In this document: piece after piece, positions 1-53,814 of the stretch
Layout: every line of letters starts with the position of its first letter
Position numbering within the stretch: the first letter of the stretch is position 1
DNA from: a virus
Lineage: Duplodnaviria; Caudoviricetes
Direction: 5' to 3' (one strand)
IMG/VR virus record: IMGVR_UViG_3300022865_000009
Coordinates: 1-53,814 of that record
Length of the DNA stretch: 53,814 nt
Position numbers and translations under genes: made by a program
Notes under the pieces: generated by a model
What the model saw: only the letters and a program-made list of their open reading frames with translations
Told to the model about the DNA's origin: nothing
Databases searched by the model: none

Positions 1-17
1 AAACAATAAAGGACACA

Positions 18-386
18 ATGCAAAACGCAAAAAAAACAAAAAGCCAAGCAGTAAGCAAGGCAGATGTTAGAGTGCTTAAAGCATACATCAATCAAGCTTA
101 CTTACTTAACAAGTATCAAACGTTAAAATCTGATACTAAAGAAATCGTTAAAGGTATCTTTGATAGACTTAAACAAAATGTTTATATCATTGATAACAGT
201 TCATACATTCAAAAGATTGAACGAACTCAAAGACGATTTGATAGCAAATCATTTATTGAACACGTTAAAACGTGTGGCGATTATAAATTGCAGTTGCTTG
301 TTAATGGCTTCTATAAACAAATAGAAACCCTTGAGTTCAAGCCTTTCAATGATACATTAGAGAAAATAAAGAAAGGGAATAAATAA
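18..386 (+). CDS. Hypothetical phage protein
   Basis: 122-aa ORF, AAGGA SD upstream, coupled to the next ORF by TAATG. Confidence 0.7.
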   Translation: MQNAKKTKSQAVSKADVRVLKAYINQAYLLNKYQTLKSDTKEIVKGIFDRLKQNVYIIDNSSYIQKIERTQRRFDSKSFIEHVKTCGDYKLQLLVNGFYKQIETLEFKPFNDTLEKIKKGNK

Positions 387-679
387 TGCCAGACAATAAC
401 GACAACTTGCCATCAAAGTTATTCACTCAAATGTTGAGTGAAACAATGACCAAAGATATAGATGTGAATAGAGTTCACTCACTACTTAAAGACGACAAGA
501 TGAAGTCTTTAAACTATGAAATATTATATAAGTTCATGGAGAGTGCAGTTGAAGAGTTCATATTGATTAACAATGGCAATCCATTGGTTGATGATTTCCG
601 AACTAGGATATTCGCTAAAATGGGTGATGTGCTTAACCTACTATATGGTAAAGGTATAGACGATAAGGATAAGAACTAA
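386..679 (+). CDS. Hypothetical phage protein
   Basis: 97-aa ORF overlapping the previous stop codon. Confidence 0.7.
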   Translation: MPDNNDNLPSKLFTQMLSETMTKDIDVNRVHSLLKDDKMKSLNYEILYKFMESAVEEFILINNGNPLVDDFRTRIFAKMGDVLNLLYGKGIDDKDKN

Positions 680-689
680 CAGACGCCAC

Positions 690-711
690 GCCTAGCCCTT
701 ACGGGCTAGGC
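690..711. other. GC-rich hairpin (terminator-like or packaging/origin element)
   Basis: Perfect inverted repeat GCCTAGCCC-ttac-GGGCTAGGC just after the stop at 679; no U-tract. Confidence 0.6.
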
Positions 712-859
712 TACCCTACTCAGTACCGATAGAGGTACCAAGCCCAAACCCAAACTCAAACCTACCCAAACCACCCCCCGACCACGTTAGATAGCCCTAG
801 CTTTTACCAGCGTAGCCCTTTACAACCTATTACATACAGGTATAAACTATGAAATACTT

Positions 860-2329
860 ATGTCACACGAATTACTAACAACCGATCAATTACGGGATAA
901 AGTAGAAAAAGTTTTTATTGAACATATTAAATTATGCCAAGACAATTTTTTATATTTTGTTCAATCCGTTTGGCCAGATTTTATTTGTAGAAAGGAAAGG
1001 GACCCAAAAAAATGGGGCCACCATCAACATATAGCGTCTGAATTAACAAAAATTTCAAATGAAAAAGGCGGAAGGCTCATTGTAAATATGCCACCACGTC
1101 ATACAAAATCAGAGTTTGCATCTTATCTATTCCCAGCTTGGATGATTGGTAAATACCCTAAGATGAAGATAATGCAGGTATCTCACAACGCTGAACTTTC
1201 TGGAAGGTTCGGTAGCAAGGTGCGTAATTTAATTGATAGCCAAGAGTACAAACAGATCTTCGGAGATGTTAAACTTCGAGAAGACTCAAAAGCAAAAGGC
1301 AGGTGGGAGACTAACCATGGTGGTGAGTACTTTGCAGCGGGTGTTGGCGGATCTATCACAGGTCGAGGGGCCGATTTGCTTATTATAGATGACCCCCATA
1401 CAGAGCAAGATTCTTTATCTGACTCTGCTATGGAAAGAACTTATGACTGGTATTCTTCGGGACCCAGACAGCGTTTGCAACCAGGAGGATCCATTCTTCT
1501 TGTAATGACTCGTTGGGCTCAAGATGACTTAACCGGTAGACTATTAAAAAATCAATCAGAATTAAAATCAGATCAGTGGAACCTAATTGAATTTCCTGCG
1601 ATCCTAGAAAGTGGTGAACCTGTATGGCCAGAGTATTGGAACAAAGAAGAATTAGATAAAGTAAAAGCATCTATTGCCCCAAGAAACTGGAACGCACAAT
1701 ATATGCAGGACCCAGTCGCAGAAGAGGGAGCTATATTAAAAAGAGAATGGTGGCAACCTTGGAAAGGGCAAGTGCCTAAACTAAAACATATTATTCAAAG
1801 TTATGATACTGCTTTTTCAAAAAAGGAAACTGCTGACTATTCTGCTATTACTACTTGGGGAGTCTTTGAACCTACTCCAGACGAGAACTGTTTAATTTTA
1901 TTAGATGCAGAAAAAGGTCGTTGGGATTTTCCAGAACTAAAAGCAGTAGCTATGGAGGCTTATAAATATTGGGAACCAGAATCTATTATTGTAGAGGCTA
2001 AGGCTAGTGGTCAATCTTTAATCCAAGAACTTAGACGTGCAGGTATTCCTGTACTAGATTTTACTCCAACTAGAGGAAACGATAAGCATTCTAGAGTTAA
2101 TGCTGTAGCCCCTATATTTGAATCAGGGAATGTCTATTATCCTCATGGCGAGAGATTTGCAGAGGAAGTCATTGAGGAATGCGCTGCCTTTCCATATGGC
2201 CAATTTGATGATTATGTCGACAGCACCACCCAAGCTATGTTAAGATACAGACAAGGTAATTTTGTAGCTACATATATGGATGAGCCCGAGCCTATGAGTA
2301 TACCAGGCGAATATAAATATTATGCATAA
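860..2329 (+). CDS. terL: Terminase large subunit
   Basis: Walker A-like MPPRHTKSE, Walker B LLIIDDP, MTRW coupling motif, nuclease motifs SYDTA and DDYVDS. Confidence 0.96.
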   Translation: MSHELLTTDQLRDKVEKVFIEHIKLCQDNFLYFVQSVWPDFICRKERDPKKWGHHQHIASELTKISNEKGGRLIVNMPPRHTKSEFASYLFPAWMIGKYPKMKIMQVSHNAELSGRFGSKVRNLIDSQEYKQIFGDVKLREDSKAKGRWETNHGGEYFAAGVGGSITGRGADLLIIDDPHTEQDSLSDSAMERTYDWYSSGPRQRLQPGGSILLVMTRWAQDDLTGRLLKNQSELKSDQWNLIEFPAILESGEPVWPEYWNKEELDKVKASIAPRNWNAQYMQDPVAEEGAILKREWWQPWKGQVPKLKHIIQSYDTAFSKKETADYSAITTWGVFEPTPDENCLILLDAEKGRWDFPELKAVAMEAYKYWEPESIIVEAKASGQSLIQELRRAGIPVLDFTPTRGNDKHSRVNAVAPIFESGNVYYPHGERFAEEVIEECAAFPYGQFDDYVDSTTQAMLRYRQGNFVATYMDEPEPMSIPGEYKYYA

Positions 2330-2342
2330 ATAGGAGATTAAA

Positions 2343-2537
2343 ATGTCAAAAAAAACAAAAAAAGAAAAAGTTTACAAAGATCCTTTTGCTGCAAGAAAAG
2401 CAGCTGATGATGAAGACAGACAAAATTTAAAAGAAACTAGAGCAGTTGAAGCTAAAGGAATGACTCATGGTGGCGAAGCAGTTACTCAAGGAGTAGGGAT
2501 TGCTATTAAAGGTACAGGCTTTCAAGGAGTCTACTAG
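2343..2537 (+). CDS. Small protein with C-terminal GIAIKGTxFxGVY tag
   Basis: AGGAG SD; C-terminus shared with the next ORF. Confidence 0.75.
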   Translation: MSKKTKKEKVYKDPFAARKAADDEDRQNLKETRAVEAKGMTHGGEAVTQGVGIAIKGTGFQGVY

Positions 2538-2857
2538 TGGTTGATAAAACAAAAAATAAATATAGCTTTGGTGTAGGTTTTAATTTTGATAATAAAAATA
2601 GTTTTCAAAACCAAAAAACTATTGGTGAAAGTGATCTTAAAAAATTATTCACAGAACCTGCTGATGGAGATCTTAGATTAAAAGTAACCAAGTCAAAAAC
2701 TAAACTTGATAAAGAATCTAATATGGTAATTGATCCCACAAAAGGTGAGACTCAACTTGAATTAGGTAAAAACTTTTTGGGTATTAAATTTAAAAAAAAA
2801 TTCTCACAAGGTGGCGGCATAGCTATTAAAGGAACTAAATTTACAGGAGTCTTCTAA
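2537..2857 (+). CDS. Small basic protein with C-terminal GIAIKGTxFxGVF tag
   Basis: GTG start overlapping the TAG stop (TAGTG); shared C-terminus. Confidence 0.75.
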   Translation: MVDKTKNKYSFGVGFNFDNKNSFQNQKTIGESDLKKLFTEPADGDLRLKVTKSKTKLDKESNMVIDPTKGETQLELGKNFLGIKFKKKFSQGGGIAIKGTKFTGVF

Positions 2858-3354
2858 TGGCTATAATACCTATTGTAAACATTGCTATTAAAGGTTACAA
2901 AAAGTTACGACTACTTAAAAAAGGTGCGGATGTAATTAGAGGTACAAGTAAATCAAAAAGCGTATCTTCTGCTCCTGGGAATATATTAAATGATAAGTAC
3001 CAAGGAAGATATTTTTTTGAAAGAGCTAAAACAAAAAAAGCAGATAAAGTTAGGGTTGAAGCCGCTAAAAGTTTTGCTAAAACAAATACTGACCCAACGG
3101 CAACCTGGGGAGTTAAAACCGTTCCTAAGAAAGATAGATTAATGTTAAGAGGTAAACTAACAGCTAGGGAAACTGCTGTGGGTAGAAGATTGTTTGAAAA
3201 ATTTGCACCTAAAAGAAATCCATTTTCATATCCATCACAAAGGCAGGGCAGACTCGGTAGAATTATTGTACCTAAGAGTGCATTAAAAAGATTGAAAGTC
3301 GATAGAAAATTAACTAGAGAAGTAAGAAAAGAACGTAAGGGTGGTTTAATATAA
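2857..3354 (+). CDS. Highly basic hypothetical protein
   Basis: K/R-rich 165 aa, TAATG coupling, ends KERKGGLI. Confidence 0.7.
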   Translation: MAIIPIVNIAIKGYKKLRLLKKGADVIRGTSKSKSVSSAPGNILNDKYQGRYFFERAKTKKADKVRVEAAKSFAKTNTDPTATWGVKTVPKKDRLMLRGKLTARETAVGRRLFEKFAPKRNPFSYPSQRQGRLGRIIVPKSALKRLKVDRKLTREVRKERKGGLI

Positions 3355-5612
3355 TGTCCCAAATAAAACAACCACAAAGCTTTATTGAATCTATCCAACA
3401 AGGAAGTCTTCCTCCGTTAGAGAATAGTCCGGTGGTCGTTGAAACTCCTTATGATGAGAAAGAACCCTCAGCACTTGGAGGACTAGCAGCACTCGGTGCT
3501 ACAATCGTAGGAGCAACTGCACTTGGTAAAAGAATGCCTGGTGTTAGAAATTATTTAAGGCAGATGAGCAAGCCTGCAGCTAAAGTAGATTACTTACCTA
3601 ACAAACCAGTAGGCAATGGTCCAGTACCAACGGCCACTGGACAAGCAACAGACTTAATTGTTCAAACTCCTAAAACAGAATTAGCAGTTATAGGACGATC
3701 TAGATTTGGAGAAGTATTAGATAGACCTCTTAACTTTGGAGCACCTCTACAACCCGGTGGAAGAATATTTGGTTCATCAACTTATGACAGAGCGCTTGAG
3801 GCAAACTTTGATAAAGCTCCAGCAGATAAATGGATTCAATGGTTTAAAGATGCGAACAGAGGAGATTTAACTTATCCTGGTGGACCTTTACAAGGAGTAT
3901 CTAGAAAAGTAAGTCCAGAAGAATTATCTGATTTAAACTTAATTAACTTTGATAAATCAGGTCAACCTATTTCTGGTTTTTTAAAAACAGCTAAAGATCA
4001 AGGACTTGAAATAGATAGGGAATCTGTTTTAAAAATGATTAGACAATCGCCACTTGCTAACATTAAAACATTAAGACTAACTGCAGGTAAAGATCCAGTA
4101 GCAGACTTTGCTACTATTGCAGCAGAAGGAGATGATCTTGCAAGAACTACTGGAATTAATATGAGTGAGTTTCCAGGAGTAGTTAATTCTAATATTAGAA
4201 CAGCTATGAATACTTCAGGTCCAATTAGTTCAGACGATATTACTATGGTACAGACTTCTTTGAGACAAGCAGGAACGGAAGCTGCGGAAGCAGATAGGTC
4301 TAAGTTCTCAAACTTATTAATTAAATACAATCAAGCGGTTGGAAAGTATAATGCATCCTCTGCTAAACCTCCAATGATTCAAGGTGAGCAGGACTTGTAT
4401 AACATGTATCCAAAACATAAAGGTCAGAGAAGTTATCACTTAGATGGAGGAGAAAATTTTACTGAGGATGTTATTTACTATGATGGCCCTATGCCTAATA
4501 TCAATTCACGTAAATTTAAATATGTAGAAGGTAGTCCACACTATTTAGGTAGTTCAAAAAGAGAACTTGCGTTTGCAAGATATGATGACTTACCTAATCC
4601 TAAAATAGGAGTTGGTAAAAGACATATAAGAGTATCTGAAGTTCAATCAGATCTACACTCCCCACAATTTTCATCCGACTCTAGCACTAGAGATAAATAT
4701 TTTAAAAATAAAGTAAGTCCTTTTAACCAAGATGGTAACATTAAAATGTTACAAACAGAAAGAAAAAAACTAGTAGATCAGTTAGCTCCTTATCAAGAAC
4801 TTGGAAGAGGACGTATGGGTTTAACTAGAACTCAATTACAACAAGCAGATAGATTGAAATATAAAATAGATGAATTGGATAGAGGTGCTTTAGCTCAATT
4901 AGTTAAACAAGGTTCTGTTGATAGTACAACAGGAGGTCCTTTCTCTAGATCATATAATGATGTGGTTGTTAAGAACTTACTTCGTTCAATGGCTGAAAGA
5001 GATATTAATGCGATCTCTATTGTACCTTCAAGTATGAACCAGAATATAAAAATGTTTGATGTTGAAAAATTTGGAAATGAAATAAACTATGGATTGCAAA
5101 ATGGTAAAGCTGCTATTTTTAATAAAGCAGATGGACAGATGAAAAAATTAAATAATTATTCTTCTTTGAATGAGTCTTTAAGAAAACAAGCCAGTCAATA
5201 TGGAGCTAAGTTTGAAATGTTTCCTATGCCTAAATCTAATCCTTTAAAAGAATTTAAAATTATCGATGAGATAAGTACTAGTAATAGTTCTAGCTATAGA
5301 ATGGCAGTAGAGAGCGATAGAGCTATTTACAATAGAAAAATAGACAATGACTATATCTTTGATAATCATGTAGGAGCAGCAAATACACAAGCTGAAGCTG
5401 ACAGAATTTTAAGAGCTTACTCTAACGCAGGATCAGTTAGGGGGAACTTAGTTGTTAAACAAATGGGTCCAGATGATCCGGCTAATTATGAGATGGTTCC
5501 AACTTTGATTGCAGACAGCAATGTATTAAAGAAGTTCTTATTGCCTCAAAAGGCTTATATGAATATGGGTGGTTTAGTAGATACTACTAACATTTTTAGA
5601 TCGATATTGTAG
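3354..5612 (+). CDS. Large hypothetical protein, possible internal virion protein
   Basis: 752-aa ORF, N-terminal hydrophobic segment, RVSEVQSD motif, C-terminal YMNMGGLV. Confidence 0.65.
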   Translation: MSQIKQPQSFIESIQQGSLPPLENSPVVVETPYDEKEPSALGGLAALGATIVGATALGKRMPGVRNYLRQMSKPAAKVDYLPNKPVGNGPVPTATGQATDLIVQTPKTELAVIGRSRFGEVLDRPLNFGAPLQPGGRIFGSSTYDRALEANFDKAPADKWIQWFKDANRGDLTYPGGPLQGVSRKVSPEELSDLNLINFDKSGQPISGFLKTAKDQGLEIDRESVLKMIRQSPLANIKTLRLTAGKDPVADFATIAAEGDDLARTTGINMSEFPGVVNSNIRTAMNTSGPISSDDITMVQTSLRQAGTEAAEADRSKFSNLLIKYNQAVGKYNASSAKPPMIQGEQDLYNMYPKHKGQRSYHLDGGENFTEDVIYYDGPMPNINSRKFKYVEGSPHYLGSSKRELAFARYDDLPNPKIGVGKRHIRVSEVQSDLHSPQFSSDSSTRDKYFKNKVSPFNQDGNIKMLQTERKKLVDQLAPYQELGRGRMGLTRTQLQQADRLKYKIDELDRGALAQLVKQGSVDSTTGGPFSRSYNDVVVKNLLRSMAERDINAISIVPSSMNQNIKMFDVEKFGNEINYGLQNGKAAIFNKADGQMKKLNNYSSLNESLRKQASQYGAKFEMFPMPKSNPLKEFKIIDEISTSNSSSYRMAVESDRAIYNRKIDNDYIFDNHVGAANTQAEADRILRAYSNAGSVRGNLVVKQMGPDDPANYEMVPTLIADSNVLKKFLLPQKAYMNMGGLVDTTNIFRSIL

Positions 5613-5667
5613 ATTTATTCGCTCAATTGGTTTACAATCGTAAAAATATACTATAAGGAGATATATT

Positions 5668-6081
5668 ATGAATAAGAAAATTAAAAAAGCTCTTATGGCT
5701 GGTGCTGCAATGTATGGTGCAAGCAAGCTTATGGGTGCAAAAGAAAAAGCTTTACTAGCATCAACTGAAGACGGCAAATCTGCTTCTTCTATGATTACTG
5801 GTGGAAAAGATCTTAATGACTACAATATGAAAAATAGCATTAAGAAAAAAAGTTTATTTCAAAAAATACTAAACATGGGTCCAGGAAAAAATGCTACCTC
5901 TGATAGAGGTGGAACATTAGCAGGACCTACTGGAAAAAAACAAACTTATCAATATACAGGTGCTTTTGGAGATGGTTATTCAGGCGGAGCTATGTACGGT
6001 AAAATGATTAAAGCTAAAGATGGTGTTTACGTTACAGCTAAATGCAAAAACGGCAGAAATAAAGCAACTAAGATAACATAA
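5668..6081 (+). CDS. Basic Gly/Lys-rich hypothetical protein
   Basis: AAGGAG SD; 137 aa. Confidence 0.7.
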   Translation: MNKKIKKALMAGAAMYGASKLMGAKEKALLASTEDGKSASSMITGGKDLNDYNMKNSIKKKSLFQKILNMGPGKNATSDRGGTLAGPTGKKQTYQYTGAFGDGYSGGAMYGKMIKAKDGVYVTAKCKNGRNKATKIT

Positions 6082-6087
6082 TAATTT

Positions 6088-8421
6088 ATGGCTATTGAGG
6101 ACAACAATCCTATCGACAACGAAGAAGAAATTGACGTTGAAGAAGAAGCGACAGTAACATTTGAAGATCCGGAAGATGCAGTAGAAGAAGCTGCTGAACA
6201 GGATTTCTATGCCAACATTGCAGAAGACATGGATGAGAGAGTCCTTAATCAATTATCTTCAGATCTTATTTCCGATTACCAGAAAGACAAAGAGTCAAGA
6301 AAAGATTGGGAAGATGGTTATTTAAAAGGTTTAGATCTTTTAGGTTTTAAATACGTAGAACAGAACAGACCTTTTAGAGGAGCGGCCGGTGTTACTCACC
6401 CCCTTCTTGCAGAAGCAGTAACCCAATTCCAAGCACAAGCATACAAAGAATTATTACCAAGCGATGGTCCAGTTAAGACTCAAGTTCTTGGATTAAAAAC
6501 TGACGAGACTACAGAGCAAGCAAACAGAGTTAAAGATTTCATGAACTATATGATCATGGAAAAAATGGAGGAATATACTCCAGAGTTTGACCAGATGTTA
6601 TTCTATCTTCCACTTGCAGGATCTACTTTTAAAAAAGTTTATTACGATGCAATGTTAGAAAGAGCAGTATCTAAATTTGTACCTGCAGAAGATTTAGTAG
6701 TTCCTTATTACGCAACAGATTTAAAAGAGGCTCCAAGAATTACTCATGTAATAAGACAATCAGAAAACGATTTATTAAAAAAGATGGCTTCGGGTTTCTA
6801 CAGAGAAGTAGAGCTAATGAAGCCTCAAACAAAAGACGACACAATTAAAGATAAGTATCGTTCTCTAGAAGGAACTAAAAAGACAGAGACAGATGACATG
6901 ATGTATTCTATTTTAGAGCTTCATGTAGATTTAGATTTATCGGATTACATTTCAGACAATCAAGAAGATTCACTTGGAATTAAAATTCCTTACATTGTAA
7001 CTATAGAAGAATCGTCTAGAGAAGTTTTATCTATTTATAGAAATTACGTAGAAGGTGACAATAAGTTTGTTAGAAAAGATTACTTCACTCACTTTAAATT
7101 TTTACCAGGTTTAGGTTTTTATGGTTTCGGTTTAATTCATATGATCGGTGGCCTGTCACGAACAGCAACTGCTGCTTTAAGACAATTATTAGATGCAGGA
7201 ACTTTATCTAACTTACCTGCTGGATTTAAATCTAGAGGAATGAAAGTTAGAGACGATGACCAACCTATTCAACCAGGAGAGTTTAGAGATGTAGATGCAC
7301 CGGGTGGAAACATTAGAGATCAGTTTCAATTACTACCTTTCAAAGAACCTTCGCAAACTTTATTTAACCTTATGGGCTTTTGTGTAGATGCAGGAAGAAG
7401 ATTTGCATTAACTACAGACACAGCTGTTGGAGAAGGTAATCAAAATGCTGCTGTTGGAACTACAATTGCTTTAATGGAAAGAGGCAGCAGAGTAATGAGT
7501 GCTATTCATAAGCGTTGTTACTATGCAATGAGACAAGAATTTAAACTTTTATCAAAAGTTATTGCAGAATACCTGCCACCTGAATACCCTTATGCAGTTT
7601 ATGGTGCAGATAGAATAATTAAATCAGTAGATTTTGATGCAAGAGTAGATGTTTTACCTGTTGCAGATCCAAATATATTCTCAATGGCACAAAGAGTGAC
7701 GTTAGCACAGACTCAATTGCAAATTGCACAAACAAATCCACAACTTCATAACCTACATGAAGCTTATACTCGTGTTTATGAAGCCTTAGGAACAAAACAA
7801 ATACCAGAATTACTAAAACCAGAGGTTAAACCTTTTCCAAAAGACCCTGCGATAGAAAATGCAGAGGCTTTACAGATGAAAATAGCTCAAGCGTTCCCAG
7901 AACAAGACCATGATGCCCATATAGCAGCCCATTCAGCGTTTCTAAGAACTAGAATGGTACAAATTAACCCTCCAGTGTATGCTTTACTACAAGGACACAT
8001 ATCTCAACACGTTTCTTTTAAAGCACAGAAGGAAGTAATGGCTATGATGCAACAAGATCAGCAAATGATGATGATGGCACAACAAAATCCACAACAATTT
8101 CAAGTAATGATGGATTCTGAAGTAGCTAAACGTATTGCACAAATAACTTCTGAGTTAGCTCAAGCTGAATCACAGCAAGACGGGGCTAAACAAGACCCTC
8201 TAATTATGTTAAAACAGAGAGAGCTAGATCTTAGAGCAATGGATATGCAAAGAAGAGCAGAAACGGATGCTTTAAGAATTAATAATCAAGATGAACAGTT
8301 TGAAGACAGACTGGATTTTGATAAAGTAAAATTAGAAGTAAATGACGAACAATCTGATGAAAGATTGGAAGTTGCTAGAGAAAAAATGAATATAAAAAAC
8401 AAAGGAGCTAAAAATGGGTAA
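6088..8421 (+). CDS. Portal protein
   Basis: 777 aa after terL; acidic N-terminus, HPLLAEAVTQFQA and LPLAGSTFKKVY segments typical of P22-like portals, Q/M-rich coiled-coil C-terminus. Confidence 0.9.
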   Translation: MAIEDNNPIDNEEEIDVEEEATVTFEDPEDAVEEAAEQDFYANIAEDMDERVLNQLSSDLISDYQKDKESRKDWEDGYLKGLDLLGFKYVEQNRPFRGAAGVTHPLLAEAVTQFQAQAYKELLPSDGPVKTQVLGLKTDETTEQANRVKDFMNYMIMEKMEEYTPEFDQMLFYLPLAGSTFKKVYYDAMLERAVSKFVPAEDLVVPYYATDLKEAPRITHVIRQSENDLLKKMASGFYREVELMKPQTKDDTIKDKYRSLEGTKKTETDDMMYSILELHVDLDLSDYISDNQEDSLGIKIPYIVTIEESSREVLSIYRNYVEGDNKFVRKDYFTHFKFLPGLGFYGFGLIHMIGGLSRTATAALRQLLDAGTLSNLPAGFKSRGMKVRDDDQPIQPGEFRDVDAPGGNIRDQFQLLPFKEPSQTLFNLMGFCVDAGRRFALTTDTAVGEGNQNAAVGTTIALMERGSRVMSAIHKRCYYAMRQEFKLLSKVIAEYLPPEYPYAVYGADRIIKSVDFDARVDVLPVADPNIFSMAQRVTLAQTQLQIAQTNPQLHNLHEAYTRVYEALGTKQIPELLKPEVKPFPKDPAIENAEALQMKIAQAFPEQDHDAHIAAHSAFLRTRMVQINPPVYALLQGHISQHVSFKAQKEVMAMMQQDQQMMMMAQQNPQQFQVMMDSEVAKRIAQITSELAQAESQQDGAKQDPLIMLKQRELDLRAMDMQRRAETDALRINNQDEQFEDRLDFDKVKLEVNDEQSDERLEVAREKMNIKNKGAKNG

Positions 8422-8764
8422 GAAATTAGGATTAGATGCAGCATACGCTAATTTAGGAAAAGGATATTTACAACATCCTGTTATTAATTCAGTTAAACCA
8501 AAACCAAAACCTACTAAAGCAATGTCCGGTGGCATGATGCAAGGTTATGGTGCTGCTAGAACATCTGGAATGGGTTTAGAAGATCAATCTTTGATGCCTG
8601 GTAAAATGACTAAAGCTGCTTTAGGAATATTGGCTATGAAAAAAGCAAAAGATAAAGGTGCTAAAGGACCTGAATTATTATCTCCCGCAGCAATGGCAAG
8701 AAGATTTTTTAATAAAGGTGGAAAAATGACTAAAGCCAAGTATGGTAAACACATAAAAAAATAA
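8414..8764 (+). CDS. Basic hypothetical protein with repeated KAxxG/xxGG motifs
   Basis: AAGGAG SD; KAMSGG, KAALG, FFNKGG, KAKYG. Confidence 0.7.
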   Translation: MGKKLGLDAAYANLGKGYLQHPVINSVKPKPKPTKAMSGGMMQGYGAARTSGMGLEDQSLMPGKMTKAALGILAMKKAKDKGAKGPELLSPAAMARRFFNKGGKMTKAKYGKHIKK

Positions 8765-8937
8765 TGTTTAAGGATAAGCCCCATAAAGTTTCTGGCAAGA
8801 AATTTGGGCCACCACCTAAACGTGGTCCAAACCCACAAGGTTTAAATATGGGAAGTAAAAAAGAAGTAAAAGTAAAAGCAGGTTATCATAAAATGCCTGA
8901 TGGCAGCATTATGAAAAATAGTGCTCATAAAAAATAA
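8764..8937 (+). CDS. 57-aa basic protein (not in ORF track)
   Basis: TAATG coupling; MFKDKPHKVSGKKFGPPPKRGPNPQG...YHKMPDGSIMKNSAHKK; fills the gap. Confidence 0.65.
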   Translation: MFKDKPHKVSGKKFGPPPKRGPNPQGLNMGSKKEVKVKAGYHKMPDGSIMKNSAHKK

Positions 8938-8949
8938 AGGAGCAAAATA

Positions 8950-9327
8950 ATGTGGTTAAGTGCAATTAAACTAGCAATGAATGCTGGTACTCATATTTAC
9001 AAAAATAAGCAACAGACGAAAATGCTTATGTCAGATGCTGCTATGAAACATGCTCAGAAAATGAGTACTGGAGAATTAGAGTATTCTGGAAAATTACTAG
9101 AAGCTAGACAATCAGACTGGAAAGACGAATTTATTTTGGTTTTGCTGTCAATTCCAATCGTAATGTTGGGATGGTCAGTATGGTCAGATAATCCTGTACA
9201 TATGGAAAAAATGGAATTATTCTTTTTTCATTTTGGAAACCTGCCTTTTTGGTATCAAACAATTTTTGTTGGTGTTATTGCGAGTGTCTATGGACTTAAA
9301 GCAACCGATCTGATAAAGAGAAAATAA
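8950..9327 (+). CDS. Putative holin (3TM holin-like membrane protein)
   Basis: AAGGAG SD; WKDE followed by two hydrophobic helices and a basic C-terminus. Confidence 0.6.
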   Translation: MWLSAIKLAMNAGTHIYKNKQQTKMLMSDAAMKHAQKMSTGELEYSGKLLEARQSDWKDEFILVLLSIPIVMLGWSVWSDNPVHMEKMELFFFHFGNLPFWYQTIFVGVIASVYGLKATDLIKRK

Positions 9328-9328
9328 T

Positions 9329-9481
9329 ATGTGGAATTGGATTAAAAAATTATTTACACCTAAAAGACAAGAACCTTTGTTATTAGATAAAGAAGTTACT
9401 GTTGATTATTCTAAGTTAACTAAAGGTGATCTTAAAAAACTACAAGCTCAAGGAAAAATTAAATCTATTTATGATAGATGA
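9329..9481 (+). CDS. 50-aa hypothetical protein (not in ORF track)
   Basis: MWNWIKKLFTPKRQEPLLL...; fills the gap, amphipathic N-terminus. Confidence 0.55.
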   Translation: MWNWIKKLFTPKRQEPLLLDKEVTVDYSKLTKGDLKKLQAQGKIKSIYDR

Positions 9482-9716
9482 CACTGACACAATTGGTCTT
9501 GATTACGGAGTAGTTCGTAGAGTTGCCAATAAAAGAATTGAGTCGCTAAAAGACACTATAGTGCACCAGGTTGACAACCTAGAACAACTTAACTATATTA
9601 GAGGGCAAATCAAAGGCCTAGAGTCTTTGCTTCAGGATCTTAAAGACCTGCAGCTTAAACAGGAGCGACTAAATGACGGAGAACTTAACAACTTCGGGAG
9701 AGACCCCGAAGGTTAA
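9471..9716 (+). CDS. Hypothetical coiled-coil head-module protein
   Basis: LEQLNYIRGQIKGL motif upstream of groES; ATG at 9471 preferred over the GTG at 9426. Confidence 0.65.
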   Translation: MIDDTDTIGLDYGVVRRVANKRIESLKDTIVHQVDNLEQLNYIRGQIKGLESLLQDLKDLQLKQERLNDGELNNFGRDPEG

Positions 9717-10140
9717 AACAGCATTACTTGATGCTTATAAGACAAAAGAAGAAGTCCAAGAAACAAGATTAGATGCTGATGAAGTATCTAACAATAAACC
9801 TCTTTTAGAAAAACTACCTACTCCAACAGGTTGGAGACTTTTAGTATTGCCTTACGCAGGACCTAAAAAAACTAAAGGTGGAATTCTATTAACAGAAACA
9901 ACTAGCGAAACAATACAGATGACAACCGTATGTGCATTCGTATTGAAAGTTGGTGATCTAGCCTACAAAGATAAAGTTAAATTTCCAGAAGGACCTTGGT
10001 GTGAAAAAGGTGACTGGGTAATTTTCGGAAGATATGCAGGATCTAGATTTAAGATAGATGGCGGAGAAGTTCGTCTTCTAAATGATGATGAAATTATTGC
10101 TAAGATCAACGATCCAGAGGATATACATCATCAATATTAA
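9673..10140 (+). CDS. groES: Co-chaperonin GroES (Cpn10)
   Basis: PTGWRLLV, KTKGGILL mobile loop, GDWVIFGRYAG, LLNDDEIIA. Confidence 0.92.
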   Translation: MTENLTTSGETPKVKTALLDAYKTKEEVQETRLDADEVSNNKPLLEKLPTPTGWRLLVLPYAGPKKTKGGILLTETTSETIQMTTVCAFVLKVGDLAYKDKVKFPEGPWCEKGDWVIFGRYAGSRFKIDGGEVRLLNDDEIIAKINDPEDIHHQY

Positions 10141-10166
10141 TACATACGCAAAAACAGGAGCTACAA

Positions 10167-11165
10167 ATGTTAGAAAAAAGTGATTATCAAAAAGATAATG
10201 ATACCTCCAAAGAGGTAGAACTAGATACCGATGGTATCCAAGAACAGTCGATTGAAGTTGAAAAACAATCAGAAGTTGAATCAGATGAAAGTGAACCTAG
10301 AGAAGAAGTTGATTTAGGATATACAGAACCTAAAACTGCAGGAATCGAAGGTATTTCAGTTGAAGAAAAAGAAGATAAAAAAGAAACTAAGGTTGATGAT
10401 TTATCCGATGTTTCAGATAAAGTTAAAAAAAGAATTGATAAACTAACTTTTAAAATCAGAGAGTCTGAAAGAAGAGAAAGAGCAGCATTAGATTATGCAA
10501 AATCTCTTAAATCTAAATTAGATGTATCTGAAACTAAATATACTAAAACTAGTAAAAGTTATGTTGAACAATACTCAGCTAGAGTAGCTGCAGAACAAGA
10601 GAAAGCAAGGCAATCTTTAAAAGATGCAATTGTTGATCAAGATGCAGATAAAATTGCTGATGCAAATTCTTTAGTAGCCAAGTTAGCCATTGAAGCAGAA
10701 AAAGCTAAAATGACTGCAGTCGAAGAAGATGAAAGAGAAGCAGCTAGGCAAACAGAAATTACTAGAGCTGAAACTCAACAAACTACTCCACCACCTCAAA
10801 ATCCTACTTATCCAGAACCATCTAGAAAGGCTCAAAATTGGGCTGAAAGTAATGAATGGTTTGGGTCAGATAAGATTATGACAAGTGCTGCGTTTCAAAT
10901 TCACCAAGATCTTATAGACCAGGGGTTTGACGTAGAGAGTCAGGAGTATTATAATGAAATTGATAAAACAATGAAGGATAATTTCCCTCATAAGTTTAAT
11001 CGTCAGGAGCCAAAGAAAATCGTTCAAACTGTGGCCTCTGCTCAACGAAACCAAAACGGACGCCGATCAGTGAAACTCACTCGTTCACAAATAGCTATCG
11101 CTAAAAAATTAGGGGTGCCACTAGAGGAATACGCAAAATACGTGAAGGAGAATGCAAATGGATAA
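10167..11165 (+). CDS. Putative capsid scaffolding protein
   Basis: Acidic N-terminus, long coiled coil, C-terminal AKKLGVPLEEYAK helix; upstream of the capsid genes. Confidence 0.75.
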   Translation: MLEKSDYQKDNDTSKEVELDTDGIQEQSIEVEKQSEVESDESEPREEVDLGYTEPKTAGIEGISVEEKEDKKETKVDDLSDVSDKVKKRIDKLTFKIRESERRERAALDYAKSLKSKLDVSETKYTKTSKSYVEQYSARVAAEQEKARQSLKDAIVDQDADKIADANSLVAKLAIEAEKAKMTAVEEDEREAARQTEITRAETQQTTPPPQNPTYPEPSRKAQNWAESNEWFGSDKIMTSAAFQIHQDLIDQGFDVESQEYYNEIDKTMKDNFPHKFNRQEPKKIVQTVASAQRNQNGRRSVKLTRSQIAIAKKLGVPLEEYAKYVKENANG

Positions 11166-11631
11166 TACTATAAAAAGAACCTCACGCGAGTCAGAAAGCA
11201 GAAAAGAAACTATGAAAAAAACTGCTTGGGCTCCACCATCAAGTTTGGATGCACCACCTGCACCGCAGGGATACGCTCATAGATGGATAAGAACATCTGT
11301 GACTGGGTTTGAGGATACGGCTAACGTAACTAAAAAACTCAGAGAAGGTTGGGAATTTGTAAGAGCAGATGAGATTCTTTCGAACCCAAGCTTAGGCCAA
11401 TATCCTGTAATTAAATCAGGTCAATACGATGGATGCATTGGAATTGGAGGCCTTGTGTTGGCAAGGATACCGGAAGAGATTTTAAAATCGCGCGCTGAGT
11501 ATTTTAATAAAATTACTCAAGACCAAATGACCGCAGTCGATAATGATCTTATGAGGGAGCAACAACCAGGGATGCCAATCAATATTGATAGGCAATCTCG
11601 AGTGACCTTTGGCGGTAATTCTAAGAAATAA
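11152..11631 (+). CDS. Head-module hypothetical protein
   Basis: WAPPSSLDAP, HRWIR and KLREGWEFV motifs; between scaffold and capsid genes. Confidence 0.7.
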   Translation: MQMDNTIKRTSRESESRKETMKKTAWAPPSSLDAPPAPQGYAHRWIRTSVTGFEDTANVTKKLREGWEFVRADEILSNPSLGQYPVIKSGQYDGCIGIGGLVLARIPEEILKSRAEYFNKITQDQMTAVDNDLMREQQPGMPINIDRQSRVTFGGNSKK

Positions 11632-11692
11632 TTTCTTAACGATAACTACCTAAGGCGGCTAATATAAATAAACATAATAGGAGAAAAAACAA

Positions 11693-12268
11693 ATGTCAAA
11701 CCAATTAGAAAAGTTCGGTCTTAGACCCTACAGAAAACTAGACGGTACACCACTTGTTGGCGCTCAAAACAGATACACTATTGCAAGTAACTACGGTACA
11801 GCAATATTTCAAGGTGACATGGTAATTCCAGTTACTGGTGGAAATATTGAAAGATACCCTGGTAATACTTCAACAGCTGTTGTGGGTGTTTTCAATGGAT
11901 GTTTTTACACAGATCCTACTACGCAAAAGCCGACCTTCTCAAACTACTACCCAGGTTCAGTTGCAACAGCTGATATTACAGCTTTCGTTGTTGATGACCC
12001 TGACGCAGTATTTTTAGTTGATGCTGATGCAACGTTCGCAAGAGCGGATCTGTTTCAAAACTACTCACTAACAGCAGTTAGTGGAAATACTAAAACTGGA
12101 AATTCGGAACAGCAACTTGATGTTTCTGAATCAGGAACTAATGCAACATTTATTGTACAAGCAATAGATATTTCGCAAGACCCTGATAACTCAGATACTA
12201 GTTCAGCTAACGCGAATATTTTAGTTAGAATCAACAATCACTTCTACAGAAGTGGCACAGGACTATAA
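11693..12268 (+). CDS. Putative capsid decoration/minor capsid protein
   Basis: AGGAG SD; beta-rich, FGLRP and IFQGD motifs; directly upstream of the major capsid gene. Confidence 0.7.
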   Translation: MSNQLEKFGLRPYRKLDGTPLVGAQNRYTIASNYGTAIFQGDMVIPVTGGNIERYPGNTSTAVVGVFNGCFYTDPTTQKPTFSNYYPGSVATADITAFVVDDPDAVFLVDADATFARADLFQNYSLTAVSGNTKTGNSEQQLDVSESGTNATFIVQAIDISQDPDNSDTSSANANILVRINNHFYRSGTGL

Positions 12269-12282
12269 TAGGAGAATAAATT

Positions 12283-13200
12283 ATGGCTATATCACGATCA
12301 CAACTAGTTAAAGAACTAGAGCCAGGATTGAATGCACTATTCGGCCTGGAATACAACAGATACGAAAATCAGCATGCGGAAATTTTCCCTGCTGAGGCGT
12401 CTGACAGAGCTTTTGAAGAAGAAGTAATGTTAAGCGGTTTCGGTTCAGCACCAGTTAAACAAGAAGGTGCTGGAGTAGTGTTCGATCAAGCTCAAGAGAC
12501 TTTTACAGCTAGATACACACACGATACAATCGCATTAGCATTCTCTATTACAGAAGAAGCTATTGAAGACAATCTGTACGACAGACTTGCAGCTAGATAT
12601 ACTAGAGCACTTGCAAGATCTATGTCTAACACAAAACAAGTCAAAGCGGCTGCTGTTTTAAACAATGGACAAATTACTACTGCTATCGGTGGTGATGGTG
12701 TGTCTTTGGTTAATGCTGCGCATCCGTTAGCAACTGGTGGAACGTTCTCAAACGTACTAGCTGTTGCTGCTGATTTGAATGAAACATCGCTTGAGCAATC
12801 TTTGATTGACATTGCAGGTTTTGTTGACGAAAGAGGACTAAAAGTTGCTCTTAACGGTACTAAAATGATAATTCCAAAAGAATTACAATTTACTGCTGAA
12901 AGACTAATGAAATCACCTCAAAGAGTCGGCACTGCTGATAATGATATCAATGCAATGGTTAACATGGGAATGATTCCTGAAGGATACAGAGTTAATAACT
13001 TCTTATCTGACACTGATTCATTCTTTATTCTTACTGATACGCCTAACGGATTTAAACATTTCGTTAGATCACCTATCAAAACTGCTATGGAAGGCGACTT
13101 CGATACTGGTAACGTAAGATTTAAAGCTAGAGAAAGATACAGCTTCGGTTGGTCTGACCCTAGAGCCGTGTTTGGTAATGGAAACTTACCTACAAGCTAA
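12283..13200 (+). CDS. Major capsid protein (HK97 fold, Mu gpT-like)
   Basis: 305 aa; MAISRSQLVKELEPGL start, FSITEEAIEDNLY, KARERYSFGWSDPR; strong SD; terminator follows. Confidence 0.92.
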   Translation: MAISRSQLVKELEPGLNALFGLEYNRYENQHAEIFPAEASDRAFEEEVMLSGFGSAPVKQEGAGVVFDQAQETFTARYTHDTIALAFSITEEAIEDNLYDRLAARYTRALARSMSNTKQVKAAAVLNNGQITTAIGGDGVSLVNAAHPLATGGTFSNVLAVAADLNETSLEQSLIDIAGFVDERGLKVALNGTKMIIPKELQFTAERLMKSPQRVGTADNDINAMVNMGMIPEGYRVNNFLSDTDSFFILTDTPNGFKHFVRSPIKTAMEGDFDTGNVRFKARERYSFGWSDPRAVFGNGNLPTS

Positions 13201-13235
13201 TAATCGTTTAGATTAAATACCTAGCGGTATTACTT

Positions 13236-13274
13236 AAAAGGGGTGGTGCATTAATTTGCATTGCCCCTTTTTTT
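13236..13274 (+). terminator. Rho-independent terminator
   Basis: AAAA-GGGGTGGTGCA-ttaatt-TGCATTGCCCC-TTTTTTT after the capsid gene. Confidence 0.85.
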
Positions 13275-13290
13275 ATGTTAAGAAACCACA

Positions 13291-13755
13291 ATGTTCTTGA
13301 GTTCATTTAAAATAAACAATAATTTTAAAGAAACAATCAAAACAGAAATATTAGGTCTTAAAAAAAATTGGAAAAAAGATTTAAATAATGTTAAAGCATT
13401 AACGTCAGGTTTTTTTCCAAACTATTTATTTTTTGATATTTTAAAAAAACAACTTTCTAATAAATTATTTGAGCTCACAAAATCAAAATATAAACCATCT
13501 TGTTGGTGGGCTAATTATTATAATATTGGTCACTATGCCGATGCTCACTCTCATCAACCAGAACACATAAGTAGTATTATTTTTATAAAAACAGATGACA
13601 CAAATCCTTTATATTTTAATTTAAATCCTGGTATTCTTAAAGTTAAAGAAGAAGAAGGATTAGTTCTATTATTTGATTCAAAAATAGAACATGGTGTAGA
13701 TTTTTGCAAAAGCCCAAGAATTACACTGGCCATAGATTTTGTTAAGGATAATTAA
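13291..13755 (+). CDS. Putative 2OG-Fe(II) oxygenase
   Basis: WANYY..HSH, LLFDSKIEHGV, RITLAID: double-stranded beta-helix signature. Confidence 0.75.
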   Translation: MFLSSFKINNNFKETIKTEILGLKKNWKKDLNNVKALTSGFFPNYLFFDILKKQLSNKLFELTKSKYKPSCWWANYYNIGHYADAHSHQPEHISSIIFIKTDDTNPLYFNLNPGILKVKEEEGLVLLFDSKIEHGVDFCKSPRITLAIDFVKDN

Positions 13756-14259
13756 ATGTCTATATTTAAAGAATTTGATTTTAGTGAAGTTTTAAATAAA
13801 AAAGATTTTGAAACTAAAGCAATAGAATATCTTAAAAAATATCCTTGTTGTGATAAAAAAAATTGCACACACCCCCTTTTTCAAAGTGATTCCGAGTTAT
13901 GGAAAGACAAAGATTTTTATCTAATAGCAGAAAAAATAGCTTCAATTATTTTTAACCATTATCAAAAAAAAATTCATTTAAAAATAAGAATGTGGGCTTA
14001 TTATCAAAAAAAAGATTCAATTCTAGATAGTTATGAGTGGCACAATCATTACAGAGGTGAATCTAAAGAAGAGCTTTCATTTATTATATACTTATCAGAC
14101 ACGGAATTAGGAACATTATTTAAAGTAAACCAAAATATAATTACTTTAAAACCTAAAAAAAATATTTTATATGCATGGAATTCAAAATATGAGCACACTC
14201 CAGAATTAGGTAAACATTTACAAAATAGAGTTATTTTGGCTGGAGATTGTTTAATATAG
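13756..14259 (+). CDS. Putative 2OG-Fe(II) oxygenase-like protein
   Basis: WHNH, SFIIYL, WNSKYEHTP, RVILAGD. Confidence 0.7.
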   Translation: MSIFKEFDFSEVLNKKDFETKAIEYLKKYPCCDKKNCTHPLFQSDSELWKDKDFYLIAEKIASIIFNHYQKKIHLKIRMWAYYQKKDSILDSYEWHNHYRGESKEELSFIIYLSDTELGTLFKVNQNIITLKPKKNILYAWNSKYEHTPELGKHLQNRVILAGDCLI

Positions 14260-14294
14260 TATTTGTGTGTATAATATAAACACTTAGAATAAAT

Positions 14295-14356
14295 TATTAT
14301 GTAGACTGACTAAGCAGACGGTATAGAGACTACATAGTATAACCGCTATACAGGAG
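14295..14356 (+). promoter_or_regulatory. Structured 5' leader (candidate cis-regulatory RNA pseudoknot)
   Basis: 10-bp stem 14295-14304/14330-14339; loop GTATAG complementary to CTATAC next to the AGGAG SD; TGTGTATAAT -10 element upstream. Confidence 0.5.
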
Positions 14357-14364
14357 AAACTATT

Positions 14365-14775
14365 ATGGCAAACACAACTTTTTCAGGCCCGGTTAGATCC
14401 GAAAATGGCTTTGAATCAATTACAAAAAACGAAACAACAGGTGCAGTTTCAGTAAACGCATCTTACGGAGCAACTATTACAGGTGGTGTTCAATCATTAT
14501 CTGGTGCAGGTGCAGTTGATCTTACAAACTTAGTTACAGAACTTACAACAGCCGCAGGTGCTGCTGCAGTTACTTTAGCTGATGGAACAACTTCAGGCCA
14601 AATCAAAATCATTACTATGGTTGTTGATGGTGGCGGAACTGCAACTGTTACTCCAGCCACTTTTGCAAGTGGAACAACTTTAGCTTTCGATGCAGTGGCT
14701 GAAACAGCTACTTTAGTATGGAATAGCTCTATAGGTTGGATTCTTTCTGCAGACAGAGGTGTTACAATAGCTTAA
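14365..14775 (+). CDS. Putative virion structural protein (head fibre/decoration)
   Basis: MANTTFSGPVRS start; Ala/Thr/Gly-rich beta protein; strong SD. Confidence 0.7.
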   Translation: MANTTFSGPVRSENGFESITKNETTGAVSVNASYGATITGGVQSLSGAGAVDLTNLVTELTTAAGAAAVTLADGTTSGQIKIITMVVDGGGTATVTPATFASGTTLAFDAVAETATLVWNSSIGWILSADRGVTIA

Positions 14776-14786
14776 TAAATAATTAG

Positions 14787-14804
14787 TGGCTCCTTCGGGA
14801 GCCA
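14787..14804 (+). other. cUUCGg tetraloop hairpin
   Basis: TGGCTCC-TTCG-GGAGCCA, intergenic, no U-tract. Confidence 0.75.
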
Positions 14805-14819
14805 TGAACTAGGAGAATT

Positions 14820-15146
14820 ATGTTTAAAGGCGATATACAAGCTACAAGATCAACAGCAGGAAACACAGGGACTGCCGTAATTTCACAACCAATAAGGTTA
14901 AAAGGAATTATTGTTGCTAACGATGGTGTTGGAGCAGGTCTTTTAGAATTAACTACCACTTCAAATACTGGGGATACATTATTTATTGCAGACTGTCCAA
15001 CTGGCGATGTGATTAACTTTTCTTTTCCAGACGATGGTATTTTATTTCCAAAAGGAATATTTGTTAAAACTTCAACAAATATTGAAGCTTACACATTATT
15101 AACAGATAAATATTCTGGCCCTAACTTAACAACGAGTAACGGATAA
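14820..15146 (+). CDS. Small beta-rich structural protein
   Basis: AGGAG SD; IRLKGI...FPDDGILFPKGIFV. Confidence 0.7.
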   Translation: MFKGDIQATRSTAGNTGTAVISQPIRLKGIIVANDGVGAGLLELTTTSNTGDTLFIADCPTGDVINFSFPDDGILFPKGIFVKTSTNIEAYTLLTDKYSGPNLTTSNG

Positions 15147-15433
15147 TGGGTGGTTCAAGTTTTTCATCAGATCAAGGTAATGCTCATGCAACTGCTACAG
15201 CACAACTAGTTGCAACAGGCGGTAGAGTTAGACTAACTTCTATTCAAGGAGAAGGTATTGCATCAGCATTATTAGTTTTTAAAAGTGGTGGAGCTTCTGG
15301 TTCTACAATAGCTACTTATGGATTTGGTGTAGATGGTTTATCTGTTTATGTTCCAGGAAATGGTATTGTTTTTGAAGATGGTATTCACGTTACAGTAACT
15401 AACTGTCCAAACGTTTCTATAACTTTTACGTAA
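15146..15433 (+). CDS. Small beta-rich structural protein, paralog of the previous gene
   Basis: VRLTSI...VPGNGIVFEDGIHV. Confidence 0.7.
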   Translation: MGGSSFSSDQGNAHATATAQLVATGGRVRLTSIQGEGIASALLVFKSGGASGSTIATYGFGVDGLSVYVPGNGIVFEDGIHVTVTNCPNVSITFT

Positions 15434-15434
15434 C

Positions 15435-15767
15435 ATGGATTATTACGCTGATCTAGGTTTAGAAATAGGCGAAATAGACATAGATTCTTTTGCAAAAGGT
15501 GGAATGCCTAAACGTAATAAGAAAAACTATCGTAGCACTAAATCTGGTGCAGGAATGACCCGTAAAGGTGTTAAAGCTTACAGAAAATTAAATCCCGGAT
15601 CAAAATTAAAGACAGCAGTTACAGGTAAAGTTAAAAAAGGCAGTAAAGCTGCTAAACGTAGAAAATCATACTGTGCAAGAAGTGCTGGACAAATGAAGCA
15701 GTTTCCAAAAGCAGCAAGAGATCCTAATTCTAGACTAAGACAAGCTAGAAGAAGATGGAAGTGCTAG
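15435..15767 (+). CDS. Highly basic protein with an acidic N-terminal leader
   Basis: MDYYADL...FAKGG followed by an R/K-rich body ending RRRWKC. Confidence 0.75.
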   Translation: MDYYADLGLEIGEIDIDSFAKGGMPKRNKKNYRSTKSGAGMTRKGVKAYRKLNPGSKLKTAVTGKVKKGSKAAKRRKSYCARSAGQMKQFPKAARDPNSRLRQARRRWKC

Positions 15768-15949
15768 AAAAAACATACTGGATGTTTTTAGACATCCTTA
15801 TGTATGTTATACTAGGTTTATTATTTTTTTTAATTTTAGGGGCAACATTTATTAAAACCATGATTGACAAATACATTATAAAATTTCTAGAGTTTTGTGA
15901 CAACACTGTAGCTAAAATATCTAATTTTTTTAACAAAAAGAAGAAGTAA
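15755..15949 (+). CDS. Small membrane protein
   Basis: One long hydrophobic segment, basic C-terminus. Confidence 0.55.
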   Translation: MEVLEKTYWMFLDILMYVILGLLFFLILGATFIKTMIDKYIIKFLEFCDNTVAKISNFFNKKKK

Positions 15950-15950
15950 C

Positions 15951-16109
15951 ATGATGGTAAAGTGTAAAACTTGCGGCCATGGGTGTCATTGTAGTGAAGA
16001 TAAAATAGATTCTGAACACTACACACCATTAATGGATTTGTGTGAATGTAAAAAATGCCAGCATGAAGTAAAAGAAATTGAATACGAGGAGTGTTTATCG
16101 TGTCAATAA
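15951..16109 (+). CDS. 52-aa Cys/His-rich protein (not in ORF track)
   Basis: MMVKCKTCGHGCHCS...CECKKCQH...EECLSCQ; 9 Cys and 4 His. Confidence 0.7.
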   Translation: MMVKCKTCGHGCHCSEDKIDSEHYTPLMDLCECKKCQHEVKEIEYEECLSCQ

Positions 16110-16195
16110 TGGAGTGTGCCCGGATGAATTATTATTTTACAGGTGTATTGGTTATAGCTTTTATTGCATTAACAATGATTGTAGCACCAATATGA
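16109..16195 (+). CDS. 28-aa membrane peptide
   Basis: TAATG and ATGA overlaps on either side; YYFTGVLVIAFIALTMIVAPI. Confidence 0.45.
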   Translation: MECARMNYYFTGVLVIAFIALTMIVAPI

Positions 16196-16380
16196 ACCGA
16201 AAAACTAATACAGCATTAATTGCATTACTTGGTACTATCCTTATGGGTTTAGCTACCTGGACATTGGTCACACTCATAGAACTTCAGTTAATAGTAGCCA
16301 TGATCCAATCTGATTTGATGTCTATTGATAAGCAATTCGGAAGGGTTTACAATTTCATCGATTCTGTTAGAGGTAAGTAA
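16192..16380 (+). CDS. Small membrane-anchored coiled-coil protein
   Basis: MNRKTNTALIALLG...; start revised from 16078. Confidence 0.55.
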   Translation: MNRKTNTALIALLGTILMGLATWTLVTLIELQLIVAMIQSDLMSIDKQFGRVYNFIDSVRGK

Positions 16381-16949
16381 TGCTAATAAATAAAAATGTA
16401 TACTTTGTGCATGTTCCAAGAACGGGTGGAAGATATATAACCAATTTATTCAAAATTAATGAACACGAAGTTTCTCTTGATGCCTTTAATACAAAATGGA
16501 AAAACAAAGAAATAGGTCATCTAACTTATCCAGATTATGAAGTTTATTTAAATTTTTTAAAATGTACAAAATTTGCTGTAATAAGAGACCCAATTACAAG
16601 ATTTTTAAGTGCTATAAACTCTGATGTAAAATTAAATAAAGATACAATCGACACTATGCTTAGTAGTCAAGAAAATTTAAACCTTTATTTAAATAATTTA
16701 ATTTTTAATGATGATGATAATTGGTATACGCCTCAAATAAATTTTTTAAATTATGACGTTAAAATTTATAAATATGAAAATGGTTTAGGCGCTAAGTTTG
16801 TTGAATGGATAAATAATAATTTTAATTTAAAATTAGAAACATTTGATGCAAGATCTTTTTCAGAAGTTTTTGAAATAAATTTAACTAATAAACAAAAACA
16901 ATATGTTGAAAATTATTATTATAAAGATTTTAGGCTACTTAATTATTAA
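16380..16949 (+). CDS. Sulfotransferase family protein
   Basis: 5'-PSB motif FVHVPRTGG, 3'-PB motif IRDPITRFLSA, PQ and YYKDF..LNY. Confidence 0.8.
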   Translation: MLINKNVYFVHVPRTGGRYITNLFKINEHEVSLDAFNTKWKNKEIGHLTYPDYEVYLNFLKCTKFAVIRDPITRFLSAINSDVKLNKDTIDTMLSSQENLNLYLNNLIFNDDDNWYTPQINFLNYDVKIYKYENGLGAKFVEWINNNFNLKLETFDARSFSEVFEINLTNKQKQYVENYYYKDFRLLNY

Positions 16950-17449
16950 TGGTTACTAAAATTAAAAAAATTCTACCTTCTAAAGCAAATAAAGAAATAA
17001 TTAAAATACTACAAAATACTCCAGGTTGGTATTTTGGTTATGATGAAAAAGAAGAAGATAACAATTTTAACAAAGATCAAGGATTGGCTTTACAAACTTT
17101 TAATGAAGAAGTAATAGCTCATCCTAATCATCAAACATTAAATATGTTTGCTTTTATAATAGCTAACAAAATTTGTGATGAATTATCAATGACTTTTAAT
17201 AAACTAAAAAGGGTAAATTATAATTTTTATCATCCATTATCTATGGGTAAGCCACACACTGATTATAGCAATGATAACTTTTATAGTATATTATATAATT
17301 TAAATACAAATGATGGCTATACAAAAATACAAGAAGAAAAATTTATAAGTAATGAATCGGAAGCTTTACTTTTTAAAAGTAATCAAATACACTTTGGTTG
17401 TGGACCAACTGATGGTCTAAGATATAACTTAAATATAATTTTTTCATGA
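16949..17449 (+). CDS. Putative 2OG-Fe(II) oxygenase
   Basis: PHTD, SILY.LN..DG.T, FKSNQIH, RYNLNI. Confidence 0.75.
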   Translation: MVTKIKKILPSKANKEIIKILQNTPGWYFGYDEKEEDNNFNKDQGLALQTFNEEVIAHPNHQTLNMFAFIIANKICDELSMTFNKLKRVNYNFYHPLSMGKPHTDYSNDNFYSILYNLNTNDGYTKIQEEKFISNESEALLFKSNQIHFGCGPTDGLRYNLNIIFS

Positions 17450-17922
17450 ATCTATCTCGTAATTTTAATCTTCAAGAGTTAATCAAATCAGACACTGCTG
17501 TCCGTAAGGGCATAGATAATAATCCTAACTCAGATCAAATAGCAAAATTAAAATTACTTTGTGATAATATTTTACAACCCGTCAGAGATCACTTCGGTCC
17601 TGTAGTAGTGACCTCGTGTTATAGATCTCCAGAGTTATCTCAAGCTATTGGTAGTTCAGTCAACAGTCAACACTGCGATGCGGAAGCCGTTGATTTTGAA
17701 TGTCCGGGAGTTGATAATGCTGAGCTTTGTGACTGGATATATAAGAACCTTGAATATGATCAAATGATTCTCGAGTTCTATAAAAAAGGAGAACCCAACA
17801 GCGGATGGTGTCATTGCAGTTATGTTGAGGATAAACCTAGAAAACAATTCTTGCATGCATTTAGGGAAGAGGGTAAAGTTAAATATAAACCAATTTTAGG
17901 AAAGGCAGTTGATTTAGTATGA
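17446..17922 (+). CDS. Peptidase M15A family endolysin
   Basis: LSRNF.L.E, SCYRS, SQH..AEAVD, WCHCS zinc-peptidase motifs. Confidence 0.88.
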   Translation: MNLSRNFNLQELIKSDTAVRKGIDNNPNSDQIAKLKLLCDNILQPVRDHFGPVVVTSCYRSPELSQAIGSSVNSQHCDAEAVDFECPGVDNAELCDWIYKNLEYDQMILEFYKKGEPNSGWCHCSYVEDKPRKQFLHAFREEGKVKYKPILGKAVDLV

Positions 17923-18473
17923 AATTAAATTTATTTTCTGTTCCGATATTTATTGATAATATTGATAGCTCTAAGATAGATATTAAAAATCAAAATTTTG
18001 AAAAAACATGGAACTCCGAAACTTTATCTTCATTTAATTATTCGAATATATTAGATAAGGAATCTTTTAACTATCTTTTAAAAATTATAGCTGGTTCACT
18101 TTCAACACAATTTAAGGAGCCCTTAAAAATTCAACTATTAAATATTTGGGAAAATAGATATACTGATAATGACTTTCAAGAAAAACATGCTCATCCTCAG
18201 GCTCATTTTTCATTTATTATTTATAAAGAAGTAACTGAAGGTAAAACAATATTTTTTAATCCTGCAATTAATTTAATAGAATCTTATTATCCCGCACCTT
18301 ATTTTTTTAACAAAACTAATTTTTTTCAATTAGAGTTTTTGCCTAAATGTAGAAAAGATCAAATAGTCATATTTCCAAGTTTTATAGAACACATGGTTAA
18401 AAAAATAAATAACAGTGTAACTATATCCGGTAATATAACTATTCATCCAAATAACTCAGAATCTAAATGGTAA
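17919..18473 (+). CDS. Putative 2OG-Fe(II) oxygenase
   Basis: FQEKHAHP, SFIIY, IFPSFIEHMV, TISGN. Confidence 0.8.
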   Translation: MKLNLFSVPIFIDNIDSSKIDIKNQNFEKTWNSETLSSFNYSNILDKESFNYLLKIIAGSLSTQFKEPLKIQLLNIWENRYTDNDFQEKHAHPQAHFSFIIYKEVTEGKTIFFNPAINLIESYYPAPYFFNKTNFFQLEFLPKCRKDQIVIFPSFIEHMVKKINNSVTISGNITIHPNNSESKW

Positions 18474-19033
18474 TAAAGTTAAATTGTGCTGCCATACTTA
18501 AACAACTGGACTGTCACAGAGAAGTAAAAGAAAAACTACTGTCTATGATTGATCAGTCTTGGAGCTATAATATGACGAATGATTTTTATGGCGACAATAT
18601 TAATAGATGTGATTGGTCAGAAAATTTAAACTATAATAGAGAATGGGTTAAGTTTATCAAACCAAAATTAGAAAAACATTTTAATGAATGTGCAGAAACT
18701 TTAAATTATGAAAAATGTGAAGTTAATGGAATGTGGTACCAACAGTATATAAAAGACAATATACACACATGGCATATTCATGGAGAAAATTACACAGGTG
18801 TTTACTATTTAGAACTACCAGAAAATTCACCAAAGACAGAATTATTAGATCAAATAGATATTAATAATAAAATTACAATAAATGCTAAAGAGGGAGATGT
18901 GGTAATTTTCCCTAGTTTTATTATACACCGATCTCCAAAAATTATTAATAATCTAAGAAAAACAATAATATCTTTTAATATAAATTTTACTAAAGTAAAA
19001 GATAGTGTGGTATTATCTTTAAATGGATTATAA
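18467..19033 (+). CDS. Putative 2OG-Fe(II) oxygenase
   Basis: WYQQY, HTWHIH, GVYYL, IFPSFIIHRS, IISFN. Confidence 0.8.
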   Translation: MVIKLNCAAILKQLDCHREVKEKLLSMIDQSWSYNMTNDFYGDNINRCDWSENLNYNREWVKFIKPKLEKHFNECAETLNYEKCEVNGMWYQQYIKDNIHTWHIHGENYTGVYYLELPENSPKTELLDQIDINNKITINAKEGDVVIFPSFIIHRSPKIINNLRKTIISFNINFTKVKDSVVLSLNGL

Positions 19034-19053
19034 TATAATACAAAGGAAAAATT

Positions 19054-19212
19054 ATGGCAATAACTAGAGGGTCAATGACTAAACAACTAGAACCGGGTTT
19101 AGGCAGCAGTAATAAAGGTTGGACTAAGAAAGAAAAATCAGAATTTAAAAAGGTTTTACTGAAAACTCATGGCAAAATCTACAAACCCCATAGCCAAAAA
19201 CCTAAGGTCTAG
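19054..19212 (+). CDS. 52-aa protein with capsid-like N-terminus (not in ORF track)
   Basis: AAAGGA SD; MAITRGSMTKQLEPGLG... Confidence 0.65.
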   Translation: MAITRGSMTKQLEPGLGSSNKGWTKKEKSEFKKVLLKTHGKIYKPHSQKPKV

Positions 19213-19321
19213 AACTTACCGTCATCAAGTGGTACAATCTAAGAAGTTGTACAACCGCAAAAAGGAGAAGTTTTACACTCTCAAAGCGGCCGCTATAAAT
19301 AAAGGAGAAACAAATGGCTAA
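19169..19321 (+). CDS. 50-aa basic peptide, ArfA-like (not in ORF track)
   Basis: MAKSTNPIAKNLRSRTYRHQVVQSKKLYNRKKEK... Confidence 0.55.
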   Translation: MAKSTNPIAKNLRSRTYRHQVVQSKKLYNRKKEKFYTLKAAAINKGETNG

Positions 19322-19517
19322 ATCAAAAGGTCCTTGTTGGGACGGTTATGAAATGATTGGAATGAAGTCTAAAGGTGGGCGTAAAGTTCCTAATTGTGTA
19401 CCTAAAAAATCAAAAGGTGGAGAGATGGAATATAATGGATCTCTAATTAATTCAGAAATAGATGGAGTTACTTACAATAATAAATCATATGAGGATTACT
19501 ATAAGGATATTCTGTAG
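19314..19517 (+). CDS. DYYKD-tag family protein 1
   Basis: AAGGAG SD; CWDGY...VPNCVP motif; ends EDYYKDIL. Confidence 0.75.
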   Translation: MAKSKGPCWDGYEMIGMKSKGGRKVPNCVPKKSKGGEMEYNGSLINSEIDGVTYNNKSYEDYYKDIL

Positions 19518-19981
19518 TGAGAAAAAATAAACTTAAAGTTAAAAAGCTTAGAGGTGGTGGAATGGACATGGGTAATGCAGCCAATCAAGCCGCTAGCGCT
19601 GCTATGGGTAACGTAGGAGCAACTGCTGCAGCAAAAGGCAATGTAAATCTAGGAGATACAGGACCTCAAGGCGATGAGTCCATTACTTCTTTTACAGATA
19701 ACTATAAAGCTAATTTTCAAGCAAAAGGTAGATTAAATTTAATCCCTGGAGCTCAAATAGTAAATACTTTACAAACTATTAGAGACACTAATAGAGGTAA
19801 TAAAGCTATGGGAATAAAAAATAAACCTCCCGTTCAACAACAAGGAAGTGGTTCAAATCCTATGGTTTGTCCTCCAGGACAAGTAATGCAAGGTGGAACG
19901 TGTGTTCAAAGACTTTCTAAAGGAGGAGAGTTTTCTTTTAGTAAAGAAACTCAACAAGATTATTACAAGGATTTAGTGTAG
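19517..19981 (+). CDS. DYYKD-tag family protein 2
   Basis: TAGTG coupling; ends QDYYKDLV. Confidence 0.75.
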   Translation: MRKNKLKVKKLRGGGMDMGNAANQAASAAMGNVGATAAAKGNVNLGDTGPQGDESITSFTDNYKANFQAKGRLNLIPGAQIVNTLQTIRDTNRGNKAMGIKNKPPVQQQGSGSNPMVCPPGQVMQGGTCVQRLSKGGEFSFSKETQQDYYKDLV

Positions 19982-20205
19982 TGAAAAAAGAAAAAATGTT
20001 ACTTGGTGGATTATTAAGTGCCGGCATTAGATATGGAGTTAAGAGATATGCTAAAGCTAGTGGTAAAAAACTTATTGATTTAACTAAAGGACAATCTACA
20101 AAATTAGGTAAAGCAGATAAAGTTGAGGCTATAAAATTACATGGTGCTACAAAATTATCTAAATTAGAAAAAATTAAATTAAATTATTATAAGGATATAT
20201 TATAA
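19981..20205 (+). CDS. DYYKD-tag family protein 3
   Basis: TAGTG coupling; ends LNYYKDIL. Confidence 0.75.
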   Translation: MKKEKMLLGGLLSAGIRYGVKRYAKASGKKLIDLTKGQSTKLGKADKVEAIKLHGATKLSKLEKIKLNYYKDIL

Positions 20206-20630
20206 TGGTACTTAAACTTTCTCTTATGGTAGCCAAACCTTTAATTAAAAAGGTAATCAAAGCTGTTGTTAAAGACAGAAAAGATATTAGAGATTATAGA
20301 AAAAAAAGTGCTTTAAAAAATAAAATTGATACCGCTAAAAAAACAGCAACCTTAAATAATGCTCAAGAACGTTATGAAACATTAAGGGAGGTACAACAAA
20401 TTACTTTAGGTGCAATGAAAAAAATTAAAATGCCTAAAGAAGGTAGAGAAGCTTTTAACGAAGCATTTAAAATTGCTTTAAAAAAAAGAAGAAATACAAG
20501 AAATACTTTAATGGATCCAAAATACTTAAACACTAAATCAAATAAATTAGGTGGTATAATAAACCAAGAAAAAGATAAAACATTTGATTACAATAATAAA
20601 ATAAATGATTATTATAAGGATATAATATAA
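20205..20630 (+). CDS. DYYKD-tag family protein 4
   Basis: TAATG coupling; basic; ends NDYYKDII. Confidence 0.75.
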   Translation: MVLKLSLMVAKPLIKKVIKAVVKDRKDIRDYRKKSALKNKIDTAKKTATLNNAQERYETLREVQQITLGAMKKIKMPKEGREAFNEAFKIALKKRRNTRNTLMDPKYLNTKSNKLGGIINQEKDKTFDYNNKINDYYKDII

Positions 20631-21325
20631 TGGCTACTTCAGGAACAACTAGTTTTAATTTAACTATAGAAGAAGTTATAGATGAAGCATTTAACAGATG
20701 TGGAGTACGACCTAACTCTGGAAATGATTTAAGAAAAGCAAGAAGAAATTTAAACGTATTGTTTTCTGACTGGGGCAATAGAGGGGTTCATTTATGGAAA
20801 GTTGAATTAGATGAGATAGCTCTTGTTGCAGGACAAGCAGAATATACTTGTAATTCAGATGTAAGTGATGTCTTAGAAGCTTTTGTTTCAACTACGGGAG
20901 GAGGAAATGATACAGCTAATACTCAAGATGTGTCTTTAACTAAAGTAGATAGATCTAATTATGCTGCTCTTCCTAATAAACTAAATCAAGGTCAACCTTC
21001 TCAATATTATGTTGATAGACAAACCACTCCTAAAATTTATTTATATCAAGCACCCGATGCTTCGACTTATACTTATGTAAAATTTTATGTAGTTAAAAGA
21101 ATTGAAGATGCTGGAGCTTATTCAAATAATCCAGATGCGGTATTTAGATTTTTACCGTGCATGATTGCAGGACTATCTTATTATCTTTCTTTTCAATATG
21201 CAGCAGATAGAGTGCCTCTTTTAAAACAAACTTATGAAGATGAAATGATTAGAGCTTTAGATGAAGATGGTCAAAGAACTTCTTTATATGTTTCGCCAAT
21301 GACTTACTTTGGAGATGGAGTATAA
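20630..21325 (+). CDS. Putative head-tail adaptor protein
   Basis: MATSGTTSFNL, LPNK..QGQPSQYY; position before the tail genes. Confidence 0.65.
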   Translation: MATSGTTSFNLTIEEVIDEAFNRCGVRPNSGNDLRKARRNLNVLFSDWGNRGVHLWKVELDEIALVAGQAEYTCNSDVSDVLEAFVSTTGGGNDTANTQDVSLTKVDRSNYAALPNKLNQGQPSQYYVDRQTTPKIYLYQAPDASTYTYVKFYVVKRIEDAGAYSNNPDAVFRFLPCMIAGLSYYLSFQYAADRVPLLKQTYEDEMIRALDEDGQRTSLYVSPMTYFGDGV

Positions 21326-21684
21326 TGTCTTACGCTCAAGGTAGAAGATCAATGGCAATATCTGACCGTTCAGGTCAGGCGTTTCCCTATAAAGAAATGG
21401 TTAGAGAGTGGACGGGAGCACTTGTCCATACTTCAGAGTTCGAGCCTAAGCATCCACAGATAAGACGTAGAAGAGTTGTTGGAGATGCTATAGCTTTACA
21501 GAATCCTAGAGCACAGGACTTTACATTTAATTCTGGAGGATCTAGATTTACTACAATAGATTTAACCTTACCGGGATTATTTGCTTTTAATTCAAATGGA
21601 ATGCAACCAGACGATGGTTCTGCTCAAAATAGAGCAAGACAAATAGGTACTCAAATAGGTCAAATAACAGTGGAGATTTCATAA
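21325..21684 (+). CDS. Hypothetical virion-module protein
   Basis: ISDRSG..FPY and EFEPKHPQ motifs; coupled ORF. Confidence 0.65.
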   Translation: MSYAQGRRSMAISDRSGQAFPYKEMVREWTGALVHTSEFEPKHPQIRRRRVVGDAIALQNPRAQDFTFNSGGSRFTTIDLTLPGLFAFNSNGMQPDDGSAQNRARQIGTQIGQITVEIS

Positions 21685-22343
21685 TGGCAATTAGTTACAT
21701 AGATTTTTTAGCTCAAATAAGAAGTTATACAGAAGTAGATTCTAATGTATTAACGGATACTTTAATTGATCAATTTACTACTAACACAGAATTAGATATT
21801 GCGGGTAAAGTAGATTATGATGATTTAAGAAAATACTCAACTGCTAGTTTTATCTCTGGTCAAAGATATATATCTTTACCTTCTGATATGCTTATTTTAA
21901 GATCCGTACAGACTATTATATCAGATACTAGAACTTTTTTAGAAAAAAGAGATACTAGTTTTATCTCTGAATATAATAATGATGGAGCTACAGGCTCTCC
22001 TTTATATTATGCAAACTGGGATGAGAATAATTTTTTAGTAGCCCCAACACCAGATGCCACGGCAGCAGCTGGACAAGTTCAAATTAATTATATTAAATAT
22101 CCCCCTCATTTTACGAGTTCTAACACTACTTACTTGTCTACCTACCAGCAATCATTACTATTGTACGGAGTTTTAGTTGAGTCTTTTGCTTATTTAAAAG
22201 GACCTGCTGATATGTACAAACTGTATTCTGACAAGTATAATGAACAAATACAATCTTTTGCTTTACAACAAATGGGCAGAAGACGTAGAGACGAATACAC
22301 CGATGGAGTGCCACGAGTTAAAGTGCCTTCTCCATCACCATAA
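21684..22343 (+). CDS. Putative adaptor/tail tubular protein A-like
   Basis: GSPLYYA, VAPTPD, LLLYGVLVE motifs. Confidence 0.65.
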   Translation: MAISYIDFLAQIRSYTEVDSNVLTDTLIDQFTTNTELDIAGKVDYDDLRKYSTASFISGQRYISLPSDMLILRSVQTIISDTRTFLEKRDTSFISEYNNDGATGSPLYYANWDENNFLVAPTPDATAAAGQVQINYIKYPPHFTSSNTTYLSTYQQSLLLYGVLVESFAYLKGPADMYKLYSDKYNEQIQSFALQQMGRRRRDEYTDGVPRVKVPSPSP

Positions 22344-22367
22344 AAATTATAAAATAGGAGAAAAATT

Positions 22368-22808
22368 ATGGCTATTACTACAAATGCAATCACGAACTCT
22401 TTTAAAGAACAAACTTTTCAAGGGATACACAACTTTGCCGCATCAGGCGGAGATGTTTTTAAATTAGCACTATACACAAGTGCGTCAACTATCGGAGCTG
22501 ATACTACTTCATACGCAGTAGGTGTTGGAGGACAAGTGCCAGACACTGGTCAATACGCAGCCGGTGGCGGAGCGCTAGTTAACGCTTTAGTTTCTGTAAA
22601 TGGAACTACAGCTTTTACTGACTTTACTGATTTATCATTCACTGGAGTTACATTAACAGCAAGAGGAGCTTTGATTTATAATACATCTGAAGCTGCTAAA
22701 TCTGTATGTGTACTTGACTTTGGTGGAGACAAAACTGCAACAGCTGGAACATTTACTATTCAGTTCCCTAATGCAAACGATACTCAAGCGATTTTAAGAA
22801 TATCGTAA
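22368..22808 (+). CDS. Tail structural protein
   Basis: AGGAG SD; FKLALYT, ARGALIYN, VLDFGGDK. Confidence 0.7.
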   Translation: MAITTNAITNSFKEQTFQGIHNFAASGGDVFKLALYTSASTIGADTTSYAVGVGGQVPDTGQYAAGGGALVNALVSVNGTTAFTDFTDLSFTGVTLTARGALIYNTSEAAKSVCVLDFGGDKTATAGTFTIQFPNANDTQAILRIS

Positions 22809-22826
22809 TCAACAAAGTTATGAATT

Positions 22827-23786
22827 ATGGCAACTGGATGGGGTAAAAAAAGTTGGGGAGCATCGGAATGGGGAGACCTATCTGATGAAACCGTACTTAC
22901 TTCATCCGTTGCCTCATCATATTCAATAGGTAGTTCTACTACCACAGCAGATGCAGTTGTTTCTGTAACTGGAATATCCTTATCTATAATTAATGTTGGA
23001 GTGGTAGCAGGTGCTTCCGCTGACGTATCTCCAACTGGAATAGATTTATCTTATGCAATAGGTACTTCAGCTTCTGGTATTGGAGCTAATGCTACAGGTT
23101 CTTTAATATCTTCTACAATTAATTCAGTTACTATTGATGATCAATTTTTAATTGGATCAGGTTGGGGAAGGGATGATTGGGGAAGTATGGCATGGGGAGA
23201 TAATTACTCCGTTCAACTTCAAGGAATTTCTCTTTCTGCAGCCATTGGTAATGAAGATGCCTTTACTGATGTAGTAGTAGCTATAACAGGTATTGCTTTA
23301 CAGCAAGAAATTACTCCAGTAGGAACTTCAGCTAACTCTGATCATGAGATTGCACATAGTTTTTTACTAGGAACAGTTATTAATGATGTATCTATAGAAG
23401 GTCATTCATTAGTTGAATTAACAGGTATTGGGTTATCTTATACTATAGAAGATGTAGAAGCTTCTCCTAAAGTAGAAGTAGATATAACAGGTATGTCTGC
23501 TACGTATGTACTAGGAGACGACGATCAAACAGGTACTGGTGTTGTAGTTTTAACAGGTATTGGATCTACAATGGCTATGGGAGATATTACTCCTGTATCC
23601 AAATACGATGCAACAGGTATTTCAGCTACTTATACAACAGGTCAGGTAACCATCACGGGTAGTGGTGTTGTAACTCTTACAGGTATAGGAATGACAATTA
23701 GTACTGCTACACCTAATGTAATTGCATGGGCTGAGGTAGATGTAGGTACATCGGTTACATGGACACCGGTTGATCTAGCAGCTTAA
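22827..23786 (+). CDS. Repetitive beta-rich tail/fibre protein
   Basis: Two WGxxxWGxxxWG blocks and many [VL]TGI repeats. Confidence 0.65.
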   Translation: MATGWGKKSWGASEWGDLSDETVLTSSVASSYSIGSSTTTADAVVSVTGISLSIINVGVVAGASADVSPTGIDLSYAIGTSASGIGANATGSLISSTINSVTIDDQFLIGSGWGRDDWGSMAWGDNYSVQLQGISLSAAIGNEDAFTDVVVAITGIALQQEITPVGTSANSDHEIAHSFLLGTVINDVSIEGHSLVELTGIGLSYTIEDVEASPKVEVDITGMSATYVLGDDDQTGTGVVVLTGIGSTMAMGDITPVSKYDATGISATYTTGQVTITGSGVVTLTGIGMTISTATPNVIAWAEVDVGTSVTWTPVDLAA

Positions 23787-23831
23787 TTATAGTAATATTG
23801 TAATATATAAAAAACAGGAGCATAAAATTTT

Positions 23832-25070
23832 ATGACATCAGCTTATTCAGATCTCGGTTTAGAACTTATGGTGACTGGCGAAAACGCCGGTACTTGGGGA
23901 GATAAAACTAATCAAAATATAAATTTAATTCAACAATCTGTTGCAGGTTTTGAACAAGTAACACTAAATTCAGGTTCAATTTTAGCTCTTGCTATGACAG
24001 ACGCAACTTTGTCTAATGCTAGAAATATGGTTATTAAATTTGCTACTGCAACTATTGCAGCAAGTACAATTTGTACTATTCCAGATGGAATTGAAAAATT
24101 TTATATTTTTGATTGTAGTGGTTTAACTAACCCAGCTAACCTAGTTATTAAAACTGCTAGTGGAACGGGCTTTACTTTAAATGCTGCAAAAATATTTGCT
24201 GCATATTCAGATGGAACAAATTTAAATGAAATATCTTTAGATACTTTAGGTGGAACTATTGCGGCTGCAAATATTACTGGAACAATTTCAACTGCACAAA
24301 TAGCAGACAACGCAGTTACAACTGCAAAAATTTCAGACAATCAAATTACAACTGCTAAAGTTTCAGATTTACAAATTACAACTGCTAAAATTGCTGACGA
24401 TTCAATTACGCCAGATAAATTATCTAACACTGCAGTAACTGCAGGTGCTTATACAACTGCAAACATAACTGTAGATGCTCAAGGACGACTGACTGCTGCT
24501 GCAAGTGGAGCCGGTGGAGATGGAGCTTATGTTATGCATTTTTCTGAGATTGGCCCTAATAGTGGTAACGTAACTGCAAATCCAGCTGCAAATAATTTTT
24601 ATGCGTACCTTTGTGGTGCAGGCGGTGGTGCTGGTGGATTTTCAACACAGGCACCTGGAAGACACGGTGGTTCTGGTGGAAATGGTGGTTTAGGATTTTA
24701 TTCTGGTCCAGTTACAGGCGGGGCGGCTGTTCCTTACTCATTAGGTGCTGGGGGAACAAAAGGTAGCCCAAGTACTGGCGGTGGTGATGGTAACGCAGGT
24801 TCTGCATCAACAGTTTCAAGTTTTACTGCAAATGGTGGAAGTGGTGGAGCAAGGGGTGGCCCTGCTTTTCAACCGACTAGAGCAAACCCAGGTGCAGCGG
24901 GTACAGCTCCAGGTGGAATTGAATTACCTAAGAGAACAATGTTTATTGTAAATGCAGGCACAGGGACTGGTACTAATTTTGAAGGACCAGATAATGGTGG
25001 TCCGAGTCCAACTCCTTCTGATGCAGGTGGAGCTGGTGGACTATTTTACTTTGATGATGGGAACGCATAA
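23832..25070 (+). CDS. Tail fibre protein
   Basis: GENAGTWG N-terminal anchor, ITTAKIAD repeats, ITVDAQGRLT, Gly-rich C-terminal domain. Confidence 0.8.
   Translation: MTSAYSDLGLELMVTGENAGTWGDKTNQNINLIQQSVAGFEQVTLNSGSILALAMTDATLSNARNMVIKFATATIAASTICTIPDGIEKFYIFDCSGLTNPANLVIKTASGTGFTLNAAKIFAAYSDGTNLNEISLDTLGGTIAAANITGTISTAQIADNAVTTAKISDNQITTAKVSDLQITTAKIADDSITPDKLSNTAVTAGAYTTANITVDAQGRLTAAASGAGGDGAYVMHFSEIGPNSGNVTANPAANNFYAYLCGAGGGAGGFSTQAPGRHGGSGGNGGLGFYSGPVTGGAAVPYSLGAGGTKGSPSTGGGDGNAGSASTVSSFTANGGSGGARGGPAFQPTRANPGAAGTAPGGIELPKRTMFIVNAGTGTGTNFEGPDNGGPSPTPSDAGGAGGLFYFDDGNA
24286..24420 (+). repeat. 30-bp coding tandem repeat (10-aa ITTAKIxDxx)
   Basis: About 4.5 degenerate copies, e.g. caaattacaactgctaaa repeated. 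Confidence 0.8.
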
Positions 25071-25510
25071 TGGCTTACGCAATTACACTTAATAATAATT
25101 TACTAAGAATCGCAGCAAACGAAACTGAAAAAAATGAGTTAACTGCTTTAAATACACCTCATTCAGTAGTAGATATTAGTGATTCTGATTTTATAAAATT
25201 TAAATTACATATAGATCTATTTAATATAAATGGAAGTACCATTACATTTATTGACAATCTAAATCCTGGAGAAATTTCAAATGCAGAGGAATTGTTTCAA
25301 TATTTAAAGACACTGAAATGGAATATTGATCTCTTTATTCAAAATGCAAACGCCAATACTCAAGCTAAAACTTTATATACTCAGTTTGTAAGCTATAGTA
25401 ATTATTTAGATACTTTTGATACTTCAACTGTAACATACCCTATTGTTAACTGGGAAAAATATTGTCAAGATAATGGAATTACTTATTTAAATCTTTTACA
25501 AATCCCGTAA
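25070..25510 (+). CDS. Hypothetical protein, possible fibre assembly factor
   Basis: Coupled directly after the tail fibre gene. Confidence 0.55.
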   Translation: MAYAITLNNNLLRIAANETEKNELTALNTPHSVVDISDSDFIKFKLHIDLFNINGSTITFIDNLNPGEISNAEELFQYLKTLKWNIDLFIQNANANTQAKTLYTQFVSYSNYLDTFDTSTVTYPIVNWEKYCQDNGITYLNLLQIP

Positions 25511-25525
25511 ATGTGCTAAACATCT

Positions 25526-26272
25526 ATGATGTTAGATAATATAATAACTTTTTCAGCGAGTAAAGAATTTATAAGAAACAATCAAGATAATTTACCAGTT
25601 CCTACAAAAACAAATATACCAGAATGGTATAAAAATCTTACACATAGTTACGAAAATCAGACTGTAAAAGGTTGTATGCCTTTTTTAGATACACTCACCT
25701 CTGGGTATCTTTTAAAAATAGCAACCGATTATAGAATAAAACACAATGTTGAAATTGACGGGGAGAAAAAAACTGGTTTTGATTCAGCTCAACAAATGAT
25801 GAATAGCCTTGCTGAAAGAATAAATATTAATTATCGAGGAAGACCAGAGTGTCATTCTATCCAACAATTAGAGGGAAGCCCTTTAGTAGAAAAAAATAAA
25901 AAGTTAGCTTTTCATAAAATTTTAAATCCATGGATAATAACAACACCGCCTGGATATTCTACTCTTTTTGTCCCACCTTTAAATAATGCAGATGATCGTT
26001 TTTCAATTATTGCTGGTATAGTTGATACAGATACTTTTAAAAATGAAGTAAATTTTCCAATTGTTATAAATGGTGATAAGTATAATGAACTAGATACAAT
26101 TATTGAAAGAGGAACTCCTTATGTTCAATGCATACCTTTTAAAAGAGAAAATTGGAAAATGAAAATTAAAACTAAAAGTGACAAAAAATATTTAGAAGAC
26201 AGGTTTTTTATGCTAAAACATATAGTACATAATTATAAAAAATTATTTTGGAGAAAAAAAACATGGAAGTAA
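25526..26272 (+). CDS. Hypothetical protein of the oxygenase cassette
   Basis: IPEWYK, KGCMPFLD, PWIITTPPGYS, GIVDTD, GTPYVQCIPFKRE. Confidence 0.65.
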   Translation: MMLDNIITFSASKEFIRNNQDNLPVPTKTNIPEWYKNLTHSYENQTVKGCMPFLDTLTSGYLLKIATDYRIKHNVEIDGEKKTGFDSAQQMMNSLAERININYRGRPECHSIQQLEGSPLVEKNKKLAFHKILNPWIITTPPGYSTLFVPPLNNADDRFSIIAGIVDTDTFKNEVNFPIVINGDKYNELDTIIERGTPYVQCIPFKRENWKMKIKTKSDKKYLEDRFFMLKHIVHNYKKLFWRKKTWK

Positions 26273-26844
26273 ATTATGATTTACATAAATATATTACAGT
26301 TTTTAATGATGTCATACCAAATAAAACTTTAGAGTCGTTTAAAAAAATATGTAAAGATTCTAATAAATTTGAAGGGGCATCAATACTAGGTGATGACAAA
26401 CCTATTTTAGATGAAAAGATAAGAAAAGTAGGTTCTTGGGGTTTAAATAATATTAATACAACTTCTTACACTGACGTTTTATGGTGTAATTATTTAGTAA
26501 AACATCTAAAAATTTGTATTACTAACTATCAATACTTTCATAAAATTTCTAATTCATTTGTTATTAATGATATACAAGTTTTAAAGTATGGAGAAGGGGG
26601 ACATTACAAATTTCATACAGATCATAGCCCAAAAATTCCAAGACAATTTAGTTGTATATTTATGATTAATGATAATTACGAGGGAGGTGACCTGTGTTTT
26701 AAATACCCTAACTCAGAAAAAATTACAACAATTGAAAAGAAAGAAAATAGAATGATAATATGGCCTAGCAATTATTTATACCCTCACTGTGTCATGCCTG
26801 TGACTGAGGGAGAAAGGTATTCGGTAGTAGCATGGGCGTTATAG
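26248..26844 (+). CDS. Prolyl 4-hydroxylase-like 2OG-Fe(II) oxygenase
   Basis: YKFHTD, NDNYEGGDL, WPSNYLYPHCVMPVTEGERYSVVAW; start could be 26263. Confidence 0.88.
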   Translation: MEKKNMEVNYDLHKYITVFNDVIPNKTLESFKKICKDSNKFEGASILGDDKPILDEKIRKVGSWGLNNINTTSYTDVLWCNYLVKHLKICITNYQYFHKISNSFVINDIQVLKYGEGGHYKFHTDHSPKIPRQFSCIFMINDNYEGGDLCFKYPNSEKITTIEKKENRMIIWPSNYLYPHCVMPVTEGERYSVVAWAL

Positions 26845-27404
26845 GAAAAGATTTTACTTATAAAATAATTAAAAATTTTTTATCTGAAGATGAGATAAAC
26901 TTATTAAGTAACTATTGTGAAATTAGGCATAGAACAAATACTACAGATTTTGATCAATCAAAAGAGATGGGGATACCCGATTCTAAATTTTATGGAGATC
27001 CGACTATTGAAGCTTTGATGCTTAAACAATTACCACTTATGGAAAAAGAAACTGGTATAGAACTATTACCAACTTATGCTTTTTGGAGATGCTATACAAA
27101 ATTTTCTTCTTTAGCAAGTCACATAGATAGACGTTCTTGTGAAATTAGTGTAACATTAAATATTAATAATGACGGTACACCATGGCCAATATATATAGAA
27201 GAAAAACCAGTACACCTAAATAAAGGCGAAGCAGTGATATATCTTGGAAGACAATTACCTCACTACCGTAAGGAATTTCAAGGAGATTTTCATATACAGG
27301 CTTTCTTGCATTACGTAGATAAAAATGGTAAGAATGCAGATCGCTATTTGGACACAAGACCCTTCTGGGGAATGCCGGATAATACTGCGGAAACCATTGG
27401 ATAA
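26832..27404 (+). CDS. 2OG-Fe(II) oxygenase
   Basis: HIDRRSCEISVTL, GEAVIYLG..LPHYR, QAFLHYV. Confidence 0.8.
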   Translation: MGVIGKDFTYKIIKNFLSEDEINLLSNYCEIRHRTNTTDFDQSKEMGIPDSKFYGDPTIEALMLKQLPLMEKETGIELLPTYAFWRCYTKFSSLASHIDRRSCEISVTLNINNDGTPWPIYIEEKPVHLNKGEAVIYLGRQLPHYRKEFQGDFHIQAFLHYVDKNGKNADRYLDTRPFWGMPDNTAETIG

Positions 27405-27412
27405 GGAGATTT

Positions 27413-27637
27413 ATGAAAATTAATCAATTAAACGATAAATATGGTTCAGGAGAAATAGTATTTACTGAAGAAGAGATTGAAATAATTAAGGAAAAGAAAA
27501 AAATATTATTACCCGCTGAATCTTTAAAACATTGTACTAATATGTTTGTTTCATTAGCAATAGAATGTAACAAAAAATTCAATAAGGAAACGGCTGAACT
27601 CACTAGTATAATGGGTCAAAATATAGAAACTAAGTAA
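27413..27637 (+). CDS. Hypothetical protein
   Basis: AAGGAG SD; 74 aa. Confidence 0.65.
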   Translation: MKINQLNDKYGSGEIVFTEEEIEIIKEKKKILLPAESLKHCTNMFVSLAIECNKKFNKETAELTSIMGQNIETK

Positions 27638-27682
27638 TCTTCTATTCTGTTATTCTGTTATATTTTAAGGTATAATGCTTTT

Positions 27683-29830
27683 ATGGCTTTAAATTTAATT
27701 AATATAAGACCAGGATTTAACAAACAAATTACAGATACTGCTGCTGAAGGGCAATACGTAGATGGAAATTTTGTAAGATTTCGTTATGGATTTCCTGAAA
27801 AAATAGGAGGATGGTCTTCGACTACTTCAGATACCTTAGCGGGTGCCGTAAGAGCACAACACCAATGGGCAGATTTAGATGGCCATAAATATGTAGCACT
27901 TGGCTCTCAGAGAGGATTATATATTTATTATGGAGGAGCGTATTACGATATTACTCCATTAGAGACAGCGCAAACGGGAGGAACGTTTGATACTACAAAC
28001 ACCTCGCCAACGGTCACCGTTAACTTAACGGGGCATAATATGATTGCCGGAGACTACTTTACTTTTACAAGTGTAACCCCACCAGTTGGTGCAGGGTACA
28101 CTGCAGCTAATTTTACCGATCAAACTTTTGAAGTAACCAGTTCAACAATTAATACATTTACAATAACTATGGCAACTAATGCTGGAACCACTGTTGCAGC
28201 GTCAGGTGCATGTACTATAAACAGATACGTTAAAGTAGGTCCTATTGGACAAACATTTGGTTTTGGTTTTGGTACGGCATCTTACGGAGGAGCATCCGGA
28301 CTTACTACAACTTTAAACGGTGCTTTATTAGACGACACTGCAGGTACTGGAGGTTCTGGAACTTCTATTACACTTACATCAACAACAGGTTTTCCTACAA
28401 CGGGAATAATTAAAGTTGGAGCAGAATTTATTTCTTACACTGGTATATCTACGAATGATCTTACAGGAATTACAAGAGCAGTGGCTGGAACACGATCAGC
28501 TCATGCTACTTTAGCGGGAGTAGAATATTTTACAGGATGGGGCTCAGCATCTTTATCTTCTTCTGTTAGACTAGATCCAGCTGATTGGGCTTTAGATAAT
28601 TTTGGACAAATACTAACAGCTACTATATCAAGAGGAAGAACTTTTACTTGGCAACCTATAAGTAATAATAATAACGCTTTATCTATTAGATGTACTCTTA
28701 TGTCAGGAGCCCCTACTAAAACAAGTGTTTCAATTGTATCAGACACAGACAGACATTTTATACATCTAGGAACGGAAACAACAATTGGAGATACTTCAAG
28801 TTTTGATGCAATGTTAATAAGATTTTCTGATCAAGAAGACTTTACTGATTATCAACCAACTTCTGTTAATACAGCAGGTACTTTTAGAATAGACGATGGA
28901 ACTGAAATTATAGGTGCTGTAAAAGCAAAAGATTATATGTTAGTTTTTACAGATACTGCAGCTTATACAATGCAATATGTTGGAGCACCTTTTACTTTTA
29001 GTATTAGAAAGGTGGGATCTAACTGTGGTTTAATGAGCTCACATTCTATGGCTTTCGTAGATGGTGTTGTTTATTGGATGGATGACGCAGGTTCTTTTAA
29101 CGCTTACAATGGAACAGTTGTTAAAATACCTTGTTCAGTAGAAGATTTTGTATTTAATACAGCTAACCCAGGAGATCTAGGTTTTAATTATGATTCTGGA
29201 AAAATAGTTTACGCTAGTCACAACTCATTATTTAATGAAATAAATTGGTTTTATCCTTCAAGTACATCTACTGAAATAGATAGATGTGTTACATATAATT
29301 ATTCAGAAAAAGTTTGGTATACAAGTTCTTTAGCTAGAACCTCTTATTACGATGCTCATTTATTTGATAAACCTTATGCTACTTCTTTTTATGATGCGGG
29401 AGTACCTACTTTCCCAGTTATACAGGGAGTGACAAATGCTTCTGGATCTGCTACATATTGGATACATGAGACGGGAGTAGATCAAGTTGATAAGGGAGTA
29501 ACTACAGCAATCTCTTCTTATATTGAAACTGGAGATTTTATGATACATGTAGAAGGTGACGGAGAATACTTTACAAAAGTTAGAAGATTTATACCTGATT
29601 TTCAAAGACTAGATGGAACTGCAACAGTTACTATTTTATTAAAAGATTATCCATCAGATACAGCGGCTAGTTCTTCTTTAGGACCTTTCTCTGTAACATC
29701 AAGTACTCAAAAAATAGACACACGTGCTAGAGGAAGAGCGGCTAGTTTAAAAATAGCTAATCTATCTAGTGGAGAGACTTGGAGATACGGAACTTTTAGA
29801 GCGGACATACAACCCGATGGTAGAAGATAA
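27683..29830 (+). CDS. Tail nozzle/stabilisation protein (P22 gp10 / tubular B-like)
   Basis: 715 aa beta-rich; VRFRYG.PEKIGGW, IRFSDQE, C-terminal DIQPDGRR. Confidence 0.75.
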   Translation: MALNLINIRPGFNKQITDTAAEGQYVDGNFVRFRYGFPEKIGGWSSTTSDTLAGAVRAQHQWADLDGHKYVALGSQRGLYIYYGGAYYDITPLETAQTGGTFDTTNTSPTVTVNLTGHNMIAGDYFTFTSVTPPVGAGYTAANFTDQTFEVTSSTINTFTITMATNAGTTVAASGACTINRYVKVGPIGQTFGFGFGTASYGGASGLTTTLNGALLDDTAGTGGSGTSITLTSTTGFPTTGIIKVGAEFISYTGISTNDLTGITRAVAGTRSAHATLAGVEYFTGWGSASLSSSVRLDPADWALDNFGQILTATISRGRTFTWQPISNNNNALSIRCTLMSGAPTKTSVSIVSDTDRHFIHLGTETTIGDTSSFDAMLIRFSDQEDFTDYQPTSVNTAGTFRIDDGTEIIGAVKAKDYMLVFTDTAAYTMQYVGAPFTFSIRKVGSNCGLMSSHSMAFVDGVVYWMDDAGSFNAYNGTVVKIPCSVEDFVFNTANPGDLGFNYDSGKIVYASHNSLFNEINWFYPSSTSTEIDRCVTYNYSEKVWYTSSLARTSYYDAHLFDKPYATSFYDAGVPTFPVIQGVTNASGSATYWIHETGVDQVDKGVTTAISSYIETGDFMIHVEGDGEYFTKVRRFIPDFQRLDGTATVTILLKDYPSDTAASSSLGPFSVTSSTQKIDTRARGRAASLKIANLSSGETWRYGTFRADIQPDGRR

Positions 29831-29994
29831 TGGCTAAAGTAACTAATTTTATTCCAGAACCTACTGTAGACTATGACCCACAAAATCAACAACAACTTCT
29901 TCAATCATTAGAGACAATGAAGAATCAATTAAATAGTTCTTTTCAAGAAGACCTAAAACAAGAATTAGAAAGATATACTTGGTTTGTAAATTAA
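29830..29994 (+). CDS. 54-aa coiled-coil protein, possible tail plug/needle (not in ORF track)
   Basis: MAKVTNFIPEPTVDYDPQNQQQLLQSLE...; fills the gap exactly. Confidence 0.6.
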   Translation: MAKVTNFIPEPTVDYDPQNQQQLLQSLETMKNQLNSSFQEDLKQELERYTWFVN

Positions 29995-30339
29995 ATGGCT
30001 AATATATATAAAAACGCAAAACTTGATTTGACGGCTGCTACAGCTACAACTTTATATACTGTACCCTCAAACTCTAGAGCTATTATAAAATCTATTTTAG
30101 TTTGTGATGACACTAATAATGGTAGTGACATAACAGCTACTTTATATCCAGGAGATCCTGGTGCAGGAGGTGGAATTGTTTTATTTAAAAATAAAGTTAT
30201 AGCAGGTAATGCTACAGAGCAATTAATAAATGAACCTTTAATTATGCAAGAAAATGAAGTATTGGAAGTAGTTGCTGCAGACGCAAATAGATTACATATC
30301 ACAGCATCAATATTAGAAATAAACAGAGAAGATGTATAG
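29995..30339 (+). CDS. Small beta-sandwich tail-associated protein
   Basis: TTLYTVP, IIKSILV, ASILEI. Confidence 0.65.
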   Translation: MANIYKNAKLDLTAATATTLYTVPSNSRAIIKSILVCDDTNNGSDITATLYPGDPGAGGGIVLFKNKVIAGNATEQLINEPLIMQENEVLEVVAADANRLHITASILEINREDV

Positions 30340-31841
30340 TGGCTAAAAAGCTGTTGGGGTTAAGGCTATGTGAGCATGATAGTAACTTTTCTCTATACGA
30401 TGGAGAAAAAGTTTGTTATCTTAAAACCGAAAGATTACACAAACAGAAACATCACGCATATAACAATTTATTTGAATGGCAAATAGATTTAAAAGAAAAA
30501 TTTAATATTAAAGCTAGTGAAATAGATGAGATAGCTATTGTTGTAGACCCCTGGATTTATAACTTACCTTTAGATAATGAAGAGTTTTATCCAGCTGTTA
30601 ATTTTAAACACCTACCTGTAAAAAATAAAGTTTATAGAATAAACCACCATCTTGGCCATGCTTTAAGTTGTTGGCCACTATATAAAACAAGACCAAAATA
30701 CGAAATTATAATTGATGGTTTTGGAGACGCTAATAATGCATGGACTGTTCTTATAGATAACAAAATACATAAAAGAGGTTATGCAAAAAAAAATGGATCT
30801 TTAGGATTAGCTATGGCAAAAGTAGGTAAAGCTTTTGGGATAAATTCACAACAAGTTTATGATATTGCAGGAAAGTTAATGGGTCTTCAATCTTATGGAA
30901 ATATTTTACCAGAATTTAAAAAGTCTTTAGATTATAATATATATTCTATAAATAAATTGTTTGATTTTAATAATTACAAAGAGTATAAACAAAATCTATT
31001 GTTAGCAGAACTGCAGCCTTTAGATTGGATAAGAACAGTCCACGATAAAGTATCAGATATATTAATTAATTTTTTTGAGGAAGTAACCAATAAAGATTAT
31101 GATGCCTATATATCTTACTCTGGTGGTGTTGCTCAAAATGTTATATGGAATACTGCTCTTAAAAATAAATTTAAAAATTTAATTATACCTCCCCATTGTA
31201 ATGATGAGGGTCTTTCCTTGGGAGCTTTAGAGTATTTAAGAATTAAAAATAATTTACCAAAATTTAAATTAAATAATTTTCCATACATTCAATCTGACGA
31301 AGAACCTTTAACTAAGCCAAATGAAAAAACTTTTAAAGAGACTGCGGAATATTTAAAACAAGGGTGTATCGTTGCCTGGTATCAAGGTAATGGAGAAATA
31401 GGTCCTAGGGCTTTAGGGAATAGGTCTTTACTATTTAACCCTTTAGTAAAAAATGGAAAAAATATAATTAACAAAATTAAAAAAAGAGAAACTTACAGAC
31501 CTTTTGGTGCGTCTATATTAAAAGAACATGTTAAAGAATATTTCAATACTGATATTGAAAACCCTTTTATGCTTTATGTAGGTAGTGTTAATAATGAAAA
31601 TTTAAAAAGTATAACCCATATAGACGGCACATGTAGATATCAAAGTGTAGATAAAGCAAATAAAGTATACTATAATTTAATTAATGAATTTTACAAAAAA
31701 ACAGGATGCCCTATTGTGTTGAACACAAGTTTTAATATTAACGGAAAACCAATAATGTCTGATATTAAAGACGCTAAAAAATTTTTCAATAATTCTAATA
31801 TCGATATATTAGTAATCGGCAATGAAATCTTTAAAAAATAA
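30339..31841 (+). CDS. Carbamoyltransferase (NodU/CmcH/TobZ family)
   Basis: HD, ER, HHLGHA, DGFGD, GKLMGL, SGGVAQN, EIGPRALGNRS, RPFG, LNTSFN. Confidence 0.93.
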   Translation: MAKKLLGLRLCEHDSNFSLYDGEKVCYLKTERLHKQKHHAYNNLFEWQIDLKEKFNIKASEIDEIAIVVDPWIYNLPLDNEEFYPAVNFKHLPVKNKVYRINHHLGHALSCWPLYKTRPKYEIIIDGFGDANNAWTVLIDNKIHKRGYAKKNGSLGLAMAKVGKAFGINSQQVYDIAGKLMGLQSYGNILPEFKKSLDYNIYSINKLFDFNNYKEYKQNLLLAELQPLDWIRTVHDKVSDILINFFEEVTNKDYDAYISYSGGVAQNVIWNTALKNKFKNLIIPPHCNDEGLSLGALEYLRIKNNLPKFKLNNFPYIQSDEEPLTKPNEKTFKETAEYLKQGCIVAWYQGNGEIGPRALGNRSLLFNPLVKNGKNIINKIKKRETYRPFGASILKEHVKEYFNTDIENPFMLYVGSVNNENLKSITHIDGTCRYQSVDKANKVYYNLINEFYKKTGCPIVLNTSFNINGKPIMSDIKDAKKFFNNSNIDILVIGNEIFKK

Positions 31842-31978
31842 TGGCTAAAAAATCTAAAGAACACCACGAACGTAATCAACCTAAAAAAAGAGGACCACGC
31901 CAACATAAAAAATGTTTAAATAAAAATGAGAAACGACAAAAACGTACTCGAAGATACAAAGGCCAAGGTAAGGGCTAG
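31841..31978 (+). CDS. 45-aa highly basic peptide (not in ORF track)
   Basis: MAKKSKEHHERNQPKKRG...RRYKGQGKG; TAATG coupling. Confidence 0.6.
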   Translation: MAKKSKEHHERNQPKKRGPRQHKKCLNKNEKRQKRTRRYKGQGKG

Positions 31979-32010
31979 ACAAATAAACTTAAAAGTATTA
32001 TATAAGATAT

Positions 32011-32202
32011 ATGGAAATAAAAAGAATACCAGCACAAGCAAAAGAAATTGTTAAACACAAAAGAACAGGTGTAATCTACACTGATAAAGCAGCATTTGAT
32101 GCAGATGTAGCTGATTCAAATACAGATACTACAGCAGAAGATTTTCAACAAGATTTAGAAATTACTGTAGCTTCTATGACTGTGGACGGTGAAACTCAAT
32201 AA
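32011..32202 (+). CDS. Small acidic hypothetical protein
   Basis: 63 aa; TAGACA-17bp-TATATA promoter-like element just upstream. Confidence 0.65.
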   Translation: MEIKRIPAQAKEIVKHKRTGVIYTDKAAFDADVADSNTDTTAEDFQQDLEITVASMTVDGETQ

Positions 32203-32212
32203 CAATTAATTT

Positions 32213-33157
32213 ATGCAACCATTAGGTGGAACGGAGCTTCAATATGCTCAGTTATATAAACACGTAGATAATACGTTGTTAGATAAGTTTCAGATAACTA
32301 CATCTATTCCAGAAAAAATACCTTTATCTAAAGATAAAATTAATATTCTTTGGGTACAAAACTCATATGACCAAGGTAATCTGGCTCCATGGTTTAAAGA
32401 TAAATCTAATCATAGTAAATATGATTGGTATGTATTTAACTCTCATTGGTGTGCAGAAAAGTTTAGAATGGCATTTAAAGTACCCCCCGAAAAATGTGTA
32501 GTTATTAAAAATGCTATAGAGAAATTTGCGGATAAACCTACTCACAAGAACGGTGATAAAATAAAATTAATATATACCTCTACTCCATGGAGAGGACTAT
32601 CTGTATTACTAGGTGCTATGCAGTTAATTAAAAATCCTTTAATAGAATTAGATGTTTATTCCTCTACCCAAATATATGGAGATGCTTTTAAAAAAGCTAA
32701 TGATACCTCTTATCAAGAATTATATGAACAAGCTAAAAAATTACCTAATGTAAATTACATAGGCTATGCTTCTAACGAAAAAATAATAAAGAAGATGGGT
32801 GAATATAAAATATTTGCTTATCCCAATATATGGGAAGAAACTTCTTGTATGTCAGCTATCGAAGCTTTAGGAAGTGGACTTCATGGAATTGTAACTAATT
32901 ACGGAGCTTTGTTTGAAACGTGTTCAGAGTGGCCGACTTACGTTCAATATGATAGAGATTACAAAAATTTAGCTAAATGTTTTGCTTATGCAATTGAAGG
33001 AATTTCAGAACAACTTCATTCAGTGGGAATGCAACAATTATTAGATTCACAAGTATCTTTTTATAAGAAATTTTATAGTTGGGAAAATAGAAAAAACGAA
33101 TGGACTAACTTTTTACAAGGAGCTTATGATGCAAAATCACGAACCAATTTGGTTTAA
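32213..33157 (+). CDS. Glycosyltransferase (GT-B, GT4-like)
   Basis: GGTE, YTSTPWRGL, YPNIWEETSCMSAIEA (EX7E). Confidence 0.88.
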   Translation: MQPLGGTELQYAQLYKHVDNTLLDKFQITTSIPEKIPLSKDKINILWVQNSYDQGNLAPWFKDKSNHSKYDWYVFNSHWCAEKFRMAFKVPPEKCVVIKNAIEKFADKPTHKNGDKIKLIYTSTPWRGLSVLLGAMQLIKNPLIELDVYSSTQIYGDAFKKANDTSYQELYEQAKKLPNVNYIGYASNEKIIKKMGEYKIFAYPNIWEETSCMSAIEALGSGLHGIVTNYGALFETCSEWPTYVQYDRDYKNLAKCFAYAIEGISEQLHSVGMQQLLDSQVSFYKKFYSWENRKNEWTNFLQGAYDAKSRTNLV

Positions 33158-33950
33158 CGAAGAACAATCAACACCGGACACTAAGAAAAAAGCAGGCTAT
33201 TCTTTATTTGTAGCAACACCTGTTCATAGTGAATGCTCTATTCATTATACTCAAGCTTTATTAAATTTACAAAAATATTGTTTTAAAAAGAATGTAAAAT
33301 TATGGTTTTCTATAATGAAATCTTCATTAGTTACTCAAGGAAGAAACATGTGTGTAAGTGCATTTTTACAACAAAAAGATGCTACTCATTTATTATTTGT
33401 TGATTCAGATATTTCTTTTAATGAATCTGCTCCAGAAAGATTGGTGGCTTGTGATAAAGATGTTATTTCTATTCCATATCCTTTAAAAGATATAAATTGG
33501 GATAAAGGAATGCACATGATTAAAGAAGGTAAAATTAAAGAAGCTAAAGATTTAAGAAACAAAGGTTTTTACAGATACCCTATGAAAGTAGAAAATAATT
33601 CTGCTATTAAAATTAAAGATGGAGTTATTAAAGTAGAGCATTCTCCAACAGGTTTTATGTTAATTAAAAGAGAAGTAATCCTTAAAATGATAGAGGCTTA
33701 CCCTGAAATGAGAATTGATCAAGACCAGATAATTAATGGTAAGAATGAAAAACTACCTGATTTTTGGAACTTCTTTGATACTCAATTTGATCCTATTAAA
33801 CATACTTACACAGGAGAAGATTTTGCTTTTTGCCAAAGATGGAAAGACATTGGAGGTGAATGCCATGCTTGGATTATGGATCACATAACTCATATTGGAG
33901 AACATCAATATACTGGTCGTTTTGCGGATGAGTTGATAAAGACTGACTAA
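33126..33950 (+). CDS. Glycosyltransferase (GT-A, GT2-like)
   Basis: VATP, SLVTQGRN, LLFVDSD (DxD), TGFMLIKR, GEDFAFC. Confidence 0.82.
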   Translation: MMQNHEPIWFNEEQSTPDTKKKAGYSLFVATPVHSECSIHYTQALLNLQKYCFKKNVKLWFSIMKSSLVTQGRNMCVSAFLQQKDATHLLFVDSDISFNESAPERLVACDKDVISIPYPLKDINWDKGMHMIKEGKIKEAKDLRNKGFYRYPMKVENNSAIKIKDGVIKVEHSPTGFMLIKREVILKMIEAYPEMRIDQDQIINGKNEKLPDFWNFFDTQFDPIKHTYTGEDFAFCQRWKDIGGECHAWIMDHITHIGEHQYTGRFADELIKTD

Positions 33951-34005
33951 AATGGTAGAATTTGTAAGTTATATAACTTATAAAATTTAGGAACAGGAGC
34001 TAAAA

Positions 34006-35034
34006 TTGGACCCATTTACAATGGCCTTACTGACTTTTGGTACACAAAAACTCAGAGGTAAATCTACTAAAAGATCTTTCAGAGACGCTATGCTAATAGG
34101 TACGATGGGTCAATTAGGAGGAATGGCTGGAGTAGGTGGAATTACTCCTTTTGGATCAGCAACTACAGCAGGAACTACTATTCAAGGTATAGGACAAACT
34201 TCAGCGGCTCAAGGTTTAAGAGGTCTATTCCCACAATTCGCTTCACAAGCAGCAACTACAGCAGTACCAGCAGGTACTGGAACAGTAGCAGCTAACTCAC
34301 CTTTTGCAACAGCAGGAAGTTCTGCTATGTCAGGAGCAGGAGCAACAGCGGCAAAACCAGCATCAACTGGAATTATGGAAACTTTAAAAGGTTTTGTACC
34401 TAAATCTGATGCAGGAAAAATAGCAGCAGCATCTATGGCACTTCCTTTACTAGCAGGTGATGACGGTCCTAATAAAACGTATTTACCTATACCTAATCAA
34501 GCTTACACAAAATATGCTAATGCTGGTTTTGGAGGAACTCCAACTGGATTTCAAACAAGAGATTATTCAACAGGAATAAATTCTCCTTTAGTACAACCTG
34601 GAGAGTTTGTAACACCGGAAGAAGTTTTAGGAGACGAGCCTACTCAAACATTTAAAGCAGTTGAAATGAATACTGGTGGACTTGCTAGTATTGCAAAATT
34701 TAATGAAGGTGGAATGGGACAAGTGCTTCCTACTAAAATGACTCATGATGAAAATGATTCTAATAACTATGACAGAGCAAACGGTTTTGTATTAGATGGA
34801 ACAGGTCATGGAAAAGATCACGAAGATACTATGTTAGCTCAATTAGCTGATGGAGAGTTTGTATCTAGATCTCATGCAGTTTTAGGTGCAGGTATTATTG
34901 CTGGAGCAAATCCTAGCGATAAATCAGATCAAAGAAAAAAAGGATCTAAGTTTTTTTACGATCAACAAAAACAATTTAAAAGAATTTTTGATTTAATAAA
35001 TGCAAACAAAAACAGAACTGATTCAGTTCACTAA
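34006..35034 (+). CDS. Putative ejection/internal virion protein with C-terminal DGEFV domain
   Basis: TTG start with AGGAG SD; MDPFT start, Gly/Ala-rich; G.G.G..EDTMLAQLADGEFV. Confidence 0.65.
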   Translation: MDPFTMALLTFGTQKLRGKSTKRSFRDAMLIGTMGQLGGMAGVGGITPFGSATTAGTTIQGIGQTSAAQGLRGLFPQFASQAATTAVPAGTGTVAANSPFATAGSSAMSGAGATAAKPASTGIMETLKGFVPKSDAGKIAAASMALPLLAGDDGPNKTYLPIPNQAYTKYANAGFGGTPTGFQTRDYSTGINSPLVQPGEFVTPEEVLGDEPTQTFKAVEMNTGGLASIAKFNEGGMGQVLPTKMTHDENDSNNYDRANGFVLDGTGHGKDHEDTMLAQLADGEFVSRSHAVLGAGIIAGANPSDKSDQRKKGSKFFYDQQKQFKRIFDLINANKNRTDSVH

Positions 35035-35422
35035 AGAGGAGATAGACGGTATATGGAATTTAGTAAAAAATCTAATTCGAAAAGCGTGTATCAGAGCGGG
35101 AGGATTTGTAAGTGAAGAACATATTAAAGAATATTGTAAACAAGGTAAAATGCAGCTTTGGGTGGTTATTACAGAAACTAATGAAGTTCTCTGTGTTTGT
35201 GTTACTGAAATTAGAAAATACCCTAATTACAGTGTTTGCGACACTAAAATTGTCACTGGTAAACGTTATAAAGAGTGGTTTGACTATGTTGATAAAATTT
35301 CTGAATGGGCTAAAGAACAAGGTTGTAAAAAAATGGAAATATTTTCAAGGCCGGGTTATGTCTCTATGTTCAAAGAAAAAGGTTACTCAGCAACACATGT
35401 ACAAGTAGAAAAAGAATTATGA
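35000..35422 (+). CDS. GNAT-like protein of the ejection module
   Basis: CVTEI..YP, WAKEQGC..ME..SRPG. Confidence 0.6.
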   Translation: MQTKTELIQFTKEEIDGIWNLVKNLIRKACIRAGGFVSEEHIKEYCKQGKMQLWVVITETNEVLCVCVTEIRKYPNYSVCDTKIVTGKRYKEWFDYVDKISEWAKEQGCKKMEIFSRPGYVSMFKEKGYSATHVQVEKEL

Positions 35423-36504
35423 TAGATATTAAAAAATTAAATATAAAAGAAAAAATAGAGTTATTTAAAAAACTAGGTAAAGAAATTGCTAGTAAAGGTA
35501 TTAACGGGGATACAGAATTAGCTCATATTAATCCTTTTGAAAAAAAATTATTAATTAACCACGGTGGTTCTGGAACAATAAATTTAGAAACAGGTTTACC
35601 ACAATATTTTGGTGGTGGAGGCGGTGGTGGAGCAGCACCTTCTACTACTACACAATATATAAGAGAAGCACCAGGGATAGAAGAAAGAAAACTTGGTTTA
35701 ATGGATACTGCAGCGGAGCTTGCAAAAACTCCAGTTAACATTCCTCAAATTAATGTACAAGGAATGGGTACATTAGAGAAACAAGGTATTACTCAATCAG
35801 GAACTACAGGGGTTGGCGCTAATACTATGAATGCAGGTATTGGATCAGTATTAAATGCACAAAATGCGGCAGCTTTAGATCCTACTTCTTCACAATTTCA
35901 AAATTATTTAAATCCTTATTCATCTTTCGTTACAGATGAAATTAATAGACAATCTCAAATGCAACAAAACCAACTAAGTCAAAATGCAGTTATGGGCGGA
36001 GCATTTGGTGGCGGACGGGAAGGTGTTCAAAGAGCAGAATTAGGTGGAAGAACTTTATCAGCAATAGGACAAGCTCAAGGTACAGTTTTTCAAAATGCAA
36101 TGAACTCATTTCAAAATAACCAAAATTTACAAGCTCAGACAAATTTGAATGCAGGTTCTCAATATGCTCAAATGGGTCAGGCGCAACAAGGTATGGCTCA
36201 ACAAGACATTAATCAATTAATGGCTGCTGGTGGTTTACAAAGACAATTAGGTCAACAAGCGCTAGATGCTACAAGACAAACAGAACTACAAAGAGCTTAC
36301 GAACCTTTTCAAAGAGCAGAGTTTGTTAAAAATATGTATGCTGCAGGACCTACAACTCAGTCTGCTATTACTCAATCTACTTCTCCAGGAACTAATCCAC
36401 TTGCTCAAGCAGCAGGTGCTGGACTCGGAGCATACGCAACTTACTCAGCTTTAAATAAAGCTCCTGCCCTTCAAAGCGCAGCAGCAACTACTGGAAGAGC
36501 GTAG
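35419..36504 (+). CDS. Putative DNA ejection/internal virion protein
   Basis: GDTELAHIN...GGSGTINLETGLPQY, Q/A-rich helical body, GAFGGGR. Confidence 0.7.
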   Translation: MIDIKKLNIKEKIELFKKLGKEIASKGINGDTELAHINPFEKKLLINHGGSGTINLETGLPQYFGGGGGGGAAPSTTTQYIREAPGIEERKLGLMDTAAELAKTPVNIPQINVQGMGTLEKQGITQSGTTGVGANTMNAGIGSVLNAQNAAALDPTSSQFQNYLNPYSSFVTDEINRQSQMQQNQLSQNAVMGGAFGGGREGVQRAELGGRTLSAIGQAQGTVFQNAMNSFQNNQNLQAQTNLNAGSQYAQMGQAQQGMAQQDINQLMAAGGLQRQLGQQALDATRQTELQRAYEPFQRAEFVKNMYAAGPTTQSAITQSTSPGTNPLAQAAGAGLGAYATYSALNKAPALQSAAATTGRA

Positions 36505-36508
36505 CATT

Positions 36509-38716
36509 ATGGATAAAACCTTAATGAGACCTTTATTCAGAAAGAGAGCCACTCAACTTAGAGTAGTTGATAGTAAAGCTGTTCCTAAATTTTTTGTTGG
36601 GGGAATTATGTCAGCAGCAAATACTGCTAGAGCAGTCGCTGCTCCTGCATTTAGATATTTAGGAAATAAAATGGCGGGACCAAAAGTTTCAACTGCACTA
36701 ACAGGATTAGAAGCAGGTTCTGCAGGTTATGGTATTAATGAAATGGCCAAAGGAGTTAGAGATGGAGACACAGGACAATTTTTAGAAGGTGCTGCTTACG
36801 CTGTACCAGGTGCTGCTTTTTTACCCTCTACTGCTAGAAGATCTGGAATTGCAGCTATAAGAGAACTAGGAGAATTTGGAGCATCAAGAGCAACTCCTGT
36901 TGCTCAAGCATTAATAAACAATCCAGGTAAAACAGCTGTAGGATCTATTGGTACAGCTTTAGTTGGTCAAGGTATGCAAGGAGATGGAACTGCATCTGAT
37001 TTAAGTCAAGTTTCTGGAGGAGTAAAATCTATTGAAGAAAGATTAATTTATTCTAAACCAGAATATAATCCAGATCCAAAGAAAAAAGTTACTCAAAATT
37101 TAAAAGATTATAAGGAAATGGAAAAAAACTTTAAACCTAAAGTTATTGGAGTTGAAAATCCTTCTACTCCAGAAGAACTTCAATTAAATGAAGACTTACC
37201 TAAAGCAAATAAAATTATAGCAATTGCAGAAGAACTTGGATTAGATGTAAATAATCTTGCTTCAGTAGGAGAGGAAACTTTAAAAAAAATAGCTGAACAA
37301 ACTGATGTACCTTTACCAGATGTTCTTAGACTATCTGGATTTGACGGAAACGGTCAAGATCCAGAACCTGTTGCACCTACTATAGATGGACAGATTAATC
37401 AAGTGACTCAAAATATTGAAGGAATGACAGATGATGAAGTAAATAGAATGGTTAAGAATAGACAGAATGAAATTAAAAAAGCAAATAATCTATCTCCATT
37501 AAGTAAAGAATTTCAAACATTTAAAAATGAACTAGATCAAATGACAGGCGGTAGCGGTAATTTAAATAATTTAATAGCCATGAAATTTGCAGCAAAATTA
37601 ATGACAGGAAAAAGTAATCAAAGAGGTTTGTCTGGATTAGTAGATATAGCAGGACAAGGTTTAGAATCTGCGAGTACTGATTTGATGAACATAGCCTTAG
37701 CTCAAAAAAATCAAGATATGGTTTTAGCTCAATCATTTTTAAAATCTAAAGCAGCGGCGGCAAAAGCTGCAAAAGCTGGACCAGGTTTTGTAGGTGGAGA
37801 TAAAGTATTCAGCGTAGAAGATCCCGCATACCCAGGACAGTTCTATAATGTTAAAGGAATGATGGGTAAAGACGGAAAAATTTATCATAGAAATAAAAAT
37901 AATGAAGTTGTTGAAGCTACAGCAGGAGCATATGAAAGACCAATAAATTCAGACAAAATGAATTTATATGCATCTAACTTAGAGGAAAATAAAAGAGGAG
38001 CTGAAATGATTGATTTTGTTATTAACTCTCTTCCACAAGACGGAACGTTTAGTGCTGCATTTGGTTTAGCAAAAGAAGATATATTTGGAACTCTTGAACA
38101 AGTTACGGGGACAAATGGAATAACAAGTTCTGATTTTGATTCTGAAATAAAAAGTTTAATGAGAAATAATGATGGTACCGAAGAAGGTATGAAAGCAACT
38201 GAAAAAATGCTTAAAGAATACGATAAAGACATGGGTAAAGTAGAGAAAAGAGCAAACGAAATGGCTAAAGCTTCTTATAAAGAAAGAGGAGGAGGATTTT
38301 TATCAAGACCTTCTGATGATGAATTAGCAAGATTTACTAAATTAGCTTTAATTGAACAAAGAATGAAATATCTTGTTGCGAATGCAAACAAAGCAGAAGA
38401 TAGATTGACTCAAAAAGATATTGAAAATGCTGCTCAACGTACAGAAATTATTAAATTTTACGGTTCAGCTAAAACGGTTAGAGCAAACTACATGAATTTA
38501 AAAAAAGAATTTGAAGATAAAGCTCAGTCATTTGCTATGTCATACAGACAAAATGGTGGAACAGAATCTTCTATGCAATACTTTAAAGAAAATGTACCTG
38601 GAGTAGAACAATTATATTCTAAACAACAAGCAGATTTCTTATCTAATCAAAGAACAAAAAATAAAACTGAAAGAAATAAAATTTTAACTACTATACCTAT
38701 AGCCGGAGGTAATTAA
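36509..38716 (+). CDS. Putative internal virion (ejection) protein
   Basis: 735 aa; RPLF leader then FFVGG; position in the module. Confidence 0.65.
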   Translation: MDKTLMRPLFRKRATQLRVVDSKAVPKFFVGGIMSAANTARAVAAPAFRYLGNKMAGPKVSTALTGLEAGSAGYGINEMAKGVRDGDTGQFLEGAAYAVPGAAFLPSTARRSGIAAIRELGEFGASRATPVAQALINNPGKTAVGSIGTALVGQGMQGDGTASDLSQVSGGVKSIEERLIYSKPEYNPDPKKKVTQNLKDYKEMEKNFKPKVIGVENPSTPEELQLNEDLPKANKIIAIAEELGLDVNNLASVGEETLKKIAEQTDVPLPDVLRLSGFDGNGQDPEPVAPTIDGQINQVTQNIEGMTDDEVNRMVKNRQNEIKKANNLSPLSKEFQTFKNELDQMTGGSGNLNNLIAMKFAAKLMTGKSNQRGLSGLVDIAGQGLESASTDLMNIALAQKNQDMVLAQSFLKSKAAAAKAAKAGPGFVGGDKVFSVEDPAYPGQFYNVKGMMGKDGKIYHRNKNNEVVEATAGAYERPINSDKMNLYASNLEENKRGAEMIDFVINSLPQDGTFSAAFGLAKEDIFGTLEQVTGTNGITSSDFDSEIKSLMRNNDGTEEGMKATEKMLKEYDKDMGKVEKRANEMAKASYKERGGGFLSRPSDDELARFTKLALIEQRMKYLVANANKAEDRLTQKDIENAAQRTEIIKFYGSAKTVRANYMNLKKEFEDKAQSFAMSYRQNGGTESSMQYFKENVPGVEQLYSKQQADFLSNQRTKNKTERNKILTTIPIAGGN

Positions 38717-41700
38717 TGGTAGCTATAAATCAATTACAAAAAGCTATTGATGCAAAACAAATAGACACTCGTTCTTTAAGTCAAGATCAGTTAGGTGCTC
38801 TAGACGATGCCTTTAAAACAGGTGAATTAACTGGATATAAAAACGTAGGTGAGTACGAAAGATTAATTGACTTGGGGGCCATGAGTGTAGCTAAAGGTAA
38901 AATGGCAAGGTTAAAGCCTATGGAATCTTCTACAGGAATTGGTAGAGGAGATATGGTATTAGCAGGAACATTAGGTTTTGGAATGCTTCCTTACATGGTA
39001 GAAAGAGAATCTTTAATAAGTTCTTATGTTAAAAATGGTTTCAAAGATAATTACGGTATAGACAACAGATACGTAGCAGGATCAAGTATTTACGATAAAA
39101 GATTATCTAAAATGAGTGAGTTTGCTAAAAAATTAAAAAAAGTACCTGGACCTATAGGTGCTCCAGTTAGATTATTAGGTAATACAATTGGAATGCTAGA
39201 TAACACTGTAGATTTTTTTAAAAAAGTAGAAAAGTTTGGACCTAGTCCAGCGTTAGCAGTTGAAGCTAAAGCGTCTTTAGGAGCAATAGGAGGAGCGTTT
39301 GGAGGAAGTGCTGCATTTGATATATCTAATTTAGGTGCTGATTTTGTAGGAGCTACTTCAAAAGATTTAGCTGAACTAACAGATAGTGATGAAAGAAAAC
39401 TACCTTTTGTTGAAAGAATGTTTTTAAATGGACTTAGAGCAAGTAGAGATGAAATGTTATGGACAGGGGGAGCTTTAGGTTTAATAGGAGTAGTTAGAAA
39501 TGCTAAAGGAATGGTTAAATCTTCATTAGATTTAGATAAACCACAAGCAAAAGCAATAGCTGCAGCAGCAGAAAGATCTAACCAAAAAATAAATATAGTA
39601 GATTTAATTCCAGCAGACAATCCCGGATTCAAAGGAGCTTGGCAAGGCTTTACAAAAAAATTCTTTACTACTCTTGGGGTATACCCTTTGGTAGGACAAC
39701 CTTTAAAAGATTTTAATAGAACTTTTAATGCTAATTTAACTCAAGAACAATTATTAAACACTATGGATAACTTAGAACTTCCACCAATGGTTAATAATAG
39801 TATTCTTAACTACGCTGGTGTTAATCAAATAAAAAGTGAGTTTAAAAACGTTTGGAAAACTATTGATGATGAATACGGAAGATTTAGAAATCATTACGAA
39901 CAATTAGGTAATCCTACTTTTATACCAACTACAAATGTAAGAAACGTTACTAAAACATTATTAGATAGATTAAAATTAGAGTATCCAGAAAGATTTGATA
40001 TTTGGGAGGGTTTAGAAAAAGGAGCTAAAGATTTAACAGATGTAGATGATCCAATGGTTCAATACGTTAAATATTTAAATAAATTAACGGATCCAAATGA
40101 TTACTACAATAAAGGAGGATACATTCGATTAAGTGATATGTTGGGTTTATCTAAAATGTTAACTAAAGCATATTCAGGTAGTAATTTTAAAGTAGTAGAT
40201 AATGAAGTAATTAGATTTAAAAAAGCTTTTGAAAATGATGTAAACTCTTTAGGAGAAGCCGCTAACAGAGATGTATTAAAAGATAAAATATTTAAAGATG
40301 AGTATGGAATGAAACTTTCTCAAGAAGGCCCAGAAGCAGCAGAAGCTTTCTTGGATACAAATATTAATGTAGCAAATTCAGCTTTGAAACAATTACAAGA
40401 AGCTAACGCTTATTATTCTATGGTTCTAAGACCTTTTGAAAAATCTTCTGTAGCTAGAAAATTAATGGCAGTAGATAGAAAATTATTTGCTAGTAAAGGT
40501 ATAGATATGACAGGTATAGAATCTATTGCACCCGATCAAGTTTTTGACAAAGTAATAAAAGGAACTTTATCTGGAGATAGTCCTTTAGCAATTAAACAAT
40601 TAAAACAAATACTAGGAGTTACTGATTCTTCATACGACATATTAAAAGCAGATGGTACGATAGATAGAACAGTTAAAATACCTGTTAGTAAAGAATCACA
40701 AGCAGTGTGGGATAGATATGTTAAACAGTGGTTATGGGAATCTATTAACAAAGCTACTTCTAATCCTATTAGAGATTTAAAAGGATTAAGTGCTCAAGCT
40801 ATTGCTGCTAGAGCAGCTGATAAAGGTTTTGTTAGAAAGAATTTTAATCCACTGGACTTAGAAACAGAAAGAAGAGTTAGAGCTAAAACTAGAACTGATG
40901 AAATAAGTAGCGTAACAGATGTGGATGCAAGAATATTTACTCAAGGAGACGGAGTAGCTAATCTTAATGAAGGTTTAATACGTAACCATGATTTTGGACA
41001 ATTAGGTATTGATGATCTAACTAAAAATTTAGGAATTGATAACAAACAAGGTAAAGATAAAATAAGAGAAATATTTGGCGGTGGACCAAAAGGAGACAAA
41101 GCTCTTAAAATGTTTGAAGATCTTGTTGAAGTTAAAAGAGCTATGGAAAGTGTTCCATCTACAGATCCTGCTAAATTTATTCAAAGAAGTTTAACTTTAA
41201 GAGCAGGTAGTGGACAAGGGGGTATGACTACTACAGCAGTAACAGGAGCAGTTTTAGGTATAGGAAATACTTTAAAACTTATGTTAGGTGCAAGATTATT
41301 TGGTGAAGTTATCGCAAGTGCTAAAGTAGCTGAAAATGTAATGGAGATGAATAAAGCACATAGATTTTTATTAAATGCAGACGCAGATTCTATTTTTCCT
41401 GGAAAAGGAAGAATACCTTTAACTCCTAAACTTTATAACGATGCTTTATTAACTTATGGAAGAACAGTTAATAGTTTGTTTGAAGCAATGGGGGATGAAT
41501 TTAGAGTGGATCCTAATAAAATAGATTTTGAAGAAGTCAGACAAAAATTAATATCATTAGATCCTAATGTTCCTTTAGGAAATAGTTATGATTTTGGAAG
41601 TATGTCTAAATTTACAAGAGACAGAATTTATCCAGAATATGATGTAAGTAAAATGTTAAGTCCTGAAATGAGAAGAGCAGGAGAAGAATATTTAACTGGC

Positions 41701-42003
41701 GCTTCTATAATGGGTGCTAGTCATAATCAATTTCAAAAATTAATGAACTCTAATCCTTTACAACTGGCAGCAGAAGCACCGGTTAACACGCCTCCAGTAG
41801 AGCCGATTGCAGCACAATCACCAACGACTACTATGCCAACGGCCACTCAACCAACAGCAAATCAAGGTGAAAAATTTGCAACATTATTCCCTCAAGATAC
41901 ATTAGGTCAAGCTCTAGCTAATAAAAATCAACCTCAACAAATGAATGAAGGTGGATTAGTAGAAGATGCCTACAAAAGAGCAGACGAGGTTCTAAGTGCC
42001 TAA
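38716..42003 (+). CDS. Large putative internal virion (ejection) protein
   Basis: 1095 aa, last large gene of the structural module; GGAGG SD; C-terminal MNEGGLV. Confidence 0.7.
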   Translation: MVAINQLQKAIDAKQIDTRSLSQDQLGALDDAFKTGELTGYKNVGEYERLIDLGAMSVAKGKMARLKPMESSTGIGRGDMVLAGTLGFGMLPYMVERESLISSYVKNGFKDNYGIDNRYVAGSSIYDKRLSKMSEFAKKLKKVPGPIGAPVRLLGNTIGMLDNTVDFFKKVEKFGPSPALAVEAKASLGAIGGAFGGSAAFDISNLGADFVGATSKDLAELTDSDERKLPFVERMFLNGLRASRDEMLWTGGALGLIGVVRNAKGMVKSSLDLDKPQAKAIAAAAERSNQKINIVDLIPADNPGFKGAWQGFTKKFFTTLGVYPLVGQPLKDFNRTFNANLTQEQLLNTMDNLELPPMVNNSILNYAGVNQIKSEFKNVWKTIDDEYGRFRNHYEQLGNPTFIPTTNVRNVTKTLLDRLKLEYPERFDIWEGLEKGAKDLTDVDDPMVQYVKYLNKLTDPNDYYNKGGYIRLSDMLGLSKMLTKAYSGSNFKVVDNEVIRFKKAFENDVNSLGEAANRDVLKDKIFKDEYGMKLSQEGPEAAEAFLDTNINVANSALKQLQEANAYYSMVLRPFEKSSVARKLMAVDRKLFASKGIDMTGIESIAPDQVFDKVIKGTLSGDSPLAIKQLKQILGVTDSSYDILKADGTIDRTVKIPVSKESQAVWDRYVKQWLWESINKATSNPIRDLKGLSAQAIAARAADKGFVRKNFNPLDLETERRVRAKTRTDEISSVTDVDARIFTQGDGVANLNEGLIRNHDFGQLGIDDLTKNLGIDNKQGKDKIREIFGGGPKGDKALKMFEDLVEVKRAMESVPSTDPAKFIQRSLTLRAGSGQGGMTTTAVTGAVLGIGNTLKLMLGARLFGEVIASAKVAENVMEMNKAHRFLLNADADSIFPGKGRIPLTPKLYNDALLTYGRTVNSLFEAMGDEFRVDPNKIDFEEVRQKLISLDPNVPLGNSYDFGSMSKFTRDRIYPEYDVSKMLSPEMRRAGEEYLTGASIMGASHNQFQKLMNSNPLQLAAEAPVNTPPVEPIAAQSPTTTMPTATQPTANQGEKFATLFPQDTLGQALANKNQPQQMNEGGLVEDAYKRADEVLSA

Positions 42004-42175
42004 AAGAACTTCAGCTTTAGATAAAATTGAATACCATGAAAAGATCTGCAGATTAATGCAAAAACAAACATTCGAAAAAATTGAAAAGATAGAAACCCGT
42101 ATAAATAGATTAGAGAAGTTTATTATTGGGGGTTTAGGAGCTATACTTTTAGCTGTACTTTCTAATCATATGTAG
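41996..42175 (+). CDS. 59-aa coiled-coil protein with C-terminal TM helix (not in ORF track)
   Basis: GAGG SD and GTG start; HEKIC...RINRLEKFIIGGLGAILLAVL. Confidence 0.6.
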   Translation: MPKRTSALDKIEYHEKICRLMQKQTFEKIEKIETRINRLEKFIIGGLGAILLAVLSNHM

Positions 42176-42187
42176 TATTAATATGGA

Positions 42188-42919
42188 ATGATATTTACAG
42201 AAAACTTAGAAGACAATTCCTTTACTTTAACAGAACTTGAATTAATAGAAAAATTTCCCTATAAAAGATACTCCAGAGCAGAAGATCCTAAAACAGGCAA
42301 ACGTATGTATTCTGTGGATGGAACTAAACTACCTTCTGTAACCACTATACTTGGAGCCACAAAAGACAAAGAATCTATAGAAGCTTTAGAAAGATGGAAG
42401 CAACGTGTCGGAGAAGAGGGGGCAGAAAAAATTAAAAATGATGCTGCTTCTATGGGAACTGAAATGCATTTAGTTATTGAAAAATATTTAGAGGGAAAAG
42501 GTTATTTAAATATTTCTGAGAAAGGAAATAGAGCAAGAAAGATGGCTCATACTATTCTTAAAAATATTAGTGGATTAACTGAAGTTTGGGGAAATGAAAT
42601 TAGTTTAGCTTTCCCAGAAAAATTTGCGGGAGCAACCGATTGTATCGGAGTTATAGATGATAAAGTAACTATCTTTGATTGGAAACAGACTAACAAACCT
42701 AAAAGAAGAGAGTGGAGTGCTGTTCAAGATTATTTTACTCAACTAGGAGCCTATAGTTTAGCTCATGAAAGTATGTATGGGAAAATAGATCAAGTTAAAA
42801 TATGTATGTGTTCAAGAGATTTTAATTATCAAGAATTTTCATTAGAAGGACAAGAGTTAAAAGATTATCAAGATAAATGGTGGGAAAGATTTGAGACTTA
42901 TCTCAAAGTTACTTCTTAG
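42188..42919 (+). CDS. PD-(D/E)XK exonuclease
   Basis: LPSVTTIL, GTEMH, AGATD, IFDWKQ, QLGAY. Confidence 0.88.
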   Translation: MIFTENLEDNSFTLTELELIEKFPYKRYSRAEDPKTGKRMYSVDGTKLPSVTTILGATKDKESIEALERWKQRVGEEGAEKIKNDAASMGTEMHLVIEKYLEGKGYLNISEKGNRARKMAHTILKNISGLTEVWGNEISLAFPEKFAGATDCIGVIDDKVTIFDWKQTNKPKRREWSAVQDYFTQLGAYSLAHESMYGKIDQVKICMCSRDFNYQEFSLEGQELKDYQDKWWERFETYLKVTS

Positions 42920-43076
42920 CTAATTTATCTTTATTAGGTCCTTCTTTAATAATGTAATCTTGAGTTCCATTAGCACCTGTTTCAACTTCTTTCTTTAAGT
43001 TTCTAAACAAAGCCATCTCTTTTATTTTTTTATATTTTTCTTTAATGAAGTTTTCTATTATTTTATTGTCTCTCAT
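42909..43076 (-). CDS. 55-aa hypothetical protein (not in ORF track)
   Basis: MRDNKIIENFIKEK...GANGTQDYIIKEGPNK; downstream of the SNF2 gene. Confidence 0.5.
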   Translation of the reverse strand: MRDNKIIENFIKEKYKKIKEMALFRNLKKEVETGANGTQDYIIKEGPNKDKLAKK

Positions 43077-43090
43077 TGAATGAGTATAAA

Positions 43091-44521
43091 CTATTTTAAC
43101 CAGTTTTTAAACTCATCTCCCATGGTTGCTATAGCTAATTTATCTTTTTGGTGAAGAGCACTTAAAATACGTTCATCTAAGCTATTTTTACATATAATAT
43201 CTGTATATAAAACAGTTTTAGTTTGACCAGATCTGTGGGCTCTATCTTCGGATTGTCTTCTAACTTCATAGTTAAAGTTATTAGAAAAATAAACTACATT
43301 AGTTGCTGCAGTTAAAGTAAGTCCAAAACCACCTGTGGTAGGATTACCTACAAAGAATAAACATTCAGGATCTTCTTGAAATCTTTTCATAGCAATAGTT
43401 CTTTTAGCAGAATCAATTGCACCATAATTTGCAACTACAGAAGCTTTACCGTATTTGTCTTGAAGAAATTCAATAATGTTTTCTATATTATAAATATAGT
43501 TAGCCCATATAATCATTTTACCATTTGCTTCTTCAATTATATCCGACAAAGCATGTAGTTTAGGATTTTTAAATTCTTTTAATTCCGCATCATTTGTTTT
43601 TACAAAACCATTACCTACTTGATGTAGTTTAATTATTTCAGTTAACTTATTATTATAAGAAACAGTTTCATCTTCAATGATGGCAATAGCAGATTGTTTT
43701 AAAGATTTATAAACTCTTTCTTGCTCTTCATTCATATCTACATATCTTTTGGTATATTGTTTAGGAGGCAGATCTAAGCATTCATCTTTAGTAACACGGT
43801 AAGAAAACGTTTTTAATTTTTCTTCAAGTTCCTCTAGTTTTACATAGTACTTAGGTATTTCAGTGTATTTTCCTCCACCTAAATCTAATCTGTGTGTAAC
43901 ACAATATCTATTTCTAAATGTATAGTAAGAAGAGAAACCTAATAGATCTTCATTTAAAAAACCACACTGAGTATATAAATCTAATGGTGATTTAGTAACA
44001 GGAGAACCTGTTAAGATTCTTCTGTAGAAAGAGTATTTAGCTAATTTTAAAATATTTCTAGTTCGTATGGCTTTATGATTTTTAATTGTAGTGGACTCAT
44101 CTACAATAGTCATGGCTTTGTGTTTTTTTAAAAACTCTGTAGCACCTTTAAGTCCTCTAGCAGTAGACAAGGCTTCAACGTTCATGCAAAAAATAGTTAA
44201 ATCTTTATTTACTTTATAAGCTTTATCTAATTTTTTAGGTTTATCTATATTCCAAATGTAAGTAGTGTAGTCAATATCTGGACTCATGTGTTTTTCGATC
44301 TCATCATAGGCCCATACCGTGTATACGGATTTAGGTGCAATAATTAAAACACCTGTAATACCTTCATGAAGTCGTAGTAAACCGATATTATCTATTGTAA
44401 CTTTTGTTTTACCTGTTCCCATTTCCATGAAGAAAGCGTAATTTAATTTATTCCAGGATTTTTCTAGGGCAATTTTTTGATGCTCGTAAGGAGCGGTTTT
44501 AAAGTTAAACAAGTTCAACAT
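43091..44521 (-). CDS. SNF2-family helicase
   Basis: MEMGTGKT, VDES, LTGSP, GFGLTL, QSEDRAHRSGQ. Confidence 0.92.
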   Translation of the reverse strand: MLNLFNFKTAPYEHQKIALEKSWNKLNYAFFMEMGTGKTKVTIDNIGLLRLHEGITGVLIIAPKSVYTVWAYDEIEKHMSPDIDYTTYIWNIDKPKKLDKAYKVNKDLTIFCMNVEALSTARGLKGATEFLKKHKAMTIVDESTTIKNHKAIRTRNILKLAKYSFYRRILTGSPVTKSPLDLYTQCGFLNEDLLGFSSYYTFRNRYCVTHRLDLGGGKYTEIPKYYVKLEELEEKLKTFSYRVTKDECLDLPPKQYTKRYVDMNEEQERVYKSLKQSAIAIIEDETVSYNNKLTEIIKLHQVGNGFVKTNDAELKEFKNPKLHALSDIIEEANGKMIIWANYIYNIENIIEFLQDKYGKASVVANYGAIDSAKRTIAMKRFQEDPECLFFVGNPTTGGFGLTLTAATNVVYFSNNFNYEVRRQSEDRAHRSGQTKTVLYTDIICKNSLDERILSALHQKDKLAIATMGDEFKNWLK

Positions 44522-44524
44522 AGT

Positions 44525-44556
44525 GGTTGACTTATAGGTTTTAATGACTATATAGT
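44525..44556 (+). promoter_or_regulatory. Sigma70-like promoter in the divergent intergenic region
   Basis: TTGACT-18bp-TATAGT upstream of the AAGGAGG SD of the replication operon. Confidence 0.5.
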
Positions 44557-44581
44557 CAAGGTAATAAAGGAGGTCATTTTT

Positions 44582-45124
44582 ATGAACCTAGAACAACTAA
44601 CAAATATAAGTATAGACACCGATAAAACCAAAGATATTGCAAATTTATGCAATGAATTACTTTCTCAAAATAAAACTGTAGAACAAGCTGAGATAGCACT
44701 TAAAAATGCTAAAGCAGAGCAACTACGTTTATCTGAAGAAGTTATCCCTGCTGTAATGTCTGAGGCAGGTATATCAATGCTCAAACTAGAAGATGGTTCT
44801 TCTGTTGAGGTTGCACCTTATTACTATGCGAAGATCCCAGAAGATAAAAAAGCGGATGCTTTTAAATGGCTACGTGATAATAACTTTGGGGATTTGGTTA
44901 AAAACAACTTAACCTTATCGTTTAGTAAAGGAGAAGATTCTGACGCAGCTAGAGTAAAAGCTGAGCTAGAAGCTAAAGGTCTTGTCGTAGACCAAAAAGA
45001 AGACATCCATTGGCAAACGCTTCGAGGATTTGTTAAAGAGCAATCCGAGAAAAATAAAACTATACCCTCAGACTTATTTGGGTTATACGTTGCTAATAGA
45101 ACTAAGATAAAAACTAACAAGTAA
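44582..45124 (+). CDS. Replication-module hypothetical protein
   Basis: AAGGAGG SD; AFKWLR...GDLVK, IHWQTLRGFVKE. Confidence 0.75.
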   Translation: MNLEQLTNISIDTDKTKDIANLCNELLSQNKTVEQAEIALKNAKAEQLRLSEEVIPAVMSEAGISMLKLEDGSSVEVAPYYYAKIPEDKKADAFKWLRDNNFGDLVKNNLTLSFSKGEDSDAARVKAELEAKGLVVDQKEDIHWQTLRGFVKEQSEKNKTIPSDLFGLYVANRTKIKTNK

Positions 45125-45142
45125 CAACTATAGGAGTAACAC

Positions 45143-45949
45143 ATGGCACAATTAGAAACGCCAAAATCAGAAGTAGTTAAAAAAGAAACTGCATCTGCCC
45201 CATCACTAGATGTTTCATCATTGGAACGGTTAGCTGGTGCAGGAGCGGAAAACATTACATCAAATGATGTATCACTTCCGTTCTTAAAGATCCTCACTAA
45301 CAATTCACCTCACGTAACTCAAGGTGATTCTAAGTTTATTGAGAAGGCAAGACCAGGACAGGTAATTAATACTGTTCTGAATAAACTTTATAATGGTAAG
45401 GACGGTTTTAAAGTCGTTCCTTGTTTTTATAAATTTGAATACGTAGAGTGGGCTGACAGAGGTACACAGAATTCTGTTGCACCTGTTAATTCATATGCTG
45501 CGGATTCAGACATTATGACTAAAACAATTAGAGGTGATGATAGAAAAGATAGATTACCAAGTGGTAATTATATTGAACCTACTCATTATCACTATGTAGT
45601 AGTCGTGGATGAAAACGATCAACCGTCAGAGACAGCAGTTATAGTCATGAAGGCCACTCAAGCTAAGAAGTCTAAGAAGTGGAATTCAATGATGCTTTCT
45701 CAGAGAAGAAAAGGTAAAAACGGAATGTTCCAACCACCAACATGGTCTCAAATTTATTTGATGAAGACTATGCTTGAAAAGAATAGTTTAGGTTCTTGGT
45801 TTGGATGGGAAGTTGAACACCATAAAGACATTCCTAATCAAGACTTAATGGATACGGCTATGTCGTTCTATGAAACTTGTAAGCAAGGAAATACTAAGGT
45901 GAATCTTTCTCAAGAAGGCGAGCCACAAGTAACATCAGCACCGTTTTAA
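45143..45949 (+). CDS. Putative ssDNA-binding/annealing protein
   Basis: LPFLKIL, EYVEW, MKATQ.KKSKKWN; acidic tail ending PF, as in SSBs. Confidence 0.6.
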   Translation: MAQLETPKSEVVKKETASAPSLDVSSLERLAGAGAENITSNDVSLPFLKILTNNSPHVTQGDSKFIEKARPGQVINTVLNKLYNGKDGFKVVPCFYKFEYVEWADRGTQNSVAPVNSYAADSDIMTKTIRGDDRKDRLPSGNYIEPTHYHYVVVVDENDQPSETAVIVMKATQAKKSKKWNSMMLSQRRKGKNGMFQPPTWSQIYLMKTMLEKNSLGSWFGWEVEHHKDIPNQDLMDTAMSFYETCKQGNTKVNLSQEGEPQVTSAPF

Positions 45950-45951
45950 AT

Positions 45952-47493
45952 ATGGAATCGCTAGAATTTTTTAGCGACCTATTCGGCGGATTAGACTCCG
46001 CTTACGGTACCTATGAGCTCAATGGGGCTCATAGGTCTGATGGTAAAGCAGAAGGTAAAGCGCTTACTAAGAAAGGGTCTGTAACAAACGAACTATTTGA
46101 AAAACATCTAAAAGGTGAAGTCTCTATAGGTATTGTTCCAATTATGAAGGACAATAACTGTAAGTGGGGCTGTATTGATGTAGATAAATATTCTATGGAT
46201 ATTAAATCTACTATTAAAAAAATTAGAGAACTAAAACTTCCACTCTTTCCTTATAGATCTAAGTCTGGTGGATTACATTTATTTTTACATATTGATGGTG
46301 TGATAACTGCATCTGAGATGATTAATAAATTAACTGAGATAGCCGGAGTATTAGGTTTTGGAGACTGTGAAATATTTCCTAAACAAAGAACAATTAATGT
46401 AGAACTAGGAACTATAGGTAATTGGTTAAATCTACCTTACTTTAATGCAGAAATGACTATGCGATATGCATTAGATGACAACGGCCACTCGATACCTTTT
46501 GAGAAATTACCAGAAGCTGTTGCTAAGTTTAGATTAAAACCGAAAGATTTCTATGCAATAAAAATTGAAGTACAGGAAAACGGAGACGATATGTTTAAGG
46601 AATATCCTCCATGTGTACAATCATTTATGACAACGCAAATGGAGCAAGGTGGTAGAAACGAAGCTTTGTTTAATGTGGGTGTATGTATGATTAAGAAGTT
46701 AGGTAAAGAAGGAGCATGGGAACATGATCTTCAAGAAGTAAATAAAGCTTGGGGAGAAAATGCATTACCTGCAAAAGAAGTTAAGGCTACAATTATTAAT
46801 TCTTTAACTAAAGAAAAAGAATATAATTATAAATGTAACACTCCGCCTGCTAAAAGGTTTTGTAACCAAGATCTATGTATTAAAAGAAAGTTAGGTATAG
46901 GTAAAAGTAACTATAGTTTTTCTGTAGATTCTTTTCAAAAGATTAATACTAAGCCACCTAAATATATTTTAACTATTGATAAGAAGCCTATAAGATTAAC
47001 TGGACAAGAACTTTGTCAGCAACAATTACTTAAAACACAGTTGTTTGATACAGATATTGTTTGGAAAACTATGGAGAAGGAATCATTTCATTTATGGTTA
47101 AATTATCTTAAAACAATACAAACTGATGTGGAAGGTTATGACTTTACAGATGATGATAAAGATGAATTTGAATACATATTCAAAAACTTTATTGATGATA
47201 ACCAAGTTGCAGATGATATATCTCAAACACAAAGTGATTATGTTTATGAAGAAGATGGTTATATGTTTTTTAGATTAGAGGTCTTTAAAAAGTTTTTAAA
47301 GAAAGAAGGTCAGAACTTAAAGGCTCCAGAAGTAAAAGAAATATTAATAGACAATGGAGCAGAGTATATAAGGAAGCATAAGGAATACACAGCTAGACTT
47401 TGGAAAATATCTAAACCTAAGTTTGAATCTGTAAAAGACCGTAACGTTAACTTTAACAAGAAGATGCCTAGCTTTGATCCAGATAATCAATAA
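45952..47493 (+). CDS. AEP-superfamily primase with PriCT-like domain
   Basis: WGCIDVD, RSKSGGLHLF, EIFPKQ, NLPY, PPC, GGRNEALF. Confidence 0.85.
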   Translation: MESLEFFSDLFGGLDSAYGTYELNGAHRSDGKAEGKALTKKGSVTNELFEKHLKGEVSIGIVPIMKDNNCKWGCIDVDKYSMDIKSTIKKIRELKLPLFPYRSKSGGLHLFLHIDGVITASEMINKLTEIAGVLGFGDCEIFPKQRTINVELGTIGNWLNLPYFNAEMTMRYALDDNGHSIPFEKLPEAVAKFRLKPKDFYAIKIEVQENGDDMFKEYPPCVQSFMTTQMEQGGRNEALFNVGVCMIKKLGKEGAWEHDLQEVNKAWGENALPAKEVKATIINSLTKEKEYNYKCNTPPAKRFCNQDLCIKRKLGIGKSNYSFSVDSFQKINTKPPKYILTIDKKPIRLTGQELCQQQLLKTQLFDTDIVWKTMEKESFHLWLNYLKTIQTDVEGYDFTDDDKDEFEYIFKNFIDDNQVADDISQTQSDYVYEEDGYMFFRLEVFKKFLKKEGQNLKAPEVKEILIDNGAEYIRKHKEYTARLWKISKPKFESVKDRNVNFNKKMPSFDPDNQ

Positions 47494-49045
47494 AACTGCT
47501 AAAATATTTGGGCCTCCTGGTACAGGTAAAACCACGAGGCTTATTAAAATAATAGAAAAATGGTTAAGGTTAGGTGTACAACCTCATGAGATTGTCTATG
47601 TATCTTTCACAAACAAAGCTGTTAACGAAGCTGTATCAAGAGTAGTTAAAAAATTTACAAATTATAAGGAGGAAGATTTTGATAATTTTAGAACTATTCA
47701 TTCTTTTTGTAAAAAACATTTAGATAACGTTCAAGTGGTAGATCCTAGAATAGATATGTTGGAGTTTCATACGGATTGGGGAACTGTTTCAGCTAACATG
47801 AGTGATGAAGACATGAACAACAGGGTATTTAATAACTGGTTTCTTAGAGTATATGACAAATCTAGAAATTTATTAATTGAACCAGATGAAGCTTTTAGAA
47901 GAGAGACAATTAAAAGAGGAAGGTTAATTCAATATAGAGACATCATAAGAAATTATGAAAAATTTAAAAAGAATCATAAAATAGACTTTACAGATATGGT
48001 TGAAAAATATATTGAAGAAGTTAATCCACAACATTACAAAGTATTTATAGTAGATGAGGCTCAAGATCTAACTCCACTTCAATGGAAATTTGTCTACAAG
48101 ATAGCAGAAAAAGCAAAAAGAATTTATTTAGCTGGAGATGATGATCAAGCCATATATGAATGGAATGGTGCAGATGTACATTCTTTCCTAACTTTCCCTG
48201 GAAAAGTATTTACCTTGAAAAAATCATATAGATTAAACAAAGATGTTCATAGTTTATCAAAAGAAATATTAAAATTTATAACTGTAAGACAAGAAAAAGA
48301 ATTTACTAGCAACAATGTAAGAGGTTACATAGAGAGATACTCTAAGTTTAATGAGATTCCAATAGGTAAAATAGAGGGCTCCTGGCTAATTTTAGGAAGA
48401 GTAAGAAATAATGTAAACGAATTAAGAGATTTTGCTAGAGCAAAAGGCTTATATTTCCAAGACATGAGAGGTAATAAATCGTTTAATATGAACAAATGGT
48501 TAGCTATTTCTTATTGGGAGAAGTTAAAAAAAGGAGGAACTCTTAACAAAGAAGAAGTGGGAATTATGTATGACTTTATCCAAGAAATAAAAAGAGGGTG
48601 GAGAAAGATAGATGCTAAATCTTGGTCAGCTATTCATCCTAATGAACCTTTAGATCTACAATTTTTAAAAACTCAAGCAGGACTACATACACCTAACAAC
48701 AATTGGTGGGAAGTACTAAACCGTAAATTTACTATAAAGGACTTGGATTATTTTGAAACTATGTTAAAAAACAATGTAGAACTTGATGACAAAGCTAACA
48801 TTATTATTGACACTATTCACTCCGTTAAAGGAGGAGAAGCAGACAATGTTATTATATATGAGAAGTCTAATTGGCCATCTCATTTTAATAGTAAGAATGG
48901 TAATGATAAAATGGCTGAAGCCCGAGTCTGGTATACAGGAGTGACTCGTGCTAAAAAGACACTTCATTTACTAGCAACAAATCATGAATTTTATTTTCCT
49001 ATGGGTAAAATATTTTCTAACTATAAAAGGAGTATAAATGAGTAA
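47474..49045 (+). CDS. UvrD/Rep-like SF1 helicase
   Basis: GPPGTGKT, SFT, TIHS, VDEAQD, GDDDQAIY, TIHSVKGGE, YTGVTRA. Confidence 0.92.
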   Translation: MIQIINKTAKIFGPPGTGKTTRLIKIIEKWLRLGVQPHEIVYVSFTNKAVNEAVSRVVKKFTNYKEEDFDNFRTIHSFCKKHLDNVQVVDPRIDMLEFHTDWGTVSANMSDEDMNNRVFNNWFLRVYDKSRNLLIEPDEAFRRETIKRGRLIQYRDIIRNYEKFKKNHKIDFTDMVEKYIEEVNPQHYKVFIVDEAQDLTPLQWKFVYKIAEKAKRIYLAGDDDQAIYEWNGADVHSFLTFPGKVFTLKKSYRLNKDVHSLSKEILKFITVRQEKEFTSNNVRGYIERYSKFNEIPIGKIEGSWLILGRVRNNVNELRDFARAKGLYFQDMRGNKSFNMNKWLAISYWEKLKKGGTLNKEEVGIMYDFIQEIKRGWRKIDAKSWSAIHPNEPLDLQFLKTQAGLHTPNNNWWEVLNRKFTIKDLDYFETMLKNNVELDDKANIIIDTIHSVKGGEADNVIIYEKSNWPSHFNSKNGNDKMAEARVWYTGVTRAKKTLHLLATNHEFYFPMGKIFSNYKRSINE

Positions 49046-49304
49046 TAAAGATATGTTTGACGAAACGTTTCCACAAGGTAGGCAGGTAGGTGGATCTCAT
49101 TATAAAGATAATTTTAAAATACAACCTTATGAATTTATTTCAAAAAACAATCTATCATTTTTTCAGGGATGTGTGGTAAAATATGTTTGCAGATATTTAT
49201 TTAAAGGAACAGCAGAACAAGACCTTGATAAAATTATACATTACTGTGAACTAGAAAAATTAAAATTAAAAGATGATCCGAAGAGTAAGAAAAATAATCG
49301 TTAA
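49038..49304 (+). CDS. DUF3310 protein (T7 gp1.7-like nucleotide kinase family)
   Basis: QVGGSHY, GCVVKYVCR...K...DLDK..HY. Confidence 0.8.
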   Translation: MSNKDMFDETFPQGRQVGGSHYKDNFKIQPYEFISKNNLSFFQGCVVKYVCRYLFKGTAEQDLDKIIHYCELEKLKLKDDPKSKKNNR

Positions 49305-49413
49305 ACTTAGAATGCTTTATGCTGATATTAGGGGCCACCATGGTAAAAAATGGGATTACGAACCTGGAGATTGGTATATGGGTAGAAAAAATAAACAGAG
49401 AAAGAAAAAATGA
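49273..49413 (+). CDS. 46-aa basic hypothetical protein
   Basis: MIRRVRKII...RGHHGKKWDYEPGDWYMG; fills the gap. Confidence 0.45.
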   Translation: MIRRVRKIIVKLRMLYADIRGHHGKKWDYEPGDWYMGRKNKQRKKK

Positions 49414-49514
49414 GAAGATACATACTTGAACGGATATATCATTACTCAACTTACTTAACGAGTTGGTCATGGCAAAAATTATATGGTAAACGAACTAAAA
49501 GAGGAGAGAAGTAA
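49410..49514 (+). CDS. 34-aa hypothetical protein
   Basis: ATGA overlap upstream and TAATG overlap with polA. Confidence 0.4.
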   Translation: MRRYILERIYHYSTYLTSWSWQKLYGKRTKRGEK

Positions 49515-51388
49515 TGACTACTGAACTTACATTTACAACGACTGATAGTGACTGGACACCGCCCACTAGCTACCCAGATCTAAGCGATCGTTCTACGATA
49601 GCAATAGATTTAGAGACTAGAGATCCTAATATTAAAAAGACAGGACCAGGATGGCCGACTAAAGATGGAGAGATCGTTGGTATAGCAGTAGCAACAGATG
49701 GATTCAAAGGATACTTTCCTATAGCTCATGAAAGAGGAGATAATTTAGATCCGAACATGACTATGAAATGGTTTCAAAAAGTAATGGCATCAGATGCGGA
49801 TAAAATTTGTCACAATGCTTCATACGATATTGGTTGGTGTAGAGCTTCAGGGATAAAAACAAATGGAAAAATTATAGATACTATGCTTGCAGGAGCAATC
49901 ATTGATGAGAACAGAAGAGGTTATTCTTTGAACGCATTGTCTGCAGAATATCTTGGTGAAATAAAATCAGAAGTAAAATTAAGAGAGAAAGCAGAAGAGT
50001 GGGGACTAGATGCTAAAGCAGATTTATGGAAACTACCTCCATCATTTGTAGGAGAATATGCAGAACAAGATGCTGAACTAACTTTAAAACTGTGGAGAAA
50101 ATTTGAAACAGAAATTAAATTAAAAAATCTATCCTCTATTTTTGAAATGGAAACAAAGTTATTACCTATTTTAATAGAAATGCGTGAGCACGGAATAAGA
50201 ATGGATATGAATAAAGCTGAAGTAATGAAGAAAACTTTTGTTTTAGAAGAGAAGAAAAAACTGCATGAAATCAAGGGTTTAACGGGAATTGACGTAGAAT
50301 TATGGGCTGCAACATCTGTGGCTAAAGCCTTCGATTCAATGAAAGTACCTTATGATAGAACAGAAAAAACTAAGGCACCAAGCTTTACTACTAACTGGTT
50401 ACACAACTGTACTCACCCATTAGCTAAACTTGTTAGAGAAGCAAGAGAGATGAATAAGTTTCATTCAACTTTTATAGACTCTATATTTAAATTCGAACAC
50501 AAGGGAAGAATACATGCAGAAATTAATCAACTAAGATCTGATAATGGTGGAACAGTAACGGGAAGACTTTCAATGTCTAACCCTAATCTTCAGCAGGTAC
50601 CTGCAAGAAACAAAGAGTTTGGAAAACAAATTAGATCATTATTCTTACCCGACAAAGAAAAGCAATGGGGATCATTTGATTATTCACAACAAGAACCAAG
50701 ATTAGTAGTCCACTATGCATCAAGTGTAGATTCTGGATTTGAAGGAAGCTATGAACTAATTAAAGCATATCAAAATGAAGATGCAGACTTCCACCAAGTA
50801 GTAGCAGACATGGCCGACATACCAAGATCACAAGCTAAGACAATTAACCTTGGATTATTTTATGGTATGGGTGCAGCGAAACTATCTCGTGAACTTGGAA
50901 TTGATACGGAGAGTGCTAAACAATTGTTAAAAGAATATAATGCGAAGGTACCTTTTGTAAAACAGTTAGCAAATAAATGTATGTCAGTTGCAGATAAAAA
51001 GGGGGGTGTTGTAACTATAAGAGGCAGACATTGTAGATTTAATATGTGGGAGCCTAAAGCTTGGGGTGTATTCCAAGCAATGACAGAGCAGGAAGCTTTC
51101 TCTAAATACGAAATGCATCAATTAAAACGTGCAGGAACATACAAGGCTTTAAATAAACTGATTCAAGGTAGCGCAGCAGATCAGACTAAACAAGCAATCA
51201 TTGAATGTTACGAGGAAGGCCACCGGCCACTGCTACAAATACATGATGAATTATGTTTTAATATAGGTGGAGATGCAGATGTTAAAACTATTAAAAATAA
51301 AATGGAACATTGTTTAGATGATGTGCCAATGAAAGTTCCTTCTAAAGTTGATATAGCATTGGGGGACAACTGGGGAGAGGCAACGTAA
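49514..51388 (+). CDS. polA: Family A DNA polymerase with 3'-5' exonuclease
   Basis: Exo DLET and HNASYD; TGRLS..NPNLQQ; DYSQQEPR; AKTINLGLFYG; QIHDEL. Confidence 0.96.
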   Translation: MTTELTFTTTDSDWTPPTSYPDLSDRSTIAIDLETRDPNIKKTGPGWPTKDGEIVGIAVATDGFKGYFPIAHERGDNLDPNMTMKWFQKVMASDADKICHNASYDIGWCRASGIKTNGKIIDTMLAGAIIDENRRGYSLNALSAEYLGEIKSEVKLREKAEEWGLDAKADLWKLPPSFVGEYAEQDAELTLKLWRKFETEIKLKNLSSIFEMETKLLPILIEMREHGIRMDMNKAEVMKKTFVLEEKKKLHEIKGLTGIDVELWAATSVAKAFDSMKVPYDRTEKTKAPSFTTNWLHNCTHPLAKLVREAREMNKFHSTFIDSIFKFEHKGRIHAEINQLRSDNGGTVTGRLSMSNPNLQQVPARNKEFGKQIRSLFLPDKEKQWGSFDYSQQEPRLVVHYASSVDSGFEGSYELIKAYQNEDADFHQVVADMADIPRSQAKTINLGLFYGMGAAKLSRELGIDTESAKQLLKEYNAKVPFVKQLANKCMSVADKKGGVVTIRGRHCRFNMWEPKAWGVFQAMTEQEAFSKYEMHQLKRAGTYKALNKLIQGSAADQTKQAIIECYEEGHRPLLQIHDELCFNIGGDADVKTIKNKMEHCLDDVPMKVPSKVDIALGDNWGEAT

Positions 51389-51594
51389 TGGGAGAGAAAC
51401 CGATAGATCCAAAAGATCCTACTTTAATGGTAGGTCAATGCCCTCACTGTAAAGCTGATACTGTTTTTAAGAAAACAGGAGACAAGAATATCTTTCTCTG
51501 CAGAGTTTGTTATAAAACTGCAAAGCAATGGAAGAACGGGAAGATACATTGGTTTAAAGTCTCAGAGACTCACCCTTATATCGATTATGTTTAA
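51388..51594 (+). CDS. Small zinc-ribbon protein
   Basis: CPHC...CRVC. Confidence 0.65.
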   Translation: MGEKPIDPKDPTLMVGQCPHCKADTVFKKTGDKNIFLCRVCYKTAKQWKNGKIHWFKVSETHPYIDYV

Positions 51595-51800
51595 CCAGCA
51601 AATAAATGCGTTTCGAAATCTTTATTATTCGAAGTAACAGCTTGCATATCTCTAGCAATTAATTCTTTAACAATTGTTTTAATTTCTTGAGATGTTTCTT
51701 GCATAGCGTTAGTTACTTTACCTTCTTCTAAATAAGCTTGGTTCCAAGAAGATTCTAAGCTAATTTTTCTAGCTAGTAGTGCTTGTTTTGATTCCATCAT
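51591..51800 (-). CDS. Hypothetical protein
   Basis: GAGGAG SD on the minus strand; 69 aa. Confidence 0.65.
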   Translation of the reverse strand: MMESKQALLARKISLESSWNQAYLEEGKVTNAMQETSQEIKTIVKELIARDMQAVTSNNKDFETHLFAG

Positions 51801-51981
51801 TTAACTCCTCATAAGTTACTAAACACAGTTTTGGTTGAGTTAAAGTTTCTTCTTCAATTTTAACTTTACCCGTGTTTAATTCATTTATGAAATTAGGTAT
51901 CACTTGCTCTTCAGTGTCACAACTGACTTGATGATCTATATAGGCTCCTAAGTGACGAGCTTGGACACGATATAATTTCAT
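51769..51981 (-). CDS. Hypothetical protein
   Basis: 70 aa, in tandem with neighbouring minus-strand ORFs. Confidence 0.6.
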   Translation of the reverse strand: MKLYRVQARHLGAYIDHQVSCDTEEQVIPNFINELNTGKVKIEEETLTQPKLCLVTYEELNDGIKTSTTS

Positions 51982-52012
51982 AAGATAATAATAGCCTTTT
52001 TTTGTTGATAAA

Positions 52013-52255
52013 TCAAGTATTTACGTTAGGGTTGACTTCCAGACACTTTAAGCGTCCTTGTGTAATTGTCAAACCTTTTTTTGTGTATATTTCACGTAGA
52101 ACTTTACTTTTTCTTTTGACTGCAATTAAACAGTTTTCTTCACCTTTGTAATAAATAAAAGGTTGTTCTAAGATATTAAAACATTGTTCAAATTTATCTT
52201 CTATTTTAGGATCAATGAAACACATCATTCCAAATATAATAAAAGTTTTTATCAT
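52013..52255 (-). CDS. Hypothetical protein with hydrophobic N-terminus and 4 Cys
   Basis: 80 aa. Confidence 0.55.
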   Translation of the reverse strand: MIKTFIIFGMMCFIDPKIEDKFEQCFNILEQPFIYYKGEENCLIAVKRKSKVLREIYTKKGLTITQGRLKCLEVNPNVNT

Positions 52256-52259
52256 TAGG

Positions 52260-52290
52260 GGTTGACCTTATATTAAATACCTCTTATATA
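52260..52290 (+). promoter_or_regulatory. Sigma70-like promoter
   Basis: TTGACC-17bp-TATATA upstream of the AGGAGG SD of 52323. Confidence 0.55.
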
Positions 52291-52322
52291 CAAGAGATAC
52301 GCAATTATAACATAGGAGGACA

Positions 52323-52616
52323 ATGTTTAAAAGTAAAAGTTTATGCTTTAAAAGTTTTGTAACAAAAATAGATGATGTATTGTCAAAAGTACATTCCAAA
52401 ACAATTGGTGGTGAGCCCTTACAATACAATGATGATGAATGGATTAACGCTAGAGATAGGTTAATGGGAATGAAAATTGGAGGACATAACATGGCCACCT
52501 ACCCTATTAACTTTCAAATGGCAGATCATTTAATTTTATCTGAAGTTGGATCACGGGAAAAAGCAGAGAAGATTCATTTAGACGAATACTTTGCAAAAAT
52601 GAAAGGGACTAATTAA
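52323..52616 (+). CDS. Hypothetical protein
   Basis: AGGAGG SD; 97 aa. Confidence 0.7.
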   Translation: MFKSKSLCFKSFVTKIDDVLSKVHSKTIGGEPLQYNDDEWINARDRLMGMKIGGHNMATYPINFQMADHLILSEVGSREKAEKIHLDEYFAKMKGTN

Positions 52617-52727
52617 TTGATTAAATTAATAGTTTTAATATTATTATTGAGTGCGTGTACTAAAGATTTACAACCAAATCCTTACACAACTATAATAAAA
52701 CATATAATAAAAGGAGATAAAAAATGA
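52617..52727 (+). CDS. 36-aa putative lipoprotein (not in ORF track)
   Basis: TTG start; MIKLIVLILLLSAC lipobox. Confidence 0.5.
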   Translation: MIKLIVLILLLSACTKDLQPNPYTTIIKHIIKGDKK

Positions 52728-52834
52728 CAGGTATATATTTAGGTTTAATTTTTGTTTTTATTTTAGCTTTTCCTAATTTTGTATTAGGCTCTATTGTAGC
52801 TTTAATTGCATTTATGTTTGGAGTATCATTTTAA
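52724..52834 (+). CDS. 36-aa membrane peptide (not in ORF track)
   Basis: AAGGAG SD; almost entirely hydrophobic. Confidence 0.55.
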   Translation: MTGIYLGLIFVFILAFPNFVLGSIVALIAFMFGVSF

Positions 52835-53175
52835 TGAGTGAACAAAAATTAGACAAGGAGTTTGAAAAACTACAATCCGATTGGCAAAAAGCTTTAACTA
52901 AGTTTATGAACCGATCAGATAAACTAAATGATGCTTACCAAGAGGGAGCTCCTCCAGGAATGACAGAGACAATGTTGTTTGGTCTTATGTGGTATGTCAT
53001 TAAAGACAGATTAAAAAAATATACTTTAAAACATAGTGACATGGATGCTGAGTTAGAATTTGTAAGAGCCATGATGAAGAAAATATTAAACGAAGACTAT
53101 CCTAATTCTTTATTTGCTAAAGAAGATGGAAAATTAATACCTGTACAAACTGATAAAAAAATAACAATAAATTAG
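52834..53175 (+). CDS. Hypothetical protein
   Basis: TAATG coupling; 113 aa. Confidence 0.65.
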   Translation: MSEQKLDKEFEKLQSDWQKALTKFMNRSDKLNDAYQEGAPPGMTETMLFGLMWYVIKDRLKKYTLKHSDMDAELEFVRAMMKKILNEDYPNSLFAKEDGKLIPVQTDKKITIN

Positions 53176-53183
53176 GAGAAACT

Positions 53184-53387
53184 ATGGATATAAATAAATG
53201 GAAAAGTGTTGCAGTTAAAAAAGAAACTCACACAATGCTAACGGCCCTCTGCACTATGAAAGAAAGAAACCCAGCAAGGATGATTTCTAAATTAGTAAAT
53301 GACTATGTAGTGTTTCAAGCAAAGAAAGCAAAGAAACCTATTGAGACATTTAAAAAGGAACTGTTGCATAAGAATGCTAATACGTAA
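53184..53387 (+). CDS. Putative ribbon-helix-helix DNA-binding protein
   Basis: AGGAG SD; KWKSVAV strand followed by two helices. Confidence 0.55.
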   Translation: MDINKWKSVAVKKETHTMLTALCTMKERNPARMISKLVNDYVVFQAKKAKKPIETFKKELLHKNANT

Positions 53388-53814
53388 AATACATAATCTT
53401 AAACATTCACAAGGCATTAACTTTATTAAGGCTAATGAGCCTGGTGTTTATTTTTTATTCGATAAAGATAAAAAATTATCTTACATCGGTGAAAGTAAAT
53501 TTCCAATGTCTAGAATACTAGATCATTACTCTAGGGCTTATCAAAATAATAAAAGAGCTAAAGGTATTGGTCCTGTGTTTGATTATTTTAGAATCATAAA
53601 TTGTAAATCAAAAGATTCAAGAATAAGACAACATTATGAGAAACGTTGGATCCGTAAATTTAAAAGTCGTTTAAATTATAATACAAAAAACGAGTCATAT
53701 GATTTAAATTGGAAAGAGTTAAGTGGGTTTATTTTAGTATTTGATAACTTTTTTAAAAACACTAAAACTTGGTATAGATATTTAAATGATGATGTTATGA
53801 ATAAAAGAGATGTG
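53374..53814 (+). CDS. GIY-YIG nuclease, truncated by the window end
   Basis: PGVYFLF...LSYIGES...SRILDH...E; open to the end of the window. Confidence 0.75.
   Translation, partial: MLIRKIHNLKHSQGINFIKANEPGVYFLFDKDKKLSYIGESKFPMSRILDHYSRAYQNNKRAKGIGPVFDYFRIINCKSKDSRIRQHYEKRWIRKFKSRLNYNTKNESYDLNWKELSGFILVFDNFFKNTKTWYRYLNDDVMNKRDV

Follow-up and report, generated by a model that had tools for sequence, protein, structure and literature searches.

A predicted double-pseudoknot leader RNA at the ribosome-binding site of a putative virion appendage gene in HTVC023P-like pelagiphages

The locus and the parts of the leader

We analysed the IMG/VR virus record IMGVR_UViG_3300022865_000009 (53.8 kb, 89% complete) over its full length, here called the window. 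It represents an HTVC023P-like pelagiphage, and its capsid protein shares 86.9% identity with that of Pelagibacter phage HTVC023P. The major capsid protein gene (ORF 12283-13200; identified by phrog_371, PF25209 and, weakly, PF10124 Mu-like_gpT) is followed by a terminator (13236-13271), by two 2OG-Fe(II)-oxygenase-like ORFs (13291-14259), and then by the leader investigated here. At the DNA level, the only match in the phage database was HTVC023P, confined to window positions 14262-14412, which comprise the leader and about 50 nt of the ORF behind it. In HTVC023P, the capsid terminator adjoins the same TATAAT and leader, and helix P1 of the leader is altered by compensatory changes. The parts of the leader are listed below, with conservation in alignment A3 and in the capsid-anchored sample described in the next section.

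14270-14275, + strand: TATAAT, -10 hexamer of the leader's predicted own promoter
14281-14367, + strand: whole element, leader of the MANTTFSGPV gene
14281-14339, + strand: match to covariance model R1 (72.1 bits, E = 2e-12)
14283-14287, + strand: PKa 5' strand CUUAG, at or beside the predicted first mRNA base
14295-14304, + strand: P1 5' strand TATTATGTAG, pairing with 14330-14339
14305, + strand: junction A between P1 and P2, unpaired and conserved (invariant column in A3, also found in HTVC027P-type and Mu-gpT-DE leaders)
14306-14308, + strand: P2 5' strand CUG, pairing with CAG at 14315-14317
14309-14314, + strand: P2 loop, made of A14309 (A or G in relatives) and the PKa 3' strand CUAAG (14310-14314)
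14315-14317, + strand: P2 3' strand CAG
14318-14320, + strand: junction ACG, of which AC is conserved (A38 and C39 invariant in A3) and the third base varies
14321-14326, + strand: PKb 5' strand GUAUAG, complementary to CUAUAC at 14346-14351
14327-14329, + strand: junction AGA, unpaired, invariant in A3 and near-invariant in the capsid-anchored sample
14330-14339, + strand: P1 3' strand CTACATAGTA
14340-14345, + strand: variable linker UAACCG, holding ACCG
14345-14369, + strand: predicted alternative hairpin of GCUAUA (14345-14350) with UAUGGC (14364-14369), incompatible with PKb, that would mask the AUG
14346-14351, + strand: PKb 3' strand CUAUAC, flush with the Shine-Dalgarno sequence (SD)
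14352-14356, + strand: SD, AGGAG
14365-14775, + strand: gene that the leader would regulate, for a 136-aa MANTTFSGPV... protein (start ATG at 14365)

P1 consists of ten pairs, including one G-U, around a 25-nt hairpin loop, and its 3' strand stops 12 nt before the SD. The order of strands from 5' to 3' is the PKa 5' strand, a linker (14–24 nt up to P1 among relatives), the P1 5' strand, A, the P2 5' strand (CUG), A or G followed by the PKa 3' strand, the P2 3' strand (CAG), AC, a segment X that holds the PKb 5' strand, AGA, the P1 3' strand, a second linker, and the PKb 3' strand at the ribosome-binding site (RBS). About seven unpaired bases are conserved in the element. A previous reading made from the sequence alone had singled out the TATAAT, both strands of P1 and the mini-hairpin CTG-ACTAAG-CAG, and all of these are present where it placed them. 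PKa, CUUAG (14283-14287) with CUAAG (14310-14314), had gone unnoticed in that reading. The R1 match is single copy in the record, the next best in 53.8 kb scoring 15 bits, and a single copy of the 33-nt core is present in the window (expected number 0). The minimum free energy (MFE) of 14276-14380 was -17.3 kcal/mol, compared to -10.1 ± 2.6 kcal/mol for 200 dinucleotide shuffles (z = -2.73; one shuffle was as good).

The position of -10-like hexamers suggests that the leader is transcribed from its own promoter. In 138 of the 215 elements examined among the matches listed, such a hexamer ended 6–8 nt 5' of the PKa strand, while 51 had none under the rule used. By eye, a -35-like TTCACA usually lies within the terminator loop behind the capsid gene and precedes the TATAAT by 17 nt, and the outer stem of Mu-gpT-DE (Rfam family RF03012, discussed below) likewise begins a few bases after a -10-like hexamer. 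Given this spacing, the mRNA should begin at the PKa strand, with a predicted start 0–2 nt before it. Strandless contigs from four metatranscriptome runs cover 14268-14800, which is not proof of transcription, and one of them extends upstream into terminator-like letters. The available part of the HTVC027P transcriptome paper (PMC12753301) has no promoter or gene-level text for the downstream gene, and PMC9599517 mentions no promoter, terminator, intergenic or noncoding feature.

The product of this gene is called a putative virion appendage or adaptor-like protein from its predicted structure. AlphaFold with a diverse alignment (pLDDT 85.9) gave a floppy N-terminal stretch of 40 residues followed by a beta-sandwich; a first prediction based on 29 close relatives (pLDDT 46.4) was discarded. 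With Foldseek, the sandwich resembled the N-terminal docking domains of the CBA120 tailspike TSP4 (E = 1.4e-5, TM 0.50) and, more weakly, a phage capsid spike and T4 gp9/gp10. At E ≤ 0.001 we found 2781 homologues among proteins of similar length and 2087 cluster representatives, none of them named. Residues from about 35 to 136 recur at the C-terminal end of proteins of up to 1266 aa, and proteins encoded downstream of the leader share their N-terminus and diverge after it. The first 12 residues, and nothing more, are common to the window's protein and the 'cement protein' of phage DSL-LC04. Sequence searches of the PDB with these two proteins returned nothing usable, Pfam and PHROGs gave unknown-function or marginal matches only for the downstream proteins, and the ESM Atlas yielded viral hypotheticals only.

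Distribution, covariation and gene association

We surveyed relatives of the leader with sequence patterns, for which all counts refer to IMG/VR contigs among the matches listed. The exact-core pattern was found in at least 118 viral contigs, which gave 80 distinct leaders. Capsid homologues in the cultured or complete phages HTVC027P, 023Pt_psg01 and freshwater DSL-LC04 have diverged leaders in the same slot, and patterns built from these retrieved further sets, the first with at least 120 contigs, two of which we read as chance matches. The pattern for class E (classes A to E are our own labels) matched 98 contigs, 95 of them with the upstream partner and 86 distinct, and a third pattern matched 110, of which 85 were genuine by our criteria and 42 distinct. 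In total, the A-CYG-R-loop-CRG-AY core was represented by 289 distinct elements among the matches listed. Only two contigs of metagenome-assembled genomes carried the core, and they are probably binned phage DNA. The leaders of MinM2 and CRP-901 contain GACTGAC and lack the double-pseudoknot plan, and that of CRP-901, a Roseobacter phage, is a Mu-gpT-DE RNA.

We also assembled a capsid-anchored sample of 80 loci fetched via the capsid protein (76–100% identity). R1 matched 54 of these loci (E ≤ 0.01), every one on the gene strand, and 18 more had a leader recognisable by eye or regular expression, which brings the total to 72 of 80. Seven of the eight leaderless loci end within 140 nt of the capsid gene, and the remaining one (L644) has neither the gene nor the leader within 1271 nt. 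An apparent invariance of 27 nt of the core was rejected as an artefact of the exact-match search pattern, given that many variants occur in the capsid-anchored sample. At loci with additional genes behind the capsid gene, as in the window and in L598, L607, L616, L618, L619, L626, L633 and L647-L652, the leader stays directly 5' of the MxxTTFxGP gene, and it therefore belongs to that gene rather than to the tail of the capsid gene. In every case the partner was a virion-protein gene of the MxxTTFxGP or MGFATHLGPW type, and no metabolic gene was found in this place.

The comparison of homologous leaders, which had been proposed together with the original fold as a way to check it, revealed strong covariation in two alignments and among the variants of PKb. 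The seed alignment A3 holds 38 sequences, chosen out of 217 distinct elements as the 47 with a 17-nt linker minus nine near-duplicates (by eye). Here, 92.7% of helix cells were paired compared to 74.7% in shuffles, none of 500 shuffles matched the alignment, and sliding the partners by 1–3 columns lowered pairing to 20–46%; all ten P1 pairs and three of the five PKa pairs were changed on both sides. Alignment A5 consists of the 54 R1 matches (51 distinct) at loci located via the capsid protein and not via the RNA, and was fitted to R1 for P1 and P2, not for PKa. In A5, 94.3% of cells were paired (0 of 500 shuffles; 23–44% in slid controls), reaching 99.5% in P1 (columns 35-42/78-85), and 16 of 18 pairs had both-side changes, including five of five in PKa and one of three in P2.

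Outside these alignments, an exact complement of the P2-loop strand lay upstream in 195 of 196 and in 284 of 289 distinct elements among the matches listed. Three of the five elements without it were read as stray regular-expression matches, one had a G-U pair, and in the fifth (L161) the partner lies downstream, on the SD. PKa occurred as nine helix sequences, namely CUUAG:CUAAG (window), CCUAG:CUAGG and its mirror CUAGG:CCUAG, ACUAG:CUAGU, CUGAA:UUCAG, CUGAAC:GUUCAG, CUGAAU:AUUCAG, CUGGG:CCCAG and CCAAG:CUUGG, to which HTVC027P-type leaders add ACUGUA:UACAGU and ACUAUAC:GUAUAGU. P2 was less variable, with CUG:CAG in 286, CCG:CGG in two and CUG:CGG in one of the 289 elements among the matches listed, and CG:CG in HTVC027P-type leaders. 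Helix letters thus drift freely between close relatives while pairing stays. On this comparative evidence, the element folds as a double pseudoknot with four covarying helices, P1, P2, PKa and PKb.

The third helix and its relation to Mu-gpT-DE

The pairing of GTATAG (14321-14326) with CTATAC (14346-14351), directly before AGGAG, had already been pointed out in the sequence-only reading, and this helix, PKb, covaries in relatives. An alternative register of CGGT (14319-14322) with ACCG (14342-14345) exists in the window, but ACCG precedes CTATAC in only nine of 81 distinct leaders of the class, so that this part of the proposal fell away. In class A, to which the window belongs, GUAUAG:CUAUAC was found in 87 of 88 leaders among the matches listed, and CUAUAC was absent from the search pattern. 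The PKb 3' strand of class A begins 24–17 nt upstream of the AUG, and in the window's class its gap to the SD was 0–2 nt in 28 of 46 leaders, while it overlapped the SD by 2–4 nt in ten of 46. Class-A-like variants were compensated, with ACUAUAG pairing with CUAUAG (L303) and CUAUAG with CUAUAG-GAG (five loci), or kept a G-U pair (GUAUGG). The 33 class B leaders among the matches listed had at least ten different helices in the same place, such as UAGUAG:CUACUA, UUGUAG:CUACAA, GUAGCAG:CUGCUAC, ACAUGC:GCAUGU, GUUAUAG:CUAUAAC, GUAUUAG:CUAAUAC and CGUAG:CUACG. When 46 elements were tested one by one, only ten had an observed helix equalled by 10 or fewer of 200 shuffles. Given that single PKb helices (4–7 pairs) are no better than those of shuffles, the support for PKb comes from covariation at a fixed place.

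In other leaders, the third helix lies on the SD or the start codon itself. It overlaps the SD in close relatives of the window and in HTVC027P-type leaders (CCUAG:CUAGG-AG, CCUUA:UAAGG-AG, CCUAA:UUAGG-AG), with the CUAGG-AG overlap found in 85 of 110 loci of one pattern search. In class E, an anti-SD CCUC(AA) pairs with (UU)GAGG of the SD in 82 of 86 distinct leaders. In class C (74 leaders among the matches listed), X has the form (N)GCC(R), its best partner is the UGGC of AUGGC in 66, and CCCA goes with AUGGG in two. The element is thus a structured RNA at the RBS of its own gene, as an autogenous operator is, and the position of the third helix beside the SD, on the SD or on the AUG, depending on the class, points to control of ribosome access.

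In the window, the alternative AUG hairpin was predicted as the MFE fold of the tail alone at -5.9 kcal/mol, compared to -3.9 kcal/mol for the PKb duplex. Among the matches listed, MFE folding of the tails alone gave the same pairing for 85 of 88 leaders of class A, 22 of 34 of class B and none of 73 of class C. Covariation of this hairpin was weak: L083 fits (CCUAUAC with AUGGG), L236 does not, and a local GGC/GCC hairpin explains the change in L083 equally well.

An Rfam scan of window positions 13900-14800 at E ≤ 10 matched no family, only chance-level rows for mir-15 and C0719, in line with the original statement that the leader resembles neither the SAM-II/SAM-V nor the ribozyme consensus. 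None of nine class representatives matched Rfam at E ≤ 10 either. Among 20 loci scanned at gathering thresholds, the sole match was the CRP-901 leader, which scored 72.3 bits as RF03012 (Mu-gpT-DE; gathering score 49 bits) in the same slot and up to the AUG. A pattern for the RF03012 consensus retrieved at least 120 contigs, and 14 of 15 such loci matched the model at gathering (58–73 bits), compared to none of five double-pseudoknot loci; the model matched none of 13 double-pseudoknot loci other than the window, and the window itself stays below the gathering score. In 109 distinct RF03012-type leaders among the matches listed, X has GCC with AUGGC (96) or (C/A)CC with AUGGG (13), with no exception. 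We take this as a predicted pseudoknot between X and the start codon, beyond what the Rfam model contains.

Like the window element, Mu-gpT-DE lies behind a gpT-like capsid gene and has the MxxTTFxGP gene as its immediate downstream neighbour; in the window, the two ORFs mentioned above are inserted between the Mu gpT-like major head gene and the leader. By eye, Mu-gpT-DE can also be mapped onto the same order of outer stem, A, inner hairpin, AC, X, (A)GA and outer stem, and the window follows this order with X pairing at the RBS, which is our reading and not the Rfam definition. The window element departs from the RF03012 consensus structure, however. The outer stem of Mu-gpT-DE has four pairs and its 3' strand CAGG is part of the SD, whereas P1 of the window has ten pairs and is clear of the SD; its inner hairpin has five pairs and a 9-nt loop, whereas P2 has three pairs and a loop that pairs with the 5' end; and it has no 5' tail, hence no PKa, while PKb of the window sits 5' of the SD. 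We therefore read the window element as a larger variant of the Mu-gpT-DE kind that is not in Rfam, and RF03012 as the smallest form within a single superfamily, linked to the other leaders by class C, a mapping made by eye. No Rfam model matches the leader, but it is less new than had been proposed, given that RF03012 fills the same slot of related phages with the same helix order. Rfam types Mu-gpT-DE as 'Gene; sRNA' and 'downstream element', with a model that ends at the AUG. Mu-gpT-DE is a candidate RNA, presumably from the 2017 work of Weinberg et al. No mention of Mu-gpT occurs in the main text of that paper (PMC5737381), and we found a single passing one in PMC7657543.

A literature search found no paper describing this leader. 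A catalogue from 2023 lists 10,006 candidate viral RNAs ('csRNAs'; PMC10690425), which are similar to the window element in coming from IMG/VR-type viral contigs and in including cis elements upstream of structural genes, as far as the accessible portion of that paper indicates. Its accessible text does not name the MxxTTFxGP gene, pelagiphages or Mu-gpT, and its supplementary lists may include the element.

Possible roles of the leader

Given that the third helix is always on or beside the RBS and that the element never leaves its gene, control of initiation is the most economical reading. We would give about an even chance to a leader that gates ribosome access to the virion appendage gene and responds most likely to a protein; such an effector fits best because the element is associated with a single gene. 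In this mechanism, a promoter belonging to the leader, shortly behind the major capsid gene, would start the mRNA. The first half of the P1 loop forms P2, whose loop pairs with the predicted 5' end of the mRNA (PKa), and the second half pairs with the six bases that immediately precede the SD (PKb). PKb and the AUG-hiding hairpin would compete for the CUAUAC strand, and formation or breakage of the fold would switch initiation, with the balance set by a protein, possibly the gene's own product in autogenous control. A point against this mechanism is that the direction of the switch is inconsistent between classes: in C, D, E and RF03012 the SD or AUG is itself part of the fold, which should close the RBS, whereas the fold would free the AUG in the window's class, whose leader has the anatomy expected of a two-state switch. 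With only about seven conserved unpaired bases, a specific binding surface is not evident, and since the paired letters differ readily from one close relative to the next, a protein that reads this RNA would have to do so by its shape.

Known systems offer partial precedents for this gating by a protein. Pseudoknots in the leaders of T4 gene 32, of rpsO (S15) and of the alpha operon (S4) control initiation once there is a surplus of the encoded protein. Similar to the window element, they are pseudoknotted leaders at or beside the RBS of one gene. They have no sequence or model similarity to it, however, and the window's product is no known nucleic-acid binder; none of the Rfam ribosomal protein leaders matched the window, and the L20 leader model reached 26.7 bits, below its cut-off of 58.7, on the terminator region of HTVC023P. 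Leader control of the ribosomal protein and gene 32 type is partly restated in section 2.6 of PMC10690425, within the portion available.

The few conserved unpaired bases and the drift of helix letters with pairing kept would also be expected if only shape matters. A leader without effector, in which the fold would bury the 5' end against 5'-end-dependent decay, as a 5'-terminal mRNA stabiliser of the ompA-leader type would by pairing of the first few nucleotides, and would fix a tuned initiation rate with no switching, is somewhat doubtful but deserves consideration, given that the PKa 5' strand commonly falls on the predicted first bases of the mRNA and that the outer stem of Mu-gpT-DE starts near a -10-like hexamer too. 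A single 5' hairpin would protect the end, however, and neither the constant, elaborate fold nor the pairing with SD or AUG is needed for stability; moreover, no leader of this kind precedes the capsid gene, the one required at the highest level. The sequence-only reading had favoured a riboswitch-like or protein-binding translational switch. A conserved, structured cis RNA adjoining the SD of a virion gene was indeed found, but the constant virion partner argues against its metabolite version. A small-molecule riboswitch, in which the double pseudoknot is the aptamer and a ligand stabilises PKb and alters access to the RBS, is in our view improbable. Such a role would agree with the compact, covarying pseudoknot adjoining or containing the RBS, with the junction A, R, AC and AGA conserved across classes, and with several expression-platform variants around one core, as riboswitch families often have. 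The SAM-II/SAM-V, preQ1-I/II and guanidine-III riboswitches likewise use a small pseudoknot whose 3' strand reaches or adjoins the SD for translational control. Unlike these H-type pseudoknots, the window element forms two pseudoknots from one hairpin loop in a virion-protein context that suggests no ligand candidate; it also conserves very few unpaired bases and matches no riboswitch model of Rfam 15.

The remaining explanations are far less probable. The restriction of DNA similarity with HTVC023P to the leader, and downstream proteins alike at the N-terminus and different beyond, could suggest a DNA-level element, either a promoter-proximal site or a recombination linker for exchanging the variable C-terminal domains that the downstream gene encodes. 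This is very unlikely, given that all four helices, including the two pseudoknots formed by strands far apart, have compensatory changes of the sort expected for RNA pairing. We give slightly less credence still to a free-standing small RNA or a 3' element of the capsid mRNA, the role that Rfam assigns to Mu-gpT-DE and that the position downstream of a gpT-like capsid gene could imply, given that the SD and AUG lie at most 30 nt further on and no terminator intervenes, that a terminator and the -10 hexamer lie upstream, that pairing reaches the start codon, and that the element stays with the downstream gene across insertions. Small ribozymes often have a double-pseudoknot topology and often occur in phages, and a self-cleaving ribozyme could trim the mRNA to a 5'-OH end; this seems scarcely credible for an element that matches none of the Rfam models for hammerhead, twister, twister-sister, pistol, hatchet, HDV-like or other ribozymes, has a helix order that is not known from such ribozymes, and conserves few unpaired bases.

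We also consider, as a tentative possibility, that the fold is a true sensor. It would then be an aptamer of a new class, binding either a small molecule or a protein of the phage or its host, and would set the timing or amount of virion appendage protein synthesis. As part of this reading, one core would be wired to at least five RBS-occluding platforms, with Mu-gpT-DE as the minimal form. If so, production of a virion appendage protein would be controlled in this way in the ocean phage group that is the most abundant one known.

Whichever role applies, a double-pseudoknot leader is common to many abundant ocean phages and is probably among the commonest structured viral RNAs in the sea. The orphan family RF03012 also gains a context, as the 5' leader of one gene with a predicted start-codon pseudoknot and as kin to a larger set of leaders not yet filed in Rfam. 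Hosts such as SAR11 are not genetically manipulable. The natural variants, in which the same core pairs with the SD, with the start codon or with bases flanking the SD, provide material for testing how translation of late phage proteins may be gated in such hosts.

Variant leaders and the Rfam element Mu-gpT-DE

Mu-gpT-DE (Rfam RF03012), which sits in the same slot in related phages (locus L125, 3494-3552; loci L456-L575), forms a start-codon pseudoknot that is absent from the Rfam model, pairing GCC with AUGGC in 96 of the 109 distinct leaders and (C/A)CC with AUGGG in the other 13. Its outer stem, judged by eye, begins a few bases past a -10-like hexamer. Mu-gpT-DE is a 5' leader rather than an sRNA or a 3' element.

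Two viral loci carry variants of the double pseudoknot. In L161 (about 2560-2700), where the gene start reads MGFATHLGPW, the P2-loop strand is CCUAG; an upstream partner for it is absent, and CUAGG is found downstream, on the Shine-Dalgarno sequence (CUAGGAG). The PKa partner seems to have shifted to the 3' side. The leader of phage 023Pt_psg01 (L123, 3940-4030) has two helix sequences in common with the window's class, with their positions exchanged: its 5'-tail pseudoknot is ACUAUAC:GUAUAGU and its ribosome-binding-site pseudoknot is CCUAG:CUAGG. Chance could account for this swap, or the fold may be pseudo-symmetric.

Synechococcus phage MinM2 and its twins have a GC-rich leader, possibly a further variant, in the same slot (L126, 1528-1632), in which the hairpin CCGAGCCC-GACUGACGGCAG-GGCUCGG contains the CUG..CAG mini-helix; PKa and PKb were looked for in this leader, and neither was found.

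The capsid terminator and a probable accessory-gene slot

The features of the window that bear on the slot and on the downstream gene are as follows.

13236-13271, capsid terminator
13291-13755, 2OG-Fe(II)-oxygenase-like ORF 1
13756-14259, 2OG-Fe(II)-oxygenase-like ORF 2
14365-14775, ORF directly behind the leader

In L001 (3975-4015) and most loci examined, the loop of the capsid-gene terminator is TTCACA or TTTACT and lies 17 nt upstream of TATAAT; therefore, this hairpin seems to carry the -35 element of the next promoter, a reading made by eye only, on loci with the usual arrangement.

Between the terminator and the leader's -10 hexamer, the window holds the two oxygenase-like ORFs (terminator and ORFs together span 13236-14259). 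In HTVC023P and most relatives the hexamer directly adjoins the terminator, and different genes occupy the slot in the relatives L598, L607, L616, L618, L619, L626, L633 and L647-L652. The slot looks like a hot spot for accessory-gene insertion.

A constant arm and a swappable domain

The protein encoded at 14365-14775 combines an N-terminal arm, conserved over ~16 residues, with a beta-sandwich that is swappable (AF2 model, pLDDT 85.9). This sandwich is similar to the docking domains at the N-terminus of the CBA120 tailspike TSP4, and it recurs at the C-terminal end of proteins whose lengths reach 1266 aa. At the DNA level, similarity to HTVC023P ends ~50 nt inside the ORF, which suggests that domains are shuffled downstream of an unchanging leader plus arm.

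Follow-up and report, generated by a model that had tools for sequence, protein, structure and literature searches.

The C-terminal region of a 342-aa pelagiphage protein contains a module homologous to a near-C-terminal element of tape measure proteins (TMPs), in which bulky-x-x-G-G motifs precede a GEFV strand. The protein is encoded in the window, by which we mean the whole 53,814-nucleotide stretch of DNA analyzed. The module is terminal in the protein, its invariant residues are concentrated around GEFV, and it has no enzyme-like family or fold. We suggest, with a probability of about one half, that it serves an ejected virion-internal protein as a docking or self-pairing cassette and is not an enzyme. 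Sequence comparisons support a module that is common to mycobacteriophage TMPs, lambda-like phages, and now HTVC023P-type pelagiphages.

The gene, its module, and its neighbors

The source phage is an HTVC023P-type pelagiphage, from an abundant, marine, short-tailed group. Electron microscopy showed a podovirus morphology for HTVC023P-type phages, according to the accessible text of 10.1101/2019.12.14.876532, which names few structural proteins. Tape measure, internal virion, and ejection proteins each have zero mentions in the accessible text of the HTVC023P papers.

The gene lies at 34006..35034 on the + strand, as do all features described below, and starts with TTG at 34006. Scans of the 342-aa protein against Pfam, PHROGs, and NCBIfam returned no family. 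The start residues (M)DPFT recur at the N termini of four homologues (P0080, P0096, P0113, and P0120) and of another, the hypothetical protein gp79 of HTVC023P. Residues 1 to 40 (34006..34125; MDPFT..FG.QKLRGKST..) are a conserved segment in the homologue alignment, with two helices predicted by AlphaFold2. They are followed by a variable, low-confidence linker (residues 41 to 135, 34126..34410; pLDDT of about 40 to 52) that is rich in Ala, Gly, and Thr (0.21, 0.17, and 0.15) and differs in length between homologues. There is no clear membrane helix, because the best 19-residue Kyte-Doolittle mean is only 1.2. A first GEFV at residues 199 to 202 (34600..34611), not noted in the preliminary description, is outside the module, because it is not conserved; homologues show GKYI, STYR, or STYK instead.

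The preliminary description had placed MNTGG and FNEGG, followed by ...DTMLAQLADGEFVSRSHAV..., within 34660-34990, which corresponds to residues 219 to 328. The translation of the open reading frame agrees: M221-N-T-G-G225 and F232-N-E-G-G236 precede G260...V292, which reads GFVLDGTGHGKDHEDTMLAQLADGEFVSRSHAV. Both motifs are of the bulky-x-x-G-G type. The first is MNTGGL (residues 221 to 226, 34666..34683) and the second is FNEGGM (residues 232 to 237, 34699..34716), with G224 and G235 each kept in at least 90% of 86 members. A linker with conserved NY.R..G and G.G (residues 240 to 270, 34723..34815), equivalent to (F/Y)PR.NG.I.GPG in distant members and TMPs, connects them to the module core (residues 271 to 300, 34816..34905). 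By conservation and AlphaFold2, the core consists of the strand DHEDTMLAQLADGEFV and then a short helix, SRSHAVLGAG. Almost all invariant residues fall within the core, which is also the part common to TMPs. The long C-terminal helix (residues 306 to 339, 34921..35022) has a pLDDT above 90 and belongs to the short-tailed-phage form only.

Among 8000 candidates scored, we found 3105 relatives of the 342-aa protein at E ≤ 1e-3, which clustering at 50% identity reduced to 129 representatives. Of these, 116 contain DGEFV, with a median of 47 residues (range, 20 to 72) between it and the end. The module is C-terminal in all short-tailed-phage-type members, with protein lengths from 250 to 714 aa. 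The recurrence of these features goes beyond chance. In 86 aligned family members, D274, A278, L280, D282, G283, E284, F285, V286, G296, G300, G313, and Y318 are invariant. A bulky-x-x-G-G motif occurs within 90 residues upstream of DGEFV in 73 of the 96 members long enough to test; elsewhere in these proteins, 72 of 173 windows of 90 residues contain one, a rough comparison because the windows compared are related sequences. That background shows the family proteins to be Gly-Gly rich throughout, and the xxGG motifs may therefore be less specific than they appear.

No Pfam model covered the module in a scan of seven proteins that carry it, and a full-text literature search found no paper joining GEFV with a tape measure. 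A search for longer proteins carrying residues 205 to 342 found none at E ≤ 0.01, although searches of this type give weak evidence. Two candidate relations were rejected. An adenylate kinase match at E 1.6, from a single-sequence search of PDB sequences, is a chance match, and a Ser-Lys motif of the S24/S26 peptidase type, considered by eye, differs in spacing and has no family match.

The gene is the first of a cluster for large proteins, with a putative ejection role, that lies after the tail genes. A 140-aa gene (35000..35422) with weak acetyltransferase-like matches in Pfam and PHROGs follows it, and next comes a 361-aa protein (35419..36504) with a weak PHROGs match to phrog_4287, "DNA ejection protein" (E 4e-7). 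The N terminus of the 361-aa protein (GDTELAHINPFEKKLL..GGSGTIN) contains a motif that is also fused N-terminally in two proteins with the GEFV module (P0330 and P0368), which suggests a functional link inside the cluster. The run continues with a 735-aa protein (36509..38716) with no family in Pfam or PHROGs and a 1095-aa protein (38716..42003), whose counterpart in phage DSL-LC04 is annotated as a DNA transfer protein. The C-terminal end of the 1095-aa protein, ..QMNEGGLVEDAYKRADEVLSA, is like that of HTVC023P gp83, ..LFNRGGIADVRRK.

Tape measure proteins and lambda gpH

We searched 177,635 PDB sequences with A1, a profile of the module. Only four sequences matched at E ≤ 10: two TMPs, plus two unrelated sequences at E 0.25 and 1.7. 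The mycobacteriophage Douge TMP gp16 (E 5.6e-11; 8ZDO chain S) has two module copies, at residues 968 to 1001 and 1416 to 1449 of 1699. The TMP of Pseudomonas phage JBD30, gp46 (E 0.1; 8RK3 chain A), matched at residues 1023 to 1058 of 1158. The A1 HMM matched seven of seven phage proteins annotated as tape measures (E 3e-21 to 1.1e-8), and the best other window protein scored E 1.3. A comparison of A1 with five TMP modules by hhalign gave a P value of 1.3e-17 and a probability of 98.9. A tblastn search with the module of a distant family member (P0351) found 297 phage records; a tape measure annotation was present in 42 of the 60 listed. The hosts of T7 or P22 were absent from the ten most frequent of the 26 organism names in that tally. 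These profile, HMM, hhalign, and tblastn results bear out the earlier proposal that a short-tailed phage has reused a tape-measure-type near-C-terminal module in one of its proteins.

In five of six true TMPs, 93 to 106 residues follow GEFV; in the sixth, Jolie2, about 436 do. The module region is not resolved in the solved tails, where the Douge TMP is seen only at residues 1658 to 1699 and the JBD30 TMP only at its last 33 residues. The module therefore has no fixed symmetric place in the mature virion, a point against the docking or self-pairing reading given below. According to the accessible text of PMC11445458, the JBD30 authors predict a speculative "hook" of helices and a short hairpin at TMP residues 1022 to 1066, which is the segment matched here.

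The layout FATGG...HRGEFV..KEA, which the preliminary description gave for lambda gpH, is real. In translated gpH, FATGG is at residues 733 to 737 and HRGEFV at 752 to 757, followed by ..KEA.. and a second motif, YATGG, at 778 to 782; 96 residues follow GEFV. A direct comparison of the module profile with the single gpH sequence gave a P value of 0.13. Against a lambda-like profile, the module profile gave P values of 0.0046 to 0.014, with GEFV and the subsequent G.G aligned. The TMP modules reached a P value of about 5e-5 against the lambda-like profile, a score attained by none of 150 column shuffles, and, when 196 proteins were searched with the lambda-like HMM, the VW-6B module matched at E 1.3e-5. 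By these comparisons, the link between the module and lambda gpH is supported as real but indirect, running through TMP intermediates; the position agrees, and the lambda version has probably diverged. Phage SBP33 has lambda's Pfam architecture (TMP_2 and Tape_meas_lam_C) and lambda-type L, K, and I genes, and it has the canonical GPGTSTSDSIPAMLSNGEFV at the site where lambda has GGKYEPAGIVHRGEFV.

The invariant columns of the lambda-like A3 form a GGK(Y/F)EP(A/K)GIVH.GE(F/Y)V core with bulky-A-x-G-G on both sides. The GGKYEP half and the downstream second motif of this lambda-type module are absent from the 342-aa protein. Diverse lambda-like ends were taken from genome contigs, because a word-index search with gpH residues 700 to 853 gave near-identical E. 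coli tape measures alone among the 120 matches listed. An AlphaFold2 model of one such end (Escherichia locus L026, with 37 relatives) had a mean pLDDT of 50.6, which is too uncertain for structural comparison; in this low-confidence model, short helices come directly after GEFV, as in the 342-aa protein.

Predicted structure and possible roles

The AlphaFold2 model of the 342-aa protein has a mean pLDDT of 62.6 and is confident only at residues 285 to 340. Its confident parts are a short helix (289 to 298) and a long helix (306 to 339), and the overall prediction is one strand plus two helices. Residues 221 to 285 have a pLDDT of about 46 to 73, a level that fits a segment dependent on a partner. 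A Foldseek search of BFVD and PDB with the whole-protein model, most of which is of low confidence, gave no match at E ≤ 0.001.

We then modeled three copies of residues 215 to 342. The score was 0.42, and the best of three controls reached 0.07. In the calibration, 20 of 30 proteins solved as one-chain pairs attained the 0.42 mark, as did 1 of 23 single-chain structures; our score lies exactly at this mark, and as many as 19 in 100 single chains may attain it. The complex model used a custom alignment and three copies, whereas the calibration used two. The runs agreed in at least 82% of contacts, with a partner pLDDT of at least 64. The predicted interface spans residues 273 to 295, and its lowest-error contacts pair 283 to 292 of one copy with 283 to 292 and 314 to 328 of another. 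The confident interface joins just two of the three copies. The model thus supports binding through the GEFV strand, as a prediction that falls short of demonstration.

We suggest that the 342-aa protein may fill the role that the distal TMP end has in long-tailed phages, and that its last ~125 residues may be a cassette inherited from, or shared with, TMPs. The cassette would comprise one or two bulky-x-x-G-G turns, a Gly-rich linker, the invariant strand D-T-M-L-A-Q-L-A-D-G-E-F-V, and a helix; the pelagiphage form would add the long terminal helix. It would fold only on binding. The GEFV strand might align edge to edge with its counterpart in a second copy or with a channel-protein strand, clamped by the helices. 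Such an arrangement would join extended Gly/Ala-rich chains at their C-terminal ends, or fasten these ends to the DNA-channel exit, either ahead of ejection or while it proceeds. We infer that the protein is present in the virion and is ejected. Docking to the tail channel is suggested by analogy with the hub anchor of T5 pb2* and the speculative JBD30 hook.

A bolder and rather doubtful extension would see in the xxGG and GEFV cassette a universal "latch," as yet undescribed, for proteins that exit the virion before the DNA does. GEFV would pair two chains, and the flanking Gly-Gly turns would be maturation cut sites, as in T5 pb2 and lambda gpH. If true, this would explain why lambda and other phages have six tape measure chains but only three C termini docked in the tip. 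TMPs and podovirus ejection proteins would then share one mechanism and a common origin. The module offers a way into the question of how tape measures are secured, paired, or cleaved, and lambda provides a direct genetic test system. In lambda gpH, it falls within residues ~690 to 817, for which the accessible text of PMC12617516 gives no resolved structure and no known function, and it borders a cleavage for which the same text names neither the protease nor the exact site.

Cleavage is also central to another reading, which we consider possible although clearly on the unlikely side: xxGG and GEFV may mark a cut site for maturation or ejection, the module serving in substrate recognition or positioning for a protease encoded elsewhere, by the phage or the host. 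Both tape measures known to be cut, T5 pb2 and lambda gpH, are cut near the module region, and both the window and HTVC023P encode further large proteins with similar motifs at their C termini. In lambda, the cut is in a glycine-rich region at ~690 to 710, just upstream of FATGG at 733 to 737 (PMC12617516, accessible text). However, the same text indicates that the cut leaves the whole module in gpHC, bound to gpI; therefore, the module is retained and not consumed. In addition, no protease gene was recognized among 24 window proteins scanned with Pfam and/or PHROGs, including ten head-region proteins scanned with Pfam. Tails and heads assemble separately, so one head protease cannot account for both settings.

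The module could instead be a loading signal: by contacting the portal or scaffold, it would draw the protein, and through it the rest of the ejection proteins, into the procapsid. Podovirus internal proteins must be recruited prior to DNA packaging, and the terminal position of the module in every short-tailed-phage-type member would fit such a signal, as would the fusion of the 361-aa N-terminal motif to module proteins. However, the same module is found in TMPs, which never enter heads, so that any role specific to heads could only be secondary. We consider the loading signal improbable.

We regard as equally improbable that the gene descends from a TMP gene and still sets or fills the short-tail channel, with the module acting as in siphophage tail initiation. 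HTVC023P-type phages do have replication genes similar to those of siphophages, Dinoroseobacter phage R5C among them (10.1101/2019.12.14.876532, accessible text), the R5C tape measure has the module by tblastn, and the DSL-LC04 relative is annotated as a tape measure. However, TMP_2, TMP_3, and PhageMin_Tail, one of which is present in each of four true TMPs scanned, are absent from both the 342-aa and the DSL-LC04 protein in Pfam. AlphaFold2 predicts no long helical rod in the 342-aa protein, and lengths range from 250 to 714 aa inside one family. No tail tube or chaperone families were found among the neighbors of the gene, which lies outside the long-tail setting between tail tube/chaperone and distal tail/hub genes.

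The reading of the GEFV domain as an (auto)protease or catalytic reader of xxGG sites, with the conserved Asp and Glu as catalytic residues, is highly improbable: D274, D282, and E284 are invariant in the pelagiphage-type family, and the accessible text of PMC12617516 names no mechanism for gpH cleavage, but the Pfam, NCBIfam, and PHROGs scans yielded no peptidase family and BFVD and PDB gave no fold match at E ≤ 0.001, the confident structure is just a strand and two helices, D282 is Asn in seven TMPs (Douge, JBD30, Vibrio, Pseudomonas, Burkholderia, Streptomyces, and Paracoccus), and D274 and D282 face Pro and Arg in the lambda-type modules, which leaves only E284, the Glu of GEFV, general across homologues. 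The adaptor idea that accompanied the protease claim survives in a weaker form, as a docking or self-pairing element, and is not supported as a catalytic reader.

Comparison with known systems

The 342-aa gene resembles those of the ejection or internal virion proteins of short-tailed phages in its position, within a series of large proteins that lack a family and follow the tail genes. It is the neighboring 361-aa protein that matches the PHROG 4287 type of ejection protein, whereas the 342-aa protein itself matches no PHROG. In phage DSL-LC04, WJZ48115.1 also ends in the module (A1 HMM E 3e-21), and the gene order is alike: the module protein, two hypothetical proteins, the "DNA transfer protein," a nuclease, and a helicase. 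Like the 342-aa protein, WJZ48115.1 has no Pfam family. It differs in its length of 759 aa and in coming from a freshwater phage. Its name, "tail tape measure protein," is an automatic label, and no tail tube gene is annotated within the 41.5 kb of the record examined.

T5 pb2 offers a likeness in position near the TMP end. According to the accessible text of PMC10038345, pb2 is cut after R1127, and the C-terminal residues of pb2* (1085 to 1127) anchor between hub subunits after opening; this segment is ordered only after ejection, when it adds to a hub beta-hairpin. The sequence at the cut reads ..NSFVPR and then AEGGMMYPG.., so that AEGG adjoins the only precisely mapped TMP cut. However, T5 is without GEFV, and the module profiles gave no match to pb2 at E ≤ 10; therefore, the anchor analogy rests on position and not on sequence.

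Lambda gpHC (~727 to 790) is alike in its layout of FATGG, GGKYEPAGIVHRGEFV, and YATGG and in the continuation GEFV-x-x-K-x-A-x-x-R-I-G-V-G. The half before GEFV is GGKYEPAGIVHR in lambda, versus GPGT..SD.IPA.LSD.

The TMPs of Douge (gp16), JBD30 (gp46), Vibrio phage V-YDF132, Pseudomonas phage VW-6B, Burkholderia phage SBP33, Streptomyces phage Quantum, and Paracoccus phage R3 are proteins of 783 to 1738 aa with TMP N-terminal Pfam domains, whereas the 342-aa protein has a terminal module, a single long helix, and no other family. In these TMPs the element is internal. In place of the long terminal helix come a further bulky-A-x-G-G motif and about 93 to 106 residues ending in a hub-docking helix. 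What the 342-aa protein and the TMPs have in common is the core G-x-I-x-GPGT-x-x-SD-x-IPA-x-LS-(D/N)-GEFV-x-x-A-x-x-V, preceded in both by bulky-x-x-G-G.

The gene and its conserved C-terminal module

The protein of interest has 342 residues and is encoded at 34006..35034 on the + strand. It starts at a TTG codon at 34006, and the residues added by this start, (M)DPFT, are also N-terminal in homologues. The two xxGG motifs are M221-N-T-G-G225 and F232-N-E-G-G236. The sequence that the preliminary description quoted after both motifs is borne out as G260-V292, with every residue identical. Another GEFV, upstream of the module at residues 199-202, is not kept in homologues and was therefore dismissed as a coincidence. 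The protein had no match in Pfam, PHROG, or NCBIfam.

Of 8000 candidates scored in a word-index search, 3105 were relatives at E≤1e-3. In the 120 matches listed, the relatives were 53 to 100% identical, had no Pfam domain, and were called hypothetical wherever they were named. Searching exhaustively with residues 150-342 yielded 129 representatives at E≤1e-3 (80 at ≤1e-10 and 57 at ≤1e-30). The match forms the C-terminal end of these proteins, which reach 714 aa. DGEFV is present in 116 of the 129, and the median distance from it to the C terminus is 47 residues. In an 86-member alignment, D274, A278, L280, D282, G283, E284, F285, V286, G296, G300, G313, and Y318 are invariant, and in each xxGG motif one of the Gly positions is conserved in at least 90% of members. 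The distant members have the consensus (F/Y)PR.NG.I.GPGT..SDDIPAMLSDGEFV..A.AVRG.G...GA......EQR..GA..MY. Of 96 testable members, 73 have a bulky-x-x-G-G motif in the 90 residues that precede DGEFV; for other windows taken from these proteins, the count is 72 of 173. The motif is enriched upstream of DGEFV, though the family proteins are Gly-Gly rich throughout.

Phage and gene neighbourhood

The sole cultured match is the hypothetical protein gp79 of Pelagibacter phage HTVC023P (58% identity over the matched parts). HTVC023P-type phages are described as having a podovirus morphology by electron microscopy, as the most abundant known marine viral group, and as having very few recognisable structural proteins (10.1101/2019.12.14.876532). 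In a later genome survey, a term search found no mention of tape measure, internal virion, or ejection proteins (PMC9599517).

The window has a G+C content of 33% and encodes terminase, portal, major head, tail, and tail-fibre proteins. Next come a carbamoyltransferase and glycosyltransferases, then the target gene with four more genes, and beyond them a nuclease, helicase, primase, and DNA polymerase. A GroES/Cpn10-like protein (Pfam Cpn10, E 5.5e-11) is encoded at 9673-10140, between the portal and head genes. The tail genes are separated from the putative ejection cluster by a block at 30339-33950 that encodes a Nol-type carbamoyltransferase, a glycosyltransferase, and one further conserved protein; similar auxiliary gene islands have been described in the HTVC023P-type group.

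The genes downstream of the target encode a 140-aa protein, a 361-aa protein with a weak match to PHROG 4287 'DNA ejection protein' (E 4e-7), and 735-aa and 1095-aa proteins of no family. The N terminus of the 361-aa protein (35419-35640) carries GDTELAHINPFEKKLL..GGSGTINLETGLPQYF, loosely like the DTMLAQLADGEFV strand, and then seven consecutive Gly. Two GEFV-module proteins, P0330 and P0368 (2 of the 129 representatives), have a similar motif fused at the N terminus. The HTVC023P counterpart, gp81, lacks it and begins with the Gly residues. The pattern suggests that modules have been shuffled at Gly runs and that the target and the neighbouring 361-aa gene are functionally linked.

The freshwater phage DSL-LC04 shares this gene order. 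There, a 759-aa module protein labelled 'tape measure' heads a run of two hypothetical proteins, a 'DNA transfer protein,' a nuclease, and a helicase. No tail tube gene is annotated in the 41.5 kb of that record covered by the analysis. The label is probably an effect of the GEFV module.

Relation to tape measure proteins

We built a profile, A1, from 32 module sequences and searched it against 177,635 distinct PDB sequences, of which four were reported at E≤10. These were the mycobacteriophage Douge tape measure protein (TMP) gp16 (E 5.6e-11), which has two module copies at 968-1001 and 1416-1449 of 1699; the Pseudomonas phage JBD30 TMP (E 0.1, residues 1023-1058 of 1158); and two unrelated proteins (E 0.25 and 1.7). 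In tblastn, the module of the distant member P0351 matched 297 phage records, and 42 of the 60 listed were annotated as tape measure. The other 18 were unnamed or had other labels, and two of them were Pelagibacter phages. Another two of the 18 were 'endolysin' in RefSeq (L089/NC_023604 and NC_051623, both mycobacteriophage) and tape measure in the GenBank twins for the same genes. Within a set of 196 proteins, the A1 HMM matched 7 of 7 fetched 'tape measure' proteins (E 3e-21 to 1.1e-8) and no other window protein better than E 1.3. Aligning A1 with five true TMP modules in hhalign gave a probability of 98.9 (P 1.3e-17). These comparisons support the earlier proposal that the module is of the tape measure type.

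The lambda gpH layout given in the preliminary description was also right: translated gpH has FATGG at 733-737, HRGEFV at 752-757, then KEA, and a second YATGG at 778-782. A bulky-x-x-G-G precedes the module and a bulky-A-x-G-G follows it in the examined true TMPs, likewise in lambda. The number of residues after GEFV is 96 in gpH, 94 in V-YDF132, 106 in VW-6B, 97 in SBP33, about 103 in Quantum, and 93 in R3; mycobacteriophage Jolie2, with about 436, is an exception.

The likeness to gpH was weak when A1 was compared directly with the single gpH sequence (P 0.13) or with profiles of 38 to 42 diverse lambda-like ends from genome contigs (P 0.0046 and 0.014, in the expected register). However, TMP intermediates gave stronger links. 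The lambda-like HMM found the Pseudomonas phage VW-6B module (E 1.3e-5), and the TMP-module profile matched the lambda-like profile at P 5e-5, a score reached by 0 of 150 column shuffles. Burkholderia phage SBP33 matches lambda in its Pfam architecture and has L, K, and I genes of the lambda type; immediately behind Tape_meas_lam_C it carries the canonical GPGTSTSDSIPAMLSNGEFV, at the place of lambda's GGKYEPAGIVHRGEFV. The intermediates settle the matter better than the direct comparison, and we conclude that lambda probably carries a diverged copy of the same module.

In the Mannheimia sp. locus L056, a lambda-type TMP end carries two GGKYEPAGIVH.GEYV modules in tandem, which echoes the two copies in Douge gp16. 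Across loci L004-L024, L028, L031, and L033-L040, 31 of 32 match lambda gene H, with best segments 98 to 100% identical; the translation of L028 lacks the motif. The assemblies that contain them belong to bacteria with no close relationship (Pseudomonas, Oceanobacillus, Shewanella, Bradyrhizobium, and others), and several of the loci lie on contigs of about 48.4 kb. These look like lambda control DNA left in assemblies, not prophages, and they were excluded from the lambda-like alignments.

Predicted structure and possible role

The AlphaFold2 model of the target (86 sequences) had a mean pLDDT of 62.6. Confidence was high only across residues 285-340, which were modelled as two helices, a short one (289-298) and a long one (306-339). 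pLDDT was about 46-73 for the xxGG motifs and for the strand that leads into GEFV.

One explanation that keeps some weight is that the bulky-x-x-G-G/GEFV region is a processing site. The T5 protein is cut after R1127 (PMC10038345), with AEGG immediately next, and lambda gpH is cut in a Gly-rich stretch just upstream of FATGG (PMC12617516). Like motifs end the window's 752-aa protein (ORF 3354-5612; YMNMGGLVDTT.. at 5558-5612), its 1095-aa protein (QMNEGGLVEDA.. at 41938-42003), and HTVC023P gp83 (LFNRGGIADVRRK). The 752-aa gene lies between terminase and portal and has no family; HTVC023P gp82 has FKEGGLGS near its start. The earlier idea of an (auto)protease with catalytic Asp is unsupported, because Pfam models do not extend over the module in lambda gpH, four TMPs, or the DSL-LC04 protein, Foldseek with the target model found no match at E≤0.001 in BFVD or PDB, none of the 24 window proteins scanned belongs to a protease family, and the two Asp are not general across TMP and lambda-type modules (the D282 position is Asn in TMPs, and both face other residues in the lambda-type alignment).

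We favor a small docking or self-pairing element that would fold on binding, and we give this reading about an even chance on the basis of solved tails and a self-association model. A three-copy model of residues 215-342 scored 0.42, compared with 0.07 for the best of three controls; in the calibration, 20 of 30 one-chain pairs and 1 of 23 proteins solved as single chains attain that mark, and this run departs from it in using its own alignment and three copies. Contacts agreed between runs by at least 82%, with a partner pLDDT of at least 64. In the confident contacts, the GEFV strands (283-292) of two copies meet each other and the partner's helix; the remaining copy was hardly involved. The GEFV module is so far undescribed, and its role is a prediction.

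In solved tails, only the last 30 to 40 TMP residues are visible, and the part that holds the module is disordered (lambda 690-817; Douge outside 1658-1699; JBD30 outside the last 33 residues) (PMC12617516, PMC10721106, PMC13033339, PMC11445458). The JBD30 authors predict that residues 1022-1066 form a baseplate-anchoring hook after a speculative cut, modelled on T5 (PMC11445458), and this is the same segment matched by A1. In T5 itself, the C-terminal 43 residues of pb2* are described as becoming ordered between hub subunits only after opening (PMC10038345).
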